Shown here: positions 1-64,000 of the stretch, piece after piece
Numbering within the stretch: the stretch's first letter is position 1
Layout: each line of letters begins with the position of its first letter
Assembly: GCF_052119425.1 (NCBI RefSeq)
Contig: NZ_JBQKFH010000011.1
Coordinates: 3,155-67,154 of the forward strand
Length of the DNA: 64,000 nt
Direction of reading: 5' to 3'
Origin: Enterococcus cecorum
GTDB taxonomy: Bacteria > Bacillota > Bacilli > Lactobacillales > Enterococcaceae
The notes under the pieces: generated by a model
The model's database searches: none
Told to the model about the DNA's origin: nothing
The model's input: the letters and a program-made list of their open reading frames with translations, nothing else
Made by a program: the position numbers and the translations under genes

Positions 1-655
1 CTAACATTTTCTTTGCATCTTCTGGTGTGCGGACATCGCCATTGCCCATAAATGGAATGTCGATGTTTTCTTTGACTTGACGCAAGATTTCCCAGTTTGC
101 ATGTCCTTCATACATTTGCACCCGAGTTCGACCATGCATTGCTAAAGCCGCTGCACCTCCTGCTTGAGCCGCTTTGGCATTTTCCACAGCGAATAAATGC
201 GCTTCATCCCAGCCAGTACGCATCTTCACAGTTACCGGTAATTTCACCGCAGAAGATACCGCATCGACCATTTCATAGACTTTATCTGGATCTAATAGCC
301 ATTTAGCCCCGGCTTCAGCTTTGATCACTTTATTTACCGGACAACCCATGTTAATGTCGATAATGGCTGCTTTAGTATTCGCTTCAACAAACTGAGCCGC
401 TTCTACCAAGCTATCTTTATTGCCACCAAAGATTTGCACGCTTAATGGATATTCGCGCTCATCGATGTAAAGCATGTCTAAAGTCTTTTTATTGCGGAAA
501 TGAATGCCTTGGTCACTAATCATTTCACACACGACCAGACCGGCCCCTGCTTCTTTGACTGTCACCCGAAATGCCGCATTAGAAATTCCAGCCATCGGTG
601 CCACTACGACTCGGTTTTTAATTTCAATATCGCCTATTTTCCAAGTATTTGTCAT
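1..655 (-). CDS. dusB: tRNA-dihydrouridine synthase DusB, truncated at its C-terminus by the window edge
   Basis: Reverse translation from the ATG at 655-653 gives MTNTWKIGDIEIKNRVVVAPMAGISNAAFR...DINMGCPV, which matches the Dus flavoprotein family. The ATG overlaps the hslO stop (ATGA). Confidence 0.75.
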   Translation of the reverse strand, partial: MTNTWKIGDIEIKNRVVVAPMAGISNAAFRVTVKEAGAGLVVCEMISDQGIHFRNKKTLDMLYIDEREYPLSVQIFGGNKDSLVEAAQFVEANTKAAIIDINMGCPVNKVIKAEAGAKWLLDPDKVYEMVDAVSSAVKLPVTVKMRTGWDEAHLFAVENAKAAQAGGAAALAMHGRTRVQMYEGHANWEILRQVKENIDIPFMGNGDVRTPEDAKKML

Positions 656-1539
656 TTGTTTTCCTCAATTTCTGTGATTAATCCTTGTAAGTCTTGCTCA
701 GAGAAGTGATATTTATTCCCGCAAAATGAGCAAACTGTTTCTGCGCCATGATCTTCATCTATCATTTCTTGTAATTCTTTGGTCCCTAAAGTAATCAGTG
801 CTGTGGCGAATTTGTCTTTGTTACAATCGCACTTAAAGCAAACTGGTTGGGTTTCAAGATAAAAAATGGTCGTGTCATCCAAAATGGTTTCTAAAATTTG
901 TTCTGGCGTCATCCCACTATCTAAAAGACTAGATACACGTGGCAGGCTGGCTAATTTTTGCTCTAGGCGTGAAATCAGCTCTTCACTTGCACCCGGCATA
1001 ATTTGTAGCATGAATCCACCTGCTATTTGAATCGTGTCATCTGGATTTACCAAGACACTTAGTCCAACTGCTGAAGGGATTTGTTCAGAAGAGGCTAGAT
1101 AATAGGTGAAATCTTCCCCTAGCTCACCAGATACAATCGGTGTTTGACCGGTAAATGGTTCTTTCAAGCCTAAATCTTTAATCACGACAAATGACCCTTG
1201 CGTACCCACCGCGCCTCTGACATCAATTTTTCCTTGCGCATTTAATGGTAGGGCAACTTTAGGGTTTTGGATATATCCTTTAACTTCTCCTTTGGCATTT
1301 CCATCGACAATGATTGCCCCTGCTGGACCGTCACCTAAGATTTTTACGGTTAATTTATCTTCCCCTTTTAAAGTCGATCCTAAAAGCAAAGTTCCCACTA
1401 AGGCACGACCTAACGCAGCCGATGCCGTATGCCAAGTTTCATGTCTTTTTTGCGCCTCTGCTACGGTATCTGTGGCATTCACCGCATAGGCACGTACCAC
1501 ACCATCATAGGCCAGCGCTTTTACTAAATAATCAGCCAT
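652..1539 (-). CDS. hslO: Redox-regulated chaperone Hsp33 (HslO)
   Basis: MADYLVKALAYDGVVRAYA at the N-terminus and a C-terminal zinc centre CxxC...CxxC (CFKCDC...CSFCG). I re-called the start at the ATG at 1539, which has an AGGAGG SD; the ORF-track start at 1614 lacks an SD. Confidence 0.9.
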   Translation of the reverse strand: MADYLVKALAYDGVVRAYAVNATDTVAEAQKRHETWHTASAALGRALVGTLLLGSTLKGEDKLTVKILGDGPAGAIIVDGNAKGEVKGYIQNPKVALPLNAQGKIDVRGAVGTQGSFVVIKDLGLKEPFTGQTPIVSGELGEDFTYYLASSEQIPSAVGLSVLVNPDDTIQIAGGFMLQIMPGASEELISRLEQKLASLPRVSSLLDSGMTPEQILETILDDTTIFYLETQPVCFKCDCNKDKFATALITLGTKELQEMIDEDHGAETVCSFCGNKYHFSEQDLQGLITEIEENK

Positions 1540-1902
1540 TTTTCTCCTCCTTTGGCTCTTTTCACTTTTTCCTCGATACCTAAAGATAATACCGAATTCA
1601 CGGGAAAAATTCAAATTTAAAGTTTAATTGCAAAAAGAGAACAGCACGGGGGCTATTCTCTACTCATTTCCAAACGCCATTGCATCTTACATGACTCCAG
1701 AAAGTTCAGTGGATTCAGGTTTTAGTTTTTCACCATAAAGTATTCATCCAGCCCATCAAATAGCGGTAAAATCCCTAAATTATTCGCTATAACAAAGTCG
1801 AATTACTTGCTTGATCATACATTTCCCTCCATAATCGCCTAACACCTTAACAATCGCCTAAAATAGAGTTATAATTAGGCGAAAAGTGAAGGAGGTAGGC
1901 GA

Positions 1903-2949
1903 ATGAGAATTTTTAATTATGAAAATCTAGCAAGTATGAAGTGGGATAGCGAAGTTGTAAATCTCCTCACCCAAATTCATGAACATAAGGGAAAACAAGA
2001 ACTTTTTCTTCAAAGAAAGCCTGCTGTTTTAGATAAATTAGTGGAAATTGCTAAAATTCAAAGTGTAGAGGATTCTAACAAAATTGAAGGTATTGTTACG
2101 ACATCAGTAAGAATTAAGGAATTGATGAATCAAAAAACAACACCTAAAAATAGAGATGAAGAAGAAATTCTAGGATATAGAGATGTGCTCAATACAATCC
2201 ACGAAAGCTATGAATACATCCCAATTAATAGTAACTATATTTTACAACTTCATAGAAATCTATTTAAGTATAGTGAGAAAGGTATAGGTGGCCGATATAA
2301 GAACACTCAGAATACTATTGTAGGAAAAGATGCAAATGGTCATACCATCGAAATATTTAAACCTTTATCTCCATACGAAACGCCCGCTGCAGTAGAACAA
2401 ATTTGTAACGAATTAAACAGGGCTCTTGATAGAAAAGAAATAGATTCACTCCTTCTAATCCCAATTTTTATTCATGATTTTCTATGCATCCACCCTTTCA
2501 ATGATGGCAACGGAAGAATGAGTCGATTATTAACCACACTCCTTCTTTATAGACAAGGATATTTTATTGGAAAATATATCAGTTTAGAAAGTAAAATAGA
2601 AAAAAATAAAGATAGCTATTACGTATCTTTAGAAAAAAGCGGAATCGGTTGGTCTGAAAATAAGGATAATCCTCTACCATTTATCAAGTATATCCTTAGA
2701 ACAATATTAGCCGCTTACATTGACTTTGAAGAAAGAGTAGATTATGTAGATGAAAAAACACCTACAATAACCCTTGTGAGAAATGCCGTTGATAGCAAAT
2801 TAGGGAAGTTTACAAAGAGTGATATTATGGAATTAGTGCCTAGCGTAGGAAGAGCAACAATTGAAAATATGCTTAAAAAACTTACTGAAGAAGAATACAT
2901 TGAAAGACATGGTAAAGGAAGAGCGACATTTTATGTAAAAAAACAATGA
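1903..2949 (+). CDS. Fic/Doc-family protein with intrinsic inhibitory helix (class II) and a probable C-terminal winged-helix domain
   Basis: Fic motif HPFNDGNGRMSRLL; N-terminal SNKIEG matches the (S/T)xxxE(G/N) inhibitory motif; strong GAAGGAGG SD. Confidence 0.8.
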   Translation: MRIFNYENLASMKWDSEVVNLLTQIHEHKGKQELFLQRKPAVLDKLVEIAKIQSVEDSNKIEGIVTTSVRIKELMNQKTTPKNRDEEEILGYRDVLNTIHESYEYIPINSNYILQLHRNLFKYSEKGIGGRYKNTQNTIVGKDANGHTIEIFKPLSPYETPAAVEQICNELNRALDRKEIDSLLLIPIFIHDFLCIHPFNDGNGRMSRLLTTLLLYRQGYFIGKYISLESKIEKNKDSYYVSLEKSGIGWSENKDNPLPFIKYILRTILAAYIDFEERVDYVDEKTPTITLVRNAVDSKLGKFTKSDIMELVPSVGRATIENMLKKLTEEEYIERHGKGRATFYVKKQ

Positions 2950-3024
2950 GCAACTATAGACAGTGAATTTTAAGATAAAAACCAAATTGAACCTTTTCAT
3001 TTCTCTTTTCTAATTACCCACAAT

Positions 3025-3064
3025 TAAAAAAAGCGACCGATTGCTAGAATCAGTCGCTTTTTTC
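3025..3064. terminator. Bidirectional rho-independent terminator between fic and ftsH
   Basis: aaaaaaAGCGACcgattgctagaatcaGTCGCTtttttt: stem flanked by an A-run and a T-run. Confidence 0.6.
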
Positions 3065-5107
3065 TTATTCTTCAGTTGTATCATCTGGTGTGATTGTCGT
3101 ATCTTCATCAGATTGCGCTTGTTTTTTCGCATCACGTTCTTCTAGGGCACGTTTTGCTTCTTCATAACTTTGCGCTTTTTCACTTGGAAATTCAGATTCA
3201 TCTTGTGCAGGCATTTTCCCTGTTTCAAACAAGGACTTGATTGCCTTAGCATCTAATGTTTCAAACTCTAATAATTTTTCAGCAATTAATTTATGTTTGT
3301 CACGATGCGTTTCGATGATTTCACGTGCTTTATCATGAGCTTCCATCAAGATACGGCGAACTTCTTGGTCAATTTCATAAGCAATTTGTTCAGAATATGC
3401 TTTAGTTTGACCATAATCACGACCAATAAAGACTTGATGATTACCTTCGTATTGCACAGGTCCAAGCTTGTCACTCATACCATATTCAGTCACCATGCTG
3501 CGCGCTAAGGCTGTGGCTTGTTCAAAGTCATTGGAAGCCCCGGTAGATTGAACACCAAAGATAATTTCTTCAGCTGTACGTCCACCTAATAGACCAACAA
3601 TTTGTTCGAACATATCGTCTTTGGTTAACAACATTTGATCTTCTTTTGGTAAAGCAATCATGTAACCACCGGCGCGTCCACGAGGGATAATCGTTACCTT
3701 GTGTACAACACGCGCACGAGAAAGCACTAAACCAACAATGGTATGTCCGGCTTCGTGATAGGCCACCATTTCGCGCTCACGTTTACTAATGACGCGGTCT
3801 TTCTTAGCAGGACCAGCAATCACGCGGTCTTCAGCTTCATCAATATCAGAAGCATCGATTTTCGTTTTATTACGACGGGCAGCCACTAAAGCCGCTTCGT
3901 TTAAGACGTTTTCCAAATCAGCCCCGGCAAATCCTGGTGTTTGTTGGGCGATTACTTTCAAGTCGACGTCATCAGCCAATGGTTTATTTTTCGCATGGAC
4001 GCGTAAAATAGCTTCACGACCTTTGACATCGGGACGACCGACTAAAATTTGACGGTCAAATCGGCCTGGACGCAATAACGCTGGATCCAAGACGTCTGAA
4101 CGGTTGGTAGCAGCAATGACGATTACGCCTTCATTTCCACTGAAACCATCCATTTCAACAAGCAATTGGTTAAGGGTTTGTTCACGTTCATCATGTCCGC
4201 CACCCATACCAGCACCACGTTGACGACCCACTGCATCAATTTCATCGATAAAGATAATGGCTGGTGAGTTTTTCTTCGCAGTATCAAATAAATCACGTAC
4301 ACGACTTGCTCCGACCCCGACAAACATTTCTACAAAGTCTGAACCAGAGATAGAGTAAAATGGTACGCCTGCTTCACCGGCAACTGCTTTGGCTAATAAA
4401 GTTTTACCGGTTCCTGGAGGTCCTTCTAGTAACACCCCAGCTGGAATACGTGCACCTAATGCTGAGAAGCGACGTGGATCTTTTAAGAATTCCACCACTT
4501 CGACTAATTCTTGTTTTTCTTCTTCAGCCCCAGCTACGTCAGAGAAACGCACGCGGTTGGCTTTTTTATCGGCTTCTTTGGCTTTTGATTTACCAAAGTT
4601 CATCACGCCACGGCCACCACCGCCACCACCGGCTTGTTGACCCATAATCATGTAGAAGAAGAATATCATGATGACAAACGGCACCATGCTAATTAAGAAT
4701 GAAATCCAAACACCGCTGCTAGATTCTTCCTTAATGGTTGTATCTACGTTATGTGTTGCTGCCAAAGATGTAATTTCACTTAATGTGGAATCATTTGGCA
4801 AGACAATCGTTGTAAAACTCGTTGACTTCGTGCTAGTTGAACCTAGAATCGAAAGTCCACTGTTATTACTTACTGTTTGTTCATCTTTGTATTTCCCGCT
4901 AATTTTGTAGACGCCATTTGCCGGTTGTACGGAAAATGACTTGATTTTACCGTCTTCTAATTGCTCAGTAAATTTCGAGTAGTCAATCGATGGTGACTGA
5001 CTGCTACCATTGCCGACAAAGAAGATTAAAATCCCCGCCATTGCAAGAAGCACAAGGATGTAATATAAGGTATTTTTTAACATACCATTATTATTTTTTC
5101 TGTTCAT
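3065..5107 (-). CDS. ftsH: ATP-dependent zinc metalloprotease FtsH
   Basis: AAA+ Walker A GPPGTGKT, second region of homology (SRH) motif, HEAGH zinc site, N-terminal TM segments. Confidence 0.95.
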
Positions 5108-5175
5108 CGAGCTCCTCCTTGCCCTTGTTTGTCTTTTATTGACCTATATATTTTAACATAAGTATCAATATTTTT

Positions 5176-5724
5176 TTACTCATTTGTTTGATAAATTTCA
5201 GGTTTTAATACCCCAACATAAGGTAAATTACGATAACGTTCGCAGTAATCTAAACCATAGCCGACCACAAATTCATTCGGCACATCAAAGCCAACATAAT
5301 CAGCTTCGATATCCACCGCGCGTCCTTCTGGTTTGTCTAAAAGGGTCACAATGGTAATCGAATTTGCTTTACGATATTTGAATAGGTCTACTAAATATGC
5401 CAAAGTACGACCACTATCAATAATATCTTCCACGATTAACATGTCACGGCCTTCTACATTGGTATCAAGATCTTTCACAATTTTGACCTCACCAGATGAC
5501 ACTAAGGCATTTCCGTAACTTGAAACATCCATAAAGTCGATTTCCACATGGCTATCCATCGCACGAATAATATCCGCCATAAAAGGAACAGCCCCTTTTA
5601 AGACACCTACGACTAAAGGAGTTTTTCCTGCAAATTTTTCTTGTAATTCCTTACCTAGTTCTTCACAACGAGCGGCGATTTGCTCTTTTGTAATCAATAC
5701 TTTTTCAATGTCATTCATCAACAT
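5176..5724 (-). CDS. hpt: Hypoxanthine-guanine phosphoribosyltransferase
   Basis: PRPP-binding [10 protein letters not shown] motif, about 180 aa, conserved position between tilS and ftsH. Confidence 0.9.
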
Positions 5725-5744
5725 GACCTTATCCTCCTTAAATG

Positions 5745-7133
5745 CTACTCTATGTATCGATAGACCAGTATGTAACGTATTTTATCAGTTTTAGCATCAA
5801 TACTCAAATAAGAATTCACAAAAGGAAGCAAACTCATGATATTTTTTGACGCATCTAAGACCACAATTGCCTGCATTCTTTGTGCTGTCGGCATCTTTTC
5901 GTCAATAAAATACCGCCGAACCTTTTTTGTTAAACTTGCACTTAACGCGATTTTATCCCCAGGTTTTCTCGGGCGTAACGTTAAAACCGGATTTAATTCT
6001 GCCAAAAATTCATGGCGAAATTCTGAGAAATGTTTGACTTTTTTGGGAATTTTTTCCTCCCCTGCGACAAACAAGCCCACCCAACGATTTTCATCAATCA
6101 TGATTGACTCGCCCACTTTGAGCGTGTAGCAAAAATCTTGACTCGTCACTTTTTCTTTTTGACGCGCAATGATTAGCTTGTCTTGGCTGGCTTGAATTTG
6201 CCACTGGTTTTCTACCGAGAGTACAAAAGTAAGGCGCTTCTCGGCAAGTAGGTCTAACACTTGCGCTACATGGGCTTCTTTTAAGGGAATCTGCGCTTTA
6301 AGTGATAAGCGATGAAAAATCCCCTGTAAAGCAAAATAGCGTTTCGCCGGTGTGAGTTGCAAAAAGGGTTCAAGCAAAATCTGATAAGTATCGTACCTTT
6401 GTCTGACAAGTGTATCATACCATGTATCTTGCATTTCTTCCAAGATTTCCTGTAAAAAGTGCAGCTGCTCACCCAAACGCGCCACTTGGTTTAACGCTTG
6501 CGGATTTTCGCCTTTTAGCACTGGCAGTACCTGATGACGCATACGATTACGCGCATAGGCAAGACTTTGATTGGTTTCATCTTCAAAATAGGTTAATCGC
6601 TTTTCGTGCGCATAATCATAAAGTGTCTTTTTATCCGTAAATAGTAAAGGACGGTACAATGGCAAGTCGGTCTCAGGAAGCACACTTTTGGCTTTCATAC
6701 CAGCTAGATTTTGAAAATTACCGTACTTGACTAACTTCATCAGCATGGTTTCCAGTTGGTCATCGCCATGGTGGGCCGTTAATAGACAAGTAAATCCTTG
6801 TGCTTTCATCACTTGGGCAAAATAACGATATCTTGCTTTTCTTGCCTGCGCTTCAAGATTTGTGGTCGTTTTTTCTTGCCAATTTGCCGTAAAGAAAGGT
6901 AATTGGTGTGTTCGGCAATATTCTTTTATAAAGGCTTGTTCTATCGCTGCACTTTCTCTTAGTTGATGGTTAAAATGCACCACCGCCATTGGGATTTTTG
7001 CAAAACATCGCTGCATCAAATCAAGCAAGACCATCGAATCCACGCCACCAGATACAGCAATTAATATCCGATCACCGGGCTTAAAAAAAGCATTTTTTTG
7101 ACAATGTTGATAGAATTGTTTGGCTAAATCCAT
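5745..7133 (-). CDS. tilS: tRNA(Ile)-lysidine synthetase
   Basis: N-terminal PP-loop SGGVDS, synteny with hpt and ftsH. Confidence 0.85.
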
Positions 7134-7159
7134 AGCACACCCCTTTCCTTATTTGGCGA

Positions 7160-7366
7160 CATCACTCGGACTTTCCCGACATTCCGGACAACCTTAGCTG
7201 CTTGGAGCTAATCGACCCGGCTCACATCCTTATAACTCGGCGTTCAACAGCTAGACATTGTGAAGTTCGCCCTCCCGCTTGAGAAAATCCCCTTTCATCC
7301 GATTTTCTCAGCGGTAGGTAAGCACATAAATTTCTTCGAGGCTTTCCGAGCTACTTCACGACCTTA
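7160..7366. repeat. Interspersed intergenic repeat, copy A (EFAR-like modular repeat)
   Basis: Shares modules cggactttcccgacRttcYggacaaMc, ctgcttggagct..gctcacatcctta..cggcgttca and ..cttcacgacc with 19226-19398, 24735-24799 and 48833-48902. Confidence 0.6.
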
Positions 7367-7441
7367 TAATAAAACGAGCATCAATTAAGTCTCGTCTGGA
7401 ATAATGAGTACTTAACTGATGCTTAGAAATAATAATTTGAA

Positions 7442-7873
7442 TTAGCTACGACGTCCGCCACGTCCACCGCGTTTGCCTTCTGTATTGCGGCGTAAAGAAG
7501 CTAGGCGATCATCGCTATCCTTTAAGAATGAACTCATCAGCGCATCGAAGTCTTGCTTAGGTGCATTTTCTTTGCGGCCATTATGATTTTTGTTAAATGG
7601 TTTTTTGTGTGAATGTTCCTTCTTTTCTTCTTTTGGCTTGTCAATTGCTTTACGAATGGATAAACCAATCTTCCCATCTTCGCCTATAGCAGTTACCAAA
7701 ACAGTCACTTCATCGCCAACTTTGAGTACTTCATTAATGTCTTTGACGAAACCATTTGAAACTTCACTAATATGCACTAGGCCGGTTTTTCCCTTTCCCA
7801 AATCTACAAAAGCACCAAAATTGGTAATTCCTGATACTTTTCCTGGTAGTTTTGCTCCAACTTCGATTGACAT
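7442..7873 (-). CDS. S1 RNA-binding domain protein (YabR-like)
   Basis: S1 fold signature (GxV..I..FGAFV); position upstream of tilS as in Bacillus yabR. Confidence 0.8.
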   Translation of the reverse strand: MSIEVGAKLPGKVSGITNFGAFVDLGKGKTGLVHISEVSNGFVKDINEVLKVGDEVTVLVTAIGEDGKIGLSIRKAIDKPKEEKKEHSHKKPFNKNHNGRKENAPKQDFDALMSSFLKDSDDRLASLRRNTEGKRGGRGGRRS

Positions 7874-7937
7874 AAAAAAATAGTTCCTCCTAATATAACC
7901 CTTGTATATAATTCAACGTGACTTGCACGATGGATCC

Positions 7938-8327
7938 TTAATCATTTGAATCGCTAGTCTCCGGCAACACATAAACTAGCTCTCCTTCTTTTGTATAAAA
8001 ATAACGACTTCTAGCAAGTTTACCCACATAGTCATCGTCTTTTAATTGCGCCACTTCTTTTTCTAGAGCAGCCTTTTCTTCCTTAGTCGTTTTATTCTTT
8101 TCCTTTGTTTCTTGTGCGTAAGTCTTTAATTCACGCAAACGCATTTGATCTTTGAAAAGCGCCACACCTGCACTAGCAAACAAAATAAAGGCAATCGTGA
8201 ACAGGAGGGTCAAACGACGTCTGCGAAAGATTAACTGTCGCTGTGTATAGTTAGTGCTTGCATGAAATTGTTTGGTTGCAGCATTATCCAACATATGTAC
8301 ATTATCTTTTTTTGCCTTTTTCAACAC
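7938..8327 (-). CDS. divIC: Septum formation initiator (DivIC/FtsB family)
   Basis: Single TM segment, coiled coil, then the C-terminal YVGKLARSRYFYTKEGELVY motif; synteny yabQ-divIC-yabR. Confidence 0.6.
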   Translation of the reverse strand: MLKKAKKDNVHMLDNAATKQFHASTNYTQRQLIFRRRRLTLLFTIAFILFASAGVALFKDQMRLRELKTYAQETKEKNKTTKEEKAALEKEVAQLKDDDYVGKLARSRYFYTKEGELVYVLPETSDSND

Positions 8328-8455
8328 CCTTGCCTCCTATTGATTCTTTCATACTTGTCAATTATACCAATATCTAAAAACAATGTCTAGATAGCTAAAT
8401 TGAAAGTCAGACAAAAAATAGCCTTCCTCTTTTTTAGAGAAAGACCATTTTCTTT

Positions 8456-8716
8456 TTAAGCTTCTATGCGTTTTTCAGAAAGAATTTCATACATCTTACT
8501 TGCATCTTCTTTTTTTGTAGAATCTTGCAAAGCGAGCACTTTGACTTCAAGCGTTTTATTGCCAAATTGAATTTGCAATACATCGCCGACTTTTAACGTG
8601 CTACTTGATTTGGCTAATTTGCCATTAATTTGAATTCGTCCTTTATCTGCTACTTCCTTGGCAACAGAGCGACGTTTAATGATTCTGGATACTTTTAAAA
8701 ATTTATCTAATCTCAT
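8456..8716 (-). CDS. S4-domain RNA-binding protein (YabO/Hsp15-like)
   Basis: [17 protein letters not shown]4 N-terminus. I re-called the start at the internal Met at 8716; the ORF-track start at 8770 would overlap the upstream gene by 58 nt. Confidence 0.7.
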
Positions 8717-10305
8717 TTTTTCCCTCGCATTAATACTAAAATTTGTTTTCCTTTTGGTAATAAGAGCCACTCACGAATCGTCAATAAGCGGACTTTTAAA
8801 GCTGTTACTAAAAATAATGTCGCACCAATTATCACGCCGAGAATACATACCGCTAATGAAGCCAGCCGCGATAAGTCAGTCGGTAAAAGCTGTAGATAAC
8901 CGATTAACCCTATCGTCATCACTAATAAACACACAGCTAATTTTAGCACAAATTGATCTTCTTTCCAAAATCCATTGACTACACGACTTGTCTTTAGCAT
9001 AAAATAGCCCAAAGCATATCCTAAAGCAAGAATGGTGGAAAGACTCGCACCATTAATCGAAAAGAAAATCGTGAGCGGATAAGATAAAATCATTTTTAGC
9101 ACAATCGCACCTACAACAGCATAAAAAGCCGGTCGAAAATGATTTTTGCTTTGTTCAATGGCTTGGTAACTCTGAATCATCGACATCATAAAAATCGCAA
9201 TAGCAAAAATACTCAAGGCGCTACTTCCTAAGGTGTCTCTAAACAAGGCTTTATTCATCAAAGGTAAGATTAAAATCAGCCCCACGGTAGCCGCACTCGC
9301 CAAGGTAGCTATCAAACGCAAATACATCTTACTAGAACGTAGGTGAGAAAATTCCTTCTCTTGCATCTGATAACGGGTCAGATTAGGCAGAAAACTCGCA
9401 GACAAAGCGGTTGAAACGACTAAGCCTAATTGTACAAAAGGTTGACCACGGTCGTAAATGCCTTTTAAATTTTGCGCCTCAAGCATAGAAAGCCCCGCCT
9501 GATGCAATCCGTTCGCAACTGTAAAGCTATCCACTAACTGAAAGACAATCAATAGTCCGGTATAAAGCGTAAGTAAGCCACCTTCAATTATTAAGCGTGA
9601 TAACAGATAGCGTTCGGTTTGGAAAAGTTCTTTGATTTGTGCCACAGACGGCCAAGCAAAGTGTAGCCAAGATAACTGTTGCTTTTGATATTTCTTTAAA
9701 ATGCATAAGGCAATTATCCCACCAATCACTGAGCCTGTCATCGCCCATTGTGCCGTCTGGTAGACATCAAAATACCCGAAAGAAAATCCCAAAGCTGCCA
9801 AAATGATGATGAGTACGCGAATCAGCTGCTCATATACCTGGGAGACCCCACTAGCTAGCATCGCCAATTCACTCTGATAAGCGCCACGATAAATAGAAAG
9901 CAACGGTACTAAGAAAAAGGTACAGGCACTCACCATCAACACACCAGTTAATCGTTCATTGCCCATCCATCTGGCAAGCAGTGGACTCAGTAGCAGCAAA
10001 CCAATCGCCATCGTAAAAGATAAAATCACCAATAGTGGAAAGATTTTCGCTGCTTTTTTCTGTTTTTCTAAATCATTTGGACTTTCCGCTAAAAACTTGG
10101 ATAAAAATTGCGGAAAGCCTGTTAACGCCAAAGTCATCGCTACTCCATAAAAGGGGTAAGCTTGCTGATAGACATAAAAGCCCAAATCACCCACAAAGTT
10201 TTGGAAAGGAACGCGATAAACCGCACTTAAGATTTTTGATAAAAAGGCCGCAAATGTTAATATAAACGCCCCTTTGAGTAATTGTTTCATACTTTTATCG
10301 GACAT
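8713..10305 (-). CDS. MOP-superfamily polysaccharide biosynthesis/flippase protein (YabM-like, MurJ/Wzx-type)
   Basis: About 530 aa with about 14 predicted TM segments; position downstream of mfd as in B. subtilis yabM. Start re-called at MSDKS (10305), which has a GAGGA SD. Confidence 0.7.
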
Positions 10306-10312
10306 TGGATCC

Positions 10313-13300
10313 TCAATTCTGCACATCTGTTTGTTTTTGTGCGACTTGTTTTTCGTATTTTATGTCACGTAAAGCTTGCATAAATTGATTTAATTCCATC
10401 AGCCAGACCATCGCCGGCATTTTTGGTGTCAAGCTTAAAGTGATTTCCATCTTATCTTTGGCTTGGTTCATATTTGCTTTTAATTTGGTAGCCGTTAATG
10501 CTTTAAACAAATCTTGCACCACATATTGCTGCGTGCCGACTTTGCTCAAGGTAATTTTGACAGCTAGTCCTTGTTTTTTCACAGCTTCTACTAAGGCACG
10601 TTCTGCATTCATTTTTAACTCACCGACTGCTAATAAATGCGCGACTTCATCTGGATATTCTCCAAAGCGATCGAGTAAATCATCTTGTAACTCGTCCAGT
10701 GCTTCTTGACTATCCAACTCGCGAATCCGTTTATAAATCTCGATTTTTTGCCGTTCATCTTCAATATAGCTCGTTGGTAAGTACGCATCCAAGCCCAAAT
10801 CGATTTCGACCATCGTTTTTTCCAATTGGGTATTTTTCCCTTGCTTGCGATTGACCGCTTCAGCTAGCATTTGCGAATACATATCAAAACCGACTGAATC
10901 GATAAAGCCGTGTTGTTGCGCACCTAATAAATTACCCGCACCACGAATCGATAAATCACGCATCGCAATCTTAAAGCCAGAACCCAACTCAGTGAAGTCC
11001 TTGATTGCTTGGAGTCGCTTTTCACTGACTTCATTTAAGATTTTTTGCTGTTCATACATAAAGTACGCATAGGCTACACGATTACTACGGCCCACTCGAC
11101 CACGCAATTGATACAAGGTAGAAAGCCCCATATAATCGGCGTTTTCGACAAATAACGTATTGGCATTTGGAATATCGACCCCAGTTTCAATAATTGTTGT
11201 CGTGACCAAAATATCATATTGGCCTTCAATAAAGTCAAATAGCGTATTTTCTAGCTGAACTTCTGTCATCTGTCCATGCGCAAAGGCAATCCGAGCATCA
11301 GGAACTAAAGCTTGGAGTTCTGCTACTTTGCTTTCGATACTCTCCACCCGATTATATAGATAAAAGACCTGGCCGCCTCGAGCCATCTCACGCATAATGC
11401 CTTCACGAATCGCCCCGGCATTATACTCCATCACATAAGTTTGAATAGGATAGCGATTGGCAGGTGGCGTCTCAATCACTGATAAATCACGCACACCTAA
11501 CATCGACATATGCAACGTTCGCGGAATAGGCGTGGCAGTTAAGGTTAACACATCCACTTGGGTACGCAATTGTTTCAAACGTTCCTTATGACGGACTCCA
11601 AAGCGTTGTTCCTCATCAATGACTATCAGACCTAAATCACTAAAAGTCACGTCTTTAGAAAGCAAACGATGGGTGCCAACGATAATGTCAATTTGTCCAT
11701 GTTTAAGCTGTTCGATGGTTTCGTTTTGTTGCTTTTTGGTTCTAAAACGACTCAGCAAGCCAACATTTACTGGAAATCCTTCAAAACGTTCCAAAATCGT
11801 CTCGTAGTGTTGCTGTGCCAAAATCGTAGTAGGCACTAAGAAGGCGACCTGCTTACTTTCTTTAATGGCTTTAAAGGCTGCACGCAAAGCTACTTCTGTC
11901 TTACCAAAGCCGACATCTCCCACCAACAAGCGATCCATTGGTTTTGCTTTTTCCATATCTTTTTTGATTTCAGCGGCACTCTTTAATTGGTCCGGTGTCT
12001 CTGAATAAGCAAAAGCATCTTCAAATTCTCGTTGATAGCCATCATCTGGTTGGTACGCATAGCCTTTTTGCGCTTCTCGTTTGGCATATAGCTCAATCAA
12101 ATCATCAGCAATATCTTCAATCTTTTTGGCAACTTTACGCTTGGTCTTGGTCCATTCGCTGCCACCTAATTTGTTAATCTTAGGTTGCTTAGATTCTGAA
12201 GAGACATACTTTTGAATTAAGTTCAGCTGCGTCACCGGGATAAACAATTTATCATCATTTTGGTACTGAATGGTCATGTAATCTTGGTGGACGCCATCTA
12301 CTTCCAAAGTCTGCAATCCTAGATACTTCCCGATACCGTGATTGGCATGAACGACATAATCGCCCACTTTTAATTCGTTATAGCTCTTTAAGCGTTCGGC
12401 ATTGGTAATATTTTGACGGCGTGCTCGTTTTTTTGCGACTTTTTGGAAGATTTCACGCTCGCTAATCACCACCAAATGACTTTCTGGCAATTCAAAACCA
12501 GCTTGTAGCTCAGAAACAATTATCTGACTACGGTTAGTAAAAATCTTCTCCGGTGTGGTTTCTACCGCATAAATTTCGTGCTCTTTAAAGGCTTGCATCA
12601 ACTTTTCTTGTTGGGTCGTGCTGCTGACTAAAAAGAGGACGGTTTGTTGTTGGCGTTCAAAGCGGTCTACTTCTGCCTTCAACAAGCCCATTTGTCCAAA
12701 GAATTGCTGCATCGGACGGTATTGTACCTGACAAATCGCCTTGAAACGCAAATTACCCATCCCTTTTTGGAAAAGGGAGAAAAAGGTAGTTGGCGCCTTG
12801 TGTTTGGTTAAGAGTGGCTGGATTTCCCGGAAAAATTCTTGGCTTGAAAAAATGCGCATTTCTTCTAATTTTTGGGCTACCCATTCCATCGTTTCTTGCT
12901 CTAACTGACGGGCTGATTCCATTACACGGGCATAGTCATCCACGATAAAGTAATGCTCATCGCTAAAGTAATCTAAAATCGTGACTGGCTTGTCGTAAAG
13001 TAAATCAACATAGTAATGAACGACATCAGTGGCTTCCAAATGGCGCCAGCGTTCCATCAACTCTTGGAAATACTCGGTTAAACGCACTTGATCTTCTTCA
13101 TGCTTAGTTACGGCCAGGCGCTTTTGTAATAACTTTTCTACTTTTTCAATTCCGCGGATAAAATCTTGCGGAAGAAATACATACTCACTCGTCGGCGAAA
13201 TCAAGACTTCCTCAATCTTTTCAATCGAACGTTGGGTTTCTACATCAAATAAACGTAAAGAGTCAATCTCATCATCAAATAATTCGATACGGCATGGATA

Positions 13301-13858
13301 AGTCTGGTCAAGCGGATAAATATCAATAATGCTGCCACGAATACTAAATTCACCTGGTTTGGCTAACATTTGCTCTCTTGTATAGCCCATTAAAGTTAAT
13401 TTTTGCGTGATAGCTTCTAAATCCAAGGTTGCCCCGATTTTTAAAGCGAGATGACTATCTTGCCAAGTACTTTTTGCTGGCAAAGCTTTTCTTAAACTTG
13501 CAACCGGCAAAATATAAATTCCTTTTTGCCCTGAGCTAATCGCATTTAACGTAGCGACACGCTGACTTTTCGCTTCAGGGGACGCAAAAGCCATCTCCGC
13601 AGATAGTACTTCATCCACCGGGAACACAAACACTTCATCTATCTGCGTACGTAAATCATCGGCTAACTGGTTGGCATAAAACAAGTTAGGACAGATGATC
13701 ACAATTGATTTTTTTAGCTGTTGAAATGTATCGATTAAAGCTAAAGTCTTGGCCGAACCTGCTAACCCTAAGACCAGTTGGCGCGATAAGCTTTCTTGTA
13801 ATCCTGCTTGCCAAGACGCAATGGCCGGATCTTTTCCGACGATTCTTGCTAAACTCAT
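10313..13858 (-). CDS. mfd: Transcription-repair coupling factor Mfd
   Basis: 1181 aa; UvrB-homology N-terminus, CarD/RNA-polymerase-interacting domain, superfamily 2 helicase motifs (GDVGFGKTEVA, DEEQRFGV). Confidence 0.95.
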   Translation of the reverse strand: MSLARIVGKDPAIASWQAGLQESLSRQLVLGLAGSAKTLALIDTFQQLKKSIVIICPNLFYANQLADDLRTQIDEVFVFPVDEVLSAEMAFASPEAKSQRVATLNAISSGQKGIYILPVASLRKALPAKSTWQDSHLALKIGATLDLEAITQKLTLMGYTREQMLAKPGEFSIRGSIIDIYPLDQTYPCRIELFDDEIDSLRLFDVETQRSIEKIEEVLISPTSEYVFLPQDFIRGIEKVEKLLQKRLAVTKHEEDQVRLTEYFQELMERWRHLEATDVVHYYVDLLYDKPVTILDYFSDEHYFIVDDYARVMESARQLEQETMEWVAQKLEEMRIFSSQEFFREIQPLLTKHKAPTTFFSLFQKGMGNLRFKAICQVQYRPMQQFFGQMGLLKAEVDRFERQQQTVLFLVSSTTQQEKLMQAFKEHEIYAVETTPEKIFTNRSQIIVSELQAGFELPESHLVVISEREIFQKVAKKRARRQNITNAERLKSYNELKVGDYVVHANHGIGKYLGLQTLEVDGVHQDYMTIQYQNDDKLFIPVTQLNLIQKYVSSESKQPKINKLGGSEWTKTKRKVAKKIEDIADDLIELYAKREAQKGYAYQPDDGYQREFEDAFAYSETPDQLKSAAEIKKDMEKAKPMDRLLVGDVGFGKTEVALRAAFKAIKESKQVAFLVPTTILAQQHYETILERFEGFPVNVGLLSRFRTKKQQNETIEQLKHGQIDIIVGTHRLLSKDVTFSDLGLIVIDEEQRFGVRHKERLKQLRTQVDVLTLTATPIPRTLHMSMLGVRDLSVIETPPANRYPIQTYVMEYNAGAIREGIMREMARGGQVFYLYNRVESIESKVAELQALVPDARIAFAHGQMTEVQLENTLFDFIEGQYDILVTTTIIETGVDIPNANTLFVENADYMGLSTLYQLRGRVGRSNRVAYAYFMYEQQKILNEVSEKRLQAIKDFTELGSGFKIAMRDLSIRGAGNLLGAQQHGFIDSVGFDMYSQMLAEAVNRKQGKNTQLEKTMVEIDLGLDAYLPTSYIEDERQKIEIYKRIRELDSQEALDELQDDLLDRFGEYPDEVAHLLAVGELKMNAERALVEAVKKQGLAVKITLSKVGTQQYVVQDLFKALTATKLKANMNQAKDKMEITLSLTPKMPAMVWLMELNQFMQALRDIKYEKQVAQKQTDVQN

Positions 13859-13934
13859 TAAAATCCTTCCTTCATGTTATTTTTGAAACAGACTTAGCCA
13901 CTTTTACTTTTTTATCAGTAAAAATGGCTGATGA

Positions 13935-14495
13935 TTAATTAAATTGATTCATGGTTTTCATAAAATCATTGGTCTGGATAAAATATTCCAGAGCTTCGAC
14001 TGTTTTATCCATCGCTTGGTTGATAACAGGCTGTTCATCCTTATCAAAATTGGTCAATACATGGTGAATGACCGTCTGATTTTGTTTTGGCCGAGCAATT
14101 CCGACTTTGATGCGGTTAAAAACTTGACTATTCAGATGTGAAATCACACTTCTGACCCCATTATGACCCCCAGCGCTTCCTTTTTGACGCAGACGAATCT
14201 TCCCTAGTGTCAAATCTAAATCATCATAAACAATCACTAGCTCTTCTGGATAAATATTGAAATAAGTCATCAACGGTCCAACTGCTTTTCCTGACTCATT
14301 CATAAAGGTTTGCGGCTTCACGAGTAGAATCTTTTCCCCATTTTCAAAATACTCGCCGACCAAGGCTTGGAAGGCATTCTTTTTAAAGGTTACCTGATGT
14401 TTTTTTGCCAATTCATCAATAACCATAAAGCCGACATTATGCTTGGTTTTTTCATATTTTGTTCCCGGATTTCCCAGGCCTACAATCATTTTCAT
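13935..14495 (-). CDS. pth: Peptidyl-tRNA hydrolase
   Basis: MKMIVGLGNPG...HNVGF Pth signature; 186 aa. Confidence 0.9.
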   Translation of the reverse strand: MKMIVGLGNPGTKYEKTKHNVGFMVIDELAKKHQVTFKKNAFQALVGEYFENGEKILLVKPQTFMNESGKAVGPLMTYFNIYPEELVIVYDDLDLTLGKIRLRQKGSAGGHNGVRSVISHLNSQVFNRIKVGIARPKQNQTVIHHVLTNFDKDEQPVINQAMDKTVEALEYFIQTNDFMKTMNQFN

Positions 14496-14891
14496 GAATA
14501 TTTTCCTTTCAAATTTAACAAAAAATCTTCATTATCCTACTATTAATTGTCAAAAAAATCAATAGCTTTGCCTATTCAGTATAGCACACTTCCGAATGAT
14601 AGCGAATATTTCGTGATTTTTGTTTTCTATTTTTATGAAAATCATTTACGAAAAACACCAAAACTGAATTTTCTCATCTGTACCACTCTATGAAAATAAA
14701 AACATAAAAATGAAAAGAGTGTTTTTTCATTATATGCTAGCAAAATATCATTCTCTATCCTTTTCATCTATCGCAACAAACAATCTTGAACCTTACTTTC
14801 AAACACATAAAAATCAAGAAACGACCTTTTTTATCTCCTTTTCCTTCTTGTTCGTGAAGCAACGAACGAAGAATGAGAATTTTTCTCATTT

Positions 14892-14909
14892 TAGTGTATA
14901 TTTTCACAA
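14892..14909 (+). promoter_or_regulatory. Rex-like operator upstream of ldh (candidate)
   Basis: TAGTGTAtattTTCACAA against the Rex consensus TTGTGAAwwwwTTCACAA. A further half-site TTCGTGAAAA (15001-15010) sits in the spacer of the putative ldh promoter. Confidence 0.35.
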
Positions 14910-14990
14910 TTGAACAAAGCCGATTTAAAGCCAAAGAAAACATTTGCATAAAAACAGTTCAAAATTCTGTTACATTTTTTGAAAAAAGTA

Positions 14991-15019
14991 ATGACAAATC
15001 TTCGTGAAAATGGTAGCAT
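14991..15019 (+). promoter_or_regulatory. Putative ldh promoter (-35 ATGACA, 17-bp spacer, extended -10 TGgTAGCAT)
   Basis: Hexamer spacing read from the sequence; lies about 40 nt upstream of the ldh start. Confidence 0.35.
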
Positions 15020-15033
15020 AGACATAGAAATAA

Positions 15034-16026
<993 letters not shown>

Positions 16027-16046
16027 GCACTAAATATAGATAAGTA

Positions 16047-16087
16047 AAAAACGTCTATCTTGATTCTTCAGGATAGGCGTTTTTTAT
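16047..16087 (+). terminator. ldh rho-independent terminator
   Basis: aaaaACGTCTATCttgattcttcagGATAGGCGTtttttt. Confidence 0.6.
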
Positions 16088-16096
16088 ATTTCTAAC

Positions 16097-16137
16097 AAAA
16101 AAACACCTACTTATGGAGCAAATACCATAAGTAGGTG
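16097..16137 (-). terminator. Terminator for the L,D-transpeptidase gene
   Basis: Perfect 13-bp stem CACCTACTTATGG/CCATAAGTAGGTG preceded by an A-run on the plus strand. Confidence 0.6.
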
Positions 16138-16149
16138 CCTATTATTATT

Positions 16150-17565
16150 TTAGAAAATCACTACTGGTGTACCGACTTCAACCGCATTGAATAGTTGCGC
16201 CATCACACTAGGTGGTGTATTCACACAGCCATGAGAGCCACGGGTTTTCCATAAATCGCCCCCATAAGCAGGTTGCCAATCAGAATCATGAATACCGACT
16301 CCCGTCCAATCCACTGGCATCCAGTAACTTACTGGACTTGCGTATTTACTACCATCATCATTGGTACCACGTAAAGTTGCATTGCGTTCTTTCTTCCAGA
16401 TGTAGTCGACTCCCTTAGGTGTAGGGGTCGTTGGTTTCCCTGTGACGACATCCGTTTCAATGACTACAGCACCATCTTTGTAGTACCACATGTGTTGATT
16501 TGTTAAGTCTACTTCGATATAGGTGTTCCCTACAAGTGGTTGACTCGCTTTAGCACTCCCTTTTGTAATTGGTGAGCGCGTGAAGTTTTCTCCAGCTAAA
16601 ATTTGTTCAGTAAGGGCGGCGGCTTCATCTGCCACTTGGATACTCCAACTTAGCGTTCCCGATGGTACGCTCACTGTGCCACGTTTTGTACTATTAAAAC
16701 TTGTTGGGTTCGTGCTAGTATTGTATTGATTGGCCAATTGTTGCACATATGCTTGCACTTTTTCTTGATTCAACGTTACTTGTTTATTTTCATAAGTCAC
16801 CCAATCCGCAATTTGTTCAGTTGGAATTTGGAAAGTGGTGCCATTAATCGAATAATTAGCTTGAACTTGAATCACTTTATTCACAGTGTTTAATTCTTCT
16901 TGTAAGTGCGCATCTTTAGAAGTTACGCTTGGTTTTTGAATAAAATCATTTAAGCTGACAGATGTCTGACCACTCTTTAAACCTTTTTCAATGGCCTTCA
17001 TCGCTTGGTCTACATTGAAATTATTTCCTTGAACTTCTGGCGTAATCACAAAACCTGAAGCCTCTCTGGCAATTCCGGCGTCTTGTGTTTGCGTACGCCC
17101 TTGATTGACTTGATCTAGCTCAGTCTTTAAGCTATTTAACTGTTGTGTTAACACTTCTTGGTTAAAAGTTGTTTTATTCGCAGTGGCTTTCTTACTTGAA
17201 AAGAATGATCCACCCCAAGACCAAGGATTTTGCGCCTTTAAGATAGATTCCAAAGTCGCTTTTGAATTTGATTCCATCCCAAAGTCAGACTTCTTGATTT
17301 CTTTAAGCACTTGATTGTCTAACTTAATTTGGAAGGATTGATTTTTATGTTGATCATCCACGGTTTTTTGTGCTTGCTCCAAGGACATATTGCTAATTTC
17401 AACGGCTTCTACCTGGGTGTTAGGTAAAAAATGTTTTGAATAATAATTGCTGCCCAGTGCATAGCCGCCGACTGCTACAATCCCAACAGCAGCAATGGAG
17501 CCAAGGATGAGTTTGGTATTTTTATTTTTTTTATGACGTTTTCTTCTATTTGAAACTTCTGGCAT
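16150..17565 (-). CDS. L,D-transpeptidase (YkuD catalytic domain) with N-terminal membrane anchor
   Basis: C-terminal catalytic motif HDSDW...SHGCVN; N-terminal TM segment; 471 aa. Confidence 0.8.
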   Translation of the reverse strand: MPEVSNRRKRHKKNKNTKLILGSIAAVGIVAVGGYALGSNYYSKHFLPNTQVEAVEISNMSLEQAQKTVDDQHKNQSFQIKLDNQVLKEIKKSDFGMESNSKATLESILKAQNPWSWGGSFFSSKKATANKTTFNQEVLTQQLNSLKTELDQVNQGRTQTQDAGIAREASGFVITPEVQGNNFNVDQAMKAIEKGLKSGQTSVSLNDFIQKPSVTSKDAHLQEELNTVNKVIQVQANYSINGTTFQIPTEQIADWVTYENKQVTLNQEKVQAYVQQLANQYNTSTNPTSFNSTKRGTVSVPSGTLSWSIQVADEAAALTEQILAGENFTRSPITKGSAKASQPLVGNTYIEVDLTNQHMWYYKDGAVVIETDVVTGKPTTPTPKGVDYIWKKERNATLRGTNDDGSKYASPVSYWMPVDWTGVGIHDSDWQPAYGGDLWKTRGSHGCVNTPPSVMAQLFNAVEVGTPVVIF

Positions 17566-17658
17566 ATAAACACTCTTCCCCTATTTACTTTCTGTATCAA
17601 TTATCATACCACATTTTCCCCAAAAAAGTTTTAACATATGCTTAAATTTTATATTTGC

Positions 17659-19182
17659 TTAAAAGATACGCTGTAAGCCGGTTTTATCAAGTTGATAGAT
17701 TTTCTCGCAAACCTGTTCTAGAAAATAACGATCATGCGATACCGTCAGCAAGGCGCCGTTATATTGCTGAAGTTGTTGTGTTAAGACTTGGTTGGAAGTT
17801 GGCGATAAATTACGCGTCGGTTCATCTAGCAATAATACATTAGCTTGGGATAAAAGTAGGCCTAAAATCACCAATTTTGCCCTTTGACCGCCAGATAGAT
17901 AGGCTATAGGGCGCTGCATCTCTTGAACAAAAAACTGCAAACTACCCAGATAAGTCATCACTGTTGCTTGATCTTGCTTGGTTTGGGATAACAAATATGC
18001 GACAGGACTTTGCGTGGTATCCAACGCTTCAAAATAATTTTGTGGCATATACTTCATTTGAATATCGGTTCGCTTTTGTAGCATTTCAGCGATTTTGTGT
18101 AAGAATAGGCTCTTACCAATCCCATTATTGCCCACGATACCTACTTTTTCTTGACCAAAAAACGTAAAATCAATCTGCTCAACCAATATTTTATCCGCGA
18201 CTTTAAGCTGATCATTTTCTAAGTGAATGAGTGGCTTACTAGAAGGCACCGCTTGAACAGTCTGCCATTTTAAACCAATTACCTCTTCTTGTTGCGGCAT
18301 TTCGGTAAATTGAGCGCGCTCTTTTTCAAATCGTTTTTCACGAGATTTTAAACTCGCCATTTTTTTCGCTAACAACCGCCCCTTCGTATCCAACTTAGTG
18401 GTTCGCAATTGATGTTGGACCTTTTGCTTGACCTGCTGGAGTTGAGCATTACGTTTTTTATCTTCGCTTCGTTGCTTAAGAGCGATTTGCAACTGTTTAT
18501 CTGCCGCACTTTTTCTTTGTTCAATATAGGTTTGGTAATCTTCTTTGACAAAATGGACGACGGCACGCTGTTGATGCGCAATTTTTTCCAGATGAATGAT
18601 GCTTGTTGCGGTATTTTTTAATAACACTACATCATGTGAAATATAAAGTATTGCTAAATCACTCGTTCGAATAAAGTGTTCTAACCACTGGATACTTTCA
18701 TAATCTAAATCATTCGAAGGTTCATCCAATAACAATATATCCGGATGATGTAACAGAATTTTCACTAGCTGGATTTTGATTTTTTGCCCACCAGAAAGTG
18801 TACCCATCTTTTGGCTTGAATATAGAAAATCTTGATCCAATTGAAAATCACTCGCCAACTTTGCTAAGTAGGAATAATCAATTTCATTGGCATCTAAATC
18901 ACAAAACAGAAAATCATAGACACTTAATGGTTCATCTTTGCTAGGTAAAAATTGCGGCAAATACCCAATTTGCTGAAAGGTACATTGATAACTGCCTTGC
19001 GCTTCTAAATAATCATTGACTTCAGGGCAGCGACAAAGCCACTTTAGTAACGATGACTTACCCGTTCCTTCTTCTCCGATAATAGCGACCTTATCCCCCG
19101 CATGAACAACGCCCGTTAAGCCATCTACCAAACGAAATTGGTCTTTTTGGTGGATTAAGGTTAAGTTTTGAAACTGCAACAT
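17659..19182 (-). CDS. ABC-F family ATPase (two ABC domains, no TM domain)
   Basis: Two Walker A motifs (GEEGTGKS, GNNGIGKS) and two LSGGQ signatures with a charged linker. Start re-called at MLQFQNL (19182), which has a GGAGG SD. The ORF-track start at 19251 lies inside the EFAR-like repeat. Confidence 0.8.
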   Translation of the reverse strand: MLQFQNLTLIHQKDQFRLVDGLTGVVHAGDKVAIIGEEGTGKSSLLKWLCRCPEVNDYLEAQGSYQCTFQQIGYLPQFLPSKDEPLSVYDFLFCDLDANEIDYSYLAKLASDFQLDQDFLYSSQKMGTLSGGQKIKIQLVKILLHHPDILLLDEPSNDLDYESIQWLEHFIRTSDLAILYISHDVVLLKNTATSIIHLEKIAHQQRAVVHFVKEDYQTYIEQRKSAADKQLQIALKQRSEDKKRNAQLQQVKQKVQHQLRTTKLDTKGRLLAKKMASLKSREKRFEKERAQFTEMPQQEEVIGLKWQTVQAVPSSKPLIHLENDQLKVADKILVEQIDFTFFGQEKVGIVGNNGIGKSLFLHKIAEMLQKRTDIQMKYMPQNYFEALDTTQSPVAYLLSQTKQDQATVMTYLGSLQFFVQEMQRPIAYLSGGQRAKLVILGLLLSQANVLLLDEPTRNLSPTSNQVLTQQLQQYNGALLTVSHDRYFLEQVCEKIYQLDKTGLQRIF

Positions 19183-19225
19183 AAACATCCCTCCTCGTGT
19201 ATTTTCTGAACGAATGCATTTTTTA

Positions 19226-19398
19226 TAACCAAGCTGCTTGGAGCTGATCAACCCAGCTCACATCCTTAATATCGGCGTTCAGCGACTAGCCACTTCGGCG
19301 TATAAGCCAGCTCGTCTGGGAAAGTCTTTACTTCTCGGACTTTCCCGACGTTCTGGACAAACTTATACGCTCGTGGCTGACCAAGTCGCTTCACGACC
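19226..19398. repeat. Interspersed intergenic repeat, copy B (EFAR-like)
   Basis: Same modules as copy A in a different order: gctgcttggagctgatcaacccagctcacatcctta..cggactttcccgacgttctggacaaac..gctcgtggctgaccaagtcgcttcacgacc. Confidence 0.6.
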
Positions 19399-19399
19399 T

Positions 19400-19449
19400 A
19401 AAAAAAAGATACTTACTTTTGTTATTAAACAACAAGAGTAAGTATCTTT
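19400..19449. terminator. Bidirectional terminator abutting repeat copy B
   Basis: A8-AGATACTTACT...AGTAAGTATCT-TTT; perfect 11-bp stem. Confidence 0.6.
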
Positions 19450-19802
19450 GCATGCAAATATATAGGATGATGACTGCAGCTATTAGGCTTTCCTACTACG
19501 ATTGCTAAATTTGATGGTGCAAAACTCTATGTTTAATAACGCATCTATCTTGTTTTTAGCAAAAGTAGCCAATGCACAACAGTCCTTTCTTTTTGGAGCA
19601 GCTAACTTAGCGCTCGTATTTACGACTTCATTATCACTCAATTCTCATCAAAAGTCAATCTTTTTTTAATCTGTGTTTGGCAGCTAGTCATTTTGAAAAT
19701 TCGCCCCAACGATTGTGAAAGTCTTTAAAACTAACTGATTTTCACATCTGTGGGTACGCACGAGTTTTCTCATGTCTGCCCAATCTGCCACACATCCTTT
19801 TT

Positions 19803-20528
19803 TTAGTGATTGCTATTCATCTCAAAGGCTTCTTTCATCGCTTTGGTTCCATGGTCAAAATCAACAATTTCTTTTAATTCACCTTGAATGACGCGTCTGG
19901 TTTCCCCGCTCATTTCACCACAAGTCACCAGTGTTACCAAGCGTTTTCCTGGCACCACATCTAGCAAATCCACCCGATCAGGAGAAACGCGCTGATTGTT
20001 AATCGCTTGGTAGACATAAATTTTAGATAAATCTGTCAAATAAATTTTGTCGCCCACTTTCACATGATCAAGCGGCGTAAATAACAAACTTTCATCAAAC
20101 ATTCGATGGGAAGCAAGGCCATAATTTCCCTCGCCCATCTTCTGTTGCTCACTTGTCGTCCCAGCTCCGTAAAGCAAAACTTCATTGGCTAACCCTTTAA
20201 ATATCGGCAAATTCACTTTTACACTTGGAATGGCAATCCCACCAATCACCGGCAAATCTTTAGCACTTACTTGGTTTTTCATAATTGCTTCTAAACTAAT
20301 CGGCTCGACCTGATCAAAATCAAAAGTTGCCCGAGCTTTTTCATTGTCTTTCACTTGTTTTTTATCTAATTTCGTCACCTGATAGCTGTTGATTTTTTGA
20401 TGGAGTAAATATTTTTGAATCGGCTTATTAAAAACTAAAACCAAGCCCACAACTAATAAAACAACTGTCAGGATATTTAGAATAACAGAGACTAGCTTAC
20501 GTTGTTTCTTTTCCGCCATATCGCACAC
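19803..20528 (-). CDS. srtA: Class A sortase
   Basis: N-terminal TM anchor, catalytic His region, TLVTC active-site motif and conserved Arg. Confidence 0.85.
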   Translation of the reverse strand: MCDMAEKKQRKLVSVILNILTVVLLVVGLVLVFNKPIQKYLLHQKINSYQVTKLDKKQVKDNEKARATFDFDQVEPISLEAIMKNQVSAKDLPVIGGIAIPSVKVNLPIFKGLANEVLLYGAGTTSEQQKMGEGNYGLASHRMFDESLLFTPLDHVKVGDKIYLTDLSKIYVYQAINNQRVSPDRVDLLDVVPGKRLVTLVTCGEMSGETRRVIQGELKEIVDFDHGTKAMKEAFEMNSNH

Positions 20529-20607
20529 CTCGCCTTTATTTATAACAAAATTATGCTATAATTTCTTTGTTATGTCCAGTAATTCAATTGTAGAAAAGGT
20601 GAATAAT

Positions 20608-21543
20608 TTGAAAAAAGGTGTACTCATCATCAATCTTGGGACCCCTAAAAGCCCTGAGGTGAAAGATGTGAAAAAGTATTTAAAAAAATTTTTAAGCGAT
20701 CCACGAGTAATTCAAATGCCGCGTTGGTTTTGGTTGCCGCTTTTAAATGGTATTATTTTACAGACGCGTCCCAAAAAATCAGCACAATTATATCAACAAA
20801 TTTATACAGACCAGGGGTTTCCATTGCTTCATTATACGCAAGCACAAAAAGAACACTTAGCGCAACTCTTACCTAATTATGAGGTCGGGTTTGCTATGAG
20901 TTATAGCGATCCAAGTATTGAAGACGCCCTAGATGCCATGTTAGCCAAAAAGGTAACGGATTTGACGATTGTACCGATGTATCCACAATATTCTGGTACC
21001 ACAGTCGGTTCGGTATTTGATAGCGTGATGAATTATTTTAAAGGGAGCGATAAAATTGTTACTACGCGATTTATTCGTTCTTATTATGACCATCCCGATT
21101 ATATTCAGTACTTTGCTGAAAAAATCAAAAACTTCCTGACCCATCATCAGGTGGATGCCATTTTGTTTTCTTACCATGGCTTACCTGAAAGCTATGTACA
21201 AAAAGGGGACACCTATCCAGATGAATGTCATAGCACCACGCAAGAAATCATGGCAAAAGTCGGTCCTATTCAGTATTTTGAAAGTTTCCAATCCAAATTT
21301 GGTCCCGGAAAATGGCTCACTCCGGCTACTGATGCCCTGATGAAAGAACTACCGACACAAGGAATCAAAAATCTCTTAGTCGTAGCGCCGGGATTTGTCG
21401 TGGACTGTCTGGAAACCATTGAAGAACTTGAAGAAGAAAATAAGGCGTACTTTTTACAAGCTGGCGGCCAACATTTTTACTATTTGCCACCCTTTAATGC
21501 CGATTCTGATTTCGCCCAATTAGTAGTGAAATTACTATCCTAG
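20608..21543 (+). CDS. hemH: Ferrochelatase (HemH/CpfC)
   Basis: GVLIINLGTP...FLSDPRV N-terminus and conserved His/Glu regions. Start re-called at the TTG at 20608 (AAAGGTG SD, giving MKKGVLIINLGTP); the ORF-track ATG at 20572 has no SD and lies 18 nt after an extended -10 TGCTATAAT. Confidence 0.8.
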   Translation: MKKGVLIINLGTPKSPEVKDVKKYLKKFLSDPRVIQMPRWFWLPLLNGIILQTRPKKSAQLYQQIYTDQGFPLLHYTQAQKEHLAQLLPNYEVGFAMSYSDPSIEDALDAMLAKKVTDLTIVPMYPQYSGTTVGSVFDSVMNYFKGSDKIVTTRFIRSYYDHPDYIQYFAEKIKNFLTHHQVDAILFSYHGLPESYVQKGDTYPDECHSTTQEIMAKVGPIQYFESFQSKFGPGKWLTPATDALMKELPTQGIKNLLVVAPGFVVDCLETIEELEEENKAYFLQAGGQHFYYLPPFNADSDFAQLVVKLLS

Positions 21544-21589
21544 CCGCCCTTTTCATGATATAATGAGGGTAAGAAATGGAGGCGATTTT

Positions 21590-21703
21590 ATGTGGTTAGA
21601 TGTATTAAAAATTGTCGTTGTTGTCTTCGTTTTAGGTGCGCTTGGTTTTAAGGGTCAGTTCTTGACTCGTTGGCTAAGTGACTTAACAGAAAAAAGTAAA
21701 TAA
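21590..21703 (+). CDS. Unannotated 37-aa hydrophobic small protein (MWLDVLKIVVVVFVLGALGFKGQFLTRWLSDLTEKSK)
   Basis: GGAGG SD 7 nt upstream of the ATG; a single predicted TM segment; followed by a T-rich hairpin. Below the ORF-track length cutoff. Confidence 0.4.
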   Translation: MWLDVLKIVVVVFVLGALGFKGQFLTRWLSDLTEKSK

Positions 21704-21822
21704 TCGTATAGAGAGCTGATCTAAGTGGAGTGGCTCTTTTTTTAGAATTCGCTACCAATGTTGATTTACTTTTTTCATGATGTGCTACAATTAATTATAT
21801 AAATATTCTGACAATTCAAGAG

Positions 21823-22287
21823 GTGATTGGTATGCGTCAATTTCTAAGATTCCTATTATCGATTGGTTTACTTTTTATACTTACAGGCTGCCAAAGTACT
21901 GCCAGTAAATCTGCTGAAACTCATGAAAGCACCCAAAAGACAAGTTTAAGTACTGCCCTGAGTAATTCGACAACAACCAGTACGCAACAGGCTACCACGC
22001 AAACACTCAGCAAAACGTATCAAAGTCTAAGTGATATTCCTAAAACCTTAACAGAGGAAAAGCAAACGTGGCAATTATTATCCGTTGACGTAAAAAACGA
22101 GAGTCAGCTAGAAGCCACCTTCATTCCTGAAACTGATCACACGCAAGCAAAAGACGAATGGACCGAAAAATACACGGACCTCAAAGCTATTCCTAAAACG
22201 ATTACACAAGCAAACCACAGCTATCATCTTATCAGAGTACAATTGATTGGCGAAGTATTCGAAGCAACCTTTACCAGCGAAAAATAA
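21823..22287 (+). CDS. Lipoprotein of unknown function with an internal tandem duplication
   Basis: Signal peptide with lipobox LTGC; two ~45-aa repeats of the form KxYxxLxxIPKTxT...EATF. Confidence 0.7.
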   Translation: MIGMRQFLRFLLSIGLLFILTGCQSTASKSAETHESTQKTSLSTALSNSTTTSTQQATTQTLSKTYQSLSDIPKTLTEEKQTWQLLSVDVKNESQLEATFIPETDHTQAKDEWTEKYTDLKAIPKTITQANHSYHLIRVQLIGEVFEATFTSEK

Positions 22288-22296
22288 AATATTAGC

Positions 22297-22336
22297 AAAC
22301 AGGCCAGAGATGACATGCATTCTGACCTGTTTTTTC
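22297..22336. terminator. Bidirectional terminator
   Basis: AAACAGGCCAGA...TCTGACCTGTTTttt; 12-bp stem with one mismatch. Confidence 0.55.
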
Positions 22337-23777
22337 ATTTATTTTCAAAAGTCCATGTAACACCCTCATCTTGAGAATAAAAGCTTAAGTGTTCTGTCTC
22401 GCTGGCACTTGTAGATACATGAATGACCAGTTTACCCTCTTGATAAAATGGCATAGAAAGATATTGAAAATCCTCCAATTTCAATCCATAGGTCTTTACT
22501 TTTTCTGGCATTTCTTTCAATTGATTAAAGGGAAGAAGTACCTCTGTAAATGTTTTTCCGCCATCTTTGGTCATAAATATTTGAGAATGTGTCTGTGAAG
22601 CACCTGTCACACCGATAAAACCAAAGTCACTCGTAAAAAATTCGATCCCTTCTGCCACACCAGCTACTCCAGCAAACGGATTTTCATGTATCATCTGCCA
22701 GTGCGTTCCGCTATCTTCTGTTTTTTCTAGCACATAGTATCTAGATCCGGCTGCTGCATCTGCCACTTTTAAGCGATAACCAATAGATTTCTGTTCAGGA
22801 ACAAAATAATACACACTACCATCCTGTGAATCTGTAGTCCATGTTTCGCTTTGCTGTGATTGGTTGATTATTTGCTTTTCTTGGGATTGATCGATTGAAT
22901 CTGGCGTAAGATATTTTGGATTCAGAATTAATCGTAAAGGCGAAATATCTTCACGCTGTGGAATAAATAAGGAAACGGCAAAACCTTCGACAGCTCCTCC
23001 ATTGTTGAGTTTAGCCAGTTCTTCTCTTCCTTTTTCGTCTATGGATTCCAAACCTTCTGCTGTTGTAAATTGGCGTTTCCCAGTGTAAAGAAGGCCATAT
23101 ACATCGGCATCATTTGTAACTGTCAATGGAGAAATTTTTGCCCGAATATCCACCTGATTGAACATTTGAAGTAAGGGCGCAAATGAGGCAGCTTCATCAA
23201 AAGTAGTGTTTGCCTTGCCATTCATCTGAATAATGAGCTTTTTAGATTGTGCTTCATCGTAGGAAAGCAAAAAAGTCTGAACCTTTCCCGAAGTATCGCG
23301 TCCGTATAAAAAACCATCCACCTTTGTTATGGTGCCATTCTTTTTAAACTGCACAGAAAATTCATCCAGCACATACAATGTGTCTGGTACGTTCATTTTT
23401 TTCCTGATATCCTTTAACAAACCATATACGCCATCCTGATAAAGATTACGATGGACGAATTCGACTTGCTTCTCATTTAAGAGTTGCATTATCTTCCAGG
23501 AGAGTTGCCCATGATAAGGAATCCCTGTATAAGTAATCAAGCCACCAAAAAACAGCGTAATTGCTAGAAAAGTAATCAGGCGAATCCGACTAAAAGAAGG
23601 CCAGTTTCCAAGACCTCTTAGAATCAACTTTACAAGCAAAAATACAATGAGTATCCCCAAGCAAATCAGTAAAAGAGGCAGTCTACTTCTAAGCCCTCCT
23701 TTAAAACAAATCTGGTATACTTGATAAAGAACAAACGCATACAGCAGCAAAATCAGCCAGTCAACACTTTTTTTCAT
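22335..23777 (-). CDS. Membrane-anchored protein with BNR/Asp-box (SxDxGxTW) repeats
   Basis: N-terminal TM helices; Asp-box motifs TEDSGTHW, TKDGGKTF, SQDEGVTW. Confidence 0.55.
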   Translation of the reverse strand: MKKSVDWLILLLYAFVLYQVYQICFKGGLRSRLPLLLICLGILIVFLLVKLILRGLGNWPSFSRIRLITFLAITLFFGGLITYTGIPYHGQLSWKIMQLLNEKQVEFVHRNLYQDGVYGLLKDIRKKMNVPDTLYVLDEFSVQFKKNGTITKVDGFLYGRDTSGKVQTFLLSYDEAQSKKLIIQMNGKANTTFDEAASFAPLLQMFNQVDIRAKISPLTVTNDADVYGLLYTGKRQFTTAEGLESIDEKGREELAKLNNGGAVEGFAVSLFIPQREDISPLRLILNPKYLTPDSIDQSQEKQIINQSQQSETWTTDSQDGSVYYFVPEQKSIGYRLKVADAAAGSRYYVLEKTEDSGTHWQMIHENPFAGVAGVAEGIEFFTSDFGFIGVTGASQTHSQIFMTKDGGKTFTEVLLPFNQLKEMPEKVKTYGLKLEDFQYLSMPFYQEGKLVIHVSTSASETEHLSFYSQDEGVTWTFENK

Positions 23778-24071
23778 AAATAAATACTCCTTGAAATCAA
23801 CGAATTCACCATAACATCAGATTATTTTCAGATTTAAACTAAATTAGACACAATAATAAGCAAAATAATCTTTACTTAACTATTGTACAATGAAATAGAC
23901 TGTATAGACTACTCCTAATATTTCTGCATTATTATCTTAACCTTATCTGACAAAGTTCCTATAAGAATTTTGTTGAAAGGTTCATCCAGAAGTTTGATAG
24001 TTTTGTGAACAAATGATTACGCACCATCTTGAGACTGCCTTAAAAGAACGGTGCGACCGAATCATTGAACT

Positions 24072-24118
24072 ATAAAATAAGCCCTTATCTCTGACTTTAC
24101 TTCAAAGATAAGGGCTTA
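24072..24118 (-). terminator. Terminator for the VanZ-like gene
   Basis: Perfect 12-bp stem AAGCCCTTATCT/AGATAAGGGCTT. Confidence 0.55.
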
Positions 24119-24125
24119 AAGTTTG

Positions 24126-24623
24126 CTATCTTTTCTTCCATGCACGAAACAACAATACAATTACTACGGCACATAAAGCTCCAGCACCATCTAGCATCAC
24201 ATCTTGGAATAATGGTGTCCGTCCACCGGTTAACATTTGGTGAAACTCATCGCTGGCCGCATAACCCAAAGCCGCAAAAACACTAACCGGGGCACACAGC
24301 CAAGCAAGATTTAATTTCGCGCTTAATCCTAAAAATAAACTTCCACCTAAAATAAAGTAAGTGGTAAAGTGAGCAGCTTTGCGAATAAAAAATTCCACAA
24401 AATGAAAATAACCCGAATGTGCAATACTCACGGTTGAACCGGCATAATCAAAAGAAATCTTACTCAACCAGTCACGTAGCGGCTCGTCTTTTAATAGTTT
24501 GGTCAGCAAAGATATTTGAGATTGTTGCTCATAAGTTTGCGATGAACTGTAAAATAAGATTGCCATCATGATTAACGTAACAATAAGATAAAAGTTCCCA
24601 TTTTTTCTAGATTGTTTAAACAT
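24126..24623 (-). CDS. VanZ-like family membrane protein
   Basis: About 165 aa, 4 predicted TM segments, family-like sequence features. Function unknown. Confidence 0.5.
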   Translation of the reverse strand: MFKQSRKNGNFYLIVTLIMMAILFYSSSQTYEQQSQISLLTKLLKDEPLRDWLSKISFDYAGSTVSIAHSGYFHFVEFFIRKAAHFTTYFILGGSLFLGLSAKLNLAWLCAPVSVFAALGYAASDEFHQMLTGGRTPLFQDVMLDGAGALCAVVIVLLFRAWKKR

Positions 24624-24734
24624 TTTTGTCCTCTACTTATGTCATTATTATGAAGAAATACTTGACCTACTTCTTTTCTTTTTATAGCTTAACACGAATG
24701 ACAACTTTTGAATAGTCGATATCTTTTGAAGTAG

Positions 24735-24799
24735 AGCGGACTTTCCCGACGTTCCGGACAACCTTATCCGCTCGTGGCTGAGCAAGTCGCTTCACAACC
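24735..24799. repeat. Partial EFAR-like repeat, copy C
   Basis: cggactttcccgacgttccggacaaccttatccgctcgtggctgagcaagtcgcttcacaacc, ending one base before the stop codon of the next gene. Confidence 0.55.
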
Positions 24800-24800
24800 T

Positions 24801-25346
24801 TTATTCATATTTTGCGCGTGGGCCGCCGATGTATTTTGGTCGGCTATAAAGGGCAGTTACATGTGCACCGCCAAGTTCGCGGATACTTGGGCGAATCGGT
24901 ACTTGGACGTGTTTGATATGCATGCCAATTGAGGTATCTCCTAAATCGATTCCTGCTTTGGCCACGAGATGCTCCACTTCGACTGGTTCGGTAAAATAGC
25001 GAAAAGCAGCCACACTACAAGCCCCACCTGCATGTAACTGAGGGACAACGGCAACTTCTTCTAGATTGTAACGTTCTTGCGCGGCTCTTTCCACAACCAG
25101 GGCACGATTTAAATGCTCACACCCTTGGACTGCTAGAAAAATTTGCTGCTCTGACAAAATCGCAAGCAAAGTTTCAACGACCCATTCTCCAATCTCTTGA
25201 CTCGAATTTTTGCCAATCACGCCACCAGCAATTTCACTAGTGGAACAACCCAAGACAAAAATATCCCCGGCTTTTAGCTGTGCTTTAGCCAAAACCTCTC
25301 GCGTAATCGTTGTTAACTCACGGATTAATCGTTCTTTTTCAATCAT
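24801..25346 (-). CDS. Conserved hypothetical protein (TIGR01440/DUF436-like, UPF0340)
   Basis: 181 aa; [24 protein letters not shown] resembles the YwlG-type family. Confidence 0.45.
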
Positions 25347-25853
25347 TTACTTTACCCCCAGATGTAGCATTTTCTTACTGCGCGAAATAGCTCCATAGCT
25401 TAAATAGGTCACACCCATTCCAAATGCCGTCTGAACGATATTTCCTGGAATCGAGGCAATCCCTGCTGGCCATGTATAAAGCAGACTGGTCGCAAAAAAA
25501 TAACCAACAACCATCCACACACTAGCTAAAAGTAAACTCCAAACTTTGGCAAAGGGTAGACCACTATGAAAGAGTTGACCGGCAATATATCCTTGAAGTC
25601 CATGAATTACAAAAGAAAAAATCATCCACTGTGGATATCCTGATAATAAGTCAATGAGCCCGCCACTTAAACTACCCACAATCAAACCACCTGTGCCACC
25701 AAATAAACAAGCACTCAAATAAATACCCACTTCACACAATGTCACAATTCCTTTTGTCGCAGGTATTGGAATAATCACCATCATTGATAAGGCGACGGTC
25801 AAAGCTGTCATCATCGCCAATTGTGCTAATCTTTTTACTTTCATTTTCTTCAC
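25347..25853 (-). CDS. ECF transporter S component (HmpT/ThiW/PdxU-like substrate-capture subunit)
   Basis: 168 aa with about 5 TM segments; immediately downstream of a ThiD-family kinase gene. Confidence 0.55.
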   Translation of the reverse strand: MKKMKVKRLAQLAMMTALTVALSMMVIIPIPATKGIVTLCEVGIYLSACLFGGTGGLIVGSLSGGLIDLLSGYPQWMIFSFVIHGLQGYIAGQLFHSGLPFAKVWSLLLASVWMVVGYFFATSLLYTWPAGIASIPGNIVQTAFGMGVTYLSYGAISRSKKMLHLGVK

Positions 25854-26651
25854 CTAATTTCCTTTTATTTGCGGCCAAACATTGCCACTTTCCTCTGTGA
25901 CAAAAAATCCAGCTTGAATGGCCTGATACACATATTTTTTAGCTTCCTGACTGGCTCCAAGAAGTGAATGATTTTGTGCCAATGCCCCACACAACGCACT
26001 GGATAAACAGCAACCCGCACCATTGATTGTCGCCTGCTTGATTTTGGGTGCCTGTAAAACATGAACCACATCATCCAAAACCAAAAAGTCCACTGCTTGA
26101 TTGCCTGACAAACGCGCGCCAACTTTCAAGTAAACCGCACACTGAAACCGCGCTTGCAAACTTTGGGCCAAATTCTGCACGCTAGCCAGGTCATCGGGAA
26201 TCTTTTCTCCCAATAATAAACAAGCTTCTGGCAAATTCGGCGTAAGGATGGTCGCAATTGCCAATAAGGGTTGTAAAGCAGCAAGATAGTCTTGATTCGC
26301 TTGCTGAGAAGTTTCCTTAAAAGCCAATACCGGATCAATGACTATCGGAATTTTTCCAATAAACGGCTGACAAAATTGATAAACTGCTTTTATTTGTTCA
26401 GGATTTGCTAGCAGTCCAATCTTAATGCCCGCCAATCGATTTTGAAAATTTTGCGCAATCGTAGCCAGTTGCATCTCAAAGGTTGCAATGTCCATTTCGT
26501 GAAAAACAAATTCTCCTTGCTCTATACCAGCCACTAGACTAATCACGCTCAACGAAAAGAAACCATAATGCTCCATCGTTTTCATATCTGTACCAATACC
26601 GCCACCGCCGAGCACATCTAGCCCGCCAATGGTTAATAAACATCGCTTCAT
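25854..26651 (-). CDS. ThiD/PdxK-family hydroxymethylpyrimidine (phosphate)/pyridoxal kinase
   Basis: LTIGGLDVLGGGGIGTD and GAGCCLSSAL motifs of the ribokinase-like ThiD family. Confidence 0.75.
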   Translation of the reverse strand: MKRCLLTIGGLDVLGGGGIGTDMKTMEHYGFFSLSVISLVAGIEQGEFVFHEMDIATFEMQLATIAQNFQNRLAGIKIGLLANPEQIKAVYQFCQPFIGKIPIVIDPVLAFKETSQQANQDYLAALQPLLAIATILTPNLPEACLLLGEKIPDDLASVQNLAQSLQARFQCAVYLKVGARLSGNQAVDFLVLDDVVHVLQAPKIKQATINGAGCCLSSALCGALAQNHSLLGASQEAKKYVYQAIQAGFFVTEESGNVWPQIKGN

Positions 26652-26837
26652 CCATACACCTCACTTCTTTTCTTTTATTATACCGATTTTTGATGATTCC
26701 CCTACAACCAATTGGACGAAAATTTACCCAACCAATTTATGATTTTCAAATCAGCTAGTTCTGCTTCCCTTTTCCTAGCTTTTTCAAGAAAATAACATTA
26801 TAATGAGAATGATTTCATAATTGAAAGGATGACTGAA

Positions 26838-28622
26838 ATGAAGTATGCAATCAACTGGGATTTAGAATCAATTTTTGCTGGCGGAAGTAGTTCTGAAAGC
26901 TTGCAACAAGAATTACAAGAAATCAGCACAAAAATAAAAGAATTCCACCAATTAGTCGACGCTTTTACACCAAATACTGAAAATCAAGTAGAAGCATTGA
27001 CCGATATTTTAGCAGTTCACGAAGAAATTCAAAAAAGCTTTACTGAATGTGGCTCATTTATCGAAGCTTTGAACTCTGCAAATATCCACGACCAACAAGC
27101 CAAATTATTAACTGGTCAACTTTACAGCAATCTTCCTGCTTTTCAACTAGCCACAACAATTTTAAATAAGAAATTTGCTAGCTACAGCGAAGAAGATTGG
27201 CAAAACTTAATGACACACTTTAGTCAAATTGCTTTCCGACTATCTGAAATGCGCAGAGATGGCCAAGAATTATTAGATGAACAATCTGAAAATATTATCA
27301 ATACCTTGGCACTAGATGGTCAAAGTGCTTGGAGTCAACACTACGATACCATCGTCGCAAGTATCCAAATTCCATTTAACGGCGAAATGCTTTCAGCCGG
27401 TCAAGCCTTCAACACCATGATGTCTAGCCAAGATAAAGCGGTCCGTCAAGAATTATTCGAAAAATGGGAAAAAGCTTGGAGCGAAAAAGCAGATATTTTT
27501 GCTGACACGTTAAATCACTTGGATGGGTTCCGTTTAAATAACTACAAATTACACGGCGTACAAGATTACCTAAAACAACCTTTGGAATACAACCGTTTGG
27601 ACAAAGAAACGCTAGACATGATGTGGGGAACCATTCAAAAAAATAAACAACCAATTATCGACTTCTTGACACGTAAAGCGCAATTGTTCGGTAAGGATAA
27701 AATGGATTGGCAAGACCAAGATGCACCGATTGTTTTAGGTGATTTTGAAGAACGTCGCTATACTTTTGATCAAGCCGCAGATTTTATCGTGGAAAACTTT
27801 AAGAAATTTTCTCCTAAAATGTCTGAATTTGCGCAAATGGCCTTTGATAAAGCCTGGATTGAAGCAGAAGATCGCCCTGGTAAACGTCCTGGTGGTTATT
27901 GTACAAGTCTACCTAAGTCACAAGAATCTCGTATCTTTATGACTTATGGTGAATCAGTCAATGAAGTTTCCACTTTGGCGCACGAATTAGGACATGCTTT
28001 CCATAGCCATGTCATGTGGGATTTACCTACTTTGAACCAAGACTACGCGATGAACGTTGCTGAAACGGCAAGTACTTTTGCAGAATTAATCGTGGCAGAT
28101 GCAACCTTAAAAGAAGCCAAAACAGATGAAGAAAAAATCAATTTGCTAGATGTGAAATTACAAAATGCAATTGCAATGTTTATGAACATTCACGCACGCT
28201 TTATCTTTGAAAGCAACTTCTATGCAGCACGTCAAAAAGGCTTAGTAGCAACGGATGAAATTACACGTTTAATGGTCGAAGCACAAAAAGAAGCTTATAT
28301 CGATGGTTTAGGCAGCTATCACCCACATTTCTGGGCAGCTAAACTACACTTCTTTATTGATGAAGTACCATTTTATAACTTCCCATACACATTTGGTTAC
28401 TTATTCAGCTTAGGAATTTATGCCAAAGCTAGCCAACATGCAGATGGTTTTGAAGATCAATACATTGCGTTACTCCGCGATACAGCAAGTATGACGACGG
28501 AAGAATTAGCGAAAAAACACCTAGATACCGACTTACACCAAGCAACTTTCTGGCAAGCAGGTATCGATATGGTTCTAAAAGATATCGCAACCTTCATGGA
28601 ATTAACAGAAAAATATATCTAA
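26838..28622 (+). CDS. pepF: Oligoendopeptidase F (M3B family)
   Basis: HELGHAFH zinc motif; about 595 aa. Start re-called at MKYAINW (26838); the ATG at 26829 sits too close to the AAAGGA SD. Confidence 0.85.
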   Translation: MKYAINWDLESIFAGGSSSESLQQELQEISTKIKEFHQLVDAFTPNTENQVEALTDILAVHEEIQKSFTECGSFIEALNSANIHDQQAKLLTGQLYSNLPAFQLATTILNKKFASYSEEDWQNLMTHFSQIAFRLSEMRRDGQELLDEQSENIINTLALDGQSAWSQHYDTIVASIQIPFNGEMLSAGQAFNTMMSSQDKAVRQELFEKWEKAWSEKADIFADTLNHLDGFRLNNYKLHGVQDYLKQPLEYNRLDKETLDMMWGTIQKNKQPIIDFLTRKAQLFGKDKMDWQDQDAPIVLGDFEERRYTFDQAADFIVENFKKFSPKMSEFAQMAFDKAWIEAEDRPGKRPGGYCTSLPKSQESRIFMTYGESVNEVSTLAHELGHAFHSHVMWDLPTLNQDYAMNVAETASTFAELIVADATLKEAKTDEEKINLLDVKLQNAIAMFMNIHARFIFESNFYAARQKGLVATDEITRLMVEAQKEAYIDGLGSYHPHFWAAKLHFFIDEVPFYNFPYTFGYLFSLGIYAKASQHADGFEDQYIALLRDTASMTTEELAKKHLDTDLHQATFWQAGIDMVLKDIATFMELTEKYI

Positions 28623-28642
28623 TTTGTTACAGATTAAATGCG

Positions 28643-28681
28643 CACCCTATATCTAATCGCTATGGTATAGGGTGTGTTTTG
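28643..28681 (+). terminator. pepF terminator
   Basis: CACCCTATA...TATAGGGTG followed by TGTTTT. Confidence 0.6.
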
Positions 28682-28696
28682 GTAAGGAGGATTTTG

Positions 28697-29263
28697 ATGG
28701 AATATATTACCCCCATACTAACTACACAACGATTAATCTTACGCCCACTCAGTGTTGAAGACGCCCATGAAATGTTTCATCATTGGGCTAGTGATACTAA
28801 AGTAACAAAATACCTCACCTGGACAGCTTATCAATATGAGCATGAAGTAAAAGAGCGACTCCGATTACGGGAAAAACGCTACCAAAACAAAGAAATACTG
28901 GACTGGGGATTGGTGGTCAAAGAAACAAATACATTAATTGGCACAATCACCGTGGTTGAATATGATGAAAATATTGGCACAATGGAGATTGGTTATGCCA
29001 TTGGTCGCCCTTGGTGGCATCAAGGATATACGTCAGAAGCATTCAGCCGAGTGATTACCTACTTATTTGAACACTACCCTTGGTTAAACCGTATTGAAGC
29101 AAGTCATGACGTGAACAATCCAAATTCCGGTAAAGTAATGCAAAAATGTGGACTACAATTTGAAGGAATTCTGCGACAAAAAGGAAAAAATAACTGTGGA
29201 ATTGTTGATATTGCGATGTATGCTATCTTACGCAAAGATTATCTTTCACAAAATACTCCATAG
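28697..29263 (+). CDS. GNAT-family N-acetyltransferase (RimJ/RimL-like)
   Basis: Start re-called at MEYITPILTTQRL (28697), which has an AAGGAGG SD; GNAT core motifs (WWHQGYTSEAF). Confidence 0.75.
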   Translation: MEYITPILTTQRLILRPLSVEDAHEMFHHWASDTKVTKYLTWTAYQYEHEVKERLRLREKRYQNKEILDWGLVVKETNTLIGTITVVEYDENIGTMEIGYAIGRPWWHQGYTSEAFSRVITYLFEHYPWLNRIEASHDVNNPNSGKVMQKCGLQFEGILRQKGKNNCGIVDIAMYAILRKDYLSQNTP

Positions 29264-29376
29264 CATTGAACAAATACCCGTTGTAAAAATTCGTCCTCCC
29301 ATCTATATGTTTCTCAACGGAAGATAAACTTCTGAATTTTTTCCTGTCTGATTACACAGTTTAAGACCTCATAATG

Positions 29377-29415
29377 AAAACGCATGACTCATTCACTTTG
29401 AGTCATGCGTTTTTG
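29377..29415 (+). terminator. Terminator after the GNAT gene
   Basis: Perfect 14-bp stem AAACGCATGACTCA/TGAGTCATGCGTTT followed by TTT. Confidence 0.6.
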
Positions 29416-29419
29416 CAAC

Positions 29420-29447
29420 AAAAAAGCCCACTATAAAAGCGGGCTTT
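29420..29447 (-). terminator. Terminator for the hxlR-like gene
   Basis: A6-GCCCACtataaaaGCGGGC, read on the minus strand. Confidence 0.45.
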
Positions 29448-29451
29448 TCTC

Positions 29452-29817
29452 TTATCCTCGATTTTTTTGTTCCAGATAAGCGCGATGTTTTAAACCGAAA
29501 TAATGTAATTGGTCCAAAATAGGTGCTAATTCTTTACCATGTTCCGTCAAGCAATACTCGACTTTTGGTGGAACAGTTGGGTAAACGACACGCTTAATTA
29601 AATCTTCTGCCTCTAATTCGCGCAAATTTTTCGTCAACATTTTCTGCGTAATACCAGGAATCGCTCGTTGTAAGACTGAAAAACGTACGGTCGGATTTTT
29701 AAATATTTGCATCAGGATTTTCAATTTCCACTTACCGCTCAAGACTTCCAAACCATCTTCCACACGGCAAGTCATCACATTAAGCGTCTTAGGATTTGCG
29801 ATTGTTTCTTCGTTCAT
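29452..29817 (-). CDS. HxlR-family transcriptional regulator
   Basis: 121 aa winged HTH; CRVEDGLEVLSGKWKLKIL matches the HxlR signature; divergent from the oxidoreductase gene. Confidence 0.8.
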   Translation of the reverse strand: MNEETIANPKTLNVMTCRVEDGLEVLSGKWKLKILMQIFKNPTVRFSVLQRAIPGITQKMLTKNLRELEAEDLIKRVVYPTVPPKVEYCLTEHGKELAPILDQLHYFGLKHRAYLEQKNRG

Positions 29818-29937
29818 AGGCCATTCCTTCCAATAGTATCTTTTTGGTAACTAGGGCAATAAAAAGTGCCTACTTCTCAAATGCTTTTTGATGTTCTATA
29901 GTGATTATACGAAAAAGAAAAGAAAAGAGGAAATAAA

Positions 29938-30984
29938 ATGATTGAATTAGGAATTTCTACTTTTGGTGAAACAACCCCTATTGAACATACCGGCGAAGTA
30001 TTATCCCACGATCAACGCATTCGCAATATGATTAAAGAAATCGAGCTTGCCGATCAAGTCGGATTAGACATTTATGCCGTTGGTGAACATCACCGCAAAG
30101 ATTTTGCCGTCTCTGCTCCTGAAATTATTCTAGCTGCAGGTGCCGTGAATACGAAACATATCAAGCTATCGAGCGCCACCACAAACATTTCGCCCAACGA
30201 TCCCGTGCGCGTATTTCAAAATTTTGCAACAGTGGACGCTTTATCCAATGGTCGTGCAGAAATCATGCTTGGTCGCGGCTCATTTATCGAATCTTTCCCA
30301 TTATTTGGTTATAACTTAGAAGATTATGAGGAATTATTCAATGAAAAATTAGCCATGATGCTAGAATTGAACAAAGGTGAAATACTGACATGGAAAGGAG
30401 ATTTCACGCAAACAGTTGATCATCGGGGAGTCTATCCGCGTCCCGTTAATGGGAAGTTACCATTATGGGTAGCGACAGGCGGCTCACCAGATTCAACCTT
30501 ACGTATCGCAAGTCTAGGCTTACCGATTGTTTATGCGATTATCGGAGGCAATCCAATGCATTTTAAACCATTAATTGATTACTATCATCGCGTGGGGAAA
30601 GCTTACCATCATCCTGCTGAAAACTTAAAAGTCGCCGCACATTCTTGGGGATTTGTGAAGGAAAATCATGAGGAGGCCATCGAGCAATATTTCCATCCTA
30701 CGAAAACTTTAACCGATCAATTGGCTATGGAACGTCCACATTGGCAAGAAATGACAAAAGAACAATATCTACAAGCTGTTTCCGATGAAGGGGCGATGTT
30801 TGTCGGTAATGTTGAACATGTCGCGAACAAAATCATTCGTATCATGGAAACCCTTGGCCTAGAGCGCTTTATGCTGCATCTGCCGGTTGGTTCGATTCCT
30901 CATGAAGATACCATGCACGCGATTAAATTATATGGTGAGGAAGTCGCTCCTCGTGTAAGACACTATTTTGAGAAGAAAATCTAA
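29938..30984 (+). CDS. LLM-class flavin-dependent oxidoreductase (luciferase-like monooxygenase)
   Basis: 348 aa, TIM-barrel LLM features; divergent from the HxlR regulator gene, which is a common pairing. Confidence 0.75.
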   Translation: MIELGISTFGETTPIEHTGEVLSHDQRIRNMIKEIELADQVGLDIYAVGEHHRKDFAVSAPEIILAAGAVNTKHIKLSSATTNISPNDPVRVFQNFATVDALSNGRAEIMLGRGSFIESFPLFGYNLEDYEELFNEKLAMMLELNKGEILTWKGDFTQTVDHRGVYPRPVNGKLPLWVATGGSPDSTLRIASLGLPIVYAIIGGNPMHFKPLIDYYHRVGKAYHHPAENLKVAAHSWGFVKENHEEAIEQYFHPTKTLTDQLAMERPHWQEMTKEQYLQAVSDEGAMFVGNVEHVANKIIRIMETLGLERFMLHLPVGSIPHEDTMHAIKLYGEEVAPRVRHYFEKKI

Positions 30985-31039
30985 GAAATAAAATAAAAAT
31001 TTATGTTTTCATTTGAATTTTTTCTAAGCTTTTGCGACA

Positions 31040-31315
31040 ATGAAGAAAACAGTTACCATAGGAGTTTATACGATTATTATGAGTAAAATCCATCGTCTCA
31101 GTCAAGTGGCTGCCTTTATCTTTTTGTTAGTCGCACTTAGTTCATTTTTACTTGTGTATGCCCCACTTCGCAGTATCGATGGGGATAAACAAAATTTGAT
31201 TTTCTGGCTTGATTATGGGCTAATCATTTACCGCATCGGCATCTTCTCTTTGTGCCTAGCTGTATTTAGCCAACTTATCAGCCTGTTAAGCAAAAAAAGT
31301 GAAGCAACACAATAA
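31040..31315 (+). CDS. Small membrane protein, hypothetical
   Basis: 91 aa, 2-3 predicted TM segments; the start is uncertain (weak SD). Confidence 0.35.
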   Translation: MKKTVTIGVYTIIMSKIHRLSQVAAFIFLLVALSSFLLVYAPLRSIDGDKQNLIFWLDYGLIIYRIGIFSLCLAVFSQLISLLSKKSEATQ

Positions 31316-31336
31316 ACATGTTGCTTCACTTTTTGT
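31291..31336. terminator. Bidirectional terminator (small membrane protein gene / copA)
   Basis: A7-AGTGAAGCAACA...TGTTGCTTCACT-TTTT; perfect 12-bp stem. Confidence 0.65.
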
Positions 31337-33786
31337 TATCCTTTAAATCTTTTTAGACGTAGGGCATTTAATAATACTGAGACGGAACTAAAACTCATCG
31401 CCGCACCTGCTAACATCGGGTTAAGCAAAGGGCCACCGAATAAGTGTAATACCCCCATCGCTACCGGAATTCCTAAAACATTATACGCAAAAGCCCAGAA
31501 TAAGTTTTCTTTGATATTGCGCATGGTAGCTTTACTCAAACGTAAGGCTGAAACGACACCATTTAAATCTCCGCGCATCAAAACGATATCGGCAGACTCA
31601 ATGGCAATATCCGTACCTGTACCTATTGCGATACCAACATTTGCTTGGGCTAAAGCTGGGGCGTCATTAATGCCATCGCCAACCATCGCCACTTTTTTCC
31701 CTTGTGCTTGTAATTCTTGAATCACTTGTGACTTTTGATCTGGTAACACTTGGCTAATCACCTGCGTAATACCGGCTTGTTTGGCAATCGCTTGGGCAGT
31801 CTGTTCATTATCACCGGTTAACATCACAACTTCTAAGCCCATTTTTTGCAAGGCTTGAATCGCTTGAGGACTGCTTGTTTTGACCGGATCACTCACCGCA
31901 ATAAGTCCAATCAATTCTCCTTGGCTTGCGACATACATCACCGTATTGCCCTGGCTAGATAATTGAGCCACTTGAGCTTGCACCGCTTCAATTTCGATAT
32001 CAAAACTTTGCATGAGTTTTTCATTTCCTAATAGGACTTGTTTTTCATCGACTTTGGCTTGAATCCCTTGACCAGTCACGGTATGCACTTCAAAAGCTTG
32101 TCCAAGAGTGATCTGTGCCTCTTTGGCTGCTTGTAAAATGGCTTGAGCTAATGGGTGTTCTGAGCGTTTTTCGACACTGGCTGCTAAATAAAGCATTTCT
32201 TCAGTTGTGAAATTGGCAAAAGTTTGGATGTCGCGGACTTCTGGTTGACCTTTTGTAATCGTGCCAGTTTTATCAAGGACAATGGTTTGGATTTCTTGAG
32301 CAGTTTCTAGTGCTTCCCCATTTTTAAAGAGGACTCCTAGTTGTGCGCCTTTTCCAGTACCGACCATAATTGCCGTTGGAGTCGCCAAGCCCAATGCACA
32401 TGGACATGCAATGACTAAAACGGAAATCATAATCGTTAAAGCAAACACTAAACCAGAGTGACCAAAAATCAACCAAGCAAGCCCGGCTAAAATGGCCAAG
32501 CTCATCACCACGGGAACAAAAATCGCTGAAACTTGATCGGCTAATTTAGCAATCGGTGCCTTGGTGCCTTGTGCTTCTTCAACTAATTGAACGATTTGTG
32601 AAAGGGTGGTATCTTCGCCGACTTTGGTTGCTTTAAATTGGAAGCTCCCTGTCTTATTAATGGAAGCACCAATAACAGTATCGCCCACTTGTTTTTCTAC
32701 AGGCATGCTTTCTCCGGTCAACATCGATTCATCCACCGTACTTTGACCTTCTGTAATCACGCCATCGACTGGGATACGTTCTCCTGGTTTGACTAAAATG
32801 ACATCTCCTACTGCCACTTGTGCGATATCGACTAATTTTTCTTTACCATCTTTCAAAACAACTGCTTTTTTCGGTGCTAAAGCTAATAATTCCTTGATAG
32901 CTTCCGAAGTTTTGCCTTTACTGATGGCTTCAAACGTTTTACCAAGCGTAATCAACGTCAAAATAACCGCTGCCGACTCATAATATAAATGCATGGCAAA
33001 TTCCACTTGACCTTGATACACGGCAAATGTACCAACTAAACTATAGATAAAAGCGGCACTCGTTCCTAATGCGACCAAAGAATCCATATTCGGATGGCCC
33101 TTAAATAACATCTTAAAACCATTTAGATAAAAAGAGCGGCCAAAGTACAACACTGGCAAGGTTAAAACCAACTGCGCTGTCACAAAAGCAATCGGTGAGG
33201 TACTTGGATGAAGAAAACCAGGTAGTGGCAAGCCAACCATGTGTCCCATCGATAAATATAATAAAGGTGCCGTAAAGACTAATGAAAGAAAGAACCTACG
33301 CCACATTTGTTTAATAGCTGCTTGTTTTTCTTGCGCTAATTTTTCTTCATCGTCTTTTTTTAAGATAAACGCTTGATAGCCTGCTTCTTTGACCGCTTGC
33401 ATGATTTCATTAGCTGTTAGTTCTTGATGATTATACTCAATATTTAATTTTTCCGTAGCTAAGTTCACATTGGCACTGGCAACCCCAGGTAAATTACGGG
33501 TCGCTTGCTCAATTTTGGCCGCACAAGATGCACAGCCCATCCCTTGAATCCCAAACACTTCTGTATCGCTTGGTTTAACTAATTCAAAACCGATTCCCTT
33601 CACCGCTTGCGCCATATCATCGACATTGACTTGGTTTTGTTCATAATCAACGGTTAGCTTTTCGCTGGCTAAATTCACATTGGCCCTCTTTACTCCCGGC
33701 AAGGCTTTAATCGTGCGTTCGACATTTTGCGCACACGAAGCACAGTGCATGCCTTTAATTGGATAAGTTGCCTGACTCATAAACAT
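31336..33786 (-). CDS. copA: Copper-translocating P1B-type ATPase with two N-terminal heavy-metal-associated (HMA) domains
   Basis: GMHCASCA and GMGCASCA metal-binding motifs, CPC ([11 protein letters not shown]), DKTGT phosphorylation site, GDGINDAP. Confidence 0.9.
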
Positions 33787-33834
33787 CCCTCACAATCTAT
33801 ATTTGCTTGCAAACAACTTGCAAGTTATTTCGTC

Positions 33835-33844
33835 TACATTTGTA
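33835..33844. promoter_or_regulatory. Candidate CopY-type cop box (TACAnnTGTA), about 50 bp upstream of copA
   Basis: Exact TACATTTGTA. A nearby looser palindrome TACAACTATAGTGTA (33853-33867). Putative minus-strand promoter TTGCAA-16-TATAGA (-35 at 33813-33818, -10 at 33791-33796) lies between the box and the copA start. Confidence 0.4.
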
Positions 33845-34048
33845 ATCAACTTACAACTATAGTGTACGCATCTAGGGTTCATTCGTCAATCATTTTTGCT
33901 TGATTTTTATGAAAAATGGCTATACTGTTTGACAAGCCAAGTGATTCTCATTTGAAAAAAATCGCTTACATGTTATACTTAAGCTAGTAGAGGAAGTCAG
34001 GCAGGAAAATAGTTGTTAAGCTTACGAAAAATGAAAGGTGTGAGCACA

Positions 34049-34165
34049 ATGATGATGTATACTCATTTATTACCGTTGCTAAGTTTTATATTTGGACTCG
34101 TTCCCATCGCTTTACAAGTCGTGATGTGCGTATTACTATACAAAATCTGGCAGAAAATGAAATAA
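34049..34165 (+). CDS. Unannotated 38-aa hydrophobic peptide (MMMYTHLLPLLSFIFGLVPIALQVVMCVLLYKIWQKMK)
   Basis: AAAGGTG SD 7 nt upstream of the ATG; one TM helix with a basic C-terminus; followed immediately by a strong terminator. Confidence 0.35.
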   Translation: MMMYTHLLPLLSFIFGLVPIALQVVMCVLLYKIWQKMK

Positions 34166-34210
34166 AAAAATAGGCTCGTCTAGCTATTGAAACTAGATGA
34201 GCCTTTTTTA
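34165..34210. terminator. Bidirectional terminator
   Basis: A6-GGCTCGTCTAG...CTAGATGAGCC-T7. Confidence 0.6.
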
Positions 34211-34561
34211 TTTTGTTTCACTAGACCACTCAAAGCCGTCAAATTGTTCGCCGTCATAATATTTCAGCAATTCTTCATAGCTAAGTAACGAAGAAGTCAT
34301 CGGTTCTTCTTCTAAATCTTGGGCATATAATTTACGTTGCTCCTCGACATAAGCATAATACTGCTCCATCAAGGCTTTATTGAGTTCGCGCTTGGAGTTG
34401 GCCATGGCTTGCATATAGGGGAATTCTTGGATAAATCCTTGATAGACAGGCTTGCCATCTTGAACTTCTACAGGTAATTCGACAATATGTAAATCAATTT
34501 CTGAAAAATGTTCGAACATCACTTTCACCTCAAAACCATTATACACAAAACTCTTGCGCAA
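34208..34561 (-). CDS. Hypothetical cytoplasmic protein (possible HicB/UPF0150-like fold)
   Basis: The ORF-track start is a TTG abutting the upstream stop (TAATTG). An alternative ATG at 34519 (MFEHF) has a GAGGTG SD. Residues FEVKVMFEH..HIVELP...ELNKAL show a weak pattern similarity to HicB-like antitoxins. Confidence 0.4.
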   Translation of the reverse strand: MRKSFVYNGFEVKVMFEHFSEIDLHIVELPVEVQDGKPVYQGFIQEFPYMQAMANSKRELNKALMEQYYAYVEEQRKLYAQDLEEEPMTSSLLSYEELLKYYDGEQFDGFEWSSETK

Positions 34562-35332
34562 TTATAGACTATGATGGCGTCTTGCTTGGCGTGAAATCGT
34601 CGGAACTTCCTTGACCACTTGATTTTTGGCCATTAATTTTAATTGATAAGGTTCGTGGAAAAGTTGACCATTCATATAAAAATCGCCACCAGATAAGAAT
34701 AATCCCACTGGTTTCAATTCCTCCTCCTCGTTTAGGCGAATCATTCCGACTTCAAATAAACGTTGATAACTCGATCCGATGCGCACTACATATTCTTTTT
34801 GTCCGACTTGGGCCAAATCATAAAATGGAAAGAGTGTATTTTTTTCCAATGCATACCCTTGTTGCTGCTTGATAAAAGGCTCAGCAAGTGGCAATTGTTT
34901 GGTTTGGATACATTGTTCAACCACTTGATTGACTAGGAGTTGATAATCTTTGCCAAAGTGAATCGGTACTTGCATTAAGTCTAATTCGCCGGCAAAAGCA
35001 TTATTTTTCTTAGAGCTGCTCGTTTGTATATTCAGCGCATCCTCTGGTAAATATTTGGCGAAAAGTTGCGTCACATCGTATTTAGAATTTTTATCCAGAA
35101 AATAATAAAAACTATTCAATACGATAAAATAAACCAAAACTAAAAAGACTAGGCTATATAAAAGCATTTGCAGATAGTGTTGATTTAAAAACAAGCCATA
35201 AATAATCCGCAAAATATACAAGGTCGGAAAAATACTAAGAATCGTATACGCGCGATTTAAATATTTGGGACTGATTTCCAAATAACCTAGAAACTTATGA
35301 AAAGAACTAATTAAATCAATTAATAATGTCAA
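34562..35332 (-). CDS. Hypothetical membrane protein (N-terminal TM helices plus a 180-aa soluble domain)
   Basis: 256-aa ORF in tandem with the flanking hypothetical genes; no recognisable motif. Confidence 0.45.
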   Translation of the reverse strand: MTLLIDLISSFHKFLGYLEISPKYLNRAYTILSIFPTLYILRIIYGLFLNQHYLQMLLYSLVFLVLVYFIVLNSFYYFLDKNSKYDVTQLFAKYLPEDALNIQTSSSKKNNAFAGELDLMQVPIHFGKDYQLLVNQVVEQCIQTKQLPLAEPFIKQQQGYALEKNTLFPFYDLAQVGQKEYVVRIGSSYQRLFEVGMIRLNEEEELKPVGLFLSGGDFYMNGQLFHEPYQLKLMAKNQVVKEVPTISRQARRHHSL

Positions 35333-35345
35333 TTTCGTTCACCTC

Positions 35346-35804
35346 TTAGGACTGACTGGCTTCATTCGCATTTGCTTGCGTGTCTGTTTGGGGCTTTTCT
35401 TGTGTGCTACTCGTTGATTCTTGGGTCTTTTCTTGGTCGCTTTCAGTCTTATTTTGATTGTCTTGATTGGTATTTTGGTTATTGGTATTTTGATTTTGTT
35501 TCTCTTCTGTTGCGTTATTTTGACTCTCGGTATCTTGACTGGTTGTCGTCTGCGCTTTATCAGTGGTTTGGTCTTTTTTTGTCGGTGTACTTTCCGTCGA
35601 ACTAGTTGTTGTTTGCGTTTTTTCTTCTTTTGTCGTACTCGTTTTTGGCGTGGAAACAACCGTGCTCGTAGTCGTTGTACTCGTTGGTGTTTTTACGCTT
35701 GGTTGACGGTAACTTTCACTATTGATAATTCCCGTTGTGGTCGCAATTAATACCGATAAAGTTAAGACGGCAATAGGTTTTACAATCGGCGCTACTTTCT
35801 TCAA
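35346..35804 (-). CDS. Secreted low-complexity Thr/Ser/Gln/Asn-rich protein
   Basis: TTG start with AGAGGGAAAGG upstream; signal peptide MKKVAPIVKPIAVLTLSVLIATTTGIINS; the mature part is about 75% T/S/Q/N/E/K. Confidence 0.5.
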   Translation of the reverse strand: MKKVAPIVKPIAVLTLSVLIATTTGIINSESYRQPSVKTPTSTTTTSTVVSTPKTSTTKEEKTQTTTSSTESTPTKKDQTTDKAQTTTSQDTESQNNATEEKQNQNTNNQNTNQDNQNKTESDQEKTQESTSSTQEKPQTDTQANANEASQS

Positions 35805-35933
35805 AGCCTTTCCCTCTCTTCTTTGATTTCTTATTCTTTATACGCCGATTTGCTGAAACTTTCAATAAGTCCGCCTAAAACTTAGCCAACTTTTAAGAGT
35901 CTTAAGATTAACTTTACTTTTGTGAATTTTGCA

Positions 35934-35964
35934 TGAAAAAAGCACCGGCGCAATTACCGATGCT
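35934..35964 (-). terminator. Terminator for the relE/parE-like gene
   Basis: On the minus strand: GCAUCGG-uaauugcg-CCGGUGC-U6. Confidence 0.5.
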
Positions 35965-35978
35965 CTTGATGTTTGCCC

Positions 35979-36299
35979 TTATTTCAATTGATTCACTACG
36001 TCCTGTCTCTTATTCAATATACGGACAACAAGAATTTGAGATTTTATTTTTATTAATTTGTAAAAGACGATATAGCTTTTCACATTAAAATATCTCAATC
36101 CTAAAGATGTCCACGGCTCATCAGGAAACACAGGATATCTTTCTGGAAATATTCTTAACTTTTCGATTGCAGAAATAATGGATAATACGTACCTACTAGC
36201 ATATTCTTTTGAAGAGTAAAAAGTTAAATACTCTTTAATATTTATCAAATCATTATCCGCTTCTTTTGAGTATACAATATTCCAATAAACTGAGCTCAT
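35979..36299 (-). CDS. Type II toxin, RelE/ParE family
   Basis: MSSVYWNIVYS...VVRILNKRQDV C-terminal signature. Start re-called at 36299, which has a GAGGAG SD; the upstream antitoxin stop lies 5 nt before it. Confidence 0.75.
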   Translation of the reverse strand: MSSVYWNIVYSKEADNDLINIKEYLTFYSSKEYASRYVLSIISAIEKLRIFPERYPVFPDEPWTSLGLRYFNVKSYIVFYKLIKIKSQILVVRILNKRQDVVNQLK

Positions 36300-36303
36300 C
36301 AAG

Positions 36304-36606
36304 TTACTCCTCAAATTTTGCCTTTACTTCTGCAACAGTTAAAACTCTACCCTTTTCATAATCATCCAAGCCTTTTTGAATTTCACGGTCAAAGGCTTCT
36401 TTGGTTAAGGAATCATAATTTACTGGTTTTTGCGGTAGTTTTATTTCAAATGGGATTCTCTGTTGATTCACCACTTGTTGTAAAAACATGCTTAACGCGG
36501 TTGACATTGGGATTTGTAGCTGTTCGAGAACTTTTTCCGCTTCTTCTTTTAATTCGGGCGTCACTCTGGTAAAAATACTAGCTGTTTTTTTTGATGATAC
36601 AGACAC
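36304..36606 (-). CDS. Type II antitoxin, RelB/DinJ family (ribbon-helix-helix)
   Basis: ASIFTRVTPELKEEAEKVLEQLQIPMSTALSMFLQQVVNQQRIPFEI closely parallels the E. coli DinJ N-terminal domain. Confidence 0.75.
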   Translation of the reverse strand: MSVSSKKTASIFTRVTPELKEEAEKVLEQLQIPMSTALSMFLQQVVNQQRIPFEIKLPQKPVNYDSLTKEAFDREIQKGLDDYEKGRVLTVAEVKAKFEE

Positions 36607-36654
36607 ACTTATCGCCTCTTTCTTTTCTTCTTACCGTAAATTTAACACAACAAA

Positions 36655-36696
36655 AAGCAAAAAAGCAATCATTTGATATACAAACGATTGCTTTTA
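36655..36696 (-). terminator. Terminator of the immunity-like gene
   Basis: A-run then AAGCAATC...GATTGCTT stem. Confidence 0.5.
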
Positions 36697-36752
36697 GTAA
36701 AAAGGATGTCAAGCAATGTACGATTCTTGCCTCACATCCTGTTATGATTCAT

Positions 36753-37106
36753 CTATCTTCTAATTGGCATATACTCGGTTAAATCATAGAACTGTGATTT
36801 ATCCACTGCATTGGCACGATATTGCCGATTGATACCCGCCTCATTAGCATAGTGGTTCAATTCGTTAATCAACCCTTCTTCTTGCGGTGTAAAATGTAAA
36901 CGAGCATCCACTGCGGTTAGATAAATATAGTTTACGAGCTTACTCACCAAAATCGGCGGAGAAGGATTGGTGTCGATTTTTTTGTAAACTTGCAAGAGAC
37001 AATCCGTAATATCTAACCATGATGTCGCTTGTTCTTCCTTCGTATGCGCAATTAGTAACTTATACAACTCATGTACCTTTTCTTTTACAGCTGATACTTC
37101 CATCAC
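36753..37106 (-). CDS. Class IIa bacteriocin immunity protein homolog (enterocin A immunity family), orphan
   Basis: VHELY...LVNYIYLTA..RLHFTPQEEGLINEL...AGINRQYRANAVDKSQF aligns along its length with my recollection of enterocin A immunity protein (..LVNYLYFTA..IRFTEYQEELIRNL..AGINGLYRADYGDKSQF). Confidence 0.65.
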   Translation of the reverse strand: MMEVSAVKEKVHELYKLLIAHTKEEQATSWLDITDCLLQVYKKIDTNPSPPILVSKLVNYIYLTAVDARLHFTPQEEGLINELNHYANEAGINRQYRANAVDKSQFYDLTEYMPIRR

Positions 37107-37376
37107 AAACCCCCCCCTCTTTAGCTATACTATCACTTCGAATTTCTTTGCTCACCCCATATTTAAGCGTTTACATTTTATCCGCTTAAAAAAGGAAAAT
37201 CAAAAATTCAGAATTTTCCCATACCCTTATTTTACTCCTATTTTACTATTTACTCAAGAGATAAGTATTGGTTTCCGATTGACATCCAGCTTAGTTAAAG
37301 TATGCTATAATAAGCTAGGCCATGTACCTCTAGTCAAGAGTATTCGTGGTACGTTCAGCAAAAGTGAGGCAATCCG

Positions 37377-37679
37377 ATGGAAGTTAACGAATTAATCAAC
37401 CGCAGTATTCAAATTAGACAACGTTACCATGAATTAGAACGCCAGCATCATGGCAGCGAATGGTCAGTTGAAGAAGATCTTTTAGCTCTCAGTAATGATA
37501 TTGGCAATCTCAATCGACTAGTGATGACCAAATTTGGCCGCTATTATGATGAGACACCCTATACTTTAGAACATAAATTAGCAGAAAATGTCTGGTGGTT
37601 AATTGAATTAGCGAATCGATTAGACATAGACATTGAACAAGAGCTCGAAAATTTTTTAACCGAAAAAGAACAATTATAA
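37377..37679 (+). CDS. MazG-like nucleotide pyrophosphohydrolase domain protein (small YpjD-like)
   Basis: 100 aa; EVNELINRSIQIRQRY...ENVWWLIELANRLDIDIE resembles the all-alpha NTP pyrophosphatase fold. Confidence 0.65.
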   Translation: MEVNELINRSIQIRQRYHELERQHHGSEWSVEEDLLALSNDIGNLNRLVMTKFGRYYDETPYTLEHKLAENVWWLIELANRLDIDIEQELENFLTEKEQL

Positions 37680-37730
37680 GCCAAAAAACGTTACTAACTC
37701 TCTCTTGAGCAGTAACGTTTTTGGGTTTCA

Positions 37731-38042
37731 TTATTTAAATTTTACAGCTGTACCGTAAGCAACCACGCTTTGCATCTCTTGCATGATTGAGCCGCTATCA
37801 AAGCGCATCATGACAACCGCATCGGCACCCATGGCTTTGGCGTTTTCTTTCAAACGTTCAACTGCTACTTCCCGTGATTCTTCTAACATCTTCGTATAGG
37901 CTCTGACTTCTCCACCAACTAGACTCTTCAAACTTGCGCCAATATCTGAAAAGGCGTTTTTCGATTGGGTTGTTAAGCCAAATACTTCGCCAATAATTTC
38001 ATATTCTTTTCCTGGAATTCTTTCTGTTGTTGTAACAATCAT
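37731..38042 (-). CDS. YbjQ/UPF0145 family protein
   Basis: 103 aa; [14 protein letters not shown]...[12 protein letters not shown]. Confidence 0.8.
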
Positions 38043-38044
38043 CT

Positions 38045-39472
38045 TTATTCTCCCTCTTCTTCTATCTTTTCTTTTACTTCTGGTTGTACTTTTTGTCCTT
38101 CAATCGCTGCAACAATTTCTTGATTAGCTTGTTTTCTAGACATCGTTTCATTGATTAAGTTCACTAAATCAAGGCCTGTGGTTTCTTTGATGGTTTCAAA
38201 GGTGCGAGCTAATCCTGCTTCTCCCATTTGATGAACACCATCGCCAGCTCCAAAGCTAACCACTTTATCGATATTGCTAATTGGCGCATTGACTTCTTTA
38301 GCAATGGCAGGTAAGACTTTGATAAATTCGACTAATACCCCAGCTTCGTTTAATTTTTGTAAAGCCAAGGCCATTTGTTCCTTGCTTTGCGCTTGTGCTT
38401 GACCGACTTTGGCAATCTTTTCGGCTTCAGCTTGCCCTAGTTTTTCAATTCTTTGGGCTTCAGCTTCGGCAGCTAATTTGATTTTTTCGGCTTCAGCTTG
38501 GGCATAGGCAATTTCTTGAGCTTTTTTCGCTAAGGCATTTTGTTCTACCACATATTTATCGGCTTCAGCTTTTTTACGAAGGGTTGCGGTTAATTCTTTT
38601 TCAGTTAATTCGGCTTGTTTTTCTTGAATTTCGATATTCTTTTCTTGTTCAATCAAACGAACCTTCATCTTTTCACCAACAGCCACTTGTTCTGCTTGTG
38701 CCACAGCTACTTCTTGTTCTTGTTTATAGTGCGCTTGTTTTAAGGCCATGTTTTTATTCGCTTCAGCAATTTCGGTTTTGCGGCGAATTTCTTCTTGTTG
38801 CGCCAATTGTTCGTTTTCGGCTTGTTTGATACGAGTTTCGCGCAACGCATTAGATTCTGCAATTTCAGCATTTTTCTTCACTTCGGCAATTTGTGGACGT
38901 CCCAAAGCATCTAAGTAACCATTTGGATCACTCACATCTTTAATGGTAAAGGAGACAATTTCTAGACCCATTTTTTGTAAGTCAGTAGATGCCACGGCTT
39001 GGACTTGTTCCGCAAAGTCATCACGGTTTTTGTAGATGGCTTCTACGGTCATAGTCCCTAAAATTGCACGTAAATGACCTTCCAATACTTCTTGTGCTTC
39101 ATCTTCTAGTTCAGCGGTTGATTTGCCTAAATATTGTTCAGCAGCTGTTTTAATCGCTTCGGTACTATTGCCCACTTTCACTAAAACGGTCGCACTGGCT
39201 TTGATTGGCACGCCTTGTTCGGTATAAACTTCTGGTGTGCCGATTTCTAATTTGTGGGTAAGTAAACTCAATTTATGCGCTTTTTGCACAATTGGAATTA
39301 CGAAAGTCCCACTGTTTTTTAAAATCTTGATGCCTTCTTTACCTAAGAATGAACCGGTTACAATCAAGGCTTCATCGGGTTTTCCTATACGATAACGGAC
39401 CATCAAGAAGATCACTAAAGCTAAAACAACAAATACAATCCAAAAAATCGGATTTCCCAAAAAACTAAACAT
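38045..39472 (-). CDS. floT: Flotillin-like SPFH/band-7 protein (FloT/YuaG-type)
   Basis: N-terminal TM segment, SPFH domain, long EA-rich coiled coil ([27 protein letters not shown]). Confidence 0.8.
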
Positions 39473-39492
39473 CTACACCACTTCTTTCTTTT

Positions 39493-39912
39493 TTAACGCG
39501 GATAATTGACGACGAGCGCCCGACCTTCAGCATCAAATTCGACAATCAAGACCTTACTACCAGCCGGAATCTCAAGGTTTGCTTTGATATCTTTTGGACG
39601 GAATAATTTGGCAGGAAAAGTCGCACGTGCATGACCACTACCTGTTTCCATTACTTCCCCAATCGAATCCCCTTTAATCTTGACGGTCAATTCACCTAGC
39701 AAATAATCTTCCTTTGAGAGTGAATTGCTTTGATTGCGGTCGGTCCACTTATTATAAAGATACATAAACGGCGCAAAAATTAGACTAAAAATCAGGTAAA
39801 GTCCGATAAGCCCCAAACTAATGATACCTACCCACACCAGGGCTTGCATCAAATCTGGTAAGGTGGCTATTGACTGATTTAACCAATTGATTAGTGCTTG
39901 CATTTTGCTCAT
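39493..39912 (-). CDS. NfeD-family membrane protein (YuaF-like), partner of flotillin
   Basis: 139 aa; N-terminal TM helices plus a C-terminal OB-fold; operon arrangement as in B. subtilis yuaF-floT. Confidence 0.7.
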   Translation of the reverse strand: MSKMQALINWLNQSIATLPDLMQALVWVGIISLGLIGLYLIFSLIFAPFMYLYNKWTDRNQSNSLSKEDYLLGELTVKIKGDSIGEVMETGSGHARATFPAKLFRPKDIKANLEIPAGSKVLIVEFDAEGRALVVNYPR

Positions 39913-40143
39913 CCCTTTAAGTTCTATAGTTGTATAATAACACTATTTGATTTTCTATTCAAGCAAGTTAAAGTAAAATCCATCTTAAGTCCTAGATGTT
40001 AATCCTTATGATGCAAACAATTGAAAGAGATTTATCTACAATTCAAACAATTTATTCAGTCGTAGTAAAAAAACAAATATAGGTAAAAACGCACTTTTTC
40101 TTCCTATATGTATAGCACAAAAAAAGACCGCCAAGAAAGCGAT

Positions 40144-40977
40144 CTAATTTTGATAATCGATTTGAATCGCGATGCCGTCTGTATCTAGCAATTGAAGTTG
40201 GCGGGTGGTTTGATGCTTGATTTGAAACCCTAGCTTCGAGGCGCGACTGGCGATGGCTAAAAGTTCGGCTGCCTGGTCACTTACAAAACCGATTTTAGAA
40301 AGTCCGGCTTGCTTGTCTTGATGCACTGTATGACGTCGTTGCCACTGGTTAAAAGCTAAATGATGATGATAACTTCCGCTCGCAATCCAGGAAGCCTTGG
40401 CATATTGGTGCTTTTCTTGCATATCGAGTAACGCTTGATAACGTTTGGAACTAGCCAATGCATCGCCTACTGCTAAATGAACGTGCCCCATCTTAGTGCC
40501 TTGAGATAAGAAAAAGGGCTCAGGTGCTTGCGAAATCATATCATAAATCTCTTGAGCGGCTAATTCTTCAGTGACGCCAATGATCCGTCCATCGCTTCTG
40601 ACATCCCACTGATTTTGCGGTTTATCGCGATAAATTTCAATTCCATTACCTTCTAAATCATGAAAATACAAAGCTTCACTATAGCCATGGTCCGCCCCAC
40701 CTTCTAATGCCACCCCACATTGAATTAAATGATGCAAAACTTCAGAGAGTACAAGCCGTGTCGGTACCAAAATCGCCAAATGATAAAGTCCGGCTGTTTG
40801 CTTATCTTCCTTAGTGGCTTGTTGCAAGATCACTAATGGCCGCTGATCTGCCGGAATGCCTAATACGATTTGTTCTTTTGTTTTGGACAATACACTTAAC
40901 CCGACAACTTCTTGATAAAACTGCGATAGTCTTGGTAAGTCAAGTACATTGAGATAAACGGGACCTAATTGTAACAT
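40144..40977 (-). CDS. VOC-family protein (glyoxalase/extradiol dioxygenase fold, two tandem domains)
   Basis: 277 aa with two VOC modules; conserved metal-ligand His/Glu pattern. Confidence 0.6.
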   Translation of the reverse strand: MLQLGPVYLNVLDLPRLSQFYQEVVGLSVLSKTKEQIVLGIPADQRPLVILQQATKEDKQTAGLYHLAILVPTRLVLSEVLHHLIQCGVALEGGADHGYSEALYFHDLEGNGIEIYRDKPQNQWDVRSDGRIIGVTEELAAQEIYDMISQAPEPFFLSQGTKMGHVHLAVGDALASSKRYQALLDMQEKHQYAKASWIASGSYHHHLAFNQWQRRHTVHQDKQAGLSKIGFVSDQAAELLAIASRASKLGFQIKHQTTRQLQLLDTDGIAIQIDYQN

Positions 40978-41159
40978 ATATATTCCTTCTTTCTGCTCTT
41001 TACTATAGACCTAAAGCCAACAGATAGGAAGTAGGCACTTTTTTTACCGTAAGTTTCCCAAAAGATACCTTTGCGAAAACTCAGACTTGTGAAACTTCAC
41101 TTATTGAAACTTTATGACCTGTGCTATAATGAAATCAAAAAGAAGAAAGGGTGGCAGCA

Positions 41160-42262
41160 TGAACTATTTAATTGTCGGCGCGGGACTTTTCGGGGCAACG
41201 ATGGCACACAAACTCGCTAAAGCTGGACATCAAATCACCATCATCGAAAAACGCGACCATCTCGCCGGAAATATTTATACCAAAGAAGTAGCGGGTATCC
41301 AGGTCCATCAATACGGCGCGCACATTTTTCATACCTCGAATGAAGAAGTTTGGCAATTTGTGAATCAGTTTGCTGAATTTAACCATTTTATCAATTCGCC
41401 GTTTGCCTTCAGCCGTGGCGAACTCTACTCTCTGCCTTTTAATATGAGCACCTTTTATCAGCTTTGGAAATTAACCAAACCTAAAGAGGTTCAAGCAAAA
41501 ATCGATGAGCAGCGCCAAGTCCTTCATGGGAAAAAACCGGAAAACTTAGAAGAACAGGCGATTGATTTAGTAGGAACGGATATTTACGAAACGTTGATTA
41601 AGGAATATACCGAAAAACAATGGGGCCGTAAATGCAGTGAATTGCCGCCGTTTATCATCAAGCGTCTGCCAGTCAGATTGACTTTTAATAACAACTATTT
41701 CAATGATAAATATCAGGGAATCCCGATTGGTGGCTATACGAAAATGGTGGAGAAGATGCTCGATTTACCAAACATTACCGTGCATCTCAAGACAGATTTT
41801 TTTGCTAAGAAAGCGGACTATTTGAACAATTACGATAAAATTATTTTCACCGGAATGATTGATCAGTTTTTTGATTACAGGTACGGTCCTTTAGAGTATC
41901 GTTCTTTACGCTTTGAACATGAATTGCTAGATGAAGCCAATTATCAAGGTAATGCGGTCATTAATTATATTGATGCCAAATATCCTTTTACGCGCATCAT
42001 CGAACATAAGCATTTTGAATTTGGTCAACAGGAAAAAACGGTGATTACCAAAGAATATCCTGCGAATTGGCAAAAAGGCGACGAACCTTATTATCCCGTA
42101 CAAACACCGGAAAATGCCGCCTTATATCAAAAATATTGTCAGCTTGCTAAGGACTATCCGAATGTGATTTTTGGTGGGCGTTTGGGTATGTATCAGTACT
42201 TTGATATGCATAAAGTCATTGAAGCTGCCTTAAACGTAGCGAAACAAGAATTAGCTCAATAA
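41160..42262 (+). CDS. glf: UDP-galactopyranose mutase
   Basis: N-terminal FAD-binding YLIVGAGLFGA. Start re-called at MNYLIVGAG (41160), which has an AAAGGGTGG SD; the ORF-track start at 41114 lacks one. Confidence 0.85.
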
Positions 42263-42265
42263 ACC

Positions 42266-42304
42266 CTTCCCCGCACTTTGAATGAAAGTGGTGGGGATTT
42301 TTTA
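42266..42304 (+). terminator. glf terminator
   Basis: CCCCGCACTTT...AAAGTGGTGGGG followed by T5. Confidence 0.55.
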
Positions 42305-42415
42305 TGCACCAAAAACTTGCTCTGTACTGAAAATTTACCTCTACAGTTCTCCTTGTTTCTTGGCATCATTTTTGCTAGAATCTACTCATTCAATCATCTT
42401 GAAAAGAGGGGTATT

Positions 42416-43142
42416 TGTGCCAGTAGGAATTATCGTCAATAGTATTGCCATTTTTCTAGGAGGAATTTGTGGCGGATTATTAGAAGAACGGCTATCAGAT
42501 CGTTTCAAACAAGAAATCACCCTTATCTTTGGATTATGTTCGATGGGAATGGGTGTCAGTAGTATTGTCTTAATGAAAAACATGCCCGCTGTGGTATTTG
42601 CGGTCATTATTGGGACTGCTGTTGGATTAGCCTTTCATGTAGAGCAACGATTACGAGGCGCAGCAAGTGTGATGCAAAAGCCAATCAGTAAACTAGTCGG
42701 TGAGCAAACCCATATGAGTCAAGAAGCTTTTCAAATTCAACTCGTTACCATCATCGTGTTGTTTTGTGCTTCAGGTACTGGGATTTATGGAAGTTTGGAT
42801 GCAGGGATGACTGGCGACCACACCATATTGATTGCTAAGTCGATTTTGGATTTCTTTACCGCGGCGATTTTTGCTTGTAATCTTGGCTATGTAGTATCCG
42901 TGATTGCTTTGCCACAATTTGTCATTTTCTTTTTATTATTCCTTGGTGCAAAGCTGATTTTTCCACTAACCAACCCAACAATGATCGCGGATTTCAAAGC
43001 AGTGGGTGGCTTTTTAATGTTAGCTACCGGATTTCGCATGGTCAATATCAAACAATTCCCAACCGCTGATATGATTCCGGCGATGGTGTTCGCGATGCCT
43101 TTTAGTTATCTCTGGACAGCAATCATTATGCCGATGCTATAA
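42416..43142 (+). CDS. DUF554 (YqgA-like) membrane protein
   Basis: Probable GTG start at 42416 with an AGAGGGG SD, giving (M)PVGIIVNSIAIFLGGICGG. The ORF-track start at 42282 has no SD. Confidence 0.55.
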
Positions 43143-43150
43143 TTTAATCA

Positions 43151-43187
43151 AAAAGTCACTCAGTTTGTGGGCTGAGCGACTTTTTTT
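43151..43187. terminator. Bidirectional terminator (DUF554 gene / UDG-family gene)
   Basis: A4-GTCACTCAG...CTGAGCGAC-T7. Confidence 0.6.
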
Positions 43188-43764
43188 ATTTCAAAATATT
43201 TTCGACTTGTTTTTTTAAGCAAGGCAGCACTTCTTGATCAAACCAGGGATGTTTTTTCTGCCAAATTTGATTTCTTGGTGAAGGATGGATCAATGGAAAA
43301 TACGTAGGCAAATAACGCTGATAGTCTTGCACCACTTGTGTTAAGGGAGTGCTTTTTTTGATGCCTAGATATCTTTCCATCGCATAATGTCCGATTAAAA
43401 GGGTTAGTTGAATATCCGGCATTTGTTCTAATAGCAGAGGATGCCATTTTTGCGCAAAACCTTTTCTAGGTGGAAGGTCCCCTGATTTACCAGCTCCTGG
43501 AAAGTAAAAGTCCATTGGCAAAATCGCAATTTGACCACTTTCATAAAACAGCTCCTCATCTACCCCTAGCCATGCTCTTAAGCGATTCCCACTCGCATCC
43601 GCAAATAATTTTTGACGATCTTGGGCTTTTTGACCAGGTGCCTGTCCTATAATAAGCACTTTAGCTGTAGGGCTCACCTGATATAATGGCGCTATTTGCT
43701 GTTGTGTATAAATTTGATTGGCTTCATCTTGCATGATTGATTGTTTAATTGTTTGCATCGACAT
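43186..43764 (-). CDS. Uracil-DNA glycosylase superfamily protein (family 4/5-like)
   Basis: GQAPG and HPSPRN motifs of UDG-superfamily members. Confidence 0.6.
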   Translation of the reverse strand: MSMQTIKQSIMQDEANQIYTQQQIAPLYQVSPTAKVLIIGQAPGQKAQDRQKLFADASGNRLRAWLGVDEELFYESGQIAILPMDFYFPGAGKSGDLPPRKGFAQKWHPLLLEQMPDIQLTLLIGHYAMERYLGIKKSTPLTQVVQDYQRYLPTYFPLIHPSPRNQIWQKKHPWFDQEVLPCLKKQVENILK

Positions 43765-44001
43765 TCCTCTTTTAAACTAATTTTTTTCGTATAAAGCTCT
43801 ATTTAATAATTTTTATTATGCAAAAGATGAAAATAAACAGGTTTCAAAAAGACAATCCACTTATTTTCTTAATAGTTTTCAAAACTATTGTAACATGAAT
43901 TCTTTCAGCGTAGAATTATTCTGTTTTTAACAGTTTATAAAGGCCGGATAGCAATGGAAATGCAAGTATTCTTCCTAATTTTAGGTATCCGTGAATAAAA
44001 A

Positions 44002-45993
44002 ATGAAAGCACAACACATACGACCTACTACCAGTACAACAGCAGGTATTCTATTAGCCTTAGGGATTGTTTATGGAGACATTGGTACTAGTCCACTTTAT
44101 GTAATGAAAGAAATTATCCATGGCAATCAAGGAATTATTAGTCGTCCATTTATCTTTGGCGTTATTTCACTTATTTTTTGGACGGTTACTTTGCTTACCA
44201 CTGTCAAATATGTATTTCTCGCTTTAAAAGCAGACAATCATGGTGAAGGTGGCATCTTTTCTTTATACACACTCTTACGCAAGCAAAAAAAATGGTTAAT
44301 CGTCCCGGCTATGATTGGTGGTGCCGCTATTTTAGCAGACGGGATACTAACTCCTGCAGTAACCGTTACTTCAGCCGTTGAAGGGTTAAAAGGACTCCCT
44401 ATGCTGAGCTCATTTTTTGACCTTCATCAGCAAGGAATTTTATTGATTACACTAGGTATTTTAATGTTTTTATTTTTCATTCAACAATTTGGAACAGACA
44501 TTGTAGGTAAAGCCTTTGGTCCAGTTATGTTATTATGGTTTAGTTTTCTAGGCATATGTGGTTTATTACAAATCAGCCATGATGTTAGTATCTTAACCGC
44601 CATTCATCCTAAATATGCCTGGGATTTACTATTCTATCGTCCGGAAAATCATCTGGGTATTTTTATTTTAGGAAGTGTTTTTCTGGCAACGACGGGTGCA
44701 GAAGCTTTATACTCTGATATGGGACATGTTGGTAAAAATAATATTCGGCTAAGTTGGCCTTTTGTTTTCATCTGTTTGCAATTGAACTACATGGGACAAG
44801 CAAATTGGATCTTACAACATGCGCAACATTTACAGATGGAAAATCCCTTTTTTGCTATGGTACCTGAACACGCACGCTTAATAGCGATTATTTTAGCAAC
44901 CCTAGCTGCCATCATTGCTTCACAAGCATTAATTACTGGTTCATTTACTTTAGTTTCTGAAGCAATTAAATTAAAATTACTACCTAAATTACAAATTCGT
45001 TATCCTGGAAAAAGTATTGGGCAAATGTATATTCCTACAGTAAATTGGTTGTTATTAATTGGCTGCAGTGGCATTGTTTTAGGATTTCAAACATCTAGTC
45101 GCATGGAAGCAGCTTATGGATTAGCCATTACGGTAACAATGTTGATGACTACTATTTTGCTTTACCAATTTTTACTAGTTAAGCACGTGTATAAAGTATT
45201 TGCATTCATCGTATTTTTATTTTTCACTAGTATTGAAAGTATTTTCTTACTGGCCAGTCTCGTAAAATTTATTCATGGTGGCTTTGTTGCTGTCTTATTG
45301 GCATTATTTATTTTAAGCATCATGTATATCTGGTATCAAAGTAATGAAATTCAAGAACAAAATATTCGTGCAGTCAACCTAAAAGACTATTTACCTCAAC
45401 TTAAGCAATTAACTACAGATGAGTCTATTCCGACTTATCAAACCAATCTGGTCTTTTTGGTTCCTCAACTGCAAGGTGAAAAAATTGCACAACAATATCT
45501 TTACTCTATTCTTGATAAAAAAGTCAAGCGAGCAAAAGTTTATTGGTTCGTCAGTGTTGTCGTTACTGATGAGCCGTATACAAAAAAATATGCTATTGAT
45601 ATGATGGGAACTAATTTTGTAGTCAAAGTACAGCTATTTTTAGGGTTCCGCGTGGCTCAGGAAGTCAATATTTACTTACGCCAAATTATCCAAGAGCTAA
45701 TGGATCAAAAACGATTACCAGAGCAACCACAAAAATACTCACTCACTCCTGGAAGAAAAGTGGGTGACTTCCGCTTTGTACTCATTCGCGAGGAATTATC
45801 TAATTTGACCACCTTATCACGTTGGCAAAGACAAATCATGCAAACAAGGCTTTTAATCAAAAAGTTTACCGTCGCACCAGAAAAATGGTTTGGTTTACAG
45901 TATAGCGATGTGGTTCATGAAACAATTCCATTAAATGTAGGTAAAAAAAGAAAAATTTATCTAGAAGAATGTTTATTTGCTAAAAAAGGATAA
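44002..45993 (+). CDS. kup: KUP/HAK/KT-family potassium transporter
   Basis: 663 aa, 12 TM segments plus a cytoplasmic C-terminal domain; GDIGTSPLY signature. Confidence 0.9.
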   Translation: MKAQHIRPTTSTTAGILLALGIVYGDIGTSPLYVMKEIIHGNQGIISRPFIFGVISLIFWTVTLLTTVKYVFLALKADNHGEGGIFSLYTLLRKQKKWLIVPAMIGGAAILADGILTPAVTVTSAVEGLKGLPMLSSFFDLHQQGILLITLGILMFLFFIQQFGTDIVGKAFGPVMLLWFSFLGICGLLQISHDVSILTAIHPKYAWDLLFYRPENHLGIFILGSVFLATTGAEALYSDMGHVGKNNIRLSWPFVFICLQLNYMGQANWILQHAQHLQMENPFFAMVPEHARLIAIILATLAAIIASQALITGSFTLVSEAIKLKLLPKLQIRYPGKSIGQMYIPTVNWLLLIGCSGIVLGFQTSSRMEAAYGLAITVTMLMTTILLYQFLLVKHVYKVFAFIVFLFFTSIESIFLLASLVKFIHGGFVAVLLALFILSIMYIWYQSNEIQEQNIRAVNLKDYLPQLKQLTTDESIPTYQTNLVFLVPQLQGEKIAQQYLYSILDKKVKRAKVYWFVSVVVTDEPYTKKYAIDMMGTNFVVKVQLFLGFRVAQEVNIYLRQIIQELMDQKRLPEQPQKYSLTPGRKVGDFRFVLIREELSNLTTLSRWQRQIMQTRLLIKKFTVAPEKWFGLQYSDVVHETIPLNVGKKRKIYLEECLFAKKG

Positions 45994-46005
45994 TTCGCTA
46001 TTTCT

Positions 46006-46048
46006 CACCCTAGCAAGGAGCAAAATTTTCTTGCTAGGGTGCTTTTTT
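46006..46048. terminator. Bidirectional terminator (kup / phosphatase gene)
   Basis: Perfect 12-bp stem CACCCTAGCAAG/CTTGCTAGGGTG followed by T6. Confidence 0.65.
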
Positions 46049-46649
46049 ATTTACCCGTGATTGCCCATTGAATCAGTTGTGCCTGTGATGTGTGTAACTG
46101 ATAATCTACAATCGTCACACTCGCATTAGGTAGTAAACCATCTTTACGAAAATCAGCGATACCATTCCCTAATAAACATTGAATTAACAACGTCAAATGA
46201 ACACCATGACCGGCTATTAGCACATGACCATCTGGAAAACGTCTTGCTAACTCATCAACAACAGCCTTACCACGAGCGAAAACTTCTTCATAAGATTCCA
46301 TCTGATAGTCTGCAGTCGGAAAAGCTTCCGGATGATCACGATAAAGTTGGCGGGTTTCTTGTGGGACTTCTTCAAACAAGATTCCTTCCCAATCGCCAAA
46401 ATAAAACTCACGCAAACGTTCATCGACCACATATTGCTGCGGATTGACGGCTAATTGTAAAGTCGTTTGCGCACGAAATTGAGGCGATACATAAATAGCC
46501 GCAAAATCTATCCCTTCAAAAAAAGGACGTAATCTTTTGGTTTGTTCGATGCCTTCTGGTGTTAACGGCGAATCCACACGCCCCCCATTAAAGCGCCGTT
46601 GTTCATTAATTTCAGTAATACCATGTCGTAAAAAATAAAATCTTGTCAT
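46047..46649 (-). CDS. Histidine phosphatase family protein (phosphoglycerate mutase-like)
   Basis: RHG catalytic motif at the N-terminus (FLRHGIT); 200 aa. Confidence 0.75.
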   Translation of the reverse strand: MTRFYFLRHGITEINEQRRFNGGRVDSPLTPEGIEQTKRLRPFFEGIDFAAIYVSPQFRAQTTLQLAVNPQQYVVDERLREFYFGDWEGILFEEVPQETRQLYRDHPEAFPTADYQMESYEEVFARGKAVVDELARRFPDGHVLIAGHGVHLTLLIQCLLGNGIADFRKDGLLPNASVTIVDYQLHTSQAQLIQWAITGK

Positions 46650-46831
46650 ACTTACACTCTTTTCTTCGCTGTTTTTCTTTTATGATACAAGAGTTTGCTT
46701 TTATTGACCAGTCTTTGCTCCTTTTGAATTGATGTATCGATAAAGTTCGATAGAGAATCTACCTGCTTTGCCTGGTGCTGAAAGTATTCGTTCGATACAC
46801 ATCGGACGTTTTGATATGTATCGTAAATAAT

Positions 46832-46876
46832 AAAAAATGCCGTTCTCACGTGATTGCGAGAATGGCATTTTATTTT
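46832..46876 (-). terminator. dtpT terminator
   Basis: ATGCCGTTCTC...GAGAATGGCAT with a U-run on the minus strand. Confidence 0.55.
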
Positions 46877-48339
46877 TAATGAATATTTCCCATTAATTTT
46901 TGGATAGGTTTGCGATTGAAGTACAGGATAATTCCGGCAATCACCGCAACCGCACCGACAATCCCGTAATAAGCGGACTCGGTTTGCGGGGTATAAAAGC
47001 GAGCAATTTGCGCATTGATGACTTGTGAAGATGCATCAGCCAATAACCAAATCGCTAAAGTTTGCGCTTCAAAGGCTTTTGGTGCTAATTTAGTCGTTAC
47101 GGATAAACCAACTGGAGATAGACACATTTCCCCCGCAATCATAATGAAGAAGCTACCGATTAACCATAATGGACTGACGCGACCTTCTACGCCATAAAGC
47201 ATCCCTGGTAACATTAATAGCACAAAAGAAAGACCGGCTAAGACTAAACCAATTGAGAATTTCACAACGGTTGATGGTTGTTTCTTGCCCATTTTAGACC
47301 ATAACCACACAAAGAACGGTGTCATTAACACAACGAATAATGGGTTGAGCGTTTGATACCAACTAGCTGGAATGGTAAAGCCAAAGAAAGTTGCTTGGGT
47401 TCTTTCACTAGCAAATAAAGCTAAAATGGATGAGCCTTGTTCTTCTAAGGACCAGAAAATAATCGCCGCAAGAAATAGTGGGATATAAGCACGTACCTTT
47501 GATTTTTCCTCGGCAGTCACTTCATCAGAAACTAACATACGAGTAAAGTAGATAATCGGAATCGCAATCCCCACCACGCTGACAAAGTTCACAAAGAAAT
47601 CAATCGTTAGCACCCCTAAAGCATAGGCACCGACAAAAATAACTAAGACGGCTACAATTAATAGCGCAATGGTACGAAATACTTTTTGACGCTCGGTACC
47701 TTCAATTGGATTCGTTGGCTGAGTCGCAATGCCGTTTAATGTAGATTTGCCTTGGAAGTAGTAAACTAAAAGTCCGATAAACATCCCTACCGCAGCAATC
47801 CCAAAGCCTAGATGATAGCTGTAGCCTTGACCGACTGTTCCGACAATAATCGGGGCAAGTAGCGAACCGATATTAATGCCCATATAAAAAATCGAAAAAC
47901 CTGCATCGCGGCGTAAATCTTCTTTAGAGTATAGATGACCTACCATACCTGAAACATTGGCCTTAAGCATCCCGGTACCGATGACGATTAAAATCATTGA
48001 AACGAAAAGGCCAATCACAGCTAATGGTAAAGCCAAGACGATATGACCAAACATGATAAATACGCCACCGTAAAAGACGGTCTTATGCGAACCAAATAGT
48101 CGGTCTGATAACCAACCACCTAAAATACTAGACATATACACTAACGCACCGTAAACCGACATAATGGCTACGGCTGTTGATTTTGGTAATCCTAGACCGC
48201 CATTCGTGACTTGATCATACATGAAATACAGTAAAATCGCACGCATCCCATAATATGAAAATCGTTCCCACATCTCCGTGAAGAACAAGGTGGCGAGTCC
48301 TCTAGGTTGACCTAAAAAAGTTTTTTCTTCGTTTTGCAT
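46876..48339 (-). CDS. dtpT: POT/PTR2-family di-/tripeptide:proton symporter
   Basis: PTR2 signatures GGLGLPKSTA and FSYYGMRAIL. Start re-called at MQNEEK (48339), which has a TAGGAGG SD. Confidence 0.85.
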   Translation of the reverse strand: MQNEEKTFLGQPRGLATLFFTEMWERFSYYGMRAILLYFMYDQVTNGGLGLPKSTAVAIMSVYGALVYMSSILGGWLSDRLFGSHKTVFYGGVFIMFGHIVLALPLAVIGLFVSMILIVIGTGMLKANVSGMVGHLYSKEDLRRDAGFSIFYMGINIGSLLAPIIVGTVGQGYSYHLGFGIAAVGMFIGLLVYYFQGKSTLNGIATQPTNPIEGTERQKVFRTIALLIVAVLVIFVGAYALGVLTIDFFVNFVSVVGIAIPIIYFTRMLVSDEVTAEEKSKVRAYIPLFLAAIIFWSLEEQGSSILALFASERTQATFFGFTIPASWYQTLNPLFVVLMTPFFVWLWSKMGKKQPSTVVKFSIGLVLAGLSFVLLMLPGMLYGVEGRVSPLWLIGSFFIMIAGEMCLSPVGLSVTTKLAPKAFEAQTLAIWLLADASSQVINAQIARFYTPQTESAYYGIVGAVAVIAGIILYFNRKPIQKLMGNIH

Positions 48340-48769
48340 CGAAGACCTCCTATACAATAATTATGTACTGACTGTTTAGATTCAGCCAAATAAAAAAAGA
48401 CAATAAATATTTTACCCCTAATTATAGTGTTATGTAATAAAAAAGAGAATATCTTAATTTATCACAACTTGCATCTCGAAAAATTTCTATTAATTTTATT
48501 GTATAGACATTTTTATATGAAAGAAAATTATTTTTTATCATAATTTATTCATTTTTATTCGAGATATTTTTAATAATTAATATCCTATACCAAATATTAG
48601 TTATTTATTACACTTGTTTTCTTAATAGTCTGACAATTGAAAGCCTTTCGAATATACAAAACATCTGAAATTTTATAAATCGTTGCAACTATTCATCCAA
48701 CGTAAATTTTTCGTTGCATAATCGTTGGATAAAAATAGTGGGAATTGACCGAAAATCCTTATACGACGC

Positions 48770-48807
48770 AAAAAAATCGTTGCACCCGAAAATGCAACGA
48801 TTTTTTA
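48770..48807. terminator. Terminator downstream of the cyd operon
   Basis: A7-ATCGTTGCA-cccgaaaa-TGCAACGAT-T6. Confidence 0.6.
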
Positions 48808-48832
48808 TGATTATTATGAAACGAGCTTTTTT

Positions 48833-48902
48833 ACCATCCGATTTTCTCAGCGGTAGGTAAACACACGAATTTCTTCATGTCTAAACGAGCTGGTTCACAA
48901 CC
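48833..48902. repeat. Partial EFAR-like repeat, copy D, overlapping the 3' end of the cydC/cydD-type ABC gene
   Basis: catccgattttctcagcggtaggtaaacacacgaatttcttcatgtctaaacgagctggttcacaacc is about 80% identical to the tail of copy A (7306-7366). Confidence 0.55.
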
Positions 48903-50644
48903 TTTCCTTCATCTATGGCTTTGAGTTGTTGGAAGCGTGCGTTGTTTTGGGCTAAGGCAGCGGGGGTTCCAGACATTTCTAGGCGGCCATCTTCAATGAA
49001 AATGACGCGGTCCATGATTTCGATTCCTTGTAGATGGTGGGTAATCCAAATCACGGTCTTATCTTGCAGCTGACTAAAGAACGTATCGATTAAGGCTTGC
49101 TCAGTTAATGGATCAAGGCCGACAGTTGGTTCATCGAGTAAAACAATCGGGGTATCTTGTAATAAAATACGTGCTAAAGCCATTCGATGACGCTCTCCAC
49201 CTGAAAAACGCAAGCCAGCTTCATCCACCATGGTATGTAATCCTTCTGGCAATTGTTCGACTAATTTTTTCAAACCAACTCGTTCTAGCACTTGCCAAAC
49301 TTCTTCTTCACTCTTATTCGTGTTTGCCATACGGACATTATTTAAAATCGTCGTATGGAATAAATAAGGTGCTTGCTGAATGACGCTGATGTAATGACTC
49401 ATCGCATCACCAAACTGATAAGTCGGCACACCACCAAGCGTTAACAGTCCATTTTGCGGTTTCAAATCTCCGCGAATCAAACTAGCCAACGTACTCTTCC
49501 CTGAGCCACTCTTACCTAAAATCGCAATTTTTTCACCTGGTTCAATCGTTAAGTCCAAGCGATCCAAAACAAGATGATGATCATAGCTAAAACTCAAATC
49601 CTCCACTTGAATACGTGTATCGGTCACTTCTATGGTTTTAGGTGCTTCATCAGGTGTTTCATCTAAGGCATTTAAACGATTGATGGAATCTTTATAGACA
49701 TTGCTTTCTTGCATCGCTTCAGGTAACACCACAAAAGCATCCACCACTGGAAAAGCACTTAATACAAAAGCCGCAATCCAGTTCGCTGCGCCCCCATGAT
49801 TTCCGACAAAACGCTGCGAAGTCCAAACGATTAAACCAATCACGACAAAACTATAAATCAATTGGAATAAGACCTGCACTCGTCTGTTAAAGAGGCGTTT
49901 TTGATCTTGCACTTGATAGAGTTCTTGCTCGACTTGTAAATGCGTATCGACATACTCACTTCCACGTTGACTGAAAATCCAATCCGCAACACCTAGCACA
50001 TTATCGGTCAAATCCGTATATAATTCTGTTTTAAGCGTTTTTTCTCTTTCTTGGCGCGCCCCATTGACAACCACGGACCAAACAGGCAAAACAATAACCA
50101 AGATAAAGAGCAACAAGGCTAAATACAAGGCAAAAAAGATAGAGAACATACCGACTGCGATGACGATAAAGGCATATAAAATCAAGGCAATAATCAATGG
50201 GAAAATCGTCCGCAAATAAAGGTTTTGAATATATTGAATGTCTTCTGCTAATAAGCCCAAAATATCTCCCATACGATACTTTTGCTTAAAGACCATCGCA
50301 TCTTTTTCTAAAGTATGGTACAGTTTGCGACGAAGTTTAGAGGTCATCTTCAATACCCAGTTATGACTCGTTAAACGTTCGATATAGCGAAAGACCGGAC
50401 GACTCACCCCAAAGGCCCGCGTTAAGACAATCGGCACATAAACCAGTAAAATATTTTCCGGTAATGAAGCCGACTTACTAATTAAGTATCCTGAGTTGAA
50501 CATTAAAGCGCCGGCACTAAAGAACGTACAAAATCCTAAGAAAATTGCCAACATCAAAGGTGCTTTATAACGTTGAAGGTATGGTTTAACCCAGGTATCC
50601 TTTTCAAAAGCTTTTAGGATAGGAATTTTAGACATGACGTTCAC
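48881..50644 (-). CDS. cydD: CydC/CydD-type ABC transporter (permease fused to ATPase), second gene of the pair
   Basis: 6 TM segments plus an ABC domain (GKSGSGKST, LSGGERHR); position downstream of cydAB. Which gene is cydC and which is cydD depends on naming convention; I follow Bacillus gene order. Confidence 0.75.
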   Translation of the reverse strand: MNVMSKIPILKAFEKDTWVKPYLQRYKAPLMLAIFLGFCTFFSAGALMFNSGYLISKSASLPENILLVYVPIVLTRAFGVSRPVFRYIERLTSHNWVLKMTSKLRRKLYHTLEKDAMVFKQKYRMGDILGLLAEDIQYIQNLYLRTIFPLIIALILYAFIVIAVGMFSIFFALYLALLLFILVIVLPVWSVVVNGARQEREKTLKTELYTDLTDNVLGVADWIFSQRGSEYVDTHLQVEQELYQVQDQKRLFNRRVQVLFQLIYSFVVIGLIVWTSQRFVGNHGGAANWIAAFVLSAFPVVDAFVVLPEAMQESNVYKDSINRLNALDETPDEAPKTIEVTDTRIQVEDLSFSYDHHLVLDRLDLTIEPGEKIAILGKSGSGKSTLASLIRGDLKPQNGLLTLGGVPTYQFGDAMSHYISVIQQAPYLFHTTILNNVRMANTNKSEEEVWQVLERVGLKKLVEQLPEGLHTMVDEAGLRFSGGERHRMALARILLQDTPIVLLDEPTVGLDPLTEQALIDTFFSQLQDKTVIWITHHLQGIEIMDRVIFIEDGRLEMSGTPAALAQNNARFQQLKAIDEGKVVNQLV

Positions 50645-52349
50645 CTCGCATTTTCTTCGTTAGTTCAAAGAAGGCGCCCCGTTTTTCGGTTAATTCGTTA
50701 AAGGTTCCCGCCTCGACTAATTTTCCTTCTTCTAAGACTAAAATATAATCCATTTGGTGCATCCAGTGCATACGGTGAGTCGCAAAAAAGACCAAACGAT
50801 TTTCCATTAGCGGTAACATCTGATTCTTTAATTCGACCTCGGTTTCAATATCCAAATGGGCAGTTGGTTCATCTAAAATCAACACTTTGCGATTCTTATC
50901 TAAAAAGGCCCGTGCTAAGGCAATTCGCTGTGCTTGACCCCCACTTAGACTCCGTGCCCCTTCACCGATTAAGGTATCCAAGCCATCTGGTAATTGGGCG
51001 AACAATTCGCTAAGCCCAGCAACTTCAATGGCTTGCATAATCGCCGCATCATCAGCTTCTGGTGTATAAAAGGCAATATTTTCTCGTAAACTTGCCCGGA
51101 AAACATAAGGATTTTGCGGAATATAAATCAACTGCTTTTGCCAATCTTCTTGTTTAAAGCTAGTCGTTTCTTCGCCATTAAAGAGAATCGAGCCTTGCTT
51201 AGGTGTTAAAAAGCCACTCATGACATTCATCAGCGTGGACTTCCCTGAACCACTCATCCCAATGACGCCAATTTTTTGGTAGCCACTTACTTGTAAATTC
51301 ACTGGTTGTAAGCCTGAGCCTTGACCATAATCAAAGGAAAGCTCACTTAAATCAAGCGTTGAGGATTCATTCCAAGGAGCAATGGCGATTTGTTCCACTT
51401 CATTTTCGGGTAATTCTAAAATTTCACGAATCGCTGTCATCGCATTTTTCCCATCTAAAGTCGCATGATAATCACTTGAAAAATCACGAACCGGCAAGAA
51501 ATATTCTGGTGCTAAAATAAGAACCGTCAATGCTGGGAATAATAAGATTTCCGCATTTAACAAACGCAAACCTAAAAAGACCGCCACAATCGCTACTGAT
51601 AATGTCGTAAAGAAATCTAAAGCAAAGGTGGACAAAATCGCAATCCTTAACGTAGACATGGTCGCTTTCCGGAATTGTTCACTGGTTTGATAGATGCCTT
51701 TTTCATAAGATTTACTCATGCCAAATAGTTTCAACGTATCAATCCCACGCAACGAATCGATGAAATGGTTCGATAAAATTTGGAAGGAACGATATTGACG
51801 GTCGGCCTTGGCTTGAGCAGCATATCCTAATACAATCATAAAAATGATAATTAATGGAAATACTAAAAGCAAAATCACGCCACTGACCCAGTCATAGTAA
51901 AAGACCACGACTAAAATCACCCAAGGCACAATCATCATATTCATCATCTTGGCTAAAATCAGATGTATATAATTTTCGACTTGACTGATACCATCTACGG
52001 TCATAGTCGTTACATTTCCCGTACCATGTGCTTGAACCACGGTAGGACCAAGTTTAAAGATTTTTTGCAATAATTGGGTACGTAGCTTTTTGGCTTGTTC
52101 TTGCGCATAATTATCTAAAAGTCGTTCACGCAAGTAAGTAATCACATGTCGAGCCATGAAAAATAGGAAAAAACCAAGCACGTAAAGTCCGACTTCTTTA
52201 AGTGTGTGACCTTCCCATAAATGAGTAATCGCCGCACTTAACATCCATGCTTGGCCAATGATAAAGATTGCTTGCAAGAAAGCAAATCCTGCAAGCAACC
52301 CAAACATTTGTCTAATTTTTTCAAGGCGCATAATTGCCTTATCTATCAT
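50628..52349 (-). CDS. cydC: CydC/CydD-type ABC transporter (permease fused to ATPase), first gene of the pair
   Basis: 6 TM segments plus an ABC domain (GMSGSGKST, LSGGQAQR); overlaps its neighbours by 17 nt and 4 nt. Confidence 0.75.
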   Translation of the reverse strand: MIDKAIMRLEKIRQMFGLLAGFAFLQAIFIIGQAWMLSAAITHLWEGHTLKEVGLYVLGFFLFFMARHVITYLRERLLDNYAQEQAKKLRTQLLQKIFKLGPTVVQAHGTGNVTTMTVDGISQVENYIHLILAKMMNMMIVPWVILVVVFYYDWVSGVILLLVFPLIIIFMIVLGYAAQAKADRQYRSFQILSNHFIDSLRGIDTLKLFGMSKSYEKGIYQTSEQFRKATMSTLRIAILSTFALDFFTTLSVAIVAVFLGLRLLNAEILLFPALTVLILAPEYFLPVRDFSSDYHATLDGKNAMTAIREILELPENEVEQIAIAPWNESSTLDLSELSFDYGQGSGLQPVNLQVSGYQKIGVIGMSGSGKSTLMNVMSGFLTPKQGSILFNGEETTSFKQEDWQKQLIYIPQNPYVFRASLRENIAFYTPEADDAAIMQAIEVAGLSELFAQLPDGLDTLIGEGARSLSGGQAQRIALARAFLDKNRKVLILDEPTAHLDIETEVELKNQMLPLMENRLVFFATHRMHWMHQMDYILVLEEGKLVEAGTFNELTEKRGAFFELTKKMRGERHV

Positions 52350-53362
52350 TCTTCATACCCCGCTACATCAGCAGTCACACGTTTTCTGAAGATATAGTAT
52401 GTCCAAGCAAAGTAAGCTAAGACAAATGGTAATAAAGTAATTGCGACAATACTCATAATCTTCAAGGTGTAAGGTGTTGAAGAAGCATTCTTAATCAATA
52501 AGTCAAATTTAGAACTGATTGAACTAATCATCACACGTGGGAATAAACCAGTAAATAGTAAAGCCACTAGTGAGACTAAAGTTAAACCACTGGCTAAAAA
52601 GGCTGCTAATTCTTTTCCTTTTAAGACTGAAATATTTGCAAAAACCGTTAATAACACGATTAACACCACTAAAGCTAAAGTTGTTGCAAAGTGTAGTTTA
52701 AAGAAGTCTGTTTGTAAGTATAATAGAATCGCAAATACGACTAAACCTGCGTAAAGTACGTAATATAAAACTTTCGCATAATCGCGCGCACGATGACGGA
52801 TTGGGCCATCTGTTTTTAGCGCGATATAGTTTAAGCCGTGTAAGTAGCAAAGTAAAGTTAAAGCAACGCCACCCACGATAGAGAAAATATTAAAGTAATC
52901 TGTAAAGTGAGCAGTCATATTTCCATTGGCATCTAAAGGCATTCCTTGAATCATGCTGATAAAGATAATCCCAAAGAAGAATGGCACGATAAAACTACCA
53001 ATCGTTAATGTCCAGTTCCAGAAATTCTTTTTACTTGGTTCGACTTTGTGACGGAATTCAAATGAAACCCCACGGATGATTAAACCAAATAAAATCGTGA
53101 ACAATAGTAGGTAATAACCACTGAACAATGAGGCATACCAGAAAGGAAATGACGCAAACATCGCTCCACCAGCAGTTAATAACCAAACTTCATTTCCATC
53201 CCAAACTGGGCCGATTGTCGCAACTAATTGATCTCTTTCTTTTTCATTTTTGGCTAATGTATGCATAGACATGCCCACACCATAGTCAAAACCTTCTAAA
53301 AAGAAATAACCTGAGAATAATACACCAATTAAGAAGAACCATAAAAGTTGTAAATTACTCAT
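52346..53362 (-). CDS. cydB: Cytochrome bd ubiquinol oxidase subunit II
   Basis: Start re-called at MSNLQL (53362), with a GGAGGTG SD inside the end of cydA (ATGAGTAA overlap); polytopic membrane protein. Confidence 0.85.
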   Translation of the reverse strand: MSNLQLLWFFLIGVLFSGYFFLEGFDYGVGMSMHTLAKNEKERDQLVATIGPVWDGNEVWLLTAGGAMFASFPFWYASLFSGYYLLLFTILFGLIIRGVSFEFRHKVEPSKKNFWNWTLTIGSFIVPFFFGIIFISMIQGMPLDANGNMTAHFTDYFNIFSIVGGVALTLLCYLHGLNYIALKTDGPIRHRARDYAKVLYYVLYAGLVVFAILLYLQTDFFKLHFATTLALVVLIVLLTVFANISVLKGKELAAFLASGLTLVSLVALLFTGLFPRVMISSISSKFDLLIKNASSTPYTLKIMSIVAITLLPFVLAYFAWTYYIFRKRVTADVAGYEE

Positions 53363-54797
53363 GAACGGCACCTCCTTCAAATGGATCGACCGGACTTTCT
53401 ACTGCGACTTCTTCTAATTCAGGGCCTTTGCGAACTTCTTTGACCACTAAAGTCACCATCACAGCAGCTAATCCTGTAAATAGTAAGAAGTAAATCGTAT
53501 TAGAAATTAATAATGAAGTAGTAGATACATTTGGTGACACACTATCCATGATGGTAAATACACCATAAACTGTCCATGGATAACGACCTAATTCAGTAAT
53601 TAACCAACCAGTTGTATTAGCTAAGAATGGCGCAAAAGTCGTTAAAGCCATGACCCAAATGACCCAACGTTTCTTAAATAGACTTGGATCTGGTTTTCTT
53701 GTCATCACTAGTCCAACGATTGAAACTAAAAGCATCAATACGCCAAAGCCAGCCATCACACGGAAGCTCCAGAACAAAGCATTTACTGGTGGGTAGAAGT
53801 TCAAATCTTCACCCGTTGATTTTTTGTAAGCTGCTACTTGATCTTTGAAATCTTTTTGGAACTGTTCGTTTAATTCGTTCATCCCTTTGATTTCTTTATT
53901 TGGGTTATTGAAAGCTAAAATCCCTAACATGTAAGGCACTTTCACCCCAAAGACTTCTTGTTTGTTTAATTCATCTGCCCAGCCGACGATGGTCCAAGCA
54001 TTGGTCTTTTCGTAAGCTCCTTCAGTGGCAGCTAATTTCATTGGTTGTGTTTCTACTAAGTCTTTCATTTGTAAGTCCCCAGCAAGTAACACGCCTAATG
54101 AACCGACTAAAGCAACGGTTAACCCTACACGAATAGATTTGCGGTAGAAGTCTTTGAATTTGTCTGTAAGATTTTTGTTGCGTAATAATTGGAAAGCCGT
54201 TAATCCAGCAACAATAATCCCACCCATTGTAATCGCCGCAGTAATGACGTGTGAGTATTCATACCAAGTTTGTGGGTTTTTAATTAAAGCGAAGAAATCA
54301 GTCATTTCCGCGCGACCATTACGTAGTGCATAGCCTGTTGGGTGTTGCATGAACGCATTGGCAATTAAAATCCACAAGGCAGATAACATCGAACCTAATG
54401 TTACCAACCAAATAAAGACTACGTGAAGTTTAGGACTTACTCGCTTCCAAGTAAACATCCATAGTCCTAAGAAAGTTGATTCCATAAAGAAAGCTAATAG
54501 GGCTTCAACAGCTAGCGGTGCACCGAAAATATCACCAACGAATCGAGAATAATCTGACCAGTTCATCCCGAATTGGAATTCTTGAATAATACCAGTAACG
54601 ACACCGACCGCAAAGCTTAGAAGAAAAATATTTCCCCAGAACTTAGCCATCTTTTTGTACATTTCGTCCTTTTTAACAACATACAGTGTTTCCATCACAG
54701 AAATTACTAAAGCGGTACCGATAGAAAAGGGTACGAAGAAATAGTGAAACACTGTTGTCATCGCAAATTGGAAACGTGCTAATGACACAATATCCAT
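53355..54797 (-). CDS. cydA: Cytochrome bd ubiquinol oxidase subunit I
   Basis: CydA conserved N-terminus (FHYFFVPFSIG), Q-loop region; GGAGG SD. Confidence 0.9.
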   Translation of the reverse strand: MDIVSLARFQFAMTTVFHYFFVPFSIGTALVISVMETLYVVKKDEMYKKMAKFWGNIFLLSFAVGVVTGIIQEFQFGMNWSDYSRFVGDIFGAPLAVEALLAFFMESTFLGLWMFTWKRVSPKLHVVFIWLVTLGSMLSALWILIANAFMQHPTGYALRNGRAEMTDFFALIKNPQTWYEYSHVITAAITMGGIIVAGLTAFQLLRNKNLTDKFKDFYRKSIRVGLTVALVGSLGVLLAGDLQMKDLVETQPMKLAATEGAYEKTNAWTIVGWADELNKQEVFGVKVPYMLGILAFNNPNKEIKGMNELNEQFQKDFKDQVAAYKKSTGEDLNFYPPVNALFWSFRVMAGFGVLMLLVSIVGLVMTRKPDPSLFKKRWVIWVMALTTFAPFLANTTGWLITELGRYPWTVYGVFTIMDSVSPNVSTTSLLISNTIYFLLFTGLAAVMVTLVVKEVRKGPELEEVAVESPVDPFEGGAVHE

Positions 54798-55377
54798 TTC
54801 AAATCCTCCAATATAAAATGATTTGCTCGAAAAACTTCAAGCAGTGACGAATAAAGCAAATCTCATCATCAGACATCGGACTTGCTACAAACAAACGGCT
54901 TTTCGCTGTACTCACTTATTTCAAACGGCTTATCAGTGAAATCAACAAAAAGTTTGTCCGAGTGATAAAAATAATGAAAATACATTCACTCTATAGCTTT
55001 ATTGTATACTTTTTTCTTATATTTTCAAAGATTTTATTTCGCACTTTATCATAAGTTTTTATTGAAATATCAAATAAAAAGAACAATTGCTATGTAAAAA
55101 TTTTATCATTTGACCCATTTTCATAAAAATACAAAACAAAAGATATTTTAATGTACGTTATCTATTTTTTAGTTAGAATAATTATAAATTTTATCAACCT
55201 ATCAAATTTATCCCTATTTTTCAACTTTATGAAAATTTAAGATAACATTTATTTATTTTTGAACAGAGATAAACATGTAGATATCAGTATTTAAATAGCA
55301 ACCACGGACATTCTTGTGGGGATTTTCTAGTTCGGGGTGAAGTTTTTTGGTCGATGCCTAGCTATTTTTAAAAAATT

Positions 55378-55490
55378 TGCTATAATGTAGATGAAAGCAA
55401 TCGTCCGTTTTTGACGGTCGCATAGTTATTTAGGCAAAATAGCCGTTCTAACCTCGCGAAAAAATTAAGTTAGAGGAACGGCTATTTTTC
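55378..55490 (+). ncRNA. Candidate small RNA 1: extended -10 promoter TGcTATAAT (55378-55386), a ~100-nt transcript and an intrinsic terminator
   Basis: Conserved core tccgtttttgacggtcgcata plus the GC-rich hairpin aatagccgttctaac...gttagaggaacggctattttt. Paralogous to 55585-55724. Confidence 0.45.
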
Positions 55491-55493
55491 TTG

Positions 55494-55541
55494 CCTTATT
55501 TTCCATATTTACACAAAAACCAGAGAATAAGTCCCTGGTTT
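55494..55541. repeat. 48-bp direct repeat copy 1 (hairpin AAAACCAG-N11-CTGGTTTT); also found at 56022-56069
   Basis: cttattttccatatttacacaaaaaccagagaataagtccctggttt versus ctattatttcccatatttacacaaaaaccagagagcaagtccctggttt. Confidence 0.6.
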
Positions 55542-55584
55542 TATAGTTGTAAAATTAAAAAAAATCGACAAATAAAAAAAAGTA

Positions 55585-55724
55585 TGCTAGAATACAAATG
55601 AAAAGAGGGACTGCTGGTACAATCCCCCTTATCAGAGATAGTCCGTTTTTGACGGTCGCATATTTATACTTGGCAAAATAGCCGTTCTAACGTAGCGAAA
55701 AAGTTAGAGGACGGCTATTTTTTC
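55585..55724 (+). ncRNA. Candidate small RNA 2 (paralog of sRNA 1): extended -10 TGcTAGAAT (55585-55593), a ~125-nt transcript and an intrinsic terminator
   Basis: Same core gtccgtttttgacggtcgcata, and the hairpin aatagccgttctaac..gttagaggacggctattttttc. Its 3' end converges on the peptide gene at 55757-55834. Confidence 0.45.
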
Positions 55725-55756
55725 TTGCCATTGTTGCCTAGGATTAAACCTATGAT

Positions 55757-55834
55757 TTAGATCACTAATGATAGCGTACCAAAAATCACCGCAACTACGA
55801 TTGAAATAATCGCAATAATGTCGCTGGCTGACAT
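55757..55834 (-). CDS. Unannotated 25-aa hydrophobic peptide (MSASDIIAIISIVVAVIFGTLSLVI), candidate type I toxin
   Basis: AAAGGAG SD 10 nt upstream of the ATG; a single predicted TM helix; convergent with sRNA 2 across its terminator. Putative minus-strand promoter TGaTAGAAT (plus coordinates 55926-55934). Confidence 0.4.
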   Translation of the reverse strand: MSASDIIAIISIVVAVIFGTLSLVI

Positions 55835-56021
55835 GAAAGCAAATCTCCTTTCTGATAGATTTTGCATAAGCACCACCTACTTCCAGTTGAATTTGCAACC
55901 GCCATAACTGCATATCTCAAAACTTATTCTATCACAAATTAATTTTAAATAAGAACAGAAATACCCCAATCATTTTCTCTTTTTTCGCTATATAATTTCA
56001 CTTAATTTTGAGAATTTTATC

Positions 56022-56069
56022 TATTATTTCCCATATTTACACAAAAACCAGAGAGCAAGTCCCTGGTTT
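56022..56069. repeat. 48-bp direct repeat copy 2, which doubles as the LysR-gene terminator
   Basis: See copy 1. It ends exactly at the LysR stop codon. Confidence 0.6.
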
Positions 56070-56979
56070 ATTTTGATGGATGAAAATGTTGTAAATAGTC
56101 TTTCAGTCGCGTCAAAAAGCTTTCCGCCATATCTGAAAGGACACGGTCTTTTTGATGAATCGCAATTAACTGACTTTTCGGCGCATTGGCTAGCGGAATC
56201 AGTAAAATCCCCTGCGAAGGCCCATCTTCTACCAAGCCAGAGCCAGAACCATAGGCATTTGTGCGTGTTAAGATACCGGTTAATGTCGCGCGGTCAGAGG
56301 CGTGAATGACCTGCACCACCTCTGGAAAATCCAATAAATCCTCTGAAAAATAAGTATAATGGTCACTTTCTTGTGAGAAACGGATTTGCGGATAAGGCAT
56401 TAAATCATCTAAGGTAATCTCTGCTTTGGTCGCTAAAGGATGATTTTCACCTAAAAAGATATGCGTTTGAAACTCATGCAACACCTCATAAGTCAGCTCA
56501 CTAGCCTTAAACATCCGCTCTAAAGCTACTTTATTGGAAGCATTCAGATATAAAATACCCAATTCACTACGATATTCTTCCACATCTTTAATCACGCTCA
56601 AAGTCGTATTTTCGTATATGCGGAAAGATTCACACTCTGGAAAATCCTGAATCATCTCGCTTAGAATAATAGATAAGAAATCATAGTGCTGACTGGCAAT
56701 CGAAAAATGCTTGGTATGATCGCTTTTCGTGGCATAACGATTTTCAAGCAACTCCACTTGCGATAAAATTTGTTGCGCATATTGGAAAAAATCGCTACCT
56801 TCTTTAGTCAGATAGGCCCCTTGACTCGTGCGTTCAAATAGTTGCACATTTAATTCTTGTTCTAATTCTTTAATCGCATGGGACAGACTCGGTTGCGATA
56901 CATAGAGTTTTTTGGCTGCTTCTCGAAAACTCCCATTATTCGCAATCGCCGTCACATAACGCATTTGTTGAATATTCAT
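56068..56979 (-). CDS. LysR-family transcriptional regulator
   Basis: N-terminal HTH (MNIQQMRYVTAIANNGSFREAAKKLYVSQPSLSHAIKELE) plus a substrate-binding domain. Confidence 0.85.
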   Translation of the reverse strand: MNIQQMRYVTAIANNGSFREAAKKLYVSQPSLSHAIKELEQELNVQLFERTSQGAYLTKEGSDFFQYAQQILSQVELLENRYATKSDHTKHFSIASQHYDFLSIILSEMIQDFPECESFRIYENTTLSVIKDVEEYRSELGILYLNASNKVALERMFKASELTYEVLHEFQTHIFLGENHPLATKAEITLDDLMPYPQIRFSQESDHYTYFSEDLLDFPEVVQVIHASDRATLTGILTRTNAYGSGSGLVEDGPSQGILLIPLANAPKSQLIAIHQKDRVLSDMAESFLTRLKDYLQHFHPSK

Positions 56980-57120
56980 CCTAAAACCACCTTTTTACCT
57001 TCCTTTTTTCCCATTATACCTTTTTATCTGCTCATTTGTGAACAACTTCTAGACTTTCATTTGATAGCCTTTATCTATCACGCTTCGCAACTCGCGTCTA
57101 AGCAAGCTACCTCATAACCT

Positions 57121-58473
57121 TTATCTCATTGTCACAAATTCTTCGGCGCCGGTTGGGTGGATGGCTACGGTGTTGTCAAAATCGGCTTTGGTTGCGCCCA
57201 TTTTAATCGCCACCGCAAAGCCTTGAAGCATTTCATCGACTCCTACGCCAATGCCATGAAGTCCGATAATTTTTTCTTCTTCACCTAAGCAGACTAGTTT
57301 CATCACAGATTTTTCGCGGAAGTCGCTTAACGCATAATGCATCGGTGTGAAAGTGGAGCGATACACTTTGATATTTTCGGCACCATATTTTTCAATGGCT
57401 GCTTCTTCACTATCGCCAATTGTTGCAATAGCTGGATGCGTGAAAATCACAGTTGGTACTAAATTGTAATCCAAATGCGCATCGGTTTGACCATTGAATA
57501 AACGCTCAGACAATCGACGTCCAGCCGCAATTGCCACTGGGGTTAATTCTAATTTACCAATCACATCGCCCACTGCAAAAATATGATCCACGCTTGTCTT
57601 TTGATATTTATCCACTGCAATAAAGCCTCGGTCATCCAGCTTGACATCCGTATTTTCCAAACCAATCTTTTCCACATTTGGCACGCGTCCTCCGGCAAAC
57701 AATACATAATCTGTCGCAATAACCGCACCATTTTCAAAAGTCACTTCATAACCGCTAGCTGTCTTTTCGATTTTGGCTGGTACATGATTGGCCTTAGTCG
57801 TAATGCCGCGCGCTTGATATAAATTCACTAAAGATTCGATTATTTGGGTGTCAAACTGGCGCAATGGTCGTGCTTTGCGATACGCCCAAGTCACCTGTGA
57901 ACCTAAACCATGCATCACACCGGCCAATTCTGCCGCAATATAACCAGCCCCTAAAATCAAAACATGCTTAGGTAACTTAGTTAAAGCAAAGAAATCATCG
58001 GAGTTTTTCGCATATTCGCCACCAGGAATCGCTAAGGGCATCGGTCTAGCTCCGGTCGCAATCAAAATGTTTTCCCCATAAAATTGTTGGTTGTCCACAG
58101 AAATCACATGGTTATCCACAAATTGTGCATAACCGTGAATAACTTCAACTTTATTGCTATCAAGGCCTCTTTGGTACGCACCATGTAGAAATTCAATATA
58201 CTTTTCACGGTTTTCCACAAGTTTTGCGAAATCAAACTTATCCACATGTGCATAAATACCGTAGCCTGCTGCTTCTTTTTCCACAGCTTCAATCACATGA
58301 CTCGCTTGCCACATCACCTTTTTAGGGACACAGCCGACATTCACACAGGTACCCCCTAGATGACGACTTTCAATCAATAACACTTTAGCACCACGCATCG
58401 CAGCTCGGTTCGCAGAGGCAATTCCCCCACTCCCGCCACCAATAACAATATAATCATAAGTTGGTATACTCAT
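57121..58473 (-). CDS. gor: Glutathione-disulfide reductase
   Basis: FAD ADP-binding site IGGGSGG, redox-active [14 protein letters not shown]-terminal HPT dimerisation motif. Confidence 0.85.
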
Positions 58474-58707
58474 TTACATCACCTTAAAAAATTATTTTCA
58501 ACACTTTTTGGTTGAATATTTGCTTTGAGTATAACATAACCTTGAAAAATCCCCAAAATATCTGCCATTGGCGAAACAACATTTACAAATTGCATATATT
58601 TTTTGCTATTATTTTGTAAATACTATTTGAATTCCACTGTAAACGCTTATCAATTCACACACCTTTTGATACGATAAAGATAAGAAAACAACAAAGGAAG
58701 AGGTACT

Positions 58708-59547
58708 ATGTCAAAAATTATTTTTCTCGATGTTGATGGGACTTTAGTAGATTATGATAACACGTTGCCTGAATCTGCCAAACTGGCTATTCAAAAGGCA
58801 CGGGCAAATGGGCATCTAGTTTACGCATGCACTGGGCGAAGTAAAGCGGAAATGCCCGATTATATTTTAAATATCGGACTGGATGGGATGATTGGGGGCA
58901 ACGGGGCCTATGTCGAACATGACGGCAAGGTGATTATGCATCAAATGTTGTCTGCCAAAGATGTTCGTGAAATTGTCGATTGGTTGCATGAGCGGCAATT
59001 AGAATTTTACATCGAGAGCAATAACGGGCTTTTTGCGAGTGAAAACTTTCGTGAAGTGGCGCGTCCAGTCATGAAAAAATACGCACTGAAAAAAGGAAAA
59101 AAGCTAGAAGAAGTAGCTGATCAAGAAGTAGAAGACGTGCTACATGGCGTCGTTTTCGGTGGGAAGCTGTATCGGGATGATGTGAATAAAATCAGCTTTA
59201 TCCTCAACTCTTATGAAGACCATGAAGCAAGCAAACAAGCCTTTGCCCATCTAAAAGCTGGCACATGGGGTGGTGTTGGCGAAACAGCCTTGTTTGGTGA
59301 TTTAGGTGTGAAAGACATTACCAAAGCGCATGCCATTGATGTTTTACTTGACCATCTGCACGCTTCAAAGACAGATACGATTGCCTTTGGAGATGCGAAG
59401 GTCGATATTCCGATGCTTGAATATTGCCAAATTGGTGTCGCAATGGGCAATGGTGGCGAAGAAATCAAAGCTATGGCCGATTTTATTACCGATGCAGTAG
59501 AAGACGATGGACTTGCCCATGCTTTTGAAAAATTAGGTTTAATCTAA
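58708..59547 (+). CDS. Cof-type HAD-IIB family phosphatase
   Basis: Motif I FLDVDGTL; 279 aa with a cap domain typical of the Cof subfamily. Confidence 0.8.
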   Translation: MSKIIFLDVDGTLVDYDNTLPESAKLAIQKARANGHLVYACTGRSKAEMPDYILNIGLDGMIGGNGAYVEHDGKVIMHQMLSAKDVREIVDWLHERQLEFYIESNNGLFASENFREVARPVMKKYALKKGKKLEEVADQEVEDVLHGVVFGGKLYRDDVNKISFILNSYEDHEASKQAFAHLKAGTWGGVGETALFGDLGVKDITKAHAIDVLLDHLHASKTDTIAFGDAKVDIPMLEYCQIGVAMGNGGEEIKAMADFITDAVEDDGLAHAFEKLGLI

Positions 59548-59548
59548 C

Positions 59549-59592
59549 AAAAAAAAACGCTCAGCCTTGAAAATGAGGTTGAGCCTTTTTTG
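59549..59592. terminator. Bidirectional terminator
   Basis: A9-CGCTCAGCC...GGTTGAGCC-T6. Confidence 0.55.
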
Positions 59593-59594
59593 CC

Positions 59595-59837
59595 TTAATA
59601 TTGCGCTTGAATCGTGACTTGATTTTGCTTTAAGCCTGTTTTTTTGAAAAAGTCCTGAATAAAAAGTTGTGAATGTGTATAAGGACTTTCTGCATCCGTT
59701 AAGGTCAGTACGTAAAACTTATCATAGGGATTCATCCAGACCCCAAAATTCTTCAAAGCCACGATGTCGATATTGGGGGCATCTGCGGTTAATTCGATTT
59801 TGTATTGACGAACATTATGCATATTGTTGAAATTCAT
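59595..59837 (-). CDS. Hypothetical 80-aa protein
   Basis: ORF with a downstream terminator; no recognisable motif. Confidence 0.4.
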   Translation of the reverse strand: MNFNNMHNVRQYKIELTADAPNIDIVALKNFGVWMNPYDKFYVLTLTDAESPYTHSQLFIQDFFKKTGLKQNQVTIQAQY

Positions 59838-59911
59838 TTCCTGCCTCGATTCTATGGTTTATTTATTTATATGATAACACTTTCACAAAAAGAAAGCTAT
59901 TTTCTGAAGTA

Positions 59912-60185
59912 TCAATCAAATAAATCATCATGTTTACCCGTTCTAGTTAACACCAAAGTTATACTTTCTTTCTCTATTTTATAAATCAAAAGCCAATCAT
60001 TTTCAATATGTAACTCTCTATATCCTTGCCAATTTCCTTTTAGCGAATGGTCCTTATGTCTTTAACTTATAAGTATCCTTTGAAATAATGCATTCGACAG
60101 CAACTTTAACTTTAGTAATATCATAGTGCTTCTTTTTGTATCTTTTCAAGTCTCTTTTAAATGCAGGAGTTTGCCTAATCTTCAT
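59912..60185 (-). pseudogene. YafQ/RelE-family type II toxin, disrupted by a single-nucleotide frameshift
   Basis: Fragment 1 (60185-60054) reads MKIRQTPAFKRDLKRYKKKHYDITKVKVAVECIISKDTYKLKT*. The +1 frame continues KDHSLKGNWQGYRELHIENDWLLIYKIEKESITLVLTRTGKHDDLFD*, which parallels E. coli YafQ ...KDHPLQGSWKGYRDAHVEPDWILIYKL..RTGTH. The total length is 274 nt, i.e. 91 codons plus one extra nucleotide. Confidence 0.6.
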
Positions 60186-60372
60186 TGATACTCTGCCACC
60201 ATTCTTCTACACTATCAAACGCTTCTGTATTTCCGCTTTCTACGTCTAACCGTGCTTTGATGTTTTCTAAATCTTTTAGTGTATAGATATATTCAATAAT
60301 TAAGTCAAGTTCTTCAGCATTGAGACCATTAATCATCCTAGTTAATTCATCCACTTTTGCAGACATTTTCAT
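60175..60372 (-). CDS. Putative antitoxin, upstream of and overlapping the yafQ-like toxin start
   Basis: 65 aa, acidic C-terminus; a possible short beta-strand plus two helices (RHH-like); its stop overlaps the toxin ATG by 11 nt. Confidence 0.45.
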   Translation of the reverse strand: MKMSAKVDELTRMINGLNAEELDLIIEYIYTLKDLENIKARLDVESGNTEAFDSVEEWWQSINED

Positions 60373-60427
60373 CGCTCCATTCTTTTAATAAAAAAAGCTG
60401 ACTTCAACTATAATATATCATTCATTG

Positions 60428-60456
60428 TGATAAAAGTGAATGAATTAGTATGAAAC
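60428..60456. promoter_or_regulatory. Inverted repeat ATTCATTgtgataaaagtgAATGAAT just downstream of a TATAAT (60406-60411): candidate auto-operator of the TA operon
   Basis: 7-bp arms with a 12-bp spacer, placed at the putative transcription start site of the antitoxin gene. Confidence 0.35.
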
Positions 60457-60505
60457 TACAAATGAAAACAGAGATTATTCTTTATTTAGTTTATTCACAA
60501 AGAGT

Positions 60506-60549
60506 TAAAAATGTGTAGCAAGAATATTTCACCTTACTACACATTTTTG
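60506..60549. terminator. Bidirectional terminator downstream of the ABC-2 permease gene
   Basis: A5-ATGTGTAG...CTACACAT-T5. Confidence 0.55.
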
Positions 60550-60551
60550 AG

Positions 60552-61823
60552 TTATTTCACGGTTTTCATTAATTTGATGGATTGTTTAAAGGCCGCCAAT
60601 ACCCCACGGTCATTGTAAACGAGGACATTGGCTTTATACATTTTCGCTGATAAGACCATCACCACGGTACTAATCACGATATTTAGCGCTAAACTGATGA
60701 AAGCACCTGGATAGCTGACCACTTCATTGACAATTCTAAGTGGCATCGCAAAACTAGACCAATATGGAATATAAGAAGTAATGGTTAAAATCGGACTTTG
60801 CGTATTGGTAAAGCTAAAGACCAAGCCGCCAAAATAGCCAATCATCGCCAAATACATCACCGGCATAATGGCTTTGGAGGTTTCTTCTGCGCGATTGACA
60901 AGAGAGCCTGCCACCGCTGATAAGACCGCATATTGGACAATTCCCGTCAAGACAAACAGCGCCACTAAGACAATATTTAAAAATAAAGTCCAACTAAAGT
61001 GCGCCCCAAAATCCACACTTGCTAAAAATGGCGCCAGTTGCTCATTATCCTTGAATTGATATAAACCAAACAAAAAGACGGGAATGTAGACAGCCATCTG
61101 CGTCAAACCAACCAAGATGACCCCCATGATTTTTCCATAATAATGCGTGCTTGCCTTGGTACTCGATAAAATAATTTCCATAATCCGACTACCTTTTTCC
61201 GTCGCAATTTCTTGGGCGATAATATTGGCATAATTAGCAATAAACAAGAATAAAATAATCGTGCAGGCAAATCCGATAATCATCTGAACCGCTGCGCCAT
61301 CTTCTTGTTTTTTCGTTAAGTGGCCTTGATCATTGACGGTCACTTTATTCACCGTAAGTGGCACTTGTTGGTCGAGTTGGGCCAATTGTTGCGCACTTAA
61401 CCCTAACTTTTGGGCAGAAACTTGGCGTTGGATTTGACTTAACATCATGCGCAATTTCAGCTGCGTACTGGTTTCCACACTATCTTTGGCCAATAATTTT
61501 GCTTCAAGGACCTCTTTTGAAGTATCTAAAATTAAGAAGGCATCAATTTTATCCTCTGCCAGTTGCTTTTCACCGGCCTTTTCAGATTTCATCGCAATAA
61601 ATTCGAATTCCTTTGATTGGCTCAAGGCGTTGGCAAGCACCATCTGTTGGTCATACACACCAATTTTGTCAATGCTAGACGCGTCACTCATAAATTTACC
61701 CATGCCATAATATAAAGCACCAATTACAAGTGGCGCCAACACCATAATCAAAAAGGCAGCCGAACGTACTTGTTTTTTATAAACATTTAATGCAATAATC
61801 CAAAACTTACTCATTTTCCGCAC
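60552..61823 (-). CDS. ABC-2 family transporter permease
   Basis: 423 aa; N-terminal TM segment, a large extracytoplasmic loop, then 5 C-terminal TM segments (ABC-2/YhgE-like topology). Overlaps the ATPase gene by 17 nt. Confidence 0.7.
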   Translation of the reverse strand: MRKMSKFWIIALNVYKKQVRSAAFLIMVLAPLVIGALYYGMGKFMSDASSIDKIGVYDQQMVLANALSQSKEFEFIAMKSEKAGEKQLAEDKIDAFLILDTSKEVLEAKLLAKDSVETSTQLKLRMMLSQIQRQVSAQKLGLSAQQLAQLDQQVPLTVNKVTVNDQGHLTKKQEDGAAVQMIIGFACTIILFLFIANYANIIAQEIATEKGSRIMEIILSSTKASTHYYGKIMGVILVGLTQMAVYIPVFLFGLYQFKDNEQLAPFLASVDFGAHFSWTLFLNIVLVALFVLTGIVQYAVLSAVAGSLVNRAEETSKAIMPVMYLAMIGYFGGLVFSFTNTQSPILTITSYIPYWSSFAMPLRIVNEVVSYPGAFISLALNIVISTVVMVLSAKMYKANVLVYNDRGVLAAFKQSIKLMKTVK

Positions 61824-62715
61824 CTGCTTTCATCTTGAAAATCTCTTCTAAGGTTGGTGGCTGCTGAATAAACATCGGAATATAGCCGTCTTTAGTCACC
61901 ATTTGGAAGATTTCTTTTCCTACTTCAGGATCTGACAAATGCAAAATAGTGCGATTGGCTTGGTGGGTCTCGACTTTTGCTACACCTGGTAAAGTCTCAA
62001 AATGATACTCGGTATAATCGCCTTCTAAATATAAACGACTACGACCAAAGGATTCTCTGATTTCATCGACTTTGCCATGTAGGACGGTTTGCCCATTTTT
62101 CAGCATAATTAACTGGTCACAAATTTGCTCGACATTGTCCATATTATGACTTGAAAAAATGACACAAGCATTGGATTGGCGCAATTCGATAATCGCATTT
62201 TTCATAATTTGAGCATTTACCGGATCCAAGCCGCTAAATGGTTCATCTAAAATCACTAACTTCGGCTGATGAATTAAGGTCGCAATTAGCTGAACTTTTT
62301 GCTGATTCCCTTTTGAGAGCGTCTGAACTTTATCGGTTTTCTTGCCTTTTACTTGGAATTTTTCGAGCCAACCGTCAATTTGTGGGGCGATTTCTTTCCT
62401 TGATTTGCCCCGTAACTCTGCAAAAAATAATAATTGCTCTTCTATCGTTAACTTCGGATACAATCCACGCTCTTCAGGTAAATAGCCAATGAAATTATAG
62501 TCTGCTTCCCCGATTGGATGACCGTTGAATAACACTTCCCCTTCATCTGCTTGTAAAAAATCTAAAATCAAGCGGAAAGTCGTGGTTTTCCCTGCACCAT
62601 TTTGACCAATTAATCCTAAAATCGAGCCCGGTTCAATGGTAAAGGATAGCTGATCCAACGCTTTGTAATCCCCAAAAGTCTTGGATAAATTTCGTACACT
62701 TAACACAGCAAACAC
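61807..62715 (-). CDS. ABC transporter ATP-binding protein
   Basis: Walker A GQNGAGKTT, signature LSKGNQQK, Walker B ILDEP. Confidence 0.85.
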   Translation of the reverse strand: MFAVLSVRNLSKTFGDYKALDQLSFTIEPGSILGLIGQNGAGKTTTFRLILDFLQADEGEVLFNGHPIGEADYNFIGYLPEERGLYPKLTIEEQLLFFAELRGKSRKEIAPQIDGWLEKFQVKGKKTDKVQTLSKGNQQKVQLIATLIHQPKLVILDEPFSGLDPVNAQIMKNAIIELRQSNACVIFSSHNMDNVEQICDQLIMLKNGQTVLHGKVDEIRESFGRSRLYLEGDYTEYHFETLPGVAKVETHQANRTILHLSDPEVGKEIFQMVTKDGYIPMFIQQPPTLEEIFKMKAGAENE

Positions 62716-62734
62716 CTCTTTAATGAATCATCTT

Positions 62735-63505
62735 TCAATTTAATTTTTGTTTACGTAACTTTAAATAATAAACTTGGAATAAAATATTAAACGTCGCAAA
62801 TAACGCGGTAACTATCAGTACTGCAAAAAATCCTGTATCGAAAAGTAATTGGCCGATAAACGCAAGAAACATCGCAATAATAAAAACGATTTGCATTTTA
62901 CTAAACGTTGAATAGGCGCTTTGGTAAGTGAGTTCTTTTTCGGCTTCATCACTATAGGATAACCATTGCTCTAAATAATTCACCGAAGTCGGATCAGCCT
63001 TACTTTTCTCAGGATAAACCTTAATGGATAGACGATACAACTGGATAATAACATAGTCGATATAGAAAAAATTGAAAATATATAAAACTGCAATGATAAG
63101 ATAGATATCTATCTCAATAATTGTATTTAATAAGCACGCACCCAAGATGAAGAAACAGATACTCACAGCCGCCAAAATCTGACCACGAGCAAACTGTATT
63201 TCAAATTTATCTTCTAAAAAATCCAATGCCTCTTCCTCTGCTTGGACAATCCTTTGTACAGTCCGCTTCGTTTTTCCATAGTAAATCCCCAACACGATAT
63301 TCGTAACGATACATCCAAACAAAAAGAGATAAACAAAAGCTTGTTGTAAAAATAATTTAAACTGATTTAAATCGATATGCCAAAAACTACGATTCAATCC
63401 TCCGATAATTGATCCTACCAGACCAATCACAGCGCCTAATAAAGCAAATTTCATCGTTTTGCCTACCCATTTCTTCAACACCTTATCCTTTTTCATCTTC
63501 GTCAT
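62735..63505 (-). CDS. Polytopic membrane protein (possibly DUF3169-type, commonly paired with XRE regulators)
   Basis: 256 aa with about 6 TM segments; overlaps the 3' end of the XRE regulator gene. Confidence 0.4.
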   Translation of the reverse strand: MTKMKKDKVLKKWVGKTMKFALLGAVIGLVGSIIGGLNRSFWHIDLNQFKLFLQQAFVYLFLFGCIVTNIVLGIYYGKTKRTVQRIVQAEEEALDFLEDKFEIQFARGQILAAVSICFFILGACLLNTIIEIDIYLIIAVLYIFNFFYIDYVIIQLYRLSIKVYPEKSKADPTSVNYLEQWLSYSDEAEKELTYQSAYSTFSKMQIVFIIAMFLAFIGQLLFDTGFFAVLIVTALFATFNILFQVYYLKLRKQKLN

Positions 63506-63704
63506 CCTCCTCTAATTGAAAAATGTCTTCTACTTTGGCTTGGCAAATTTGAGCAATTTTTAGGGCAAGGGCCACAGAGGGTGAATAGTCACCACGCTCG
63601 ATTAAACTAATGGTTTGCCTAGATACCCCCGCTAATTTGCCAAGCTCGGTTTGATTCAATCCTAAAGAAGAACGATACTCTTTTAAATGGTTAATCAGTC
63701 CCAT
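63483..63704 (-). CDS. XRE-family helix-turn-helix transcriptional regulator
   Basis: Start re-called at MGLINHLKEYRSSLGLNQTELGKLAGVSRQTISLIERG (63704), which has a GAGGTGGGGG SD; Cro/C1-type HTH. Confidence 0.75.
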   Translation of the reverse strand: MGLINHLKEYRSSLGLNQTELGKLAGVSRQTISLIERGDYSPSVALALKIAQICQAKVEDIFQLEEDDEDEKG

Positions 63705-63739
63705 CTTCCCCCACCTCGATATTCTTTTTTGAATCATTT

Positions 63740-63817
63740 TTGACAAATATCCTTGTCATCTACACTCTAACATTGACAACTATTCTTGTCAATCGTTTTT
63801 GACAAGTTTTTTTGTCA
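63740..63817. promoter_or_regulatory. Three tandem palindromic operators TTGACAA-N6-TTGTCA(A/T) upstream of the XRE regulator gene
   Basis: Sites at 63740-63758, 63773-63792 and 63799-63817, with centre-to-centre spacing of 33 and 26 bp. Confidence 0.55.
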
Positions 63818-63888
63818 TTTTTGGCAAAGGCGCTAGTAAAGGAAGGAAGGTTCGTATTTTTTTCAACCCTTCTCAAAGCAAAAAAAAC

Positions 63889-63948
63889 CGGGTCTAAGAT
63901 ATTTAGTGTTGTTACTCAAACGGAGGATAACACTAAATATCTTTTTTT
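63889..63948. terminator. Bidirectional terminator near the window edge
   Basis: A8...AGATATTTAGTGTT...AACACTAAATATCT-T7; perfect 14-bp stem. Confidence 0.6.
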
Positions 63949-64000
63949 ATACTCATAATAATAGAAAAAGACATCTGTTTCCTCTATAATTAAGTCGACC

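Follow-up and report, generated by a model that had tools for sequence, protein, structure and literature searches.

The locus described here comes from a strain of Enterococcus cecorum, a chicken gut bacterium, and lies in a stretch of 64,000 nt that is referred to below as the window. A small low-GC gene pair on the minus strand of the window is flanked by an ABC-transporter operon and a HAD-hydrolase gene (Table 1), with a GC content of 31% as compared with 41-43% in the flanks and 36% in an 80-aa ORF located downstream. The layout of the pair is that of a type II toxin-antitoxin (TA) module, in that two small overlapping genes are present with the antitoxin gene first and a YafQ-family toxin gene second, and the pairing is kept in relatives. 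It had been proposed that the toxin start codon overlaps the stop of the upstream ORF, and this is indeed the case: the two genes share the 11 nt from the toxin ATG at 60185 to the last base of the antitoxin stop codon (TAG, 60177..60175). TA modules are mentioned only generically in the E. cecorum genomics literature, in which the YafQ locus is not described.

Table 1. Coordinates of genes and sequence features at the TA locus, in window positions
Feature	Position	Strand	Remarks
ABC-2 permease ORF	60552..61823		upstream of the pair
Terminator-like hairpin	60507..60548	-	17-pair stem directly behind the ABC-2 permease stop codon
Inverted repeat ATTCATT-N12-AATGAAT	60420..60445	.	spans -35 to TG of the promoter-like site, upstream of -10
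Promoter-like site	60412..60440	-	-35 TTCACT (60440..60435), 17-nt spacer, TG-extended -10 TGaTATATT (60420..60412)
Antitoxin gene	60175..60366	-	63 aa; extendable to ATG 60372 (65 aa); GGAG at 60378..60375
Toxin, N-terminal part	60054..60185	-	43 codons plus premature TAA; peptide ends ...DTYKLKT*; PF15738 positions 1-37
Two 9-bp direct repeats AAGTTAAAG	60112..60104 and 60068..60060	-	both copies present in the window
5-nt deletion junction	60055..60058	-	ATTCT/TTCTA/TCTAT, CDS nt 129-133 of the intact allele; 2-nt AT microhomology
Toxin, C-terminal part, +1 frame	59912..60055	-	KDHSLKGNW...DDLFD*; PF15738 positions 42-88
80-aa ORF	59595..59837	-	74 nt downstream of the toxin; module membership unproven

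The terminator-like hairpin marks the end of the upstream ABC-transporter operon, and the pair therefore requires a promoter of its own. The sole promoter-like site upstream of the pair is a consensus match only (9/12 plus TG), and its -10 reads TATCTT in strains that carry a 44-nt deletion in the toxin gene. The antitoxin ATG at 60366 lies 8 nt after the GGAG and is the start chosen by gene callers in other genomes. The 80-aa ORF is found in all E. cecorum loci and is absent from the related element of E. faecalis; a Pfam scan gave only a weak match to DUF3884 (E = 0.13) and no recognisable DNA-binding family. An Rfam scan of 59300..60900 returned nothing near any gathering score, and hence no known RNA antitoxin or regulator.

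The toxin gene and its 5-nt deletion

The toxin gene of the window has a total length of 274 nt and is divided between two minus-strand frames. The original prediction that the two frames together encode a complete YafQ-like toxin is confirmed by profile searches, in which both parts matched the YafQ profile PF15738 far beyond chance. Scored alone, the N-terminal part gave E = 1.8e-5 and 25.3 bits, which is below the cut-off of 30, and the C-terminal part gave E = 1.7e-20 and 73.5 bits. The joined sequence scored 101.5 bits against PF15738 (cut-off 30) and 90.9 bits against the RelE/StbE model TIGR02385 (cut-off 27.9). It missed the narrower 'YafQ family' model TIGR00053 at 76.2 bits, as compared with a cut-off of 87.25 bits, and in this respect, as well as in being a pseudogene in the window, the toxin differs from E. 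coli YafQ.

Members of the YafQ family are ribosome-dependent mRNA endonucleases. An intact E. cecorum allele belongs to the same toxin fold family as the YafQ of the E. coli DinJ-YafQ structures (4ml2, 4q2u, 4ml0; E = 2.4e-18), and in the alignment with 4ml2 the KDH, ELH, DDW and GKHDDLF motifs correspond to KDH, DAH, PDW and GTHAALF. The E. coli module also has its antitoxin gene upstream of, and overlapping, the toxin gene. The residues aligned to the conserved His/His/Asp/His/Phe of E. coli YafQ, which are the active-site residues His50, His63, Asp67, His87 and Phe91, are all located in the C-terminal part (60055..59912) and none is located in the N-terminal part.

Comparison of orthologous loci in other strains yielded the intact toxin gene. 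At the same syntenic locus in other E. cecorum genomes, the intact alleles have 279 nt and 92 codons, and the single uninterrupted frame that is absent from the window is present in ten loci (L001, L029-L033 and L036-L039), among them that of the type strain DSM 20682. Alignment with L001 and L030 revealed that the window lacks 5 nt (ATTCT) relative to the intact alleles. The lesion is thus a 5-nt deletion with respect to the 279-nt alleles, and not the 1-nt frameshift that had been suggested initially. The deletion, at toxin codon 44, halts translation after 43 residues. With translation stopped ahead of all catalytic residues, the toxin is dead and the antitoxin effectively an orphan.

A concern about any frameshift in a draft genome is that it could be a sequencing or assembly error, in which case the toxin of this strain would be truly intact; indels are common in assemblies, and one window alone cannot exclude such an error. 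We nevertheless regard this explanation, which the original prediction had offered as a sequencing or slippage artefact, as extremely improbable. The missing 5 nt lie in non-repetitive sequence (GACATTCTATAAGG) and not in a homopolymer. Fifteen contigs, independently assembled with several assemblers from different ENA and Logan samples, have the 43-aa product of the deleted allele among their gene calls, and the eight loci fetched from those contigs had the 5-nt deletion wherever they could be aligned. The same deletion is found at genome level (genome GCA_947055925; genome contig L034, 2.29 Mb). In addition, several promoter haplotypes carry the deleted allele, which has acquired secondary changes, namely T84M and, in L021 and L023, an additional 4-nt deletion on top of the 5-nt deletion.

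It could also be asked whether the split is bridged by programmed +1 ribosomal frameshifting, or whether it is one state of a reversible, phase-variable switch that turns the toxin on and off. The premature stop is located exactly at the frame junction, and a +1 shift at ACA-TAA-G would fuse the two parts into a protein of near-full length. Sites of +1 recoding such as that of prfB have a tRNA that can re-pair, a slippery run and an upstream stimulator resembling a Shine-Dalgarno sequence. At the E. cecorum junction, however, a tRNA-Thr that reads ACA is unable to re-pair on CAU, and both a slippery run and an upstream Shine-Dalgarno-like stimulator are missing. The fused product would also miss the conserved Phe-Tyr that precedes KDH, and the intact alleles require no recoding. 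As for a switch, slippage could not revert the remaining null alleles of the species, namely nonsense codons and a 44-nt deletion. Neither recoding nor switching is therefore a credible account of the split, and we give them only the slightest chance.

Our results make it very probable that the locus is a decayed chromosomal type II TA pair in which the YafQ-family toxin is dead through a 5-nt deletion and the antitoxin is intact. The essentials of the original prediction, a type II pair with an inactivated YafQ/RelE-family toxin beside an intact antitoxin, are upheld by the profile matches and by the alleles found elsewhere. Of the two alternatives that it left standing, decay of a TA module by toxin-first inactivation is the one that agrees with the recurrence of the deletion in other strains.

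The antitoxin and its relatives

The antitoxin belongs to no family recognised in scans against Pfam, NCBIfam, PADLOC and PHROGs, all of which gave chance-level matches only. Only four relatives turned up when 1.84 billion representative proteins were searched with a profile, and a PDB sequence profile search returned only spurious matches to a designed repeat protein. Unlike E. coli DinJ, the E. cecorum antitoxin has 63 aa and no match to PF04221 (RelB/DinJ) at E <= 1. The remark in the original prediction that the antitoxin is not obviously DinJ-like is thus correct with respect to PF04221 and to the N-terminal part, which is different; it does not extend to the C-terminal half, which is homologous to RelB/DinJ-type antitoxins. 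Residues 21-63 have 47% identity (BLASTP, E = 3e-12) to a PF04221-positive antitoxin that adjoins YafQ, and the homology of the C-terminal ~30 residues extends to the corresponding part of YafQ-adjacent RelB/DinJ-type antitoxins in other Lactobacillales.

The loci of these RelB-type relatives are from Alkalibacterium, Lapidilactobacillus, Companilactobacillus and Tetragenococcus (L042-L045). Their PF04221-type antitoxins are followed by YafQ in L042-L044 and by a short possible YafQ remnant only in L045. In the alignment, the E. cecorum antitoxin and those of L042-L045 have in common the C-terminal motif QAR-x-[DE]-x-x-x-G-x-x-E-x-F-x-[ST]-V-[DE]-E-W-W-x-x-x-N. In contrast, the N-terminal parts of the three that were scanned, L043-L045, match PF04221 at 28.6-38.2 bits (cut-off 22.4), whereas the N-terminal part of the E. 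cecorum antitoxin and of its relatives in enterococci is unrelated. Every antitoxin relative has a YafQ gene or remnant downstream: the E. faecalis relative is followed by an intact YafQ of 91 aa and that of L048 by YafQ, and only the first ~8-11 YafQ codons are left after the antitoxin in E. canintestini and in an IMG/VR viral contig that carries a related pair. The E. faecalis and E. canintestini pairs are located in prophage-like elements, between a cI-like repressor and the integrase.

It is likely on these grounds that the antitoxin would neutralise the toxin with its C-terminal segment ENIKARLDVESGNTEAFDSVEEWWQSINED, given the homology of this segment to the C-terminal part of the YafQ-adjacent RelB/DinJ-type antitoxins. 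In E. coli, the C-terminal domain of DinJ contacts YafQ (PMC6529426). In the intact E. cecorum alleles, one promoter would drive a two-gene message for the 63-aa antitoxin and the 92-aa YafQ-family toxin, and the 11-nt overlap of the genes suggests that translation of the toxin is probably coupled to that of the antitoxin. From homology, we infer that the intact allele is toxic and that the 63-aa protein is its neutraliser. The modularity of the antitoxin is plain, with one C-terminal and probably YafQ-neutralising segment found on two unrelated N-terminal domains.

In place of the RelB-type N-terminal domain, the antitoxin is predicted to have an acidic helical hairpin. An AlphaFold2 (AF2) model of moderate confidence (pLDDT 75.6, built on eight similar sequences) has helices at residues 3-13, 17-44 and 53-61 and no strand, and gave no significant fold match. 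The protein has a pI of 4.05 and a net charge of about -11.5. Its N-terminal part contributes a charge of -4.5 (pI 4.3), whereas the same part of the RelB-type relatives has a charge of -0.2 to +4.5. With no strand in the model, an acidic N-terminal part and no relationship in the alignment, the ribbon-helix-helix (RHH) domain found at the N-terminus of RelB/DinJ is not recognisable here, and scans of Pfam and NCBIfam gave no RHH, HTH, AbrB or Phd-like match. The N-terminal part was also compared with those of neighbouring RelE/ParE-type antitoxins in enterococcal prophage elements; the hhalign matches were weak (probability 69% and 13%) and a relationship was not accepted. Since the RelB-type domain, which in E. 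coli DinJ serves dimerisation and DNA binding, is replaced by the predicted hairpin, the antitoxin probably does not bind DNA itself, although a missing known fold is no proof of missing DNA binding.

This bears on the inverted repeat at the start of the operon, from which autoregulation had been proposed. The repeat itself is present as described (60445..60420); however, it does not directly follow a TATAAT box but lies upstream of the coding-strand -10, and the TATAAT in question is on the opposite (+) strand at 60409..60414. TA operators often sit over promoters, as does this repeat, which reaches from the -35 to the extended -10 of the sole promoter-like site ahead of the pair, and autoregulation is the norm for type II modules. 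The DinJ-YafQ module of L. paracasei provides an example (PMC9592637). A conventional autorepressor that binds the promoter repeat, alone or with the toxin, is nonetheless unlikely here. The repeat does not stand out from chance: the window contains 2.4 perfect inverted repeats of 7 nt with spacers of 3-20 nt per kb, and a comparable repeat arises in 41% of shuffles of the intergenic region. Its presence in nearly all E. cecorum alleles, one of them with a mismatch, carries little weight, because the whole spacer is near-identical. The homologous pair of E. faecalis lies 20 nt after another gene and has no promoter region of its own. Together with the predicted fold and strongly acidic character of the antitoxin, this makes autoregulation through the repeat doubtful.

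Antitoxins that lack a DNA-binding domain are known from three-component modules, such as epsilon of omega-epsilon-zeta and PaaA of PaaR-PaaA-ParE. By analogy, the role of the small, acidic E. cecorum protein may be confined to neutralisation, regulation being the task of another factor; the difference is that no third regulatory gene was identified at the E. cecorum locus.

Null alleles and retention of the antitoxin in E. cecorum

The 5-nt deletion is not the only toxin lesion in the species. At least four other null alleles were found, namely a 44-nt deletion between 9-bp direct repeats, Y21*, K25* and Q55*, and K25* was found in a metagenome-assembled genome labelled Ca. E. stercoripullorum. 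In strains with the 44-nt deletion, the 44 nt between the AAGTTAAAG repeats are gone and one repeat copy is left. The 24 longest contigs with the exact antitoxin sequence comprised ~12 with an intact toxin, 10 with the 44-nt deletion, one with the 5-nt deletion and one with Y21*; allele frequencies are approximate, as many loci were retrieved via broken toxin products and ten via the exact antitoxin sequence. At least five apparently independent loss-of-function alleles of the toxin thus segregate in E. cecorum, independence being judged from the differences between the lesions and not from a strain phylogeny.

The antitoxin, in contrast, is undisrupted in 33 of 33 loci, including all 23 in which the toxin is null. 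It is the least variable segment, with five variable sites in 192 nt as compared with ~17 events in the 279 nt of the toxin, although this figure is approximate because the sample is biased towards exact antitoxin matches. The amino-acid changes that do occur in it (D21N, G45E, A49T and D63Y) are all on toxin-null backgrounds, and none is on the 10 intact backgrounds.

One possible reason for the persistence of the antitoxin is selection for an 'anti-addiction' or immunity function against related YafQ toxins that arrive on prophages or other mobile elements. Orphan antitoxins have been discussed as anti-addiction modules in a study of Klebsiella pneumoniae, where degradation of TA loci is discussed as well (PMC7192599). 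Related pairs are indeed found in the prophage-like elements of E. faecalis and E. canintestini and on the IMG/VR viral contig, and the C-terminal segments of the E. cecorum and E. faecalis antitoxins are nearly identical, so that cross-neutralisation is plausible from their sequences. The absence of disruption on every toxin-null background would also be expected of an immunity gene. The numbers are small, however, and come from the biased sample described above; the confinement of antitoxin changes to toxin-null backgrounds points to relaxed constraint more than to selection, overall divergence is low enough for recent neutral decay to account for the retention, and a tblastn search with the antitoxin gave no match in 50,697 phage or 72,556 plasmid records. 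We therefore consider selection for immunity unlikely. Likewise unlikely is a combined scenario in which the swap of the DinJ-like N-terminal domain for the acidic hairpin left a YafQ module that is unable to regulate itself and is costly, the toxin was repeatedly knocked out, and the antitoxin was retained as an immunity gene against YafQ of enterococcal prophages. If true, a costly unregulated module would explain the losses of the toxin (at least five) in E. cecorum as well as those in prophages of the E. canintestini type.

In the usual one-way decay of TA modules, the toxin can be lost safely and the antitoxin cannot go first. The E. cecorum losses fit this route: the locus is an ordinary example of a YafQ module that decays toxin first, its antitoxin being an unusual variant, and current views of TA biology are not overturned by it. 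For annotation, the locus should be recorded as a yafQ pseudogene that arose via a 5-nt deletion, beside an intact antitoxin that Pfam, NCBIfam, PADLOC and PHROGs do not recognise. Its wider interest is as a clean natural series of toxin-first decay within one species, with at least five lesions in one 279-nt gene that is still intact in about half of the sampled genomes; the series could be used for dating and counting loss events on a strain tree.

A similar case comes from another member of the Lactobacillales, Lacticaseibacillus rhamnosus, in which DinJ-YafQ_rh6 is a strain-variable chromosomal YafQ module with full-length and truncated variants; in some strains a 57 bp deletion in yafQ gives an N-terminally truncated and essentially non-toxic product beside an intact antitoxin (PMC6529426). 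This deletion is a direct parallel to the 44-nt and 5-nt deletions seen in E. cecorum. The L. rhamnosus antitoxin is a regular DinJ and one truncated variant was described for that module, whereas E. cecorum has at least five null alleles. As compared with the degraded TA loci of K. pneumoniae, the E. cecorum lesions are resolved to the single base, and several apparently independent ones are present at one locus.

Lesions of the toxin gene

The original prediction of a YafQ/RelE-family toxin was borne out by both fragments of the gene. Against PF15738 (YafQ_toxin) the N part aligned at positions 1-37 (E = 1.8e-5) and the C part, which lies in the +1 frame, at positions 42-88 (E = 1.7e-20). 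The two parts joined scored 101.5 bits with this model (cut-off 30) and 90.9 bits with TIGR02385 (RelE/StbE; cut-off 27.9), while with the narrower TIGR00053 model they reached 76.2 bits, under its 87.25-bit cut-off. The toxin, which has a pI of 9.5 when intact, is an ordinary member of its family.

The lesion itself is not the 1-nt frameshift (273 + 1) first proposed. Comparison with orthologous loci revealed an intact toxin gene in other E. cecorum strains, 279 nt or 92 codons long and reading ...KLKT-F/V-YKDHSLKG..., and in the alignment to these alleles the window lacks five bases, CDS nt 129-133 (GAC-ATTCT-ATAAGG becoming GACATAAGG), which accounts for its total of 274 nt (279 - 5). A sequencing or slippage artefact had been offered as an alternative; however, the same deletion recurs in independent assemblies, which rules out a sequencing or assembly error as its source. 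Fifteen contigs, which come from different ENA and Logan samples and assemblers, gave a call for the 43-aa product of this allele, and the eight loci fetched from these contigs have the deletion wherever they can be aligned. It is also present in the 2.29-Mb contig of GCA_947055925 (L034), where the toxin region is identical to that of the window. The allele is found on several promoter haplotypes and has undergone later changes, namely an extra 4-nt deletion (loci L021 and L023) and T84M (L022 and L025).

Besides the 5-nt deletion (window, L019-L026 and L034), the null alleles comprise a 44-nt deletion of nt 74-117 between 9-bp direct repeats AAGTTAAAG (CP010064, OX346406 and OX346403), the product of which was called on 23 contigs, and three nonsense codons: TAT>TAA (Y21*) in CP010063, CAA>TAA (Q55*) in four Logan contigs and AAA>TAA (K25*) in a MAG labelled Ca. 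E. stercoripullorum. Because the lesions differ, they are independent events. Programmed +1 frameshifting or phase variation of the toxin can be rejected as an explanation for the split gene, since a slippery site and a stimulator are both absent, the 5-nt deletion lies outside any repeat tract, and the other lesions consist of nonsense codons and a large deletion. The 24 longest contigs with the exact antitoxin divide into about 12 with an intact toxin, 10 with the 44-nt deletion, 1 with the 5-nt deletion and 1 with Y21*, counts that are approximate in that similar loci were tallied with their representative. An intact toxin gene is found in the type strain DSM 20682. Table 1 of PMC4393107 lists CP010064 as the pathogenic strain SA3, and CP010062 and CP010063 as the commensals CE2 and CE3; SA3 has the 44-nt deletion, CE2 the intact gene and CE3 Y21*, three strains being too few for a conclusion.

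The toxin product of the window would be a 43-residue N-terminal peptide, and the C part lacks a start codon preceded by a ribosome-binding site. An L. rhamnosus YafQ truncated N-terminally by a 57-bp deletion showed little or no toxicity with its catalytic residues kept (PMC6529426), whereas the 43-residue peptide has none of them. On the basis of the non-catalytic peptide, the C part without a start and the L. rhamnosus analogy, we consider the module of this strain to be dead and its antitoxin an orphan. Repeated loss of the toxin with retention of the antitoxin is the expected decay path of a TA pair. This pattern of decay is already known, and many orphan antitoxins occur in other species (PMC7192599); our literature search found no published description of the E. 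cecorum locus.

Variation and composition of the antitoxin

Alignment of 33 loci shows 5 variable sites over the 192 nt of the antitoxin CDS and nothing that disrupts it, as against about 14 substituted sites and three deletions in the 279 nt of the toxin, a contrast partly built in by the fetching of 10 of the 33 loci with the exact antitoxin protein. In the 80-aa ORF that follows the toxin, about 15 of the 243 nt are variable, and variation in the non-coding spacers is likewise denser than in the antitoxin. It is possible that the orphan antitoxin is selected as an anti-addiction or immunity gene, but the little variation available gives this no support. The amino-acid changes D21N, G45E, A49T and D63Y are all on toxin-null backgrounds and none is on the 10 intact ones, and these numbers, too small for a test, point if anything to constraint having relaxed once the toxin was lost more than to selection for retention.

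No family match to the antitoxin was found in Pfam, NCBIfam, PADLOC or PHROGs. Its relatives form only nine clusters in a collection of 5.8 billion proteins, those with a named source being all Enterococcus, and an exhaustive profile search through 1.84 billion proteins gave only four representatives; the variant is restricted to a handful of enterococcal sequences. More distant matches from the genome scan align to the C-terminal half only and are antitoxins adjoining YafQ in Tetragenococcus (L042), Alkalibacterium (L043) and Companilactobacillus (L044), while that of Lapidilactobacillus (L045) adjoins a short possible YafQ remnant. Scanning was possible for L043-L045, and all three are above the cut-off of PF04221 (RelB, which includes DinJ). 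Pairwise BLASTP gave 47% identity to the Alkalibacterium antitoxin over residues 21-63 (E = 3e-12), and the alignment has a motif common to both types, QAR-x-[DE]-x-x-x-G-x-x-E-x-F-x-[ST]-V-[DE]-E-W-W-x-x-x-N. In E. coli, it is the C-terminal domain of DinJ that contacts YafQ (PMC6529426).

Since its C-terminal half alone is homologous to YafQ-adjoining RelB-type antitoxins, the protein is a mosaic of a C-terminal segment of the YafQ-pairing RelB/DinJ type and an unrelated N-terminal part, in place of the N-terminal domain that its RelB-type relatives have as their own. The N part (residues 1-32) has a pI of 4.3 and a charge of -4.5 (whole protein, 4.05 and -11.5), as against charges of -0.2 to +4.5 for the N parts of the relatives. 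From the C-terminal homology and the acidic N part we infer that the antitoxin acts by neutralising the toxin and probably lacks DNA-binding activity. It is a variant that the four family collections miss, with a different, probably non-DNA-binding, N-terminal domain. This domain has a faint likeness to the N parts of antitoxins from RelE/ParE-like pairs that are its neighbours in prophage elements of enterococci, at hhalign probabilities (69% and 13%) too low for a relationship to be claimed.

Layout and control region

Homology searches assign the locus to Enterococcus cecorum, in which the syntenic order, seen in numerous genomes and metagenomes, is ABC ATPase, ABC-2 permease, 63-aa gene, YafQ, 80-aa ORF and convergent HAD hydrolase.

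Features of the antitoxin-toxin locus, in window coordinates
Feature	Position	Strand	Remark
ABC-2 permease ORF	ends at 60552	minus	ORF call; reads toward the pair
Terminator-like hairpin	60548..60507	minus	between ABC-2 permease ORF end and pair
Inverted repeat ATTCATT-N12-AATGAAT	60445..60420		covers -35 through TG of the promoter-like site
Promoter-like site	-35 TTCACT 60440..60435; TG-extended -10 TGaTATATT 60420..60412	minus	17-nt spacer; sole such site facing the pair
GGAG	60378..60375	minus	2 nt ahead of ATG 60372, 8 nt ahead of ATG 60366
Antitoxin ORF	ATG 60372 or 60366; TAG 60177..60175	minus	start 60366 gives 63 aa
Toxin ATG	60185	minus	11-nt overlap with antitoxin ORF
Direct repeats AAGTTAAAG	60112..60104 and 60068..60060		both copies present
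Toxin N part, stop	TAA 60056..60054	minus	after 43 codons
Toxin C part	60055 to TGA 59914..59912	minus	+1 frame
80-aa ORF	59595-59837	minus	74 nt 3' of toxin; GC 36%
Hairpin with T-runs	59559-59584		11 pairs; between convergent HAD hydrolase gene and 80-aa ORF

The start at 60366 is also that chosen by gene callers in other genomes. The inverted repeat noted earlier at the operon start is present and lies over the promoter-like site, but the TATAAT box that it was said to follow is on the plus strand (60409..60414), and on the coding strand the repeat comes ahead of the -10. The window has 155 inverted repeats that are perfect over 7 nt and have a spacer of 3-20 nt (2.4 per kb), and one of the same kind arises in 41% of shuffles of the 179-nt spacer; taken alone, the repeat is no better than chance. 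Classical autoregulation through it, which had also been suggested, is possible but has no supporting evidence, as the repeat is at chance level and the antitoxin N part is acidic; the probable lack of DNA binding therefore makes autoregulation by the antitoxin doubtful. In all strains with the 44-nt deletion (L002-L006, L027 and L035), the pathogenic SA3 among them, the -10 hexamer has an A>C change (TATATT to TATCTT; window 60412-60417), which should give the pair a weaker promoter.

We propose that in intact alleles a single transcript would start at the TG-extended promoter and that antitoxin and toxin translation would be coupled. YafQ would be kept inactive by the C-terminal segment of the antitoxin, and upon antitoxin depletion it would cleave mRNA on the ribosome.

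The 80-aa ORF is in every E. cecorum locus and missing from the E. faecalis element. Profile scans (Pfam, NCBIfam) gave it no family assignment, the best match being DUF3884 (E = 0.13), and hairpin inspection of the window found no terminator between it and the toxin. The strong hairpin at its far end is probably a bidirectional terminator. In an ENA contig of coverage 2.4 (L047, 921-1118), toxin codons 1-27 continue in frame into the C-terminal end of the HAD hydrolase, and the orientation of the 80-aa ORF is opposite to that in the window; this is either a toxin-destroying inversion or a chimeric low-coverage assembly.

Genomic setting and relatives

No mobile-element genes were found near the E. 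cecorum pair at the loci examined, nor were there antitoxin matches in phage and plasmid record collections. An old horizontal acquisition would fit, because the GC content of the pair is 31% against 41-43% for the flanking genes.

Disruption of YafQ extends to other taxa. An antitoxin homologue followed by only the first ~8-11 YafQ codons (MRIEQTPAFKR..., MRIEQTSAFKE...) is found on an IMG/VR viral contig and in elements of the E. canintestini type, so that there too the toxin has been deleted. YafQ beside related antitoxins is often broken, by K25* (L041), a stop codon inside the DW motif (L042), a stop at codon 5 (L043), reduction to a remnant (L045) or loss of one A from an A-run (L048), although some of these contigs are low-coverage metagenome sequence in which errors are possible.

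The homologous E. faecalis pair consists of a 62-aa antitoxin (~66% identity) and an intact 91-aa YafQ (~71%). It lies in a prophage-like element (L007/L008, 1523-5616), between cI-like repressor and split integrase genes, and is adjoined by a second RelE/ParE-type pair, a zinc-ribbon protein and a 280-aa TIR-domain protein; the region resembles a small island of defence or addiction genes. Three further loci (L009, L010 and L011, 2124-2531) have a 135-aa ORF in which the first ~62 residues of a 78-aa-type antitoxin run on, apparently in frame, into a RelE/ParE-like toxin that starts at around its residue 6. The same antitoxin and toxin are separate genes in E. faecalis L007 (2509-2745 and 2745-2981), and the 135-aa ORF would be a naturally fused antitoxin-toxin.
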